Assembly (NCBI GenBank): GCA_951406725.2
Contig: OX597815.1
Location: 47,430,001-47,494,000 of the forward strand
Source: Octopus vulgaris
Lineage: Eukaryota
DNA: 64,000 bases
Reading direction: 5' to 3'
In this document: in pieces, positions 1-64,000 of the stretch
How positions within the stretch are numbered: position 1 is the first letter of the stretch
Layout: each line of letters begins with the position of its first letter
Program-made: the position numbers and the translations under genes
The notes under the pieces: model-generated
The model's input: the letters and a program-made list of their open reading frames with translations, nothing else
What the model was told of the DNA's origin: nothing
Database searches by the model: none

Positions 1-386
1 AGAATGAGATGTGTGTGTATGTATATGTGACTCAGAGATTCCTCATCCTTTATACAGACACGCGCGTGCATACACACACACACACACACACACACTCGCA
101 CATATACATACACACGCACACACATACACACGCACACACAGTTAGAGAATCGGAGAAGAAATAGAAAAATAGCTAAGTTAGGGATTTTGTAGCAGGCTTA
201 GCTATAAAATTCAGTTAATTGACAGCATTACGAACAAAATCGTCCGTTGATTACAATCGATGTTGAACAAAACTGAATTCTGGAGGGTTTAACTTGATAT
301 GATAAAAACTTAACATCCATTATTTATTTCATCATTTTCATCGTGTTATGGTTGTTTATTTACATTGTCATAGATGTGTGCGTGTA

Positions 387-387
<1 letters not shown>

Positions 388-471
<84 letters not shown>

Positions 472-553
472 GTCTATCAATCTATCTATCTATCAATCAT
501 TCTATCTAGCTAGCTAGCTAGCTAGCTATATATCTACCTATCTATCTACCTAT
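388..553. repeat. (TATC)n/(TAGC)n microsatellite
   Basis: Direct tandem tetranucleotide repeats. Confidence 0.95.
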
Positions 554-1137
554 CATACTTGTGGCTATGGCGAAAGAATGTATCTGGTGGACGCGCCTGA
601 AATGATTAGAGACAAAGACTTTCCTCTCTGGTCAATCTCTCATCAACTTCTTCAAGTATCACTTGAAGAGGAAAGTGAGAGTAGAGAGGCAAGTTTTGCC
701 TAGTGAATGTTTTAAAAAAGATGGGTGAATGTAGCAAGGATGGCACGTATGAATGACGAAACCACCTTGACTATGATTCTATGAACCGTAAAAATTAATA
801 CAGAGAGTTGCTTATTTGCAAAAAAAAAATAAATAGATATAACATGTGACTTCATTGACCGAGGTTACCGTGGTCTTTTCCGTAGGCTTTTCTTTCCACG
901 GGTAAACCACACCTGTCCTCCCCTTTACACTTCATATTGACATTTCTGTGATTACGATCCCTATTGATCAGCTTTTTTTCCTCTCCCCTTTTCTCCCCCC
1001 CCTTTTTGTCCTCTTTCTTTCCTTTTACGATCCCTTTTGATCGAAAACCAACCCCCTCTTTTTTACCCCCAAAAGAAAAGCTCTACCTTGTAATTTGTTC
1101 TGTCTGTGTGCAGCCCTATGTGGCTAATAAAGAAACA
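552..1137 (+). mobile_element. 5'-truncated Tx1/L1-clade LINE (ORF2 C-terminus plus 3' UTR)
   Basis: Manual translation LVAMAKECIWWTRLK*...FFKYHLKRKVRVERQ...FKKRW..* fits the Tx1-type ORF2 end (L..AK..IW..R ... F...W). Pyrimidine-rich UTR ends in a stem-loop plus AATAAAGAAAC. Lies between TATC and TACA microsatellites. Confidence 0.75.
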
Positions 1138-1754
1138 TATCTATACATACATACATACATACATGCCTACATACATATATATATACATACATACAAGCAT
1201 GTATACATACAAGCATGCATACATACATGCATACATACATACACTACTGTAAATATATATATTAGTCTGAAATTTTGGCTCAAAGCCAGCAATTTCGGAT
1301 GTGGAGGTAAGTCGATTACTTCGATCCTAGTACTGAACTGGTACTTATTTTATCGACCCCGAAAGGTTTAAAAACAATTCGCCGGAATTTGGCCTTAGAA
1401 TGTAAACACACACAAAACTTGGCGCGTGCACATTTCATCCTCACTTTATCTCTTTCCAGCATATTGCTCTCTTTCACACACACTTTCTACCTCTCTCTGT
1501 TTCTCTCGCACACACACACACACACATGCATACACACTTACACACTAACACACGTAACCGCTCAATGACTTAGTCCAAACTATAGCAAACAGTAATTAAA
1601 GAAAACAATTCTGTATGTGTACGTACCTATACGAACACGAATGTATAAGTTTCTCCATGTATGGATACCCATACACACATTCCAATCTGATGAGAAAATC
1701 TCTACGTAGTTCCTCGACCTGCTAGAAATAACAATGAAAACATGTAAGGATTCA

Positions 1755-1905
1755 TACATACATACATGCATGAATGCATACATACATACATACATACATG
1801 CATACATACATACATACAGACATACATACATACATACATACATACATACATACATACATACATACATACATACATACATACATACATACATACATACATA
1901 CATAC
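1755..1905. repeat. (TACA)n microsatellite
   Basis: Tandem repeat that generates the MYVC/HTYI artefact ORFs. Confidence 0.95.
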
Positions 1906-2269
1906 ACACAGGTATTTCTCAAACAGCATTTAAACCGAAATTATCCGGAAACAACTGGATTTATTCCTTTCCTGCATTTACGAGGTGATGTAAAGAAGTT
2001 AAACTCTGATAATTGCTTAGAATCATACCACTTGAGTTCCACGAAGAAGACGTTTGAATTCAACATTGAGGATGAAGTACCTTATTAAATTCTTTGAAAA
2101 ATATTCGTTGCTTCTTTACTACTTATAAAATTATACGCAGCCAGTCATCTACCGCAAAGTTAGGAATTTATAGAAGAAAACTTGTTTGGTTTAGATTCTT
2201 ATCAATCAGTTTTCATTCTCTTTGTAAAGAAGCTATCAAAAGTTTAAACTCAATGTACAGTGTCTTACT

Positions 2270-2585
2270 GGAGGTGCAATGGCCCAGTGGTTAGGGCAGC
2301 GGATCGCGGTCGGAGGATCACGGTTTCGATTCCCAGACCGAGCGTTGTGTGTATTTATTGAGCGAAAACATCTAAAGCTCCACGAGGCTCCGGCAGGGGG
2401 TGGTGGCGACCCCTGCTGTACTCTTTCGCCCCAACTTTCTCTCACTCTTTCTTCCCGTTTCTTGAGTAACGCTGCGATGGACTGGCGTCCCGTCCAGCTG
2501 GGGGGAACATATACGCCACAGAAACTGGGAAACCGGGCCCATGAGCCTGGTTAGGCTTGAAAAGGGCGCATAAATAAAAATAGAG
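2270..2585 (+). mobile_element. tRNA-derived SINE, family A (full length)
   Basis: Box A TGGCCCAGTGG, box B-like GGTTTCGATTCC, GCGATGGACTGGCGTCCCGTCCAG body, A-rich end. TSD AGTGTCTT(A/G)CT at 2259-2269 and 2586-2596. Homolog on the minus strand at 50191-50462. Confidence 0.85.
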
Positions 2586-2796
2586 AGTGTCTTGCTGGAT
2601 TCGTTGTAAATATATTGAACTAAATAAAATCAAGTTATCACTTTTAGAAAAACTGGGGTGATGTAAATTTCCTGTTCAGAACTATGTCACTCTCACTGAA
2701 AAACAACACAATTTACTGAATTCTTCGAGAAGAGTCCATAAAGCACATATGCAATAATGCCTTATATTATTCATGCCATTATTTTAACTGCCTGAA

Positions 2797-3197
2797 GGCG
2801 GCGAGCTGGCAGAAACATTAGCACACCGGGCGAAATGCCTAGCGGTATTTCGTCTGCATCTACTTTCTGAGTTCAAATTCCGCCGAGGTCGACTTTGCTT
2901 TCCATTCTTTCGGGGTCGATTAAATAAGTACCAGTTACGCACTGGGATCGATATAATCGACTTAATCCCTTTGTCTGTCCTTGTTTGTTCCCTCTGTGTT
3001 TAGCCCCTTGTGGGTAGTAAAGAAATTGGTATCTCGTCCGTCTTTATATTCTGAGTTCAAATCATGCCGAGGTCCACTTTGTCTTTCATCATTTTGAGGT
3101 CGATTAAATAAGTACCAGTTATGCACTGGAGTGGATGTAATCGACTTATCCCCTTTCCCAAAACTTCAGACCTTATGCCTATAGAAGAACGGATTAT
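2797..3197 (+). mobile_element. tRNA-derived SINE family B: Tx1-tail copy (2797-3026) fused to a headless ATT-tail copy
   Basis: GGCGGCGAGCTGGCAGAA head, GAGTTCAAATTCC box B, central CATTCTTTCGGGGTCGATTAAATAAGTACCAG domain, two different tails. Confidence 0.85.
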
Positions 3198-3403
3198 GTT
3201 GACTACTTGTTTTATGTGCGAAGATGCATTTATAAGTAGAATTTTGATACAGAAATATATTTCGTATTCAAAAGGCAAGTGCTTCCAGTAAAGCTCAGCT
3301 TTTGTTGTATTTAAATATGTCAGCAACACACTTTACCTGTTTTTGGATTAGAACTCGAACAACGTGGCAATATCGGGTATTTCAATTAATACATGTATAT
3401 ATA

Positions 3404-3477
<74 letters not shown>

Positions 3478-3736
3478 TCCTGTTCCATTTAGATAAGATC
3501 GACAGACAAAGTACTCCATCCAGTGAAAGATTAATATATCATTTAATACACACATTATAAAGACACGAGATACTAACAGTTTCTAGATGTGAAGACACGT
3601 GTCTCAGACTATGTGCTCAGAGCTTGGGATTGCTTGGAGACACAATGCATGTTATAAAAATCTGCCTAGACACGTGCCTTCACGGCAAGAAACTATTTGT
3701 ACTTTGTATCTTTATACTGTGTATATTAGAAAACGA

Positions 3737-3815
<79 letters not shown>

Positions 3816-4399
3816 TGTTTATGTGTGTGTGTGCTTGCATACATAAACATACACAAGCATATGGATATATCCATATATTTGTATGTACATACACGCACAG
3901 AGGCATATTCATATAATTATATTTTCTTTATTCTGCTATTTGCTATTGTTGTTGTTGTTATTTTTGTTGCTGTTATTGTTGTTGTCGACAGGGCAAATGG
4001 ATTTAGCAAAATCGGTGAGTGACCTATAACAATGAATTCCTTTACATTCTGATTTCAAATCCAGATGAATTCAGCTGTGGTTTTCCTTCTTCCGAAGTGG
4101 ATTCCTAAAATATATTCATACATCCTAGCATTAGATTTAGAGGATGATGATGAGAGGTGTTTGTATATTTGCAATGTATTTGTACATGTGTGTCTATGTA
4201 CGAAGATATATGCATACATATATAAATACCTGCATACATGCATACATACGTACATGCATACATATGTACACATACATGCATACATACATACATAACCGCT
4301 AACATGCATAAATGCACTCACACATACGTACAAAAATGCATTCATACGTATATACATACATATTTATGCATACATATTGTATCTATACTCAGTGCATAT

Positions 4400-4600
4400 C
4401 CAACAGTTTTATTTGGTGTTCCTACACAGGAAATAGATTTTAAAATTTGCCACACAAACAAGAAACTAGGGAGATGCCATGCTGCTCGTTGGTTTCCATA
4501 TTTTGCTGAATATCAGTCGAAGTGTTCTGGTCTTCATTGTAAATCTCCAGAACCAAAACTGATTGCCATATCAGCAGACCTAATTAGGGACAACACCGAA
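4400..4600 (+). pseudogene. Possible Gypsy-type RNase H relic
   Basis: KLGRCHAARW..AEYQ...H......ISADLIR loosely matches R.ARW...L.EY...I.H......AD.LSR. Weak match. Confidence 0.3.
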
Positions 4601-5138
4601 TTATTGACAAATTTCCTATAATTCGCTGTTGCTAAGATACCAGTTTTAGAGAGGAACTGGTATCCAAGAGATTCGCTCTAATTTCTACTCCATTCAGTAC
4701 TATCGATTTTCGCGGTTTTACTGACGTTGCTTGCTTGCTTGTTCCAGTTTTTTTTGTTGTTGTTGTTACTCTTGTAGTTTTGTTCTTGTTGTTGAAGCTA
4801 TTAATGCGCTGGGTTTGGCAAAGTTTGTGAGTGACGAATTAAAATGCATTGCTGCATTTAATTACGTCCCTTTAATTCCTGAGTAATGATTTCGAATCCA
4901 GCTGATGGCGATTTGTTTTCATAATTCAGCAAGCAGGGTTAAAATTTATGATAGTATGAGACTGGAAAGGTGTTTGCTAAGATGTGTATATGCATATTTT
5001 CTGTGTCTGTGCGTAGGTATACATATATGTGCGTGTGTGTTTGTGCGCGCGCGTGTGTGAGTGAATGTATGTATGTATGCATATATAGATACATTGACGG
5101 ACAGATAGCTAGATTTATAGCAAGTAAGCGAGAGAGAG

Positions 5139-5187
<49 letters not shown>

Positions 5188-5330
5188 GGTAGATAGATAG
5201 TAGAAAAGAAAAATGAAGGGTCGAAAGTGTGCAGAGAGAGAAATATAGGTAAATTCTGAGAATTACAAAACGCAACTAATCCAATATTTTTTTATTCTTA
5301 GCCCACCAAAATGTCTGACAATTTCAACTA

Positions 5331-7063
5331 CCACTTTGAGTCAACAGTATGTCAAGCTTCAATTAATAGTTCAGACCAATTACATACGAAAGATGTTTAT
5401 TCATCAAAATATATGCCATCATATTCTGTTGACCGTTGCTATCACTGTGACAGAAACTCAGTTCCACGCGTTTAGAATTCAGCTGTTTTAAAGGCAAAAT
5501 GTCTCCCGGCACTCGTTTTCAATGTCATCGACATTGATGAAACATCATCTGTGCAGAAAATGAGCCATGCTTCGGAAAATGTGGAAATCTGATAGTGCAA
5601 GGTCTGGACTAAAAGCAGGGTGAACCAGCATTTCCAGCCGGTCAAGTTCCACAATTTTCATTTGGTCACATTGGGATTGTGTTCTGGGGCGTTGTAATGC
5701 TGTAGGAGAGCGCGTCTTCGACCGACCAATGCCGGGTAGCATGCTTTTAAAGCATTTTATACTTGCTGCATTTATTCAGCATAAACGTTAGCATTCACAA
5801 CATGGCCATCTGAGACAAGCTCAGAGCAACACCCACTCAAGATACCACCAAACATACAATATGACCTTCTGTTCAATCCACCTAACCGGAATGGAGCATC
5901 TGGTTTTCCTTACTGAGACTGCGAAAATATATCAATTTTTCGTCCCCAGTTGCAATTCAACAACAAAAACGGACGTCTTGAGGATTTGCCAGTAGTTGTT
6001 AGCAAATGTTCACGCATCATTGAGCTTGGACATTGGTCAGTTCAGGAGAAGCTTCTCGACAGCATCTTTTCATAAGACCGAGATTCAGAAGGTGGCTATT
6101 GATGGTGCTTTCTGAAGGACCAAATTCTGCTGACAATGTAGGATTGCTTGTACTCGGTTGTTGTCATCCATTTCAAGCAAAGCCTCATCTTACTCAATAA
6201 GGTCTCTCTGACCTTAGTTTTCTTCGAGGCTGGTGACACCTTGAAAGATCTGAATCAGTTTTGTGCTACACGTTCGTTGACAGTTCCTGAGCCTTCCACA
6301 TCATTAATTTCTTTTGCCACTACCGGTGCACTCTGTCCCTTTTTTCCACGGGTAGAGTAAAAGGGCTCTAATTACAATTTTTCCACTACTGATTCTCTAA
6401 GGAATAAACAATTAATGCTTATATATAATACTAGCAGTATCGCCCGGCGTTGCTCGGGTTTGTAAGGGAAATAACTATATAAGCATTTTTAGAGAGTTAC
6501 TTCCCTTATAGATGCCAATTCGGGCTTTCTTAGCCATTTCTGTTTTGGTGTCTTCAAGCCATGAAGTCGTTGTTCTAAAAGAACGCTGGTCTCCTTGACA
6601 ACGCTTTACGACGTTGATTTCCTTACACTTCCCTCCCCACAGCTTCACGAGGGAGGGAAGAAGGGGGATAAGCAAACAGGTGCAGGTGTGACCATGGACG
6701 CCAACTCCGCCGCCATCGACACACGAAAAATTATGCATTAAAATGGAATAAAAAATGATGTTAAATTATTTTTAAAATCGTAGACTCATTGTAGACGCGC
6801 GCTAATACTCAGACGGGCTCGATATGAATCACGACTATAAGATACCCGAATTTGGTTAAACTGCACCGCAAAATGTGGGAGTAGTTAGGAATCTAAATCG
6901 AAGGGGACAGACACTCACACAACTACAGTTTTATATATATAGATATCAAAATAAAGAATGAACAATTCAGCAACGATTTGAAAAGTTGTATAACATTAAC
7001 ATGGAGATACAACTTGCCAAAGATCATGAGTGAAAATTTAAAAACCCTTTTGACTCAATCTGG
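5331..7063 (-). mobile_element. Decayed mariner (Tc1/mariner) element interrupted by a Helitron
   Basis: Minus-strand frames give an HTH region (KKGQSA..AKEIN.V.G..TV.ERVAQN*F), IATGDEK and HPAFSPDLALSDFHIF. Degenerate TIRs CCACTTTGAGTCAA / TTGACTCAATCTGG, with TA on the left. Confidence 0.8.
6431..6943 (-). mobile_element. Non-autonomous Helitron
   Basis: Minus strand starts A|TCTATATATAT and ends with hairpin CCCG-AGCAACGC-CGGG then CTAG|T. No TSD. Confidence 0.85.
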
Positions 7064-7741
7064 TGTCGTCGTCGTTGTTCTTGCTACTGCTACTGTTGTC
7101 ATTTAGACGCAAATTCGTACAGTCAGAAAAGGTAGCATTCAGGGCGGCGAATTAACAGGGTCATTATTATGTGGGTATTTATTCTGATTCCTTGCATCTG
7201 ATTTCAAACCCTGATCAAGTTAAATTTGCTCTTCATCCTTCTATGTTACTATTCTAGAGCCGTGGACTAGTAGAATCGTTTAAAGATTTGGATAAGTGCA
7301 TTGCAGTAATTATTCTGGTTTCTTGCTTGTTGTGTTCAAACCTTGGTCTGGCCTGGCCTGGATGAGTGATTGATTACTCCGTCACCCGGCCAATACCTCT
7401 GGCCTTCAAGTACCTCAAGTGGAAGGGTCTAATAAAGGCATCGGAGCCAGGTTTCCAGTTTGAGATCATTTTCCTGCTTCCCTACTCTCAGTATCAGACG
7501 TCTTGTAGTGAGTACTAGACATTATCCTAAAAGATATAAAAATAAGCTATATATGTTCCATCATTTTCTCGAGTACTTTTTATCTGGGGTCAAAACGTTT
7601 CAAAGATGATTGAGTATCATTCGAAGCAGATCTGGCAGCCCTTTCTTCCAGGTTGTGATGCCACATACAGGTTCTATTGATTTTTCTTTGGATTGCCACC
7701 AGGAGTGAGATAGATATAAATATATACGGAGAGAGAGAGAA

Positions 7742-7775
<34 letters not shown>

Positions 7776-8727
7776 CTAGAGAGGCAGACAGGGCATTGTT
7801 GCTGCTGTACTTGTTTGTCCTTCTGCAGTATATCCATCTTAAATCGCTCCATGCTTTTCGCAGCCGTTGCTGAGAATGTATTGTTGATGTTGTTGTTAAC
7901 TTTCAATGGAAACATTGTTGCCATTTATGTTGTTTTGCTTTTCTGCTTTATCATAATTTTTTTTTTTATCGCTGTACAGTTATTTTTTTTACTCTGTACT
8001 TTAAGAGTATGTATTCCGAAAATTGGTTCTCCAGTTTTAATTTGCAATGATTTTTACGTTAAAAACACATCTTCTAATAACTGCTTGGTGGATAAGTAAA
8101 TATACACCAAAGAAGTTTGAAATTGCCTACTCGATCGTCTAGAATTAGCAGTTAGACTTCTCTAAAACCGCATACTCTACTGTCTTGATCAAGGAAAAAC
8201 ATGTAGGAGGATATAGTCTTCAAAATATGCTTGATCCAATCACAGTTGGAAAGTATTTAACAATATACAGGGATGATCTGAGGCGAAGTAACAAGAACAA
8301 TATTACAACAACGATTTCAATGAAGGATTCTCTAGCTGGATACTACTTCTGCTAGAAATAGCAGCTTAAACTTGCACAAACCACATATCCTGTAGTCCTT
8401 AATACATTTGAAGGTACTCAATATTGTAGTCTTAGCAATATTATGTCTGAATAAATGACGGGATGACTATGGCTGAAATGCTTTTTTATCATAGATCTGA
8501 ACTGGAGCTTAAAGCAGTGTTAAAAGTAAGTTTCATTAATATATTTAGTCTAGACTATGGGTTTGGAAACTAGGAGAACAGCCAAATAATTTCCACATTG
8601 ATACATTTTTGTGCTGTCGTTGTGTAGACCCACCTAAGCCTTTATTGGTTTATAGTATACAGGTAGTCGGCAAAATTGTGATGACTATAATAATAAATAT
8701 AATCATTATTATCATTATTATTATTAA

Positions 8728-9198
8728 GACTGCGAACTGGCAGAATCGTTAGCACGCCAGGACAAATGCTCACCAACATTTCATTTGTCTTTACGTTTTG
8801 TGTTCAAATTCCACTGAAAACGATGCCTTTCATTCTTTTGGGCTCAATGTAATCGACTTATCTCCGCCTCCGAAATTGCTAGCCTTGTGCCAATATTTAA
8901 CACCATTATTATTATTAAGGCGGCGAGCTGGGAGAATCGCTAGCACACCGGGCGAAATCCTTAGAGGCATTTCGTCTGCCGCTACGTTCAAATTCCGCCG
9001 GGGTCTACTTTGCCTTTCATCCTTTCGGGGTCGATTAAATAAGTACCATTTACGCACTAGTGTCGATGTAATACCTTCCCCCAAATTTTAGGCCTTGTTC
9101 TTCCAGTAGGAAGGATTATTATTTTTATTCTTAAGGCGGCGATGCTGCAGAATCGTAACTGCACTGGGAAAATGCTTAGCGGCAGTTTTATGGCTTTA
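8728..9198 (+). mobile_element. Head-to-tail array of three family-B SINEs
   Basis: Heads at 8728, 8919 and 9135, each preceded by an ATT-rich tract and AA. Confidence 0.85.
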
Positions 9199-9265
9199 CA
9201 TGTATACACATACATATACATATATGTATGCATACATACACCTACATATGCATATACGTATACGT

Positions 9266-9334
<69 letters not shown>

Positions 9335-9352
9335 TATATACATAAACATATA

Positions 9353-9850
9353 TTGGGTCATCCCATAAATAATGCGGTTTTTTATACTTCTTTTATTTTT
9401 CAAAATTATGATAAGCAAAGTACTTTTTAAATCTAAAATAATGTACACTGCTCTCTCATCTATCTGGTAGACTTGCAAGGACCCTCTTCTAAAATTCACT
9501 TGTCCGTGACGAAAAATATTCCTTTAGTTCTGACCTCGTCTACGGAATTCATATTTTACCCGTCCAAATGATTTTGAACACTGTGGAATAAATGATAATT
9601 AGATGGGGCAATGTCCGGCGAATATAGTGGATGAGGCATCGTTTCCCACTCTTTGGAATGTCATCCTCGGTGTATGTGGCCCTTTCGTCTTGAAACCAAA
9701 GATGGTGGTTCTTCTGGCACTGGCTTAAGCCGCTCAAGCTGCTTGCAGTAGATCACCTTTGTTATTGTTTGGTTTGGGTTTAAAAGTTCAAAGTACACTA
9801 AGCCTTTTGTATCCCACCAAACGTATTGATGCTTCCGACCCGAAATCCTA
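9353..9850 (-). mobile_element. Mariner fragment (3' TIR plus catalytic C-terminal half)
   Basis: TA|TTGGGTCATCCCATAAATAATGCGGTTT TIR. Minus frames VWWDTKGLVYFELL and WETMPHPLYSPDIAPSNYHLF. Confidence 0.85.
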
Positions 9851-10131
9851 GCAGTACAGCATGTCTTTTCCAAATTTCTGGCAGATTGAATTGCGTCATA
9901 GTGCTGTTTTTCTCACAGACGGTGCACAATTGACCCTACTATATTGTGTAGTCGACGAAATCAAAAGCAAACAGTGCACATGCGTGAAATAACAAAATAT
10001 ATAATGGCGACAATTTACCCATTGCAGCCTGTATATGTTCGTATGCATATATGTTTGAAAGAATGTTTGTATTTATGTACGTAAAGAGAAGAAAAGTAAG
10101 AGAGAGCAAAGAGGGCGGGACATAGACACGT

Positions 10132-10167
<36 letters not shown>

Positions 10168-10211
10168 CAGACAGAGCGACAGAGAGACAGAGAGACAGAG
10201 ACAGAGAGGGG

Positions 10212-10369
<158 letters not shown>

Positions 10370-12824
10370 ACAAGGCTGCCATATGCCAACAATGAGGCAG
10401 GATATATTTTGATCGCTGCTAGCGAATCGATTAGCTAACACAAACGGCGCTAGAAAAGACTTCCGCTTGTATGTCTACAAAGCCCTCTTTCCAACAACAT
10501 GACAAAGAAACCGAGAAGGGCTATGGGGAATGACGGAGATAAAACACATTCGTAGAAATCTCAAAGAAAAAAAAACTAATGAAACAAACAAGAGAAAATA
10601 AGACAAGTAACCAGAATGCCATGTGTCAGCATTAACTAGAGGATTCTTCGTCACATCATATATTTATATAGATAAGGCCTCACACGTGCCAGCCATATGG
10701 AATTGCACATTTATGTGAATGTCAGAAATAGTTCATCTTCACCATTCTTACTGTGAAATAAATACAGGAAACGTATTCATCCATGTATTTCTCTAGCGAT
10801 CAATCCATCAATCAATCTGGTTCTATCTTTTTTGTTTTGCTTTTTGTTTATTGCTATCTGTATCTCTGTCTATTTATCTGTTTATCGATCAGTCAATCTG
10901 TCTATCTCTCTATATCTCCTTATCAGTCACCTTATCTATCTGTCTATCTGTCTATCAATCACTCTGTTTATCTGTTCATCAACTAACAATTCTGTGTATG
11001 TATCTATTTACCTCTGTGCGTATCTGTGAGCGTATACCAGTAAACAAGTGCATGTCTACACACATACATATTTACATTCATAAACACACACACACATACC
11101 TACATACACAAATGCACACGCACATATATATGTATATACACAAGCATACCTATGCATCCAACCCCTTACATAGATAATGCATACATACACCCACATAGGT
11201 CTTGAAGTTTAGATTCTCAAATACAACAAAAAGGAAATCACATAAATTGAGAAGAAAGATTAAGCTTTCATTACAGAGGACAGATATTTGTTGACAAGTA
11301 GCTAATAACCGTATGTAGAATCATACCAAATTACATTGGAACAGGTTGACGTTGGCAGCAAGACAAATAAATAAAGATTTCGCATTTATAAATATACACA
11401 AAGGGAATGAAAGCGACTGTCGAAATGGCCACCAAACGTTACGTGGATAAACTATAAAGGATATAGTTGAATTCTTGTCATTTGCTGAAAATGTCCGCCG
11501 TAGATATCATCGAACAATGGCAGCAGTAAAGTATATTAGCCACAGGTGTTTGTCATTGTTGGCGTCCATTATAATGGACGTTATAATGTGCTTACTTTCC
11601 TTTCGAAAGGAATGATTGTGTGACCGCATTGACGCGAGTTCACAACCATACGTACAAATATCCACCGAAGCACGCACACATGCGCAGGCAAACCCATGCG
11701 TGCACGCACACGTACGTAGGCAAACAGGCATACACAGACACACATATGTAGAAATGCATGTATATAGATGCACATTGGACGCATTCAATCTCTGATTAGA
11801 TTTACTGCACGTCAGTGTGCAATTGTGTGTACAGATGTATATTTGTAGTCGTTTAATGTTTTCGTAATGTGCACCTCTTTATACATATGAGAGAGAGTTG
11901 TGTTTGTGTGTGTGTGTGTGTGTGCGTGCGAGTGTCTGTGTGTGTGAGTTTATAAGTATATCTTTACATATGTAGCCATATATATATGTGTGTAGATATA
12001 TAAACATATGTGTACATGAATGTATATATATATATATATGTTATATATATCTTCACACACACTAATATACCTGTGGTTGCATAGTTCGTTTGTACAGATT
12101 TATGATTACCGTTGCATAGGTGCAAATTTATACGCACAGAGGCACGTGTGTTTGTGTGTGTGTTTGTATGTGTGTGTATGTGCGCATGCTTTTGTGTCTG
12201 TTTGTCATCTGAGATGAAGCATTGCACTAGTTTATCTTTCATAAATTTATGTCCGTTAAAGATATGTCGGTGTGTCTGAGTTTCCTACCTTTTGGGAATA
12301 ACGATTTGATATCCTTGTAATATTTAGTGTAAAATACTAAGAATTTTTTTCAAATCATCATTCATCTGTCATCCGCTTGAAGAAAGAGTCTCAACGGAAT
12401 TAAAGGCTGAGCTTGCAAACACCAGTAGCATAAATATATAAGTCAGCGTCGGATTTTGAGCTTCTGTATGGTAGATTTACTGCTAGAAATGGCAACCAAA
12501 TCTACAAATCATAAGGAGGATCTTGAGTAAGAAAGATCACAACGGATAATGTGTTCTACTTCGAAAACGAATGAATAGCCACCGTTGGAATACGTTTCGT
12601 CTTAGAACGCTCGGTTAAAATCCATGCAAGCCTGTGCATATGTGTTTGGGTGTGCCCGCGCGTACGAGTGCGTTTGAATTTCCCAATGGCTGAGTATTAG
12701 CATCACACTTTGAAACCCGGAGTACCAACGAATTTCATTGAAATGGTTTTGATCCATAGATGTAACCACTTAACTCCCAATAAGGGTGTTCAGTGCCCTT
12801 CTTTCATTCGTCCACTCACTCGTA

Positions 12825-13213
12825 TGTCCTGTTTTTGTTACCACTTTAAACCTCTGCAAATCCCATATTTTATTTAATTTGCTTTGCGGGAACGACTGTT
12901 TTGACGAAGACGCATGTTGTCCTATCGTCTGAAATGCAGATTAGATAAAACAGGAGACAACTGATGAAGGGTTTGTTCGTTATGCTACCTGTCTCGTTTC
13001 TCTATTTGTTTCTTTCTTTGTTCGAAAAAAAGTTCATTTTCCATGTTTTTGTTTTTTCATGTTGTTCACGTTTTTTTACGCCCTGTACCCATATATGCTC
13101 CTCATTTCGAACGTTGGGACAATATGCGTTTCGTCAAAACAGTCATTCCCGCAAAGCAAATTAAATAAAATTTAGGATTATCGGAGGGTTAAAGTGGTAA
13201 CAAAAAGAGGACA
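12825..13213. repeat. Fold-back element with about 110-bp inverted arms (12825-12936 / 13103-13213)
   Basis: TGTCCT..TTTTTGTTACCACTTTAA..ATTTTATTTAATTTGCTTTGCGGGAA.GACTGTTTTGACGAA is mirrored on the opposite strand. Confidence 0.85.
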
Positions 13214-13540
13214 GTAAAAACAAATGGTAAGGGCTGTTAAGCCATAACGAGGTGAAGTGATGAACGCTGGAGAAACAAGCTTTGACAGTAGTGTAAGGAG
13301 GAGAAAGAAAGATAGCCGCTGGTCATGTGTGCGCAACGAGAGTCAAGGAGTGAGAGGAACAGATAGAGAACGGCGAAGGAGGAGGAGAAGAATTAGAGAA
13401 AGGGTGGGAGAGAAAAAGAAAGAAAGAAGAGAGGGAGAATAGAGATAGTGATAGGATAGTGATATAAGTGTCGCATGAGAATTATTAAGATAAAACTTAC
13501 TTGGAAATGGATGCCTGGCGTTCGACCGTATAATAATATA

Positions 13541-13600
<60 letters not shown>

Positions 13601-13603
<3 letters not shown>

Positions 13604-14390
13604 AAAGAGTTTATTATAGGCATGTATAAGATAAAATCTTATATAAAACACTACTAACAATTAGAAAAATGGAGTAGAGATGTTACAAGTTCAAATTAGA
13701 ATTTAATTTCCACATACGACCGTTTCGAATGATAATATCAACATGTAAGAAAACACATTAATTTTAATAATAATAATAATTTAAATAGTTATGTATAACC
13801 ATTCTCGTCAGTGCAAAAAATTAAAAGAAAACATCAAATAAGTTATTAACAAAAGAAAATTAGAAGGAAAAAACAAAGAGGCTATGTCGGAAAAACCGAC
13901 CGGATGTTTGTAAATAATTTGTAAAAGGGGAAAAAAAGGAAAAGATACAGGAACATGTTAATGTAGTTTCGAGTCTATCTCTGTAATAAATTATAACTGT
14001 TTTGGCCAAAGGATATTTTTAAAAGTAAGAAAAATCTGAGGCAAAAAAAGTGTAAAGAAAAGATCAACACACGTAACTGACATACGTAAATGCATGCTTT
14101 CTTACGTAAAAACAATATACACCTACACGAATATATATTTGAATACAAAGAAAATAATATAATAATAGTAAGTGTCTAGCGGGATATAATAGCTATATAT
14201 AAAAATTAATATAGTATATTAACAGTTATGGGTTGTAAGCAATGTAAAAAGCTTAAAATTTTGATAGAGAAAAATATATACTACCATTAGAAAAAACTTG
14301 TTGATAAATAATTCGTCATAAACAAGTATTTACTTAGAAATATATTTACGGGCCAGAGTTATAGTGGAGGGGAGATAATTCTAAATGTAT
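13601..14390 (+). mobile_element. Decayed Penelope-like element: inverted pseudo-LTR followed by GIY-YIG-region relic
   Basis: Starts at a (TA)n tract. Plus-strand fragments NYNC, TYVNA, HEYIF, NSKCLAGY, SYI*KL, C..L...EK, RHK.KYLLRN follow the order of Penelope endonuclease C-terminal motifs. Hammerhead on the minus strand. Confidence 0.55.
13707..13819 (-). ncRNA. Type-I hammerhead ribozyme motif
   Basis: Minus strand: TTTTGCA-CTGACGA-GAATGGT...ATCATTC-GAAAC-GGTC-GTA-TGTGGAAA. Core intact; stem II 7 bp; stem I uses G-U pairs. Confidence 0.75.
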
Positions 14391-14399
14391 AAATGTATA

Positions 14400-15262
14400 T
14401 CTTTTATATTTTATGTCTCAATTAATTAGACTGCAGCCTTGCTGGGGCACCGCCTTGAAAAATTTTAGTCGAACGAATCAGCCCCTACGAATTTTTAAGC
14501 CTGTTACACATTCCATCTGTCTCTTTATGTTTACAGGGACGTAAACACACCAACACCAGTTGTCAAGCGGTGGTGGGTGGCGACAAACACAAAGACAACA
14601 TATATATACATGTATACGACGGGCTTCTTTCAGTTTCTTTTCTATCAAACTCACTCATAAGGATTTGCTAGGCCATGGCTATAGTAAAAGATACTTGCTC
14701 AAGATGTCACACAGTGGGACTAAACTCCGAATCATATAGTTGGCAAGTAAACTTTTACGATATATATATATTTATATGTGTGTGTGTGTGTGTGTGTATA
14801 CATATATATATACACACACACACATTCTTTTACTCTCTTACTTGTTTCAGTCATTTGACTGCGGCCATGCTGGAGCACTGCCTTGAATGGTTTTAATCGA
14901 ACAAATCAACCCCAGGACATAGCTTTCTTTGAGCCTAGTACTTCTTTTGTCGGTTTTCTTTTGCCGAAACGCAAAGTTATGGGGATGTGAAGACACCAAC
15001 ACAGGTTGTCAAGCGGTGAGGGAGGGGAATAAAGACAGACGGAAAGACACACATACACACAAGCATATAAATACATATGTATGTATATATGTGTATTTGT
15101 CAGTATGTATGCATACGGCGGGCTTCTTTCAGTTTTCGTCTACCAAATCCACTCACAATACTTTGGTCGTCCCAAGGCTATAGTGGTAAACACTATCCAA
15201 GGTGACACGCAGTGGGACTGAACTCGGAACCATGTGATTGGGAAGTAAGTTTCTTACCACGC
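14400..15262 (-). mobile_element. Two adjacent CORE-type SINEs (family C)
   Basis: On the minus strand: box B-like GTT(C/T)AGTCCC, CORE-like CTTG(A/G)..AGT.T, internal microsatellite, GACTGAAACAAGTAAGAG tail. Confidence 0.8.
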
Positions 15263-15272
15263 CCTACATCTT

Positions 15273-15445
15273 TAGCCACTACACACATTTTTTTCTCTCT
15301 TTGTTTTTTCTGTGTCCCTTTCTGTAGCAGAGCTTAGGCTCGAAACGTAAAAGACTTTTTCTATTCCTGAGCGTTATACTAATACATCTGTTTGTTTTGT
15401 ACACCACATGTCTTCGTCTTTTGTTTTTTTTTCGTAAACTCTCCC
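15273..15445 (+). mobile_element. Penelope-type terminal module with variant hammerhead (15318-15353)
   Basis: CTTT-CTGTAGCA-GAGC-TTAG-GCTC-GAAACGTA-AAAG. Ends CTCCC|(TA)n. Homologous to 58194-58347. Confidence 0.6.
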
Positions 15446-15479
15446 TATATATATATATACACATACATTCATAAAATGG

Positions 15480-16751
15480 GGGCTTCTGGAAAATTGAGTT
15501 AATGATTGTTTCGAATCCTGAATGAAACCAAGACACTTCTGTTCGTTAGTTACATATGTATCCTTGTTCTGCCTAAGAAATCGATATGTTCAGTAATGCA
15601 AGCTATTAATCTAGTGCATTACACCACATTAATATATTTCATTAATAAATACATTACTATCTCTTGATAAAGTTAACGACAATTCAATGGTATGATCGAT
15701 GTCATCTGTTTTTGGAGTTTATTAGTGAAGTTAATATGACTTTCCTTGTACAGGTGAATCTCTTTTATAGTTTCGAAATCTAAGACGTCTTATCAGTTTC
15801 TTGGTTGTGGCCATTCCACTTATATGAAACTCAATTTAATCTTCTGGTTTAAATAACATTACCATACGCATAATTTCTTAGCTATAAATCTAATGTAACT
15901 AATCAACCTGTCTCAATGAATCTTTCTTCGCCTACGTATACTGGTTGTAGTTATTATTCTACAGGCGGAGAATGATATAACTAAACCTGCCCAAATGTTA
16001 TGCATATCTCTGCTGTCAATCTTTCGTAAAGTGATGTGAAATCGTTATATACGAAAGACTGTGCATCTCCTGAACGCCAAAACAATCTTTTCGTGTATTT
16101 AAATATATTATGTTATTATACATGAAGTCAAAATTGATACATAACTCTGTATGGAATATTCATTAGTTTGGAGATGACTTTTTGACATCATCACATCTTT
16201 TTACATTGTTCATGAGATTCTAAGACGATAGAAAAATAATTTCTGTATCGATACGCAATATTGAATCTTCGCAAAGAGAGACGTATTATTATGCCCTACA
16301 ATGTGACATTCTGGATCGCTGGTTTTTATACTCAATATGCATGTTAAACATAGTAAACATAGTAAAAACGAACCGAACAAACCTTTGGTCAAAAGCACTC
16401 CAGTTGTGACCATCCTGTCTTTTTACAGGCACAGATCTGTATATTATTTTAATGGGATTTTTTTTGAGACGATAGCGGATAATATTAAAAGGTTTGAATA
16501 TTGTTTCTTGCAGGCTGAGCGATAATGTATTAGCTCCTTCTTTGGATTGATATTCTGGGTTTTATTCTTTCATTTGTTTCAGTCATTTGACTGCAGCCAG
16601 GCTGGAGCACAGCATTTAGTCGAACAAACCGACCACAGGACTTATTCTTTATATGCCTAGTAGTTATTCTACCGGTATCTTTTGCCGAACCGCTAGATTA
16701 TGGGGACGTAAACACACCAGCATCGGGGGACAAACACATACACACAAATAT

Positions 16752-16786
<35 letters not shown>

Positions 16787-17940
16787 GACAGGCTTCTTTC
16801 AGCTTCCACCTACCAAGTCCACTCACAAGGCTTTGGCCGACCCGAGGCTATAGTAGAAGATACTTGCCCATGGTGTCACACGGTGGGACTGAAGCTGAAG
16901 CCATGTGGCTGGTAAGCAAGTATTTCGAACCAAGTATTTCAGTACCAGTGAAATACTTGGTACGAAGTAACAAGCTGTTTCTTCACTTTTAAACGTCTTG
17001 CTTTGTGCCTTCATTCGAAATTATTTTAAACTTTAACATTTATTTGTAAAATACTTCGTTAGTCCCTTTATTGATGTAAAAAGAAAAAAAAAACATCCAC
17101 AAAAGTGTTTGAATTTTAAAAATGTTATGTTATCTTAATGTTCTGAGCTCAAATCCTGCTGAGGGTAACTTTGAGCTTCCTCTTTTCGGGGTTGATAAAA
17201 TAATTTATCACTTAAGTACTGGAGTCGATGTAATCGACTTATCTCTTCCACTAAAACTACTAGCCTTGTACTAAAATAGGAAGTGACATTTATAGAGCAT
17301 TGTTAATATTGCTAATATATTATTGAAATTACTAATATGCGAATAATATTATCAATAATATTAATAACATGGCTCTAGGATGTAATTATGTCCGTACTCA
17401 AGATAACATCGAGTTGCATCAAATCTGAACTTTTACTTTAATGAATTAAAGTTGAGTAGCCGCATATGGAGATTAGCTTTGATACGTTACTGTATTTCCA
17501 AGTATATTTGGTGGGAGACAGTGTAAAATATCTTGATAAAATCTGATACATTGTTTTAGAATTTACACTTCAGTGTTAGCATGGCCAATATGTTTATTGG
17601 CGAAAGTCCGCTTCTATATAATAGATGTTAATGCTTTTATTGTGTAGTCTTGTTTAGACTGAATTTATTCGTCCAGGCCAGAGTTATTAATGTATTTACA
17701 CGCGGAAGTATTAGCAATGTAAATGTATGGTGTTATTATTATATTCCGTGGTTGTCTTAGGTACTATCAGAATGGGTGCCTTTGGTGCTATCTCAGATTT
17801 GTATTCCATTCATTCAAATTTCTAATTAAACCCCTTTCTTTCGACTGCATTGATAATCGATTTGTTACCTTTTGTGTGACAACAGCCATTAAAGATACGC
17901 AGCAAACCTATTGTGACTTAGAAACAAATGAACAACATTA
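15480..17940 (-). pseudogene. Heavily decayed L1/Tx1-type ORF2 (endonuclease to RT N-terminus), interrupted by SINEs
   Basis: Ordered minus-strand motif relics: DNHG, IANT, IEADF (GGDFN), KYTW, TDH (SDH), FTSLY, TRLI, EQGY, GFE (AFD). Confidence 0.4.
16560..16922 (-). mobile_element. CORE-type SINE (family C)
   Basis: Collinear with 43856-44225. Confidence 0.85.
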
Positions 17941-18492
17941 ATAACTGACATTTTAAACTGCACCCTGACATCGAATAATTACCTGCCGCCCTCTCTTCTG
18001 ATTATTGTTCATGGGATGCCAATCTGATATTTTATGTGTCTGAATGGTAAGGTTCTCTTGTAAATCACACAATTCAAAGTTCAATCTCACTAGGTTGCTT
18101 CATGGGTAACTCTATATTCTATCTATACCTTGTCAGTGAGATTAAGTAGACAGAAATGCTAAAAAGGTCATGGAATGTACCTACAAACGAAATGTCCAGT
18201 CTTGTCAGAGCGTGTTTAGTTTATTCCGCTTGAGAAGTACGTTAGGAGTACACAATTCAGTAAAATACTGAACCATTTACACGGTAGTTTATTGAGCTCG
18301 GAAAATCTGATCATTTAAGATGGGTTTAACGATTAGGTTATATACTATAGAACGGTTGTAAGGTATATTGCAGTCAAGGATTACGACGGTGTGTATGTGT
18401 TCTCTTTCTTTTTTTAATTTAGAACAAATTTAAACCGGCCATCTACTTGATAGTAATGTTGTATGTATGTATCTGTGAGTGGTTGCAATATA

Positions 18493-18835
18493 TATTTCTT
18501 TACTACCCACAAGGGGTTAAACACAGAGAGGACAAACAAGGACAGACAAACGGATTAAGTCAATTACATCGACCCCAGTGCGCAACTGGTACTTAATTTA
18601 TCGACCCCGAAAAGATGAAAGGCAAAGTTGACCTCGGCAGAATTTGAACTCAGAACGTAACGGCAGACGAAATACGGCCACGCATTTCACCCGGCGTGCT
18701 AACGTTTCTTATTTCTTTATTACCCACAAGGGGCTAAACATAGAGGGGACAAACAAGAACTCACAACGTAACTTCAGACGAAATACTGCTAAGCATTTCG
18801 CCCGACGTGCTAACGTTTCTGCCAGCTCGCCGCCT
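18493..18835 (-). mobile_element. Family-B SINE (Tx1 tail), composite with internal duplication
   Basis: 17-bp TSD TGAGTGGTTGCAATATA at 18476-18492 and 18836-18852. Confidence 0.9.
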
Positions 18836-19303
18836 TGAGTGGTTGCAATATAGCTTTTGTTGCAGCTGTATTAAGGATAATATATTATATTTTTGTCCTG
18901 AGAATGAGTGCTTGAAAATATTTTGATTGTATCCTACTGATGTAATCAAATGTGCTCATATGGAAAATCTATGTGTATGCAGTGATAAAAAAAACAAGTT
19001 TGAAATGTATGAATTTCTCTCATAATGTCCACAATTAATGAACTTGCCTCAAACAATAAATTTTTCTTAATCAATGATATCATAGAATTTAAATAATATG
19101 ATATTTAATATGAAATATAATAATAAGATTTTCGACAGCAAAGTCATTAATTTACATATTAAAGAAACAATCACAGATTAACAATTACCATGAGATTCTC
19201 GAATGTCAATAATTTATTACTTCATTTACATATTGCAGCCCACTCATAATAAAAACGCCGTGTCTCTCCATACATGCAATAACGGTTTCAATACTAGTTT
19301 ACA

Positions 19304-20848
19304 AATTTCGTCGAGCATTCTGGTGGGCTGAGGTTTGATTGTTGTTTGAAGTTGCTGCTGTTTGAATTGTTGGTTGTTTTGTGCTGCTTTGCAGCAGTTT
19401 TCTTGTGCTTTCTCTCGATTTTTTCGAAAGATAGCCATGGCAAAAAGGATGTTTTGATCGGACCTTGGTGGTTCCGAGTTGTCCTCTTCGGAGGAGGAGC
19501 TGGTACTCGCTGTCGATGGGATAGATAGGTGCCTGGGGATGGGAAAGGGGAGGTGGTCCTTTCAAATGTTGAAGGATGTGAGGAGGTGGTATGTGGAGTG
19601 GGTAGTGACGTTGAGCTGTCACCGCCACAGAAGATAGTGGACTGGAAGACTGTGGTATACAGGGTGTACTCGATGGAGGAGGGGAAGGTGGAACATGTAG
19701 AAGTTGAAATTATGGAAAGGGCGTTGTGCTCGGTCTGGTGGGACATAGCTTAACTGACCGGAGGAGGTGAATTCGGAGCTATTTTAGTTCATTTCAGGAC
19801 GGATGTTAGGGCAAGGGAGCTCGCAATGGACACGGTAAAATCGGGCAAGATAGTCCTTCTACCCACTTGTTTGGAAGAGGGACTTCCGAGATTGGGGTAG
19901 AGGGAGTACCACCGGAGGTAGATGTGGCTTGGGCCGCGTCGGCTGTTCTTCTGGGAGGTGGGGAAGAAGTGGCCATCCTCCAGGCCACAGGGGCGGTGGA
20001 CTTGATTTGGATGCGCCAAGCAGTGGATCTGGTTGTGCAGGCCGCGGTGGAAGCACTGGATTGTTTGGTAGAAGCGGTATCAGTCGGAGATGTAGTGTTG
20101 AAAGTGTGGGTGGAGGGCAGGACTCCTCACTGTTTTAAATGTGGCCAAGAAAGCCACATTAAAGCACACTGTCCTCTGCAGAAGCAGACTTCAGAAAGGA
20201 TGGACGAGAGGCCGGAAAAGAAGCAAGAAGAGGAAAAGGAAAGAGAGGAAGCATGGATAATTGCAGAAGAAAGAAGGAAAAAGAGGAAGAAAGAACAGAG
20301 TGAGTTGGAACCCCAAACCTTACCCACCCCACCCATACAATCTCAGACCCACATACATCCCCCCTACTCAGTTCAAAAAGAAATGCAATTACAACAAAGT
20401 ACAAAGAATTCCCCTCCCCGTGAAGTAAATTACGTTTGTATATTGACGAACAAAGAGAATAAGGAACTAATTCGGAAAGTAACAGATTGGAAGACGGCAA
20501 AATTTGTCGATACAAAAGGATATACGAACACAATAGGGTGGCACATGTGTGTGCTAGTTTCAGAAAAGCAGATAGAAGAAGTGAGGAAATAGAAAAAAAG
20601 GTTATAAGTTCTGGAAAATCAATACAGACGCTAAAAGGATACCAGACAGCATAGGGTATGAACAACTATTAGAGGAATTTGTTGTATATGTAGTAAAAGG
20701 ATTCCCAAGGAAGTGATGCTGCTTGAGGTGGTGCAAGCAGCACATTTTCATTATCATTTTCATGTTATCATTCATCTTATTATACGTTTAATTTTATTTT
20801 ATGTTGTCCCTTCTGTGTGGGCCTCTTGTGGGCAATAAAGAAAGAAAC
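19304..20848 (+). mobile_element. Non-autonomous Tx1-clade element carrying only a disrupted ORF1
   Basis: Zinc knuckle CFKCGQESHIKAHC. ORF1 homologous to 32500-33200. 3' stem-loop plus AATAAAGAAAGAAAC. 23-bp TSD AACGGTTTCAATACTAGTTTACA at 19281-19303 and 21100-21122. Confidence 0.8.
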
Positions 20849-20863
20849 AACGATTTCAATACT

Positions 20864-21095
20864 TATTTCTTTACTACCCACAAGGGGCTAAACACAGAGG
20901 GGACAAACAAGAACAGACAAGCGGATTAAGTCGATTACATCAACCACAGTGCGTAACTGGTACTTAATTTATCGACCCCGAAAGGATGAAAGGCAAAGTC
21001 GACCTCGGCAGAATTTGAACTCAGAACGTAACGACCGACGAAATACCGCAAAGCATTTCGCCCGGTGTGCTAACGTTTCTACCAGCTCGCCGCCT
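20864..21095 (-). mobile_element. Full-length family-B SINE (Tx1 tail)
   Basis: Complete head, body and tail. 15-bp TSD AACG(A/G)TTTCAATACT. Confidence 0.9.
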
Positions 21096-21189
21096 TATGA
21101 ACGGTTTCAATACTAGTTTACAGTTTGCTTCCCAATTTCAAATTGGAATATATTTCCTTAATTTTATAATTTTTAAGGTTATCTATACT

Positions 21190-21382
21190 GCTACCTTAAT
21201 ATACTACGAAATATATCAAACGCTCTTATAAACAATTGCTGTGTTCTACTGTGTTAGCAGTACTACTGAATCTTTTGTTAAGTAAAGATAACATTAGCAA
21301 GGGATTTAATAGCACTGCTAACACAGTAGAACATATTAGCTTATAAAAGTGTTTAATATACTTTGTAGCATATTGTGGTTGC
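21190..21382. repeat. Imperfect palindrome with about 90-bp arms; half-copy at about 63163-63277
   Basis: TGTTCTACTGTGTTAGCAGT / ACTGCTAACACAGTAGAACA core with a 12-nt loop. Confidence 0.8.
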
Positions 21383-23681
21383 ATAACGAAATGTAGTGTA
21401 CCTACAAGTCATTAATGCTTACTTTTAGTGTTCGTGTAGTAAGTTACGAACATCTTGCAGTCTCTCGATTTCCTATAATTCAATCCGCTTCATGGTCGCA
21501 GCAGACACAATGGAAAAGGCATAGTCCCAGGGGATGACGAGGGAGATGTACTGGAACAGCCACTCTGACTCACGGGGCTAGCACTTGCGGATAAAAATCT
21601 CCGCCCCGACAACAGTGAGCAGGGACATAGTCCGGGGGCCGAGAACGCTACAAGTCTCCACTGCTACTTTTCAATTCAAGATTAAGGTGTGAAAAATGAG
21701 AAAATGATTCCTGTAACTTCAAAGTATTTATCGACCAAAAGTGATGAAATGTAAAGCTAGCTTAGGCAGGATTGGAACTGAGGAACGTAGAGAGCCGGAT
21801 AAAATAGTGTAAGACGCTATAACAGCTGCTAATTCACCACCTTCTTGTTGAATCGTCACCAGTTTTGCCATGTTAAAAGATTTTTGTTTACTCTTTATTC
21901 ATAAAAGTTGTGTTTTTAGCATCTTTCCCTAAATATACGGGAACTGGAAAAATCCGGGTGAAATGCCGAGATCAAATTACGCCGAGGTTGTCTTTGCCTT
22001 TCATCCTTTCGGGGTCGATAAAATAAGTACCATTTGAGTACTGAAATTGAGTAATTGACTCTAGTGTCTCTCCCGAAATTGCTGGCATTGTGCCAAAGTT
22101 TAGAATCAATATTTTACACGTAAAGAACCTGACAAATTTATCAATATTCAAGCTTGGTTTATTTTGTAGTCAATTTTTTTTTTTTAGTCTCATTCCAAAC
22201 CACTGAACATTAAAAAAATATTTACTTGTTCTTAGTGAATCTGAGGGCAATCTGGAAACAAATTAATTGTGCTGTTATTGATTTCTGATATAGACTCAAT
22301 GATTCAAATTTGTAGAAAGTGTATAATCAACGAGATTAAACTTAACAGTAATAGTTGATTCTATTGGACCTAGAAAAATTAAAGTTCGCCTTGGCAAGAT
22401 TTGAACTTAGAATGTAAAAAGCTATTAACTAATTTATACAAGATATTTCGGTTGATGATTTGCGAATCTATTGACCGTAGTTTAATAAATGATCACAGTT
22501 GCTCTCCAACACAGGCAGAAAGACAAAACTTCTGGTGGAGGCATGGAATGTAAATAACTCAAATATTTTTGATGATATTTCTTTGACCCTAGGATTTAAA
22601 CTTAGACTGTAAATAACTGTAACTAAATATTGGTTTCAAATTTTGGCACAAGGTCAGCAATTTCAGAGGAAGGACTAAGTTAATTACCCCCCCCAGCCAC
22701 CTCAGTCCTCAAGTGAAAGAAGGAAAGGCAACGTAAACCTCACCGGAATTTGAACTTGGAATGTAAAGTCGGACGAAATGTTAAGCGTTCTGCCAGCCCA
22801 TTGTCTTACCGACACTAAATATTTCCAGGGTGATACTGTAATAATTTTACCGATCAGTGAGCTAAGATTGTTTCTAATCTCGGTATGAAGCTAGAAAATT
22901 TGAACTCTGAATGTAAAGAGCTGGAGAAAATAGCATTAGACATTTTTCCGAACGTTTCAACAATTTTCCCAGCTCGCCACCTTTAGATTTGTTGAAACTG
23001 AAAAGTAGTTCAATGATCCTATCTTTATTTCATTTAATTGGCCACAAGGGCCTTACTTCAATGATCCTATCTTAATATATCTCGAGTTATCTTCGTGTAT
23101 ATAAAATTATATATCTGTGAAATCTCTATGCATTTTTGTTTTCATTTAACAATCAAATGAATTGGTCGATTATTTATCATTATTTTTTAATTTTATTTTT
23201 GTTAGTTTTTCTGCTTGACTATATATTTCTCTTTCTTTACGCACAAATTTATCATATTTAATTCAAGTTAGCAGCGGTACCTAGCCTTACCAAGCTTTAT
23301 ACATACACTGATTTCAAATTTGGTACAAGGCCAGCAATTTCTGGGGAGGAGGTAAGTCACTTACATCGATACAACTAGTATTGAATTGGCACTTAATTTA
23401 TCGACCCCCAAAGAGATGAATCGCAAAGTCTATCCCGGCAGCATTCGAATTTAGAACGTAAAATCGAAAGAAATGCCGCTATGCATTTTCCCGGTGCAGT
23501 AAAGATTCAGCTGGCTCACCATCTTCCTTCACTTTTACATATATTAAGACAGCAAAAATTCGTAAAAATCTTTCACTTTTGTGTAACTAAAAGAATTCTG
23601 CTGTTGCTATTGTTTAGGTGCAGGTCTACTTTGATCAAGCAGATATAGGATAAAAGGCCTTCCTTCCGTGACCACGTAGAT

Positions 23682-24629
23682 CAGCGTTTCTTAAACTTTT
23701 TTCATTCATGACCTGATTTTTATCACGACTCCAGGTATTAAATATGAAATAAAACATACAATACATAAAACATTTTTTTTTTTTTTTTTGCTGAACAATA
23801 TACATATAAAAAAAGTAATGGATCTTTTCGGTTTGAACGGCAGTTTTTTCTAGCGGCGTCATATGAAATTGTCACCCATAATTATGACCCTAGTATCGAT
23901 CTATTGCATTTCAATCTGTTTTAGGTTTAGGGTCAGGGTTAGGGGTGTGGGGAAGGGTATCTTTTTTTCTTCAGAAATGTAAATAAACCCAATCTGTTTC
24001 TTAAACGAGGGACATACTCATACGGCACAGAATGTTTTCACCTCAATAGACGTCATTGATTGGTTGAAATTGCAGAAATTGAAGGAAAAAAACAACAAAT
24101 ATCTTACAAACGATAGAATTTTCTCAATAAAGCCAAGAGAAAAAGATGTTTTATAAACACATTCTACCCGTATACGAAGTTTAAAATTTTTTAGTTACGT
24201 GGAAATTATTTTAAAAAACTGCCGTTCAAACCGAAAAGATCCAAAAGTAGTTCTAGGATTTGTTTCAAGTACAAAAATAAACCAAAGAAATGTTTCAAGT
24301 ACAAAAGTAAAAAATAAAACAAACAAAATTAAAAATAAATGTGACGGATGTGCTTGCTTTTTGCTGCATGACAAATTAAACCTTGGTTTAATACTTGACA
24401 CTGCTGGACGTAAGCATCTTCTACGATTTTCAGCATTGAACGATATTTGGCTTTAATAAGTGTTAAAGCTGAAAAAGTCGTTTCACATAGGTATTTGGTG
24501 CTAAATGACAAAAGAACATGCAATAAAATTTCAGAAATAACATATAAACTGAAATTTGTGAAATAAGATATAAACTGAAATTTAAGTATTTGAATTTAAT
24601 TTTCGCGACCCATAGTTTAAGAAGCGCTG
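23682..24629 (-). mobile_element. hAT (Buster/Charlie-type) deletion derivative
   Basis: TIR CAGCG(T/C)TTCTTAAACT. 8-bp TSD ACGTAGAT/ATGTTGAT. LLSFSTKYLCETTFSALTLIK matches the hAT dimerisation motif. Confidence 0.85.
23820..24242. mobile_element. MITE, probably Merlin-like, nested in the hAT element
   Basis: Perfect TIR GGATCTTTTCGGTTTGAACGGCAGTTTTTT, 9-bp TSD AAAAGTA(A/G)T, internal TTAGGG-like repeats. Confidence 0.8.
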
Positions 24630-24974
24630 ATGTTGATGACAGACGTAGAAAATGTGAATTGTGTGGAATGTTGGTGTAATACGATCATATATTAAGTACG
24701 ACTACATGGGATGTTATTATATTAGCTTCATATTTTGAGGGAGGGGATAAGTCGATTACATCGACCCCACTAGTCAACTGCTACTTATCTTATCGACCCC
24801 GAAAGTATGAAAAGCAAAGTTGACTTCGGCGGAATTTGAACTCAGAAAGACGGATGAAATGTCGCTGAGCATTTTTCTCGGAGTGCTTAGCGATTCTGCC
24901 AACTCACCACCTGTGTGGTGTTGATTGGGTGATGATGATGTTGATTGGGTGATGATTGTGTGGAGATTTTGTTG

Positions 24975-25165
24975 TGTGGGTTGTATTATGTTATTTGGTG
25001 GTCATTGTGAGCTGATTGTAAAGAGTATGTAGTGTTATATTGATTGATAACAATTTTGTTGAGCTGCGATTCATGACGTCACATAAGTTATCTAGCAGTA
25101 ATCCTTACCTAAGCTTTGTTGATCCACAGCAAGTTTCATGAGACCAATGAAGTTACTATTCTTGT
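24975..25165. repeat. Old dispersed repeat with a second copy at about 27510-27680
   Basis: Shared TGATTGTAAAGAGTATGT..GTGTTATATTG..CTTTGTTG.TCCA..GCAAG.TTCAT. Confidence 0.7.
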
Positions 25166-26910
25166 TTTTTCATTTAGAAAATATATCTTCAGATGAAGCA
25201 TGTAGGTCTACATTATACATGGAGCCTTACCTTGTTAATGTCAGTGTTTCTTTCCTTTTCCATTGTTAATGCTCTCAGTGGTAGCGGAAATGGAACAGCG
25301 ACGACCAAAACACAGTGTCGTATTCAGATTCACCTCGATTATATCCCTTTAAAAAAAAGTATTTAAGTTGCTACAATCGGCAAAACTCCTTGAAGGCGAT
25401 GTCCCAGCAGGACCTTATTTCATTGAATGAAACTTATAAAAGATTAGGAAAAAAATAGAATACAGCTAGAATCTAATTCCATTAATTCTATAACTCCAAA
25501 TCCTTCTTGTATAACCTTTCTCATATATTTATTGAAGTAGTTACGTTATTTTACCCAGAATTATATTGACTCATTCATTCTATTTCTTATCCTTATCTAT
25601 TATTCAATACTTTATTGAACGCACGATCTTCCTTATTCTATTCGTCATTCTGTTAACAATGTTTAATTTCCTTGTTAATCTAGATAGGAAGGGCTCTGTT
25701 CAAAACCTATGACAAAGCAAGGGAAATCCCTTCTGAATGACCCTATACATTATATCCATCCTATATTTCCAGTCATCATTCCGTTCGATATTATTCTTAT
25801 TTTCATACACAATCCCCTTACCCCGCTTTCTCTCTCTCTCACACACACATATACACGCACGCACACATCTTCCTTGTTTGTAAACATTTCTATCGCCTTC
25901 AATTCCTTCTATGTCCTCTTCTCTCTCTTCATCCTCTTACTATCTATTTTATTTCTATGTTTTCTGTATGGTACAATGAGATAAACATTAACCCAATCAC
26001 ATCAAACATTAAACAGAACTACCAGTAAAACTGGTAAATACAAAACAAAAATTACCTGAGCTACAAGTACATACAAAATAGAGAAAATAACTTATTTCCT
26101 TCAATCTACACTTTATTTCCTTTCTCTTTTGCGTACTGTTTCTAATGATTCTAACCTGTTTCTTTCCATTTGCAAACTTTCCCCCCAACTCACTGACTGG
26201 CCACATTCCTCCCAGAAACCTTTTCTATTCAACTAAAGCATTCCGTTTTCTCTGTCACCCTTCCGCCAACTCTTAAGTATCCAAAGCATTTATTTATGCT
26301 TTATTATTTCTTTTTATCAAATATACATTTATGTATTTTTTCTTTGTAGGATTTTTTGATGATTGAACAAAAAATAACTCTATAATCAATTGAATGAGAC
26401 GGCCAAATAATTAAGAACTAATTGACCAATTCCGGATCATTAATATTATTTTTCAGCAGTATTTTTTAATTGCATGCTTTCACAGCACTATCGAGTGCAT
26501 CTCTGTGTGCCTTGGGTACGTGCAGTATTTTTTTCAGTCGTTCTGAATTCTGCTGTATTGAAAATACTCTATGCAACACGTGTACAGTGCCTAGTAATGT
26601 TATTTTCTCTATTTTGTATATATGTGTAGCTCAGGTAATTTTTGCTTTGTATTTACCGGTGCATTTAAAAAAAAATTTGTAAGGCAACTATTATTAGAGA
26701 ATTTTTTTCTGTTTTCAATCTACAGAACCGCTTTTTCTTTTTCTATATATTTCTATTTGTTTAAGCAAAGTCTCTAGTTAGAAAATCTTCTGTCGTCTGT
26801 AGAGAATGGTAGGGGTTCGCTCCCATGCTTGCAATATATATATCGGGTGCAGATGTCATCTATAACCAGCTGGCGATAAACATATATTTGTTTAAGTTTT
26901 CCTGTTAAAC

Positions 26911-27149
26911 AAGTGGTTCTTAACTGGGGTCCACATAAGATTTTGCTGTTAAGGTTTATGTGCAATAAATTAGTTATACTTCTACAATACACAAAATATT
27001 TTAGTCTTTTTATACAATTTCAAATAATATTTAATTACAAAAATTCAATAGGATTTTTTTTTGATATATACATCGAATCGCTATAGAGGTCAAGTTGAGG
27101 AAAACAAGAATCAAGGGGTCCATAAGCAAAAAATCGTTGAGAACCATTG
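26911..27149. mobile_element. hAT-type MITE
   Basis: Termini AAGTGGTTCTTAAC / GTTGAGAACCATTG. TSD TGTTAAAC/CGTTAAAG. Confidence 0.75.
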
Positions 27150-27989
27150 CGTTAAAGTATTTAGAGGTGTTTGTATTTCATAAGAACTATGTGACTGATG
27201 TGACGTGTTTTAGTGTCGAACGATGATTAAGAAATTGTACCGTTTGTATTCTATTGTATTAGTTGGTAACACTCATACAGAATTGTATGAGTTGTTGATA
27301 GTATACCATCTGATATCGGTTATGTAAGTGCTGTGTTATTATAACTTCGATAACTTAGATATTTTCGGCCAAATCAAGTTTTGTGGTATGATCGGCCATT
27401 CAAGTAGGGAGTCGTTGTTGACTGAGATGTATCCAGATATGGTAGGTACTGATTGTGAGCGATATGTTTTCTGTGGTTTGTAATACATTGTTAATGGTTG
27501 TTTTGTAGAGAATGTGTTATTATTGAGAGTTGATTGTAAAGAGTATGTTTTGTGTTATATTGTTTGGCAACGACATTATAGAAGGATTCTCGACGTTACC
27601 CTGGTAGTCTACCAGTAGACCCTACCAAAACTTTGTTGGTCCATTGCAAGCTTCATAATACTAACAAAGTCACATTCTTCTTTTCACATGAGATAATTTA
27701 AGTCAGTTAAATGTAAGTTTTTATTCTTCGTTTTCTACGTTTGCGTAACTTTTTCTACAAAAGGTAAAGGTCTGAAATTTGTTGGAAGCGGGCTAGTTTA
27801 TTACATCAACCTCAATGCTCGACTGATACTTATTCCATTGACCCCGAAAGGATGAGAGGTAACGTTGACCTCAGCGGAATTTGAACTCAGGACACAAAGC
27901 TGGATGAAATGTTAAGCATTTTGCCCGGTGTGCTAACCTATTTGGCCAGCTCGCCACATAATGTGATATATAAGAGCGTAATTAGATGT

Positions 27990-28450
27990 AAATATAAATT
28001 TGGTATCGCTAACGTTTTCTTGAATTTTGTGAAACGTTTCTGAAAAGTTTGTACGACACTACTGAAGATTATATCTAGTGCTATATTATTGGGTAGAATT
28101 TCTATAGAGTATGTATGAATTGTGGGCTTTGTCTAGTCTAGCTAAAAACCCAATCGTGTCTCTGAATATTCTCGGATTCTGCAAGGACTGGTCAGTCAAT
28201 AGTGATGTGGCCAATATTTTCTTGGTCCCAGCTATGTAGTTTGCATTTAATGTTACCATTCTTTTCAGTTCGCGTAAAATCACACACCGATACGCTACAG
28301 TCTCTGATACACAGCTCTGCCTTTTCTAAGTCTGCTATAATTACCTTTCCGCCATTAAGGTGGCTGTGCTTGTATCATCTATACGCAAAGCATTCCTATT
28401 CCACTCGTCTTTCCAATGCTCATCACTCTTTTGTCCCAACTTATAGGCTC
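27990..28450 (-). pseudogene. Possible Penelope-type RT relic
   Basis: TSLLTDQSLQNPRIFRDTIGFLARL...LYRN resembles IS.FVD..LQP...PSYIRDT.DFL.KL...SLYTN. Weak match. Confidence 0.3.
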
Positions 28451-30775
28451 CGCACTAATTACTATATCAATTACTTCTTTCACAGAACGTCAGTCGTGTG
28501 CAGTTCTCTCCTTGCTCATATTTTCCCTGCTGGTATTGAATTTGGAGGTCCAAAAGGAACATTAGTGTCATCATGCTTAATAGGAGTACCTGAAAACGCC
28601 ATGAATTAAATGAATAAAATATTAGTTTCAATTTTTGGCATAAGGCCAGCAATTTTGAGAAAGGGAGCAAGTCAACTGCATCGACCCCAGTACCCTGCTG
28701 GTACTTGTTTTATCAACACTGAAAGGATGGAAGAAAAGTCGACTTTAGTGGAGATTGAACTCAGAACGTACAGACTGGCGAAATGTCACCAAGCATTTGC
28801 CCGGCGTGCCAAGGGTTCTGTTTGCTCACAGCATGGCTCTTCAATTAAATATATATAAAACATTTGTAGCAAGACATTGGTCTTGTGCAGATATGTTTTT
28901 GCTATTATTTCAGAGCTTTCAAAGGGCGGTGATCTGGTAATAATGTTAGCAACGCCGGACAAAATGTTTAACGGAATTTCTTACGTCTTGAGTTCCAATT
29001 CCGCCGAGGTCGTCTATGTCTTTCATCGTTTTGGGGTCGATAAAATAAGTACCAGCTGAGCACTGGGGTCGATGTAATCGACTTATAACCCCAGCCACAA
29101 AGTTGCTGGCCTTGTGCCAAAATTTGAAATCATTATTTCAGAGCTTATGTACCAAAATTGGCATCACACTATCTTACTTTCTCCCTGTCAAATCTTGTAG
29201 AATATTGACCATGGAGTGGTTTTCCTCACCATTTTTCTTTAATATATTTCTGCTTTGATTTTTGTCAGTCAGACAATCAGACGATACACAACGTTTAATT
29301 AAAAAGATGCGATGATCACTGCTTGAACGGTTTTAATCATCGACAGACTATCCTCTATACAGTCTATTAACCTTCTAGAAATAGCAGCCAAATCACGCCG
29401 AAGAAACCAGAAGGATAAAAGAATATTAGTGAAACTAAATGGTCATGGTTGGAATGTCTTTGATCATACGTCTGCCAAATATTTTTTTTTCTCTTCCTCT
29501 CGGATAAAAAATGATATCCACATTAGTCCCGACAGAATTATCGATACTTTGATTTAAGCAGAGCCTCGTACGTATTTTTCATAGACTGACTTTTCAGGTC
29601 AAATATGGAGGTGGGTTTGATGTATACCGTTTGCTTGTTACTAGACTGCACACATTAGCATTGGTCGACCAATATTCACCCTGTTGATTAGGCCAGCATA
29701 TCAGCATCTTGCTGACTAGGATTGCGCATTCAACGACTTTGTATTTTTACATTTTTTCTTTCTTTATTCGCTTCATTTTGTCGTTCAATCAAGAGTAATC
29801 AATGAGATAACAAGAATAATGAAATTAGCTATAATCAGCAAACGTGCTTCGGCAGTCGTTTTCTTATAGCTTGTTTGCACTATATTTGTGTTGTTGTTAT
29901 TGTTACTGTTGCTACTACTGCTGCTGTTGTTGTTGTTAAGGAGGATATTATTTTCTTGTTACAATTTTTTTTATTTATTTTTGCCTTGACCATTCCCTTT
30001 TTTATTATTTTTCTTTTAATACATATTTATATTATATAGTTTATATTATATATCTTTGTTTTTGCTGTTTTATTTTTATGCGTAAATATCTTTTTTTATC
30101 TATTTTTAATATCGTATATTTTATTTTGTAACTGTTTTATTTTTGTTTCGATTTATTTTGGGCTTTCTTCTTCCTCATTTCCTTATTATATATTTATTTT
30201 TCTTTCCGGCTTTTTATTAATTTATTACCATTAATTTTTTTTGTAAAAGTCAGCAAATTATCAAAATGTCGCCTGGCGTCTGCCTGTTGGAGGAAAGGAA
30301 GAAAATTGATGATCTAACCTCTCCGTCTATCTCTCTGCTACGTACAAAATCTAATGGATGAGAAATCTAATGGAGTCAGGTAAAATAAGTTCATCTTTCA
30401 TTTCTATCTTTTTTCCTTCCTTTCTTTCTTCCTTTTTACTTCATTTTTTTCTCCTTCTTTCCTCAATATTTTTACATTTTTCACCAATACAAAGCACACA
30501 CATACAGGAAAAATAACACATAACAGAAATACCCGTCACAGGTGCATGCATATATACATATAAAATTAGTGTAACAAACACGTATCAAAGCAGAAGCATT
30601 TTTCATATGCGGGAAAAACGTATACTCGTGCTTACACATTCAAATAAAACTCAGTGCACATGGAATCACATACAGAATAAAGCAGAGAACTATTATGTAT
30701 ATAAATGCAAATGTACATACACATGAATATGCACACAGGCATTCATAGATACATCCATCCACCAAACCATCCATC

Positions 30776-30817
<42 letters not shown>

Positions 30818-31467
30818 GGCGGCGAACTGGCAAAATCGTTAGCACACCGGGCAAAGTGCTTGGCGGCCTTTTGTTCTGAGTTCAAATTCGTTCTGAGTCC
30901 AAATACCGATAAGGTCAACTTTGAATTTCATCCTTTGAGTACCAGTGATTCACTGCGGTTGATGCAATCAACCCACACATTTCAGGCCTCTCCCACACAT
31001 TTCAGGCCTTGTACCTTTAAATGAAAAGATTATTATTATTGTTATTATTATTATTATTATGGCGGTGAACTGACAGAATCGTTAGCGCGCCGGACGAAAT
31101 GCTGAGCGGTAATTCGCCCGTCACTACGTTCTAAGTTCAAATTCCGCCGACGTCGACTTTACTTTTCATCCTTTCTGGGTCGAAAAATTAAGTACCAGTG
31201 AAACACCGGAGTCGATGTAATCGATTAGTCCCCTCCTCAAAATTTCAGGCTTTGTGCCTTTAGTAGAAGGGGTTATTATTATTATAAGTCGGTGAGCTGG
31301 CAGAGTCGTTAGCATGCCGGGCGAAATGCCTAGCGGTATTTCGTCTGTCTACACGTTCTGGGTTCAAATTCCGCCGAAGTCAACTTTGCCTTACTTCCTT
31401 TCGGGGTTGATATAATCGATTTAACCTCTACCTCCAAATTTCAGGTCTTGTGCCTATGATAGGAAGG

Positions 31468-31511
<44 letters not shown>

Positions 31512-31715
31512 GGCTACGAGCTGGCAGAATCCTTAGCACTCTAGGCAAAATGCTTAGCGGCCATTAGTTCTGAGTTCAAATTCCGCTGTGGTCGACTTTA
31601 CCTTTCATCCTTTCTAAATCAATAAATTAAGTACCAGTGAAACATTGGGGTCGATGTAATCGACTAGTCCCCTCCCACCAAATTTCAGGTCTTATTCTTT
31701 TGGTTAAAAGGGTTA
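30818..31715 (+). mobile_element. Head-to-tail array of four family-B SINEs separated by (ATT)n
   Basis: Heads at 30818, 31061, 31288 and 31512. All have the AAATTTCAGG.CTTGTGCC..GAA.GG(ATT)n tail type. Confidence 0.9.
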
Positions 31716-31727
31716 TTTTTATTATTA

Positions 31728-31766
<39 letters not shown>

Positions 31767-31767
<1 letters not shown>

Positions 31768-34700
31768 TTTATTGTATTTGCTGCGGAGTGCATCGGACGT
31801 GTTTTTGAACCCTCCAAGTAAGTTCTTTTGAAAACAATTGTTTACACCCGTTTGCTGCCGTTTTTTCGGTTTATATTTTGTTCCAAGTTGTTAATAGAAA
31901 CACCAAGAACTTGTCACTGGGTTTCTGTGTTTGTTTGGCCCCTTACGGGGCTATATTCTGCCCACCAAGTAAGTTCGGTGGTTGTTTAATCATATACAAT
32001 TCAACAAGATGAGTGGGGCGCATCTTGAAAAAGTTAAGAAAAAACTATATCTCCCGCAGGTCTAGTGACTGCTGAAGATTTCCCTTCCCTGTCCCTCCAT
32101 TACAGGCCAACAATACAGGAGAGGAGGGAAAAAAGGGAGGCAGAAAAGTACAAAGTACACCAGTGGCAACATCGACAACAGTAGTGGTAGCTGTGACCCT
32201 AACAGCGGCAGCAGCTACAGTAGTAGTAGTGGTAGCTACTACAACGCGAGAAGCGGTAACGGCAGCAGCATCAGTGGCAGTGACAATAACCGCAGAGACA
32301 GCAGTTTCGTTAACACTGCTACGGATTTTAGCGGAAAAAATAATCCTACAGTTGAAGGCGGAGTGGAGGGAAATAGCGATAACAGTGAAAGTGGCCACAA
32401 CTCCATCACCACGAACAGCAGCAGCAGCAGTAACAACAACGATAACAACAGCAACGACGACGACAACAACAAAGACAATAACAAAAATAAAAGGTTTGCT
32501 GAGGTAGTGAACTCAAAGAGAGAAATGTTTGCTATCGCACTCGATGACAAAACTCCTGAACTCTCAAAAGCGAAAGACATCATTAAGTCTGAGCGGGGTA
32601 AGGCTGCAGTGTTCGTACCTACCGAAATAATAGAGGCAAAAAAGAAGACAGTATACTTCAGATGCGAATCATGCAAAATTAGAAGAGCCTCCATTGAAAT
32701 AGCCTCCATCAGTCATGTTGAGAAGGCCCTCAGAGAAACTTTAACAGATGTGGTCCATATACAGAGTGAGGGGAGTTTACCAGCATTGAGTTCTTCTTTA
32801 AAAGTAAGGATCTCTCGCAAAGAAACGCAGTGCCACGCCGATGGACTGAGGAGTGGGTCCTGCATCCTCCTACTTCTGAAATTGGACGACCAGAATTAGT
32901 GTAAATGATGTGCCACCAGGAGCAAACGTCAGATGGATTGTCACCTGTGTGGTGCACGACTCAGAATCACTCCTGGAGGTAAAAAGGAGCAGCAGGGAGA
33001 ACTGCTGTGGGATCAACTTGGAAATATTAATCCATGTGAAACCAGGAAATATCGAGAAAATCTCGGACCTTATCCAGCTACCCAACAAGGGGGAATTGCT
33101 TGTTGTCGTGGAAGACAAGAAGCCCAGATGCGACTTCTCTGGGACCATAAGCCACCTGAGAGCTTCTTACCCCCAAAATTTGGGAAGTACGTGGCTAGAC
33201 CTGCAACCTACATTGCACTTTCAACAATAGCAACAGCAACAACAGAGACATTTTAATAAAACGGTAGCTTCATCTCCAACTACAACCGAGACATGTGAAT
33301 CCCATTGGATGGAGGAAACCACTCAGAGTATCTGTCAAACCAGCCTTCTTTGCCCTCTTTCTCAATCATACACTCACACCAACATGCTCATACTACCACA
33401 AACACAGTAATTCTCCCCGAGGCAGATCCTACAGACACTACTTCCTCTTCATCCAGTAGGGAAGATGAGAAAAAACGCTACAAGGCAAAAGCAAAAAAAC
33501 CTTAAAAGACAAAAGATAAAGAAGACGAACCTACACTAACACTGAAAGCACTGAAACCCCCTGCACATAGGACATAGACGGCAAAAACAACAACAGCACC
33601 AGAACCACCACTACCCCAACCAAATCCACCAAAACATTCACAACCACATGTAGACCCCAAAACAAAGTTCACAGTCATCAATACGGAAACATTGAATTAT
33701 GTGCTCATGAGGAGAGCCAACAAAAATTTGTTGGCTCTCATAGCCAGAAACAAGGAGATTCAGACAGAAGGTGCAATTTACGACACCAGCACCCTTAACA
33801 TTCCGGATCACTTAATGCTAATTTGGCTACACCTCTAAACACAAAGAAATTCAGAGGGGTTTCCAGCATGACGTAGAAAGGCCAAACGTCTGCGCCACGA
33901 ACAGGCTTTTAGCCGGTTTCCCAGAGGAACCAGATCCAGAGCCCTGGTCATCAGGCTACTACCAGATCCAGGAGGGTATGTAACCCCGCTCTTTTTCTCT
34001 TTTCTTCAACCCTTTCGAGCCGTCATGGTGATTTTCAGAATAGGCTGCATAAATGTTCGCGGCCTGAGGTCGCCCTGGAAGCAAGGTCGCTTGCTCAATG
34101 ACCTCAGGTCGCTAGGTTTGGATCTGATTGCAGCCAGTGAGACCAGGCTTTCCGACACACGCGATCTTGCACCCATTTTCGACGACTGTGTGTTCTACGC
34201 ATCTCTTAGTCGGCCCAGAATGGGAGGCGGTAGCAATGCTGTTTAGGAAAGGCCTGTTTCTCGAAGTTCGGACGATCTTCCTGGACCCGGAGGGTAAGTC
34301 CTGGGCCTGAGCGACAGTGAAGGTGATGCCTTTAGTCTAGTCGCTGTTTATGACCCCAAGGGGGTGGGGAAGCCAGATTTCTCCAGATGTTTGGAGGTTT
34401 TCCTTGGGACGTCACGCCCTTTATTGTTAGTTGACAGGAGAGGAGGAGTAAAAACCTCACAAAACTGCTCAGTCGCTTCCTGTTGGATGACAGGAACTTA
34501 CTGGATTTCCCGAATGCGCTAATGTGGACATGAATGAACCACGTCGGGTCTTCCAGATCGTATCAAGATAGAGTAATTTGTAGGCCTGTAGATAGAAGTA
34601 ATATAAATTGTCCATGTTTCAAAGTCGTCGGCTATATGGACCATAAATTTGTGATTTGTACAGTCGACATAGATAGGATCCATAGACTGGGCCCCGGATA

Positions 34701-35290
34701 CTGGAAGATGAACACGTCCTTCCCAAGCTTTCAGAGACCGGGTTACCAAGTTAGCGCATCGGAATTTGGAGAGTGCGATCGTCAAAAGCAGATGGTAGAT
34801 AACCCTGAAAAGGATTATTAGATTAGAGGCGGTAGTTTTTAGTTAGGAAATACCGTTAGAGGAATCTAGGAGAGGGGGAGACTAAGTTAGGACGTTAGAA
34901 GAAGCGCTTAGGAAGGGCACAGCGACCGACGTGCTAGCGACGAGATTGGCTCTTGATCAATTCTTCAACGCCAAGCACGGAGGTTGCATTGTTAGAACTA
35001 AAGCGTATGCACTGAAATGGGAGGGGACAAAAGCGTTTTATGGGCCCGAATGCAGAGGCGCTGCGTGGAAACAAAGCAACATTTCGGGCTTAGGCGATCT
35101 GTGATGGGTGCATGATAACCGAGTCTAAGCAGATGTGTGCGGAATTTCAGCGGTACTTCACCGAAGTGCATGGGTGCGTGGTGGTTCTGGGACGGTGATG
35201 GATTTCACCTCCTATCTTAGTGGCATGCCACGCCTTTCAACCATGGATGAGGAGTTCTGCGAAATGCCAATATCAGCCGAAATGCGAAAT
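31767..35290 (+). mobile_element. Tx1-clade LINE with 5' UTR, disrupted ORF1, APE endonuclease and linker; missing the RT and 3' end
   Basis: ORF1 VNDVPPGANVRWI...VVVEDKKPRCDFSGTISHL (decayed knuckle). ORF2 from 34025: IGCINVRGL...DLIAASET, DPEGK, DHKFV, GPGYWKMNTS, PRLS..DEEFCEMPIS. Confidence 0.85.
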
Positions 35291-35748
35291 GCCAAAGTCA
35301 AAGCATTTGAAAGATACACCCAAATATATAAAAGTAGAACTTTATACATGCTCAACTTCGGATGACAGTTCTGTATCCAGTTCTGGAAATTATGTTTTGT
35401 AAACAACAGACTATGCTGACGATCTTGCAGATATTTGTGTGTTCATATACGTAAATATTAACAAGTGAAATCAATGGTACGTAGGTAATCATTTTTTATT
35501 TCGTATATTTTCATTTGTCTTGCTTATTTTTACATTTTGGGTTTTTACTGAGATTTTTCTTGAAAACACATTCTTCGTAGTAATACCGATATGACGTCTA
35601 TGTTTAGCATATAGGGTTTCCCCTTTAGTGGTCATTCCTCTAAATTTTGTATGTAACACAATTTTTAAATCTTCGGATTTTTTTAAATACATTAAGCCAC
35701 CGGTTTTAGTTGATTACTATCAATTTCTACCCTTATTATTTAATTTAT

Positions 35749-35824
<76 letters not shown>

Positions 35825-36450
35825 GTTTGTGTGTGTGTACCTTTTAGCATTTCACATAATTTTTCATTCTTCTTCCTCACTATTCTCCCACCAATCTCCT
35901 CTTTTCCCACTTCAATATTCTTTTATCATTTATTCATCCATTCTTTTTAGATATAATTTAAACAACTTTTTAATTGAAATGCCAAAAATGCGTTGATTTG
36001 TCGTTACCTTACTTCCTATTGCTGCTAATTAACAATCCCTTTGGTCCAAAGCCACAGACAATAAAACAAAGCTGTAACTAGATCTTTGTAACTAAATATT
36101 TTAGTTAAAATCTGTCAAAGCCTAGTGTATGCTACTCATCGTCTTAATTGTACTATTCGCTGGTTCGAGCAAGTTTTACGTTTTTCTTTCTTTTTTTTCT
36201 TTTATTTTAACTGACAGTTCTTCTTGAACTAATAATGCTTCAAGTCTTCGAGTTTGTGACTAAATCATAATTCTTTGTAAAAATCTTACAACAAAATTGT
36301 TGAAGTCATTTGGAGGGTTATGAAAATTAAATCTTGCGTCAGACTGACTTGTCTCCCTTATTAGCAAGTTCGATCTCTCATAATATCGCTAATGTCTCTC
36401 TCCAAGCAAATCTGCCAAACAAAATATCGTCCCTCAGAATTTCCATTCTT

Positions 36451-36681
36451 ATTTCTTTACTGACCACAAGGGGCTACACAAAGAGGAGACAAACAAGGAT
36501 TGACAAACGGATTAAGTCGATTATATCGCCCCCAGTGCGTAACTGATACTTATTTTATCGACCCCGAAAGGATGAAAGGCAAAGTCGACCCCGGCGGAAT
36601 TTGAACTCAGAATGAAGCGGAGGACGAAATACCGCTAAGTATTTCGCCCGGCGTGCTAACGTTTCTGACAGCTCGCCGCCT
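36451..36681 (-). mobile_element. Family-B SINE (Tx1 tail)
   Basis: Full head and tail, TSD TCCATTCTT. Confidence 0.9.
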
Positions 36682-37476
36682 TGCTCTCCATTCTTGCTCA
36701 AATATTATATTTATCTACCTGTTAGCTGTATATACAGACAATAAGTTCAGTATAATAGAAAAGGAAAACTGAGGAAACATTGTGATGTGAGTTAGCGGTT
36801 GTAGTGGATTGTCGAAGAAATCTGTGTTGTTCAGCTAATTTCTTTTTATATTTTATTTATTACTCGTTTTAATTTTAGAAAAAATATTAAAAAGTATTCA
36901 TGTGTGTCGCTATGGCCTCGAAAATATTACACGGTGTTCATTTGAATCGATAATGTACAAGATGAGCCGACATTGCATCGGTCTTTCACGTATGTTCTGA
37001 ACAAATGGCAGGTCTTTGTATTTCTGTTTAGGCTGTGGTATGTATGTGTATATGTAGTCACACGAAAACCATAAAATATTATTTGTATCCTCACATTTGA
37101 GAAAATTAAAGACCATTCAAATACTGGAGGATAATGTGCTAAACAGAATTTCCATGGAGTGATTTACTAAGCAATCACAGAAACATATACGTTTGATATC
37201 GGTCGAAAAGCGCTCACAGGTTATTGAGTATATGTATGCGAGGGTGTGTGTATAATAGTAAAATATTGCTTTAGTCAGTAGAAATAGGTTTTTAGTTTTC
37301 AGTAACCAAGGCCGTGGATACTTTTTAAAATATTCCACCAAAAGAAACTTTAAATACCTACAGAAACTTTAAATACCTTCTCAATTCTTTCACTTTAAAG
37401 CAGCAAATATCGTTATTTTATTGTAGATTTGGTTGTTTAATCTTTTGAAACAGAAATAGGTAAAGTCATTCTAGAT

Positions 37477-37800
37477 CATGTGGGATCCATGTAGACCCTG
37501 AGGGTCCTTATAATTTTTTGGGGGGGTCCATGCAACAAAAGTGTAAATTGAGGATCCACAATAGTATTTTAAGGACCCCCTGGAAATCTTTTACTTTAGA
37601 TGTATGTATTGCAAGAAATAGGTTTCTTTCTTTGACTTTTTACATTGTTCACCCCACACAAGTTAATGTGTGAAAAACAAAATATGAATAAAGAAGTTTC
37701 TATAAAAACAGGTTTTAAACGTCAAATTGCTAAGGGGGTTCAACAGAATAATATAGTAATCATAGGGATTATAGATCAAAAACATGGCTGAGAACCTCTG
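37477..37800. mobile_element. hAT-type MITE related to 26911-27149
   Basis: Right terminus GCTGAGAACCTCTG, TSD TTCTAGAT/CTCTAGAT, GGGGTCC/GGACCC subterminal motifs. Confidence 0.7.
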
Positions 37801-37997
37801 CTCTAGATGGTTAGTAATACATAATAGTACTTTTATATTTAGGAAAAATTTGTGTAATGATCTCAAGGTTTACCCGAGCACGAAATTTAATGATTTTATT
37901 GAATTTAATTGGTATTTTTAATCCTCAGATACGGTTAGTAATGAATTTATTCATTTACTCTCATTTATAATAGTTTGAATCTAATTTACACTTAAAT

Positions 37998-38215
37998 ATT
38001 GGTTTCAAATTTTGGCACAAGGCCAGCAATCTCGAGGGAAAGGGACGAGTCGATTACATAGACTCCATTGCTCAACCGGTACTTATTTTATCGACCCCCG
38101 AAAGGATGAAAGGCAAAGATGATCCCGGTGGAATTGGAACTTAGGATGTAGTGAGGGGTGAAATTCCGCTCAACATTTTGCCTGGCGTCCAAACGATTCT
38201 GTCAGATTACTGCTT
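37998..38215 (-). mobile_element. Family-B SINE with a third tail type (GCTGGCCTTGTGCCAAAATTTGAAACCAAT)
   Basis: Same head and centre. This tail is also seen near 1270, 8880, 22090, 22630, 23310, 28625 and 29110. Confidence 0.8.
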
Positions 38216-39279
38216 TAATTTAAACTAAAATATTGAGTAGTGATTTCAGTTGGTCTACATTGGGTGCATCAAGAATGATAAAAAATTAATATGGGCTGCG
38301 CCAGAGAAACAGTTTCACATATCTCTGAAATTATTTAAGTTCATTAAAATTTTCTCATGTAATGCCTTCAGTTTTATTTATCAGCTTTATAAAATGTTTA
38401 ATGGTATATGGATTTGTGTGAGTTTCATATTTTTTTATGTTTGTGTTTTTGGTGGGAGTATTATACTTTTAAATAAGTTTGACATTCATTTAATGGAATA
38501 ACCTTGTTTAACTTACGTTAAATCTTGTCTCCTAGTTAAACCACTATCTTACACACCAAAACATTGGACTACTTAGAGTTGTGGACTGTTCTGCCAACAT
38601 ATGCTTAAGTTTTCTGTCCCACCAGGTCATGAAAAGGCCGGCCACATCTCCAGCTACACTGACACCGATGGCTGCACCTTGAATCTGCATGTATAGTCTT
38701 TAGTTAAACTTTACTATGTGGTTCTTCAAGATGATTTTTACACGTCCACACATGTAGAGATGCACATTCATACAAACACGGTACATAGTTGCAAAACACA
38801 CACACACACACACACTTGGATATGCATACACAAGGAGACAGAGGTAGACAAACACACACACGCACACACACATACATAAAAAACACACAAACAGAGACAC
38901 GCAAACGCATGAATTTGAAGAATACATACAAATATACACACATACATACATATATACATATGCACACACACACATACACATGCATGTATACACACACATG
39001 CATACATACATGCATACATGTGTAGGTACACCCACTACCCCACACACATGCGCACAAACAAAAGAAAAGGAACGCAGTGTGAATAACGGACAGAGTCAAA
39101 ACTATTGAAAAGTTTGCAAGACGCAACGAAAATCTTAGAAAGTAAAAAAGAAGTAAGTGGGAATTTTACCGGTGACTGTGTTAAATTATAAGGAACTAAA
39201 AGAGAATGGCTCTCCTCAGACACGACAGAATATACTTCAACACACGAACTCACATAAAGAATCTTGCAAACCAAATCCA

Positions 39280-39343
<64 letters not shown>

Positions 39344-41962
39344 CATCAGCTGATGCATTTTATACTATCCGTATATACTTTAGCTACTCGAATTCGCTTC
39401 GAGGGTAAATCGGATGCACGGCACTGCAGAGCAGAAATAACTGCGAAATACCGATATTTTTCATTCTTCTTCACCGCCAGAGCGATTCGTTTCGCCTGGC
39501 TTTGACGTTTACTGTGTTTCTTAACACTGCATCTTTAAAGGGATCTTGGACGAAATATTACGGTCTAAAAGCGTTTAACAATACACACGCGTTAAGTAGG
39601 TGACTTTGATAATGTTTACATTATAGTATTATAGAGCTGCTTATAACTCAAAATGTGAATACTTACACACACACACACACGCACACGCACACGCACACAC
39701 ACACACAGATACACAGATACACACACACACACAGATACATGCTTTTAAAACACTCAACATTTTTTTGAGTTTTGTTGAATGTCATGAATCAAAGAATTAA
39801 ACAAAATTTGTTGAAATACAGGTGTGTATCAGTTCAAACGTTAATACCCAAAGCAAATCATTAAAAAATGGCTTCGTATTGCTGTTTTAGTCTTTTGTTT
39901 ACTTCATTCATCAGACTGCGGCGAAGCTGGCGGGAATGGAATTCATTGTGACTTCTTAATGAGGATACAATGAATACATTGTATCTACTTCATGTAAATT
40001 CGATGTTTTATTTTAATTTTGTATAATTATAGTTGAAAAGATGAGATAATGTATGTTAACTATATTATATGACTCACATTTATGTTATCGAAGCAATGTT
40101 TATATATAACCTGAACAGCACTCATTAACTTTGCAGGGTTACCGAGGCCGGTAATAGAAAGGAGTCCTGTCTCTGAGACTGGAAATCTAACTCGATTCCT
40201 TTCAACAACAATATACGAAGGACCAGGTAGAAGTGATAAGGGTTAAGCCAGGTGATGGATTATGCCTGCAGCCAAATTTGGAGGAATGCAAACAAAAGCA
40301 ACTGCACTGGAGTTCGAATTCAAAACTTTCAAAAACAGGATTAAAGTTTGCAATCCTTTTAGCCCGACGCTCACCTGTTTCTACCTCTCCACTCGCTCTC
40401 GGTAATCCCTCCTGGTAAAGGCATAAGGTCTGAAACTTTAAGGGAGGAAGTTAGTTAATTACATCAACCCCGGTGCTTGACTGGTACTTATTTCATCGAC
40501 CCAAGATAGATGAAAGGTAATGTCGACCTCGTCGAAATTCGAACTCAGAACATGAAGACGGATGAAATACCGCTAAACAATTTGCCAACGTGAAAACTCG
40601 ATTACCTCGACCCTCATACTTAACCGACACTTACTTCATCGACCCCGGAAAGATGAAAGGTATTTTGTCCGGCGTAGGAAAGGTTATGTCAGGTTTGCTA
40701 CTTTAAAGGCTTTATTTAATACTAATAAATTATATGTAGCTCGTAACGTTTCAAATTCTAAATAACACCATTACACTTCAGTTATACAGCTAATGTTCTT
40801 AGAAAATTCATAAATGTTACATTTTCATTTTTGTTCTTTCTGTCATGTAAGTCTTTTGATCTAAGACTAAAGCAGTATCAATGAGTTATCTATTAGAAAA
40901 ACAAAAAACAAAACAAGTTGAATCAATAAAACATGTCATAAGAATGTCTAGTTTCACAGCTCATTTAATACAATTACATGATGTGCTGAGAGCATTAGGC
41001 ATAGCTAATAGCAGTCACATAGTTATTATCTAATTATTTATTCACATGCAGTGTACTACTTTATTGTAGCGGTATTCTCTTGACAAATCGACCCTTGACT
41101 ACGTTGCGATTTCTCAGTTAGAACGCTATACCGGCCAGAAAAAAAGTGCATTGACATCGGGCCAATATGGAAGCAAGAACATGATCGCTTAAACTGCTAG
41201 AAATAGCAGCAAAACCTCTTTCAAGCTATACCTTATCTTTGAAGTAAGAAAGAAATGACTTGTTGGACAAGATTTTCTTAGGTGCGTGCACTGCCGTATG
41301 TAGATCTTTGCTTGATTTAGGCAACAGTAAACAACAATAATAATGTGAATTTGATACCTGTTTCTCTTTTCCTTCTATATAAATCTGATGCTTCATGCTT
41401 AATAACAAAAGGAAGCTATTCATTATCATCTATTTATTTGTTTGTTTTTTTAATATTCAAGAGTGTTAGAGAATTTTCCCATCATTAGTCGTGTCTTTCT
41501 ACCATCAGCTGTGTTTTCATTGTGAGTAAGTTTTCCTTCTTGAATATTGTTATGGTACAGTAAGCCGTCTTAGTAAACGATTACAGCGAGTTCGATGCTC
41601 TTGAAGCTTTTCTCTTTTAGTCCATTTTCTACTTAGTAACACTGGAAATAAAAGCTTATCAGCACATTATCTCAGTCAATGATTTATAATAATGCTACAA
41701 CAGTGACGGCTCTTACAAATACATATCACTTGTTCCTATCACTTAATAAAAAAATACAACAGTCATTTTGCGATTCCCGCACTCAAATGAGAGATAACTC
41801 CACGTACTAATAGGAAGCATAATCACCCTCACAACGCATTCGTTTCTAACTTTTCTCGACGTGGGTGTTGGAAGTATTTTAGTCGGACGTGGGTTCCTTT
41901 ACAAAGTGTAGTAAGTAACGCTTGAATAAAATTTGCAATAAAAGTTGTAAAATTACTTTTGA

Positions 41963-42007
<45 letters not shown>

Positions 42008-42110
42008 CGTGCGTGTGTGTGTGTGTATATATATGTATGTATGTATGCATGTATATATATATATGTGTGTGTGTGTGTATATGTATGCATGTATATATAT
42101 ATATATATAC

Positions 42111-42141
<31 letters not shown>

Positions 42142-43250
42142 ATGTACGTGTATATGTATGCATTAGGCTGTATACTAACTCTGTTCATTTTATAGGACTG
42201 AGGCAAAAATGTTGAGAAATACTGAGTGGATATTGTACCGTGTAGCCAAAAATATATAAAATTATGACATGGTAGCTACTGGAACATGTGAAACTATACA
42301 TCTACTCGATCAGGAAACACCTGAGATTAAATAATAATGATAACTACTTGCAAATTACCTGCGCTGTTCCGAGATAAAATAAGTTTGTTGAATTATGCTT
42401 ACTGTCTGTCAAAGGTGCAACGTTGCATAATTCGGAGACAAGAGAAAGAACTCGTAGATTTTTATTTAAATAACCGTCATATTTCTTATCCAGTATACCA
42501 TTTAGACACACCATGCTGTGAGATCATGAAGTTTATAAAAACACACAAACGTGCACATACACAAAAACACAACCATAGAAAGCAACACCAAATCAAAAAT
42601 GCATTCAAACTTGAGATTTTGAGTTCGAATGTGTGGGAATTTTCGGAAGGTGGAAATAAAAGAAATGAAAAGAAAAATGAAGAAAAAACACGAACTATAA
42701 CTTTAAAAAAGCTAAAATCAATAAAATGCAATTTTTTTCTAAAATGAAAAACAGCACGCTAAAAACGATAAAAACATAACAAAAACAAGTAGAAAAAACA
42801 AACAAAACACAAAACAAAGATAAGACCGAAAAAGATATTGCACGCAGCGACGTAGCAAACTATATTCAAAACAATATTCGTGTCTGTTTATAAGCGACAA
42901 AATGTCTACCAGTTATCTATGATGCTAGCAGAATATAAGTGACATATCTCCATCTCTCTTCTCTCTCTATTTAGCAATCTAGTACCGACAAGGGCCTGAA
43001 CTCCACTAGTCGACGCCTTATTCAGTCGCAGTGATGCTTTAACAGCAGTTCAATTGTCTCCACACATGAAACGACTAGCTTCAATTAGAACCATTATTGT
43101 CTTAACAGTGCACTACAGCCGGAAATTAAGATAACTTTTGCACATTTCGATAGAATCTCGAAATGCAGTTGTTCTTGATCTTGTTGTTCTTAGTTTTGTT
43201 ATGAAGATTTTTTTTAAATGATTTTTGTTTTGTGATTATTTTATTATTTG

Positions 43251-43295
<45 letters not shown>

Positions 43296-43631
43296 AAATA
43301 TATACACAGATATATATATATTTTTGTTTTCTACTATTCTTCTTCCTCTTACTGATCATTACTATTATTATTATTATTATTATTATTATTTGTCTATTCT
43401 GTGAACTATAGAAGTACTTGCTTTTAAGAAGTGAAGGAACATTGAGGATAAAGAAAAAAATGAAATAGAAGAACGCGACTGATTGGAAGGAAAAAAGAAA
43501 AGAAACGAGATAGATAATGAAGAGAAGAGGAAGAGTGTGGTGAATACAGAGTACTGGAGTGACATTGCTAAGAATTGAGATGGTACGATGGTGAAATGAA
43601 AGATAGATCCAACAGATATATATATATATAT

Positions 43632-43843
43632 CAAAATGTGACCTCGTGTGTACCGTTGGCGATTTTTTTTTCCTCTGTCTTCCCTTCTCTGGATCTTTTC
43701 TTCTCCTATGTTTCCGACGAAGAGCTCTGCTCGAAACGTTAAACCCTCCTACTTTCCTTCTTTCCTGGGCGTCCAATAATACTATATTTGTTCCATGTCC
43801 TCGCGTTGTTGTGTTTTTTGTGTTTTCTTGTTTGGATTTACTT
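43632..43843 (+). mobile_element. About 210-bp Penelope-type/retrozyme-like module flanked by (TA)n
   Basis: Pyrimidine-rich unit with one minimal hammerhead. Related to the modules at 15273 and 58194. Confidence 0.65.
43710..43744 (+). ncRNA. Minimal type-I hammerhead motif with palindromic stem III
   Basis: GTTT-CCGACGA-A-GAGC-TCT-GCTC-GAAACGTT-AAAC. One core change (U4 to C). Confidence 0.7.
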
Positions 43844-43855
43844 TATATATATATA

Positions 43856-44223
43856 CTCTTTTACTCTTTTACTTGTTTCAGTCATTAGACTGCGGCCATG
43901 CTGGAGCACCGCCTTTAGTACTTATTCTATCGGTCTCTTTTGCCGAACCGCTAAGTGACGGGGACGTAAACACACCAGCATAGGTTGTCAAGCAATGCTA
44001 GGGGGACAAACACAGGCACACAAACATACGCACACACACACACATATATATATACATATATACGACAGGCTTCTTTCAGTTTCCGTCTACCAAATCCACT
44101 CACAAGGCATTGGTCGGCCCGGGGCTATAGCAGAAGACACTTGCCCAAGATGCCACGCAGTGGGACTGAACCCGGAACCATGTGATTGGTAGACAAGCTA
44201 CTTACCACACAGCCACTCCTGCG

Positions 44224-44225
<2 letters not shown>
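43856..44225 (-). mobile_element. Full-length CORE-type SINE (family C)
   Basis: Minus strand: GGCGCAGGAGTGGCTGTGTGGTAAG, GGGTTCAGTCCC, CTTGGGCAAGTGTCTT, tail GACTGAAACAAGTAAAAGAG. Confidence 0.9.
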
Positions 44226-44259
<34 letters not shown>

Positions 44260-44364
44260 CCTGCTCGCTTAGCCAGCGGGGTGGCGTCATTTGAAGGCTA
44301 AAACAATGCGAACCGCATTGTGACCAGCGACATGTAGCAAAATCTGATAGCCTGGTCGGTCAAT

Positions 44365-44405
<41 letters not shown>

Positions 44406-45949
44406 TAGGAATACAGAGTGATAAGTATCTAGATAGAGAGAAGTGTCGGAGGAATGGTGTGAAAAATTATATAAGATACAAGTAGAGAAAGACATGATAT
44501 CAATGAGAATGTAAAAAATCGAAGTGAAAGTAGAAATATAGAGGGAATATAAGGGTTGGTTTTGTTGTTGTTGTTTAGCCCCAAATCGGCTTTGTTAGAG
44601 AAGATCCAGTTTCAAAAGCCGTTCAAATCGTGAGTATCCAGTCTTTTTATCCAGCGTTTTGTGCTGAGCTGATTTGTATGAGTGAAAAAAGGAGTCGAAA
44701 GCTTTGCTAGTGTCGATGGTAATTAAAATGATAAGAGACGCAAGATTTTGCTGTTGAAGCTATCGTGTATTTTCTGAAAATGACTCGGGAACAGATTGAC
44801 TGTCTGAATCTGTGCTGTCATTTGAAGTTGGAGATGGGTGGATTAGTGAAGCCTTGGTACTTTTTCGTAGAGAAGTCGATGGAGGTTTTTGTGTCTTTTT
44901 GAAGTTTGTAAAAGTCTTATTGCTTTCTTTATTGATGTGAGAGTACACTGTTTTGATTATATCTCAGGAAGAAATTTAAATAATTTGCTGCGCGGTAGTG
45001 ATAGCCTGGTATGATGCACAAAAGGTGCTGTCTACATAAGAGCTGTGGTAGTTACTTTCGTGCAGTATAAATGTGCTGTCAGTGTGATTTTTGAAGTTAC
45101 AAAGTATGTGTGTGGTGGTGGTAGTGGTGGTGGGGAGGGTTAGTGCACACGTGTGCATTTATATTAATATTGTGTAGCTACCAGATTTCATTTCGAAAGC
45201 CTATGTTTCTAGCGTAGTGTCGATTCCTATTTACTAACGGATTTATTGGGTTGAGTATAATTCGGAATGTTAGTTGCTCCGTGTCCTGGAAAAATTAATC
45301 TTTCCTGGTGCTAAAATGATATTGTGAATTAATATGAAGTCGTTTAGATCCATAGACATGATTTCAATGTTATATTAACACTTTTAAAAAATTCTTGATA
45401 TATCTACCAAATTTGTATTTGCCTAAGAAAATATTAACTAAATGTATATTCTGAGGACATTTCCAAAGAAAATCACTTTTTAACGCTGTCGTTTGTGTAA
45501 AATTGTGTATATTTCTGCTTTATAAATTTGTTGTTTAGTAGTGAATATATATTTTTAGAACTTTGTGCGAAACTTATCTCTATAGATGATTTGGAGCCCG
45601 CTTTGTACAGATTTGTACCCACTGTAGTTCACTGATGGGGCTCGTACATATTAAGAGAATGATTTCCGTGCATAGAATGCATAATGCTCAGCCGGTCTTT
45701 TAGCCTCACAACTGTACAGTCTTCATTTATCGGATATTATATTAATTATTGATTTATCCGTTAACTATGTTCTGAAGACGATTAGGGTAATATTCCAGGG
45801 AGATTTGGTGGCAATTTCTTGTAGGTCCAGTGACTACTTGCTATTTCGAGGTGTACTAGTATGTATCAGATATGCTAAATATACTCGTCTGATACTCCAC
45901 AGTTCAACGAAAGCAATTTCCATATTTGTATATATGTATATATATAAAT

Positions 45950-46001
<52 letters not shown>

Positions 46002-47644
46002 CATGTAGATGTTCAACAACACATTGATATGTCAAAAAGCTTACCAGGCTGCAGTTCAATCATTGAGTTATTCGGCAATTAATGTAAGATAGTGGTTTGT
46101 TCCGAGAAGCTCCTAATAGCTGACATACGGAAGGCACTGAAACAAAACTGCAGCCTATTCAATCCGAACCTACAGAATGAGACTTGTATCTCGTAGTCAC
46201 TTTGAAGCATAGCTGAATGCATCCCACTACACATAGACTTGCTGATAGCTACTTTATATATACACAATGACCTGAAATTTTTCAAAATGTGTCATTGTAT
46301 CCAATCCGAATCTAAGCCACAGGTCAGTATTCTCATAAATTTTAGTGTTTTGTTGAGAGACATGGTCCCTCTTCATATTTTCGAGTCAGCTGCCACATAT
46401 CTGATAAGTTCACTGTCATCAATTCACCGCAGAGAAAGTTCTCCGTCTTCAGTTTTTTTTTCTCTTTTTTTTTCAATAAAATTGTTTTTAACTATTAATA
46501 GTGAGATGCTATGGATACACTTCTCGGTAAACTTTCCTCGCGGTGAAATTTCTTCACGGTTAATTGATGGCAGTGAACTTACCTGTAATCCAGTTGCCAA
46601 CCTCATATTTTTCAGCATCCGCCTCTTATTATTTGCTTGCTGTTAACTAATCCCGTCCGCTGTATTCTTGCGATGCCTATTTTAAAGGGAGTTTGTCTAT
46701 GAATAACTATATTCTCTAGAGTAACATGTTATGGTGTTGTGTTACGTAATCAAGCAATTTTTGTAATCTTCTATCATCACACAGAATGTGGAAGACATTT
46801 CTGTAACATTTAATTTCAAAAGTCATTATTGTTTCTTTACTATCAACATCCAGTGTTCATAATTTGTAACTAAGTGTTCGATAGATATGAATATTACTAA
46901 TTTACGACAAAAATGAACTTTTGATGTTATTGTAATATTTTAAACACTGAACAGACACACTTGAATTTATGTAATCTATTTTTACCTCTGGCATTTTTGG
47001 TGAATTAAAACGTGTAAGAGGCAACTTATCTTGTTATAGAACAACGTTTAATTCTGTCTTTTATGAGTTCTTCAAAGGATTCACCAGATTTTTTAAAATC
47101 CTTTCCTTCATCCTTGTCTATAACCGAATAGGTTTTCATTTCTTTAAAAATATTTCCATGTTATTTTACAATCTAACGCCGATGCAAAATTTGGCTTCTT
47201 TTTCATGATTTACCTCTAAAAAACATAACAATAAACAAAAAAAAATAACTACAAAACAAACAGAAAATTTTTGAAGTATATTATTGCACTATTTAACATA
47301 GAAACGCTAGAAAATGAAAAGAATAACATTCCAACCGGCACAAAACAAAAACAGAGAATACGAGATTAATTTCGACAGAAAATATCGGTAACTAAACACT
47401 ATCTTTCGCAAATGTTTTTTTTTTTCTTTCCGATCTAAAAATATCACAATAAAGAATAGTTTGCTAAAAGAACAAAAGCTTTGAAGTATTTTGACCTGAA
47501 GACAGGAGTCAGCCAACCCATATCTATCGCAGTGGTGGAGGAGGGTATATCGGCCTTTGCTATGTCAATGGCACGATGTCTTTCTTTGTTCTATCCAAGG
47601 AAGAGTTAGGAACATCTCTGTCAGACATTCACTTAAATGAAATA

Positions 47645-48150
47645 CCGTAAATCCTCGAGTATAATACGCAGGGGAATTTTAGGGGGTTGTACCTCTGAAA
47701 AACCTAAACCTTGTGTATAATACGCACCCCTTCTCTAACTTGAGTCGTGCGTAATTAAGCCAGCAGCACCTAGTCGAACAAACACTACCGCGCATGCGTA
47801 ATACAATAATAGTGATGTTCTTACCTGTTATATGGAAATGTAAATATGTTTGCAAATTGTTTTTGCTACATGTTATTCTGTGTTCTGAATACTTTTATTT
47901 TAATAAATGTTGCTTACTGTAAGTTATGGATGATTCTTTTATGACTTCATTGCTTTCAGGCTTAGCTTAAGGTATTTTCGCGCCCGACATCACAAAATGC
48001 ATCTGAATAAACATTGCCGGACAGCAAATAGTGACTCAGATATTGCTTAGAAAATATTTTTCATTTTTAACCTCGTATATGGTACGCGCTTGGGATTTTG
48101 ACCTTTAAATTTTGGGGAATAAAATGCGGATTATACTCGAGGATTTACTT
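47645..48150. mobile_element. Tc2/pogo-like MITE
   Basis: TIR CCGTAAATCCTCGAGTATAAT(A/C)CGCA with TA on both sides. Confidence 0.85.
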
Positions 48151-48914
48151 TATCTACTTTATTGGGTGATGGCTAATGTATTGCACTATATATATACATC
48201 ATCGTTAAAACAGAAGGTGGGACGAAAGCTCTAGCACAGATGGTACGTAATAAGCTGATTGCACAAGTATTTGAGGAGGAGGAGGAGGAGGAGGAGGAGG
48301 ACAAACACTGCCGGGGAACATCGGTGATTCAGTTGCTTCAACCTCCTGAAGTTTAGAAAGCATCTCTCACCCCCTTTAATGCTATCACTTAGCTCTAGGA
48401 TGCTTGTATTGGCGCCCACTCTATTGCAAGATTTCAGACTTGGTGTTCAGATTGAAGATCATTTGCTACCTTCTTGCAGTACATCTCTTTGTTTCTTTTC
48501 CCATCATTTTACTACTGCCGTATCGGAAGTTCTGCAGATACATCATGGGAGGTGGTGATGGAATGAACTTCCTTTTAACTTCTTCTTCGGATTACACTAT
48601 GAGTAAAATGATAGAAATGAAAATTCCATTAACACTAATGAACATATCACGAAATGAACGTGTATGATACGATAAGCAGTGTTAGAAAAAACACAGATGA
48701 CGTGCTATTTAATTACCTCCCTTTACCTTGCCAGTTTAAATTCTTCTAAGGCCAATATACGGATTTCCTTTTGTTCAGGGATGGTGGGAGTAAGGAAGAG
48801 AATCGATAAAATTAAGTACAAGCCAAATATGAATGTCCATTAAACCGACCGTGTTCCTCACAGTAAAACTTCACGCCCTCTGACGAAGGCAAAAATCATT
48901 AATAGAAGTTAATA

Positions 48915-49292
48915 ATGACGATGTCAACGACGATGGTGCTGATGATGACAATGATGACGATCAGAAGAGGACAGTAAAGGTGGGGGAGGGGATAGAGGTG
49001 AAAACAGTGTCAGCGAAGAAGAGGAGGATGGTAGTTGTGATGATCTTGATGGTGGTGATGGTAGTGGTGTTGGTGTTATTGCTCGTAATATCGTGGTCAA
49101 AGATAGTATGGCAATGGAGGCGGGGGGGGGGGGGAGCGGAGTTGAATATAATTTGCTGAGTAGTAATAATGTTGATCATCATGGAGATGACGATAAACAT
49201 GATGACATTGATGATAATGTTGGTAAGAGATGTGGTGGAGGCAGTGATGGTAGTAATTATGATGGAGATTATAATGATGCTGGTGAGCATAG

Positions 49293-49326
<34 letters not shown>

Positions 49327-49710
49327 AGTGATTGTGATCTTCATAAAAGGTAGTGGTAGTAACAATTATGGTGGTGGTGATGGTCGTAATGAGTATATAG
49401 ATGATGATGGTGGTGATGGTGATAGTAGTGATGATGCAGAAAGGATGTTGATAACTGTGATGGTAAACAATGTTCTAAGTGTCGGTATTGATGATAACGG
49501 CAATAATGATGACGTCGATGACGACGATAATAATGATAATGAAGATGGTAGTGGGGATGATAGTGGTGATGACGATGGTGGTAATGTATATGATGATGGT
49601 GGGATGGTAGTGAATGTGATATTGGTAATGGTGGCATGATTGTGATGATGGTATCGATGGCAGTAACAATGACGAGAACTAGAGCTAAGATGACGTTAAT
49701 GTTGAACGAA
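48915..49710. repeat. Degenerate (GAT/GGT)n low-complexity tract
   Basis: Trinucleotide periodicity; low-complexity ORFs in several frames. Confidence 0.85.
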
Positions 49711-50190
49711 AACACAAATAATTATAGCTTTAACTTTTAAACATTCATTATTTAATGACATTTGCTAACGGCGAAGATATTTCGTTCATTATTATTTTCA
49801 TATATGAAATGCAGCGGCTGACAAGATCGGGGGGAGCGCCGTATGCAAAATCTTGAAGTACGGAGTTTTATCCCCATTTATTCTGAGTTCAAATTTTGCC
49901 ATGGTTTCTTTAGCATTGTCATCTTTCTGTAAGTCGATAAAATTGTTATCAGTGAATTTCTGGGTTTCGATGATTACGCGTAACCTGTGTCTGTGTTAGG
50001 AATTGCTATTACCTTCAAATATTTTCATTTTTTTTTTCCTGCAATTTGTATAATCTTTTATCTTTCATCGATTAATTGTTTCACTCAAAGGACCGCGACC
50101 ATACCGGGGTACCGTCTTGACCCACGACTCTTTTGCTGAGCCGCTATGTTACGCGGACGTAAACAAACCAACACCTGTTGTGAAACAGAG

Positions 50191-50462
50191 CCCTGTTCCT
50201 TCTCGAGCCACGCCTGGCTCATAAGGGCCGGTTTCCCGGTTTCGTTGGCGTATAGGTTCCCCACCTGGACGGGATGCCGGTCCGTCGCAGGTGAGCTGCA
50301 AGATGCAGGAGGAAAGAGTGAGAGAAAGTTGTGGCGAAAAAGTCAGAAATTCGCCATTACCTTCGGCTGGAGCCGCGTGGAGCTTAGGTGTTTCGCTCAT
50401 AAACACACATCACCCGGTCTGAGATTTGAACCCGCGAGTCCGCCGCTCTAACCACTAGGCCA
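50191..50462 (-). mobile_element. Family-A SINE nested in a family-C SINE (about 50050-50620)
   Basis: 12-bp TSD TGTGAAACAGAG. Homologous to 2270-2585. Confidence 0.85.
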
Positions 50463-51075
50463 TGTGAAACAGAGAAGAAGAGAGTGGGGCGGAATTAAAA
50501 CACAAAAACATACACACATGTGCATACACAGTTTCCGGGCTACCAAATTAACGTATAAGGCATTGGTAGCCCGAGGCTATTGTAGAAGACTTGCCCAAGG
50601 TGAAGAACTGGAAACCACGTTTCTATACTGGTGTGAATCGTATGTATGCTTGCACGTGTGTATGTACGTTAGAATATATGTATATGGGTGTATCATAGAT
50701 GCATATGAGCATGTGTGTGTGTGTACATATACAAGTGTAGGTGCATGAGTACTTGTGTGAATGCGTACATGAGTATCTGTATGATTCTGTTTGTGTGTGT
50801 GTGCAAATGTGTATGTATGTGTATTTGTTTGAATATATGTGTATATGTAAATTGGTGAATATTGGTATCTGTGCGTGTGGATGAAAGTGTCTTTATGAGC
50901 GTCTATATGTGAATGTAAACGTGCACTCATCGGTTAGTATTTTTGGCTGGGGTGTTTTAAAGCGGGTCATATTTTGTATATATGTGTGTATGTTGATCCT
51001 CTCTCTCTCCCCCTCTCTCCCCTCTCTCTCCTTCTCTCTCTCAGTATGAAGGAAAGAAATAGGGAGAATAAAAAG

Positions 51076-51110
<35 letters not shown>

Positions 51111-52697
51111 TTTCGAGACAGGAAAACTAAAGGACATAAGAAATGTGAAACAAAAAAAAAGAGAGATAAATCTACAGAGGGGAAGGTTGAGAAAGTACGT
51201 TATTGAATTGTCAAATAAGCAATTTTTCGGTATGCCGCCGTCTTAAGTGACAATATGGAAATCTTTACTGCAAATGTGCTATATGAAATTGATACAATTT
51301 TGTGGAAGATTTAATCACAAACACACTCACACAACAGTGGCATATATACATACATGTACATATATGCTCATATGGGTTTTGTTTACTTTGCTGTTCAAAA
51401 ACATAAAAGTGCTTTTGTAGTGCCTGATTTATATTTATTTATGAGTAAAGTAAACAGAGAGTACATTCCCAGATTATGATTTCGTTAATTCGGTTCGTCG
51501 ATGGTCTGCATATGTCAGCAGATTGATAAAGAAAATGTTTAAGTATGTAGATTGCTCTATAGTATGTGAGTTGTTGCAATGCACTGTCATTCATCAATGG
51601 ACTCTATTTGAAAATCCTGAGAGAGAATTTCGGAATATGTCGTCAATTCGAAGTTATTCCGCTTTTTTGCTTAGAGACGGGATGTAGAATTTCTCTGCAA
51701 GACCAAGGTCGCATCATCCTCACTTTTCCTAAATGCCCGTGGTTTGTCTATGACCACTCGCATGATGTTGGTGGTTACTTATTTTCCACTTGGTTTTCAA
51801 AAATGAACTGACAGTTTAGAGGTGTTGTGTTCTGTATACCTAAGAAACGTGTGGATAGTTGCCAGTGGAAAGATCAGCTTCGTATAATAACAAGTTTTAG
51901 GCATTGCATTTTGGTAAAGAAAAACTCTGTATATCAGTAATTGTATATTAGCTTCTTCGGTCTATGCCTTTTTGCAGTGTTGTTCTTTATGTATTTTCTA
52001 CTCCCTTGTGACTCACGTTTATGTTGTTTCCGTTGAACACTCGGTACTTCCTCTCGTTCGGGGAATTTGTTGGAATTTGCTTTGCATTTCTGCTTTATAC
52101 ACCAATATTGTATGATCAATGATACCCTATAGCATTTACTTCCTTATTTTTAGGGCCTCGCTATTGTGCACTACTGTCTTGTAAAGGTGATTTCATCATT
52201 AACCCTTATTGGGATATAATGACTTATAGAGGTAAGCATGAATGTATAATGGAGCACTATTAGGTTCTTCAGAAGATTCTTACAATTAAACGTTACATCT
52301 ACGACTGGTACAGTCCCAATGTCCCCTTCGACCATAAACGTCGGACCAAATTGTTTTGAAAACTCTGATTATATATTTTCACATGGTGTTAGCTGTACAG
52401 ACCTTCAACAAGCTTTTTCTTTTAGATATTCAGTAACCAAATGAACCAAACCATGGTTTGAATGTATAATTTCTATTTACCTCAACAATGAATAAACATA
52501 TATTTATATTTATACATACGCGAATAAGAAACATACTCATACACACACACACACATACACACACTGAGAAAGAGAGGCAGAGGAAGAGGGAAACTTACCC
52601 ATACATATATATAATTACATACGAGGGTTTTATCACCTACGTCATTCTTCGGCCCATGCTACATACTACAAAATATACTGAAACCAATACACACACA

Positions 52698-52774
<77 letters not shown>

Positions 52775-53389
52775 GCGTATATATATATATGCATATAAAC
52801 ACGTATATTTATATATACGTACATATACACACACATATATACCTATGTATACATATATAAATGTATACATACATATATGTATGTATACGTATATATATGT
52901 GTATATGTTCGTGCGTGTATTTGTGTATGTTTAGTCTCTTTTTTTCCATTCCGCCAGTAAGACACCTCCTACGATATACGATAATATCATAATGCAAGAA
53001 ATATTTATACTTACGAAGACACAACGTTGCCACTGGTAACATAACCTGATAATTATATATTAATATTTCCCTAAACCAAGGAGTGTCCGTTTCAATCTGC
53101 GGTTTCATATGTTGCAAAACAACATCCATAAGGACATATGATCGTCTTTTTTTATATTTCAAAAATTTTGACGTTCACTAAATAAGAATAATATATGCTG
53201 AAAACATATCCTTTCATAACTTATTATGTCTAATTTAATGTGGTGTTATTGTTGATTCCGTTTTAGTAAAATATGTCTTAACTGCTAAAGCTATTTATTT
53301 ACTTCGGTTTAGTGAAATAAGTCTGATAATGATACCATATTATGACATAATATGTCAGATTGTTGACGAGTGCTTTTAGTAGTATGTAG

Positions 53390-53900
53390 TCCAGTGTAAC
53401 CTGTTGCACGGTCGGGTCATCGTGGATTAATCGTCTCCCTCACCAGGATTGTTTGGCAAGAAGAATCACAAGAACCTCAGCAGAACACAAATACTGTTAA
53501 TTTAAAGGGATTTGTTGTATGAGAACGGAACTATGCGAGAAGGTACACAGTAAACTACAAAAGGAAAATGCCACTCAACGCAACAGGGTTAATCTTAGAA
53601 TCATGGAGGCCCCACTTTTCAACAAATTTAGACCAGCCATGAACAACATGAAGGAAGTATATGAAGATGACTGGTTGCTATAGCGACAGCATTCTGCGCA
53701 AGTCACCTTCATCATTCTTTTCCCTCTTCCTTCCTCCCCTACACATCTCATCAACGACTTTTCTATCTTTGCTTTTTTTTTTCCAAATGTCCTGAAGAAG
53801 AGGTTATAACCCCGAAACATAGTAACACAACGTAAAACTGCAACTTTGTTTCGTTTGTTATCTTTTCCTCTTCCTTTTGTAATTAATTTGTACCTTCTCT
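53390..53900 (+). mobile_element. Decayed Penelope-like 3' end (GIY-YIG C-terminus plus hammerhead at 53788-53827)
   Basis: TRTSAEHK and LNATGLILESWRP* resemble TR..EH and N...G..L...W.P. Followed by TGTC-CTGAAGA-A-GAGGTT-AT-AACCCC-GAAAC-ATA-GTA-ACA. Confidence 0.55.
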
Positions 53901-55381
53901 CATATGGCTGAGTACGCATATGCATATTCATACCTATAGATGTGCGTGCGCGGGCGTACATATATGTGCAGGCGTACATAAATGCGCGAGCGTACATGTG
54001 TGCGCGGGCGTAAATTTGCGTGCATGCGCGCCCATATGCGTTTGCATGTCTGTACACGTGCACAGATGTATATGCGCGCGCGTGCGTGTGGTCGTGTGTA
54101 TATGTACAGTAGTAAACATTAACAAATCAAACAAAAACTGGACAACAATTGAGCCTCCAAAGCTTCATCAGAAAGTCCATAATGGGAAGAATTGAACAAG
54201 TAAAAATGTAAAATAAAATGATAAAAAATACTAAAAGCATTAACTCTCTTCAGTCTAACTCTCATTCAGACCCCAATCGCCGAAGAGTAGCCACACACTT
54301 GAAACTCAGAGTACCAAGGAATCTGAATCAAACTGTTTTGATCTATGCATTTAACTCCCAATAAATGTATTGAGTGCCCTCCTTTGAAAATGGATTGTTC
54401 ATCAATTATTGAATATACGTAGAAATAGTTAAAATTTGCCCTCTTTGTATATCTACTGCACGCACGCACACTCATACATACATGCATACCTACATAAACA
54501 CACATGCACTCACACACACACATATGCAAAGTGGTGAACATCTTTGGGGTAGAAATAATGGATTTGCAGTGGGAACTTGAATGCGAAGCCATTACAGATA
54601 CATCGTTTCTAGTTTGGGAAACGGGAGAGAATTTTTTCGTCATTTGCCGTATGGATCGGGATCTTGCAAATGTTGCAGTACTACTAGCATTTTTTTAAGG
54701 AGGTAATGAGCCTCACCAAGCATTCTTGGCCTTGTTTTATGCCAGAACAGCTGCTGCGTAGCTATGAGTGAACCACTTGGGAGACTTGGGGCATTGAGTT
54801 TTACGTGATTTATTTATTTAATATGCTTTATTCAAATATGTGTGAAAATAGGATACGGTATATCTTATAATGATTTAGTTATTGTGGTGTGTTTATTTAT
54901 TTTACAGAAGTATGTACCATAATTACACATATGTTTCGTTTATTTGATTTTATTAAAATAAGTGTCTTGCTTGTGTTTATTTGCTCGCAGGGAAAAAAGG
55001 CGTCATAACTGTCACTTCTCATAACTTGAACCTTATTATAATTTTCGACGTGGTTTCTGGCTTGAAATGCAGCTGAGATCGAATTTGTCACTATGAAATA
55101 TATACCAGTCATATTTTGGTGTATGTGTTAATTAACTGATGTTATTTAATGGCCTTATATCAATGTAAAACAACGAATTCATGCCAAGTCAAACATTACC
55201 AGGTCGATTTTGTCTTTCAACCATTCACTGTTGATGAAAATAATTATTACTGCGCGGATATAAATCAAAAACAAACTTGAAATGAATAGAGGTGAAAAAA
55301 TGGATGTGTATAATTGTAGGCATGTATTTGTGTATGTCATTGGTTAACTATAATTTAGCGATATTATTGTGGTTATACCTC

Positions 55382-55570
55382 CCCAAAATTACAGGCCTTG
55401 TGCATATAATAGAAAGGATAAGGGCGATGAGCTGGCAGAATCTTTAGTACGTCAAGCAAAATGCTTTAACAGCATTTCGCCCGTCTTAAGTACCAGTGAA
55501 ACATTGGATTCGATGTAATCGACTAGTCGCCTCCCCCAAAATGTCAGACCATGTGCCTTTAGTAGAAATG
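55382..55570 (+). mobile_element. SINE tail plus a second SINE within one 19-bp TSD
   Basis: ATTATTGTGGTTATACCTC at 55363-55381 and 55571-55589. Confidence 0.8.
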
Positions 55571-55629
55571 ATTATTGTGGTTATACCTCATTGACATATT
55601 GAATCAAGATGAGATATCATATATGATTA

Positions 55630-56100
55630 CTGATTAGATCAAGTTCTGCTCTATCAAAGGGACATCTGATAAAAGGCATCAGAGTCGGGAACCGACAAAC
55701 ATATTTTACGTTGGACTGGAAATCGTGCCTAAACATTTACTGTACAACGAAATCGTTTGTAGAAACGCCTTCAAGAGACATCACGACTAAGATTTAAAGA
55801 TTGTGTAAATCCCACGTTCAAAGCTTGTGGAATATGGGAGATCAACTGCGAAAGAAATGTTAGTCATTACTACCAATGGAGGAAACAAGTAAAGTAAGCA
55901 GCAGGTGTATTCGAGAAAACACGAACTTTTCATGCAGAATTTAAGCGGCTGCACGAAAATGGTGTGTCCGTGTAGTCAATGGAGGGGCAGGTTGACCTGT
56001 AATATCTGCAGATTTGTAAGTTTATCGAAAGCTGGCTCCGTTTCTCTAAGGTGTCATGGTTGGAAGATCAGAAATATCGCTGACAGAGACAAAGCAGAAA
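55630..56100 (+). mobile_element. RTE (BovB-like) LINE 3' fragment
   Basis: GHL, VPKHLLYNEI, RLRFKDCV..FKACGI, WRKQV...FE, and a C2H2-like TCNICRFVSLSKAGSVSLRCH. Confidence 0.8.
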
Positions 56101-56378
56101 GTCCTTATCCCATGTCCTCGTACTTCGTATTTTTTGTTGTTTATGTTTTGTGACGAGCTGTGCCCACATATGCATATAATATGTATATATATATATATAT
56201 ATATGCATATATATATTATTTATAATATGATATATACACACACACACAGATATATCCATATATAGACAAACACACATATATACATATCTCTCAACTTATC
56301 TCCAACCTTGCGTACTGACTCTCACATGATTTCTCCCATAGATGTATACATACATACATGCATACATACATAAATACA

Positions 56379-56414
<36 letters not shown>

Positions 56415-56575
56415 TATGTGTGTGTGTGTGTGTGTTTAAAAGACAGAATCACTATCAAGCAATTCAATCATTATTGAACGACATTATTCACGATAGGTAC
56501 ATATAGGACTAAATATTAAAATTATCAAAATTAATACCTTAAGTTCTTATTCTAGATCATATACTTTACTTTATA

Positions 56576-56681
56576 TAGACTGCGTACGTTTCATGAAAAC
56601 ATATTCCTCGATATTGCTGAATTAGAAGGTCTCAAATACAATACCATATTAAAACAATTATATTGCCAATCTTCAGGTCTA
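56576..56681 (-). ncRNA. Hammerhead motif, mirrored copy with mutated cleavage triplet (GCA)
   Basis: TAGAC-CTGAAGA-...-GAAAC-GTAC-GCA-GTCTA on the minus strand. Confidence 0.6.
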
Positions 56682-56917
56682 GATTATATGAACTTATTTT
56701 GTTATTTATATCTTATCTAAAGACATGACAAACTAAATTATATGATTAGAAGTTGTCGGAATATTTTCTTTTTACCAGCATTTCTTTTTTCTATTCTTAT
56801 TCCACATTTTCGTTCATTATTTGCGAAAGTAAAATTATTCCGACAACTTCTAGTTAGATAATTTAGTTTGTCATATCTTTATATAGAATGTAAATAGCAA
56901 AATAAGTTCATATAATC

Positions 56918-57023
56918 TAGACCTGAAGATTGGCGATATAATCGTTTTAATATGGTATTGTATTTGAGACCTTCTAATGCAGCAATATAGAGGAATATGT
57001 TGTCATGAAACGTACGTAGTCTA
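56918..57023 (+). ncRNA. Type-I hammerhead ribozyme motif with extended stem II
   Basis: TAGAC-CTGAAGA-T-TGGCGATATA...TATGTTGTCA-T-GAAAC-GTAC-GTA-GTCTA. Predicted cut after 57018. Confidence 0.8.
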
Positions 57024-57940
57024 TATAATGTAAAGTATATGATCTAGAATAAGAATTAAAGGCATAAATTTTGATAATTTTAATATTTAGTCCTATATGT
57101 ACCTATCGTGGATAATGTCATTCAATGATGACTGAGTTGCTTGAGGGTGATTCTGTCTCTTAAACCTATCTATATATATGTATATAATACAGTGAGTAAT
57201 TCATTTTAGTACCACTAAATTGAACTTCTCTCCCCTGTGGATTCGGAAATAACTTCCCTAATTTTATTATTAAGTTTATATATATATATATATTTACATC
57301 TATGGGAGTGATCATGTGAGAGTCAGGACGCAAGGTTGGAGATAAGTAGAGGATTAGGTATATGTGTGCATGTGTGCTTGTGTGTGCATGTAAGTAAGAA
57401 TGTGTATATACACATGGGCTTCGCTATATGTATGTGCAAGTTAAAGTTGTAGGTTTATTTACCTATGTGTATGTATGTATGTATGTATGTATGCGTATAT
57501 ATGGGAATGTATGTGTGCGTATGTATATTTGAATGCATGTATGTGTGTATATAAGCATATATATATAGGTTTGTGTGAGAGAGTGTACGTGTGAGTCTGT
57601 GTGTGTGTATGTGTGTATATATTCGACCACCGCATACTAAAGGTCAGCGTAAGTGATTCACATGTTAACCAACCATGAATACAGACCAGAGATACAAGCA
57701 AATAGAAGACCAATCCTATTTATATGCCAGCTAGTACCATCTACTACCATTCATAGCAGTTCGACAAATACGCTATCAGGCAAGCACCAAAGGGCTTTCA
57801 GTTGCTACTAACCACGACGACCAGAGAAGATGACCTTGAAGTTAACAATTTTAAACTAACGGAGACAACACTCGTATATCGCACGAGGAAACGCGACTAG
57901 ATCTCATTATGCAAACAAATAGTTGCATAATGAATTATAT

Positions 57941-57984
57941 GCATTCTTGAAGAACTACGTTGCGTCGAAACAATTGTAGCAAAT
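57941..57984 (+). ncRNA. Degenerate hammerhead motif
   Basis: TTGAAGA...GTC-GAAAC-AATT-GTA with palindromic stem III. Stems I and II are poor. Confidence 0.35.
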
Positions 57985-58193
57985 ATTAGATAAATGTCCA
58001 AGCGCACTCATTCTTCTTGACTCCGATTTCTTCAGTTTTACATTCACACATGACGAATGCCCAAACTTAAACTTGGAAATATATAATAATACTTCCGTTA
58101 GTTCTGGGTAATTATGAGGGTGGACGAGCTTTATATTGTAATCTACCACGTTCCTAACGGAATATAACATAACTATAAATAATGATATATCGC

Positions 58194-58347
58194 TAGCCAC
58201 TACACATTCTTTATTTTCTGTCCTTGTTTCTTTCTGTGTTCCTTTCTGTGAAAGAGCGTAGGCTCGAAACGTTAAAGATTTTTTCACTTCCCGAGCGTTA
58301 AACTAATAGATCTGTTTTTGCCTACACCACCTGTCTTCATCTTTTGT
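58194..58347 (+). mobile_element. Penelope-type terminal module with variant hammerhead (58242-58277)
   Basis: CTTT-CTGTGAAA-GAGC-GTAG-GCTC-GAAACGTT-AAAG. Ends CTCCC|(TA)n. Confidence 0.6.
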
Positions 58348-58364
58348 TGTTTTCTGTGAATTCT

Positions 58365-58417
<53 letters not shown>

Positions 58418-58614
58418 TATATATTAAATTAGAGATAAAACCACTATCAGGCAAATCAAACAGTGAAAATCATAAGCCAATACATAGAAAAAATTTTATT
58501 AAAAAAATATAAAATATAAATATAAAAAATATAAAATATAAAATTCCAAATTAAAATATTTAAATTAAAGTTAAAATTTTTAAAATTATTTAAATAATTT
58601 AAACTTATAAATTT

Positions 58615-58664
<50 letters not shown>

Positions 58665-58777
58665 GGTCCCGGGTTGAGTCGGGGTTAACCACAGTAAATA
58701 AGGTACTCAATACATAGCAGAGTAAATTAATTTATTATATATATATATATATATATTATTATTATTATTATTATTAT

Positions 58778-58821
<44 letters not shown>

Positions 58822-59039
58822 TCAATGTCATTATTATTACTATTATTATTTATTATATGTATATTATTTATATATATATATACGTGCATGTTTTATATAT
58901 TACCGTCCTGGATAAAGCCAATGCAGATCGTATTATCAAAAAGAACTGGTCGGTTTCAATTGTAAATGATGTATGCATTTTAGGACTGTGGTAAAAAACC
59001 CGTTTCTGCGAAAATTCGATATAAATAATTACTATTGAT

Positions 59040-59071
<32 letters not shown>

Positions 59072-59077
59072 TGTATG

Positions 59078-59139
<62 letters not shown>

Positions 59140-59631
59140 TGTCTAATGTCCTGGCATGGTGTAAAATTAGGGTATTTCCAGAGAAGCACTCGACTCGAAT
59201 GCTAGGCTATCGACACTGTCGGGTTCCGTGTGTGGGTGTGTGTGTGAGTGTGTCTATTTATGTGCATATGATGAATTCAAAAAGCTCTTTGGCGTCAGCA
59301 CCATACAGAATTAAAATGGGAAAATAGCTTGTGTTTCAAACTAATGAATTAATCCCCAAATAAAGAGTAAAAAAATAGATGTTCTTTAAATATTATTTTT
59401 ATTTATTTCCACAAAGCAACCAAATAACCGCCCTTTTGCTGTAATCACACGCATGATATGTAAACACGCACGCACGCATACATACACGCACACACACATA
59501 CACACACACGCACACACACAGATATACAATTATATAAATTCTACATATACGTATATATACATTACATATTCTATATATTCTATATATATTTTGTATACGT
59601 ATATTCATATTCTTTCTCTCTCTCTCTCTAA

Positions 59632-59665
<34 letters not shown>

Positions 59666-60004
59666 CTAAATAGCCATTTTTGAAAGAAATGTTCCACCAT
59701 GTAAAAACTGATCGGCAAATATATCGCATCAGTTACAGTGAATAAGAAATGACGCCTTGACACAATATAATAAGTGCATTAAACGGTCTAAAATACCTGA
59801 CACCTGATAGGCGAGGAAACATTTGAGAAATATACTAAAATACCAAGCGTAACAGGCCATTAAGCTTCCAATATACGTGGAGTGAGTTTCTGTTTTCCTT
59901 TTTACACATCACCATAAAGCATCAATTGCCTATTTATTTATTCATCGTCGTTATCGCCACCGGCATCATCATCACCATCACCATCACCGTCTTCATTATC
60001 AATG

Positions 60005-60007
<3 letters not shown>

Positions 60008-60097
<90 letters not shown>

Positions 60098-60113
60098 GTA
60101 TTAGTATTATCAA

Positions 60114-60145
<32 letters not shown>

Positions 60146-60155
60146 GTATTATCAA

Positions 60156-60200
<45 letters not shown>
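60008..60200. repeat. (ATT)n microsatellite
   Basis: Tandem repeat that generates poly-I/poly-L artefact ORFs. Confidence 0.95.
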
Positions 60201-60201
<1 letters not shown>

Positions 60202-60267
60202 ACTTCAGGTTTCTTCTATCCCTTGGCCTCTCTCTCTCTCCGACACTCTCTTCCTCTCTCTCTTTTC

Positions 60268-60351
<84 letters not shown>

Positions 60352-61169
60352 TTTCTCTCACTGATTACGTTATAGTGTGTAATTGGACGCCTAAATATTG
60401 AAATAATTTTAAATGTTTTTACATTTTTAAACGTAAACATGCACACAATCTCACGTATACAAGTACAGACATAACAAAGTGACTCGCAGTTTATGTGCTT
60501 CATCGAATATATGTCTGCAAAATTGAAATGGAATAAAATGAGAGAACCCAGTGGGAATCGAACTCACATCTATTTTGCTAGCTGGTAAACTGTATGGTGT
60601 ATTACTCTGAAATTATATGGTGTATTACTCTGAAATTATATTTAAGCATTTGTACGTCTATTAAATATCTGTCGTCATTTGGAATACACAGGTATACATA
60701 CCGTATTGATATCATATAAGACACACTCCCCATCACCACCACCACAAAAAATATCTCAAAATTCTCCTCGATTCCTATATGCGAAATTGGTCCTAAAACT
60801 TTTTTTTATTGAATATGCGCTGCTGAAACTGAAATGCTTTCAATATACTTGTTCGTCTTTTATACCATCAAATACGGTACATGCATATATGCATCCAGTG
60901 GAACAATTGTCGCCGATGTTATCGTTATTTCTTAGTGAATATTCCAAAATAGTAAGCTGTCTGTGTTTTGGTTTATTCTGTCCCAAAATCCGCTTTCATT
61001 TCTTGTGCGAAAATGTACAGGCTATTTTTTAAGGTTTACAAAAGTAATAAACTTTCACGAAAGCCATTCATTTTTCTTTGAAGATTTTCCAGAGATCTAT
61101 AATCAAAACTATGTCAGGGATCTCATTACGTCAGGGATCTCATCACATGGTCCAGTAGTAATCGACTAA

Positions 61170-61463
61170 ACTGGCTCCTCTGTTTGAGTTGCTAGCTTCT
61201 CTTGTGGGAAGTGTGTATGGACATCCAGCAGCACAAAAACCAAGACCTGTCGATGAGCGTATGAGCTCCTCGTGCGCCAACGGCCATCCAGTTAGGGAAG
61301 GCAATGGCAAACCACCCTAGTGTCTTTGCAAAGAAAACACTAAGAGAAAATCAGAACAAAGCAACGCTAAGGCTTCATCCGATGAGAGAATTTGCGTTGA
61401 TCTGGAAGAATTTAGTGTCATCAATGCACTGAAAAGCGTACGATACATGATGACGACGACGAC
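61170..61463 (+). mobile_element. RTE-derived short element (5' UTR-like motif, (GAC/GAT)n tail)
   Basis: GGAAGGCAATGGCAAACCAC..AGTGTCTTTGCAAAGAAAAC resembles the Bov-A/RTE conserved motif. Confidence 0.65.
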
Positions 61464-62539
61464 TATAATCAAAATATTTACAGTTCTCAGAAACAGCTGA
61501 AATTAGTAACACTATTTTCTACTGATAAAGGGACATAATTTGACCTAGCGAAATGACTATATTTGACAGATGAACACGAAAACAAAAAAATATATAAAAA
61601 ACAGTTTCCTAAAACATTTACGTCAATAGCTTTTCTATTTTCCTATTTCCACTGAATGAGAGTTGCAAAAACCTAGGCCATCATACGAATGTACTATGAA
61701 TAAATACAGACGAAAGAATATTATTAAAACTTTTTAAAAATACGACAGTTGAAGTTTTCCTCTTTCATGACAATACCTGACAATACACGTGCTTTGTGAT
61801 ATCAATGCTGATATCAACATTCGATATCACTTCTTGACTAATTTTTAGAAGAAACCATCCAAAGACATTGATATCCGCAAGATCCTGACATGAACTACAA
61901 GTTTCCACAGAAACAATGATGTTGATAAGTTCTATGTTAGAAGAAAAGAGGTGAGAATGGAATAAAGATTTGTATCAAAGCCGTTTTGCATAGAATTGTA
62001 TCTCTTAACTATTATCTGTTTAACAATGGTAGCAAACATTTTACTTGAACCAGACGATCAAAGGAGGAGAAAGCAAACGCCTACAACTTTGAGGGGAGGT
62101 GGAAGTCGATTATATCGATTGCAGTATACAACTGGTACTTTTATTATTGACTCCGAAAGGGTGAAAAGCAAGGTCGATCTCTGGGGTATTTAGACTTAAA
62201 ATATAAAGGCAAAAGAAATGCAGCTAAGCATTTTGTCCGGCGTGCTAATGCTTGTGTCAGTTTGCTATCCTTTTAAGTGAAGGAATGTTAACATGGAGTG
62301 TTGTTTCTCTTGAATTCATTAGTGTGACATCATGTCATATTTCAAAAGTAATATTTTTAAATCAAGGGCTATGAAATACCCAATGAACAAAAGAAACTGC
62401 GAAATCCCTAACTCGAACTTCAAGATGCAACCGAAAATGTCAATATATGTCAGAGGTTGGCAGAATACATAACACATTTAACTGTCCAATAATGTCATCA
62501 ACGTTGTATCCAGGCATGATAATATTGCTAAAGTAATTA

Positions 62540-63102
62540 TTAGGTTGTCCGGAAAGTTCGTGCCGATTTTTAAAGGAAAGAAAAAGATCAATAAATACTT
62601 GCCATTACATTTTTTAATCAACCAAATATAAACCATTTTGTTGCACAATGCGTCTCCACCTTTCCGTTAACTTGCAAATACCCTCTTCCCAGAATTGAGG
62701 TGGTTTTATGACAAAGAATTCACCAAGGTCTCTTTTTACGTCATCCAATGAATTTAAATTTTTACCATTAAGACTATTCTGCAGAGACCTGAATAAGTGG
62801 AAATCCGAAGGAGCAATATCTGGTGAATATGGAGGGTGGGATAACACATCCCAGCCGAGCTGCAGCAATTTTTGTCTGGTTCCGAAAGCATCAAGTGCCG
62901 AAAATAAACTTATCTTCCATTTTAAAGGGTTACAGTATTAACACAGGTTATAGGAACATAAATCTTCTTCCACAAAAAGATAACTTAAACTGTGTTCTAA
63001 ATGGAGGTGTAGTCAAATCCTATTTTATGGACTCAACCATGTTCTAAAATAAGTCGAAAGGTAAGCTACTATAAATCGGCACTAACTTTCCGGATAACCC
63101 AA
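62540..63102 (-). mobile_element. Mariner deletion derivative (Hsmar1/cecropia-like)
   Basis: TIR TT(A/G)GGTT(G/A)TCCGGAAAGTT(C/A)GTGCCGATT, TA on both sides. 62614-62868 encodes WDVLSHPPYSPDIAPSDFHLFRSLQN. Confidence 0.92.
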
Positions 63103-64000
63103 TACTTGTCGTGCTGGCTATAATTTCTATAGAAAATATGTTGAGATAACCTTAAGATATAATTTAATAGCACTTCTAACACAGTAGAACATAGTGTTGA
63201 CTTATAAAGCGAATAATATACTTTGTAGTATATTATGGTTGCATAGCTAAGTACGGTGTCCCTAAAAGTAATTAATATTTACGCACCAGCTGCTAGGAAT
63301 GTGTTTAATATGTAAAATCGTTATATCCAATAATGTTACACCGCTAAATTTAGTGGCTTTTTAAGCAATGTATTTATAGATGATTAATGAATTGGATATG
63401 GTGTTGATGAAGGAGCAAAACTCCTGAAATATGGCATGTACAACCATTACCAATTTTTCCATCTTCGATTGCATTAGCCGTATTCGGATACGAAACGTCG
63501 TAACAATCCAGTGTTAGCTATACTATCTATAGAAAATCTGTAGAGATAATCTGAACATGTGATGACGTAATATACAATGCCAATAGTAGTAAAGACTGCT
63601 CGGAGTTCTGAAGAGTGTAAAACAATACCTTAGCCACAACTGTTCCAATATCTACTCTAACCTGGAGTAGTGGCTCCTTTTCAGGGTCCCAGCTATGGAT
63701 TAAATATGTACCCACAGAATCAATGTGCGTTGAAATCACCGGATGAAGTATGGTGGATGTGAACTATGTCTGCAAATGAACTTCTTGAGTCAAAGGTGAA
63801 CATCACTAGATGATGTGCGAATAAACAGGCAACAAACAGTCAACGGTTTGAGTCAAACAGTTCAGTTAGAGAAGAACTGATATCATCTGAAGTCGTGGTG
63901 TTCGCACATGAGATATCTCAGCTAGCGGAATACAAGTGAGACTAAATCCGGACCAGACGTTCGACCAGTGCAAACATAAAAGGCTTAAAATCAGTGACGT

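Follow-up and report, generated by a model that had tools for sequence, protein, structure and literature searches.

Head-to-head 3' ends of a Penelope-like element, with hammerhead motifs of long helix II, in the genome of Octopus vulgaris

Introduction

A palindrome in the Octopus vulgaris genome carries a hammerhead ribozyme motif in each of its arms, on opposite strands, and one of these motifs has an unusually long stem II. The question raised by this locus is whether such an arrangement is a device, in which a ribozyme is locked by its own antisense, or a by-product of the way a mobile element inserts. The analysis of the surrounding 64,000 nucleotides (the window, whose own numbering is used throughout) and of related copies across the genome favours the second answer, to which we assign a probability of roughly 0.88: two 5'-truncated 3' ends of a Hydra-clade Penelope-like element (PLE) were joined head to head in a microsatellite, likely in one insertion event, and have decayed neutrally since; each carries a hammerhead motif, with the core intact on the right side only.

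The role of PLE hammerheads in transposition is debated, cleavage having been reported as dispensable in vitro (PMC11167929), and the truncation footprint described below offers a genome-scale approach to cutting.

Materials and Methods

The 2.8-Gb assembly was searched with the palindrome arm, which matched 485 candidate places, and 40 of these 485 were scored. Family loci were sampled by an exact 20-mer of the 3' end of the element (158 matches, 100 of them listed); 86 loci were taken and 84 aligned. Hammerhead motifs were sought genome-wide with a single pattern containing a variable insert, in size classes of 10-40, 58-88 and 89-119 nt, the reversed pattern serving as control. Mapped 5' ends numbered 112 for family A, which is that of the palindrome, and 95 for family B (83 pattern matches), 207 in total. 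The window's pair and locus L240 were left out of the family A count because they had suggested the idea.

Results

Structure of the locus

The longest inverted repeat of the window is the palindrome at 56434-57165. The initial annotation had given it as 732 bp with arms about 91% identical and without indels, and this was confirmed: the arms (56434-56767 and 56832-57165) are 334 nt each and differ by 29 mismatches (91.3% identity) and no indels, around a 64-nt spacer. The features of the locus are as follows.

56273-56359, minus strand: older, unrelated dispersed repeat, left copy, which with its partner forms an outer 87-bp inverted repeat (85%; sequence comparison)
56346-56433, no strand: left target microsatellite, (CATA)n/(TA)n/(GT)n (from sequence)
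56434-56767, minus strand: left inverted copy, 5'-truncated 3' end of a Hydra-clade PLE, without tail (91.3% to the right arm; dispersed family with the same 3' end)
56576-56681, minus strand: likely inactive hammerhead copy, C16.1 in its triplet (GCA at 56581-56583), helix II weakened (sequence and fold; GCA form rare genome-wide)
56764-56767, no strand: head-to-head junction with about 3 T of microhomology (two alignments to L003 overlap; bridged by an X3 contig)
56764-57165, plus strand: right, longer copy, 5'-truncated 3' end of the same PLE subfamily, the 64-nt spacer included (collinear with longer copies from about 56764; subfamily variants in common with the left arm)
56918-57023, plus strand: type-I hammerhead motif with intact core, predicted cut after 57018 (core match and minimum-energy fold; no Rfam match)
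57180-57266, plus strand: PLE "tail" extension, on this arm only (common to many copies; all 24 inverted pairs have a single tail)
57277-57292, no strand: right target microsatellite, (TA)n (from sequence)
57282-57368, plus strand: older, unrelated dispersed repeat, right copy (16 matches in the genome at 80-100%, counting the two in the window)

The spacer is itself element sequence and belongs to the right copy, which starts at about 56764. Microsatellite had been described on both sides; this holds on the left, but on the right the CTAT/TA run is short and opens into the 87-nt element tail, the flanking (TA)n lying near 57277. With microsatellite in both flanks, a target-site duplication is unreadable at the palindrome. 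One 222-nt contig of another public run (X3, record 27) spans the junction (56634-56855) with 8 differences, no gaps and a depth of 3.65. The 9% divergence of the arms had already been taken to speak against an assembly fold-back, and we agree; this divergence and the bridging contig together argue against such an artefact.

A six-frame look, the only search made for a host gene around the palindrome, identified none. The outer 87-bp inverted repeat (56273-56359 and 57282-57368) frames the insertion; the older dispersed repeat to which its two copies belong is microsatellite-linked and also forms inverted clusters at locus L139. Another dispersed repeat, of about 160-240 bp and probably a SINE-like element, has many copies in both orientations, in the window at 2795-3032, 18494-18719, 20859-21096, 31058-31224, 36451-36682 and 62103-62265.

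The host element

Copies of the family have one fixed 3' end, followed in most of them by TA or CTAT repeats, in keeping with the insertion of Hydra-clade elements into (TA)n, while their 5' ends vary. Longer copies contain an AT-rich UTR of about 1.1 kb and then a GIY-YIG endonuclease (EN) open reading frame (ORF) with a CxCx5C linker; this ORF is present upstream of the 3' end in L044, L052 and L055. Its Pfam GIY-YIG match has an E value of 0.001, below the curated cut-off, and it is 54% identical to an intact sister ORF of 841 aa with DKT, CxCx5C, CxxC and CxH motifs. Intact sister ORFs span 830-860 aa. DKT was read in the sister ORF L079, where the RWK motif reads IKWK, and CxCx5C, CxxC and CxH in both L079 and the palindrome's family. 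A PLE-type reverse transcriptase (RT) is present in the L079 sister family and in L337, a close subfamily copy (73-80% nucleotide identity to the palindrome's family) in which RT, EN, 3' UTR and an inverted long-stem hammerhead end are found together. An RT-bearing full-length copy of the exact palindrome subfamily was not found among the family copies, and a Pfam search of the intact sister ORF gave no RT match.

By these comparisons each arm is identified as the 3' end of a dispersed Hydra-clade PLE, the clade placement coming from motifs and not from a tree with reference elements. The origin first suggested for the palindrome, a PLE pseudo-LTR with a type-I hammerhead and palindromic stem III, is supported by the EN ORF, the shared 3' end and the motifs.

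Several other observations concern the element and its relatives. A young sister Hydra-clade family (L077-L081 and L083), probably still active, has intact or near-intact ORFs of 700-860 aa, an Asn-rich insert between RT and EN, and short-stem hammerheads. An in-frame (AAT)n/(GAT)n repeat lies within the EN region of L052, L048, L055 and L046, its length varying widely between copies. In L045, L047, L050 and L051 the family copy, its 3' end interrupted, is part of a multi-kilobase segment whose duplicates are 94-99% identical and which occurs three times on contig C31 and once at the start of C4. Directly downstream of the family copy in L056 (8324-9500) is a PLE RT of another clade, with a DKG motif.

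The two hammerhead motifs

In the right motif, stem I (56918-56922 with 57019-57023) has 5 bp, the core consists of CUGAAGA at 56923-56929 and GAAA at 57007-57010, and the GUA triplet ends at 57018. Stem III is a self-complementary 8-mer (57010-57017), with a duplex energy of -9.8 kcal/mol. The long stem II closed by U-U that had been pointed out is indeed there: the helix II insert (56930-57006) is 77 nt long, begins and ends with U, and comprises about 10 basal pairs and a 55-nt extension. The U-U closure is not peculiar to this locus, being typical of Hydra-clade hammerheads (PMC8557442 supplement). The minimum-energy fold of the 106-nt motif has the hammerhead shape, with a stability no better than that of shuffles (z -0.3); the insert folded alone gave a z of -1.9.

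The right arm has the type-I core (CUGANGA, GAAA, NUH), which the left arm lacks through C16.1. The annotation of two opposed hammerheads stands for the right one, on the plus strand with intact core and GUA, and has to be qualified for the left one, on the minus strand with GCA, which has lost U16.1 and one more helix II pair and whose minimum-energy fold is not hammerhead-like. The left copy is likely inactive, and self-cleavage is predicted for the right one. As in minimal PLE-type hammerheads, the right motif has a short helix I and a palindromic helix III, but not the helix II of 4-8 bp with a small loop. Hammerhead covariance models had been proposed as a check; an Rfam search of the motif returned no hammerhead family, either at the gathering threshold or at E 10. 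Conservation of the core among genomic copies had been named as a second point on which the ribozyme reading would turn, and it was observed: all 11 core positions are intact in 26 of 40 family copies, and core positions are less variable than others (16/440 against 328/4,873).

Hammerheads with a long helix II across the genome

The motif search returned 4,043 motifs with inserts of 10-40 nt, 1,253 of 58-88 nt and 222 of 89-119 nt; the reversed control yielded 3, 2 and 3 in these classes. A long-insert set of 57 motifs from 56 loci fell into 17 sequence clusters. Over these, the basal 12 positions of helix II form 7.7 pairs on average, against 5.1 +/- 1.8 for halves taken from different clusters, although a few clusters pair poorly at the base. 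Most long inserts fold better than shuffles. Of 32 GUA motifs, 21 have a self-complementary 4-mer in stem III, and four different sequences occur among these 4-mers. Related inserts of 39 and 68 nt have a common base, and (TA)n or (ATT)n microsatellites lie within some of the long inserts, as in L355, L359, L361 and similar loci; together these features suggest that helix II grew apically under weak constraint.

The Hydra-clade motifs of the published File S2 have about 12-26 nt between the core halves, frequently with U-U closure, and its longest entries, from Chlamys/PLE-X elements, about 50-55 nt (PMC8557442). Our literature search, in which subscription journals were thinly covered, found nothing on PLE hammerheads with a helix II insert above about 55 nt. 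The work of Luense et al. (2017) on dimeric PLE hammerheads may describe long-stem variants. Within the searched literature, the long-helix-II hammerheads look like an undescribed variant.

Truncation points around the ribozyme

If the motif folds or is cut in the element RNA, this might be visible in where the copies begin. From -2 to +20 of the predicted cut, 5' ends exceed the background in both families (A, 12 against 5.5; B, 11 against 5.5; together 23 against 11.0, P about 0.001). Inside helix II (-85 to -30, a range chosen after seeing the data) they are scarce, with 4 against 11.4 in A, 3 against 10.5 in B and 7 against 21.9 expected together (P about 2e-4). Over the whole ribozyme body they are depleted in A (5 against 20.9) but not in B (15 against 18.9), and a pile-up at the 5' edge of the motif is seen in B (13 against 6.2) and not in A (3 against 7.7). 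An apparent pile-up at +24 proved artefactual: it came from a duplication within one subfamily and disappeared when several references were used.

This pattern speaks for helix II being folded in the template or cDNA. It is also compatible with the copying of some cut RNAs, and stalling at structure explains it about as well. We regard it as an even question whether the excess just 3' of the predicted cut is due to stalling of the RT, or to cDNA ends hidden at the folded ribozyme, rather than to RNA cleavage, in which case the long-stem motifs may be poor or dead catalysts. Stalling would account for the small number of ends that lie within 2 nt of the predicted cut (6 of 207), and for a step that is sharp in family A and not in family B, in which the 5' edge of the motif gives the strongest step and the cut ranks second. 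It also agrees with published results from Anolis, in which no RNA ends map to the cut and cleavage was dispensable for insertion in vitro (PMC11167929). It fits less well with the strongest step of all tested positions in family A, at -4 to -2 from the cut, with the two family B copies that start exactly at +1, and with the low variability of the core positions.

Origin of the inverted pair

An inverted head-to-head partner was present at 24 of the 84 sampled family loci and a single arm at the other 60, with arm lengths and inner ends varying freely; both arms have the whole hammerhead motif at 3 of the 84, the window's included. Opposite pairs within 2 kb were also found for 36 of 100 short-stem hammerheads among the matches listed. 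The 87-nt tail is on exactly one arm in all 24 inverted pairs, on the longer in 15, on the shorter in 7 and on one of two about equal arms in 2, and is present in 30 of the 60 single copies. Such layouts are on record for PLEs, as "dual min-HHRs ~100-700 bp apart in opposite strands" (PMC4209133), as a 5'-truncated inverted copy with hammerheads on both strands in Penelope-13_HM of the Hydra clade (PMC8557442 supplement), and as inverted junctions for which self-priming was proposed as the origin (PMC3846280). The layout of the palindrome is an ordinary, known insertion product of PLEs, and the locus itself an ordinary dead insertion.

Both-strand nicking and priming by the element protein most likely made the pair. 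The two arms belong to a single subfamily of a dispersed element, and its longer copies code for a GIY-YIG endonuclease. Within a (TA)n/(CA)n tract the element protein would have nicked each strand and started reverse transcription from both nicks, with the tail included at one start and left out at the other; both cDNAs would then have stopped early and joined via a few T residues. Since then the arms have diverged by 9%, with no sign of homogenisation or editing. PLE protein is reported to prime and extend both strands in vitro (PMC11167929).

The second arm could instead have arisen by fold-back, the first cDNA priming itself via a few bases 64 nt from its end and copying itself outward, as the self-priming proposal for inverted PLE junctions would have it (PMC3846280). 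The local geometry suits this, with the tail on the longer arm, as in 15 of the 24 pairs, the spacer as loop and a short T microhomology. The tail on the shorter arm in 7 pairs is impossible by simple fold-back and fits priming on both strands, which is favoured for this reason. The copied arm also ends exactly at the tail-less 3' end, and at a second inverted pair, L010, the arms fall in different subfamily clades. We consider fold-back improbable.

History of the pair and the regulatory reading

In the tree, both arms of the window's pair fall in one 6-row clade (support 82/90) and have subfamily variants in common, without being exclusive sisters. Their identity of 91% compares with a mean of 92.5% over 14 pairs, the window's included. 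Among changes in the left arm only, 8 of 17 are G>A, and the right arm has one A>G; such changes give no editing signature. A bias of the arm differences towards G-U wobble was not significant (12 of 19, P = 0.36). An A-to-I editing signature was accordingly rejected, there being no A>G bias, as was selection for the hairpin, neither wobble bias nor homogenisation being found.

The initial annotation had inferred that a read-through transcript would fold into a double-stranded hairpin burying both motifs, and such a hairpin is predicted to be very stable (-454 kcal/mol); it would be a by-product, forming only on read-through of the locus. The further suggestion of a self-inhibiting switch was not supported, the layout being routine, the arms having diverged like those of other pairs and the left motif being without U16.1. 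The relevance attached to heavy A-to-I editing likewise found no echo in the arm differences. The GCA form is rare (40 motifs against 1,253 with GUA genome-wide) and scattered over many families, and so reads as decay; an amplified GCA subfamily awaiting editing was rejected on the same counts. The switch is possible in principle but unsupported.

The regulatory reading would have the locus co-opted as a hairpin holding an antisense-locked ribozyme and serving as an ADAR/Dicer substrate; at its boldest, the left GCA copy would regain activity through A-to-I editing at A15.1, since hammerheads with I15.1 cut NCH triplets (PMC8879150, citing Ludwig 1998). Beside the stability of the hairpin, the GCA triplets in both arms of the second inverted pair could be counted in its favour. 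The commonness of the layout, the ordinary arm divergence, the missing A>G and wobble biases and the scatter of GCA motifs as expected from decay all weigh against it, as do the lost helix II pair and misfolding of the left copy, and we judge it very improbable. A miniature inverted-repeat element (MITE) with 334-bp terminal repeats, or an assembly fold-back, would also give long inverted arms around a short spacer, but can be set aside almost entirely, as the arms represent 3' UTR sequence of an RT/EN element and mismatch one another at 29 positions, a contig of another run bridges their junction, and 60 of 84 loci have single arms of freely varying length rather than two terminal repeats moving together with fixed ends.

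Contigs of run X10, whose RNA origin is a guess, contain short family pieces not assignable to the palindrome locus. The second inverted pair (L010; G000:C2:49736386-49737974) lies 2.25 Mb away and has GCA in both arms. One of its arms has three rare variants within 28 nt in common with the window's left arm, yet is grouped with another subfamily; gene conversion or mixed templates are possible sources.

Discussion

The hammerhead in the element RNA is predicted to cut after GUA only as a dimer, via its palindromic stem III, or with the element protein, minimal PLE hammerheads being described as acting as dimers (PMC4209133) or with the help of protein (PMC11167929). Helix II, which in minimal hammerheads would not be kept short by loop-loop contacts, may have lengthened at its apex in many families, from 13 nt to more than 100 nt, with its basal pairs kept. 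A wider proposal can be built on this. The Hydra-clade PLEs of this genome may carry an overlooked class of hammerheads, with at least 1,475 motifs of at least 17 sequence types, a helix II of 58-119 nt and absorbed microsatellites, that still fold and cut in vivo; cut 3' fragments would have been retro-inserted, so that the cleavage site left its footprint in the genome, and two RNAs dimerised through stem III would arrive at one target together and so give head-to-head insertions. The tie of these long-stem hammerheads to an EN ORF comes from families A and B and the L337 subfamily only, and taken as a whole we hold the proposal as tentative, with the odds against it. Hammerheads with a very long helix II escape standard descriptors and Rfam, so that ribozymes are undercounted in such genomes. 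With natural lengths running from 13 to 119 nt, it can be tested how far helix II can grow without loss of catalysis.

In its DKT, CxCx5C, CxxC and CxH motifs, its (TA)n targets and its 3' hammerhead, whose helix II is closed at the base by U-U, the element resembles the EN-bearing Hydra-clade PLEs of Craig et al. 2021 (PMC8557442), and the inverted layout resembles that of Penelope-13_HM from the same work. The octopus member of the clade on record there, Hydra-1_Obim, differs in having a short and different hammerhead. The File S2 motifs of the clade are much shorter between the core halves than the 77 nt found here and the 119 nt reached in sister families, and their stem III is mostly odd-length, whereas here it is an even 8-nt palindrome. 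The 3' UTR of about 1.1 kb and the tail of about 87 nt also set the family apart from the clade as published, for which a tail of 30-40 bp is given (PMC8557442).

A short helix I, a weak palindromic helix III and predicted activity as a dimer are features in common with the minimal type-I PLE hammerheads of Cervera and De la Pena 2014 (PMC4209133), in which, however, a "larger than usual" helix II means 7-8 bp, compared to about 10 basal pairs and a 55-nt extension here. Head-to-head inverted pLTRs, a tail at one end, microhomology junctions, AT-rich targets and in vitro extension of both strands are known from PLE insertions (Arkhipova et al. 2013, PMC3846280; Frangieh et al. 2024, PMC11167929); what is added here is a count for the one-tail rule, 24 of 24 pairs. 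Whereas Frangieh et al. 2024 (PMC11167929) saw no RNA ends at the cut, 5' ends of the copies were found here at twice the background number next to the predicted one. Animal non-LTR retrozymes (bioRxiv 10.64898/2026.07.22.740005) are likewise non-coding and PLE-derived and carry a type-I hammerhead; they form head-to-tail tandems, of which none was found at the palindrome locus, whereas in the arrangement described here two truncated ends of a coding element lie in inverted orientation.
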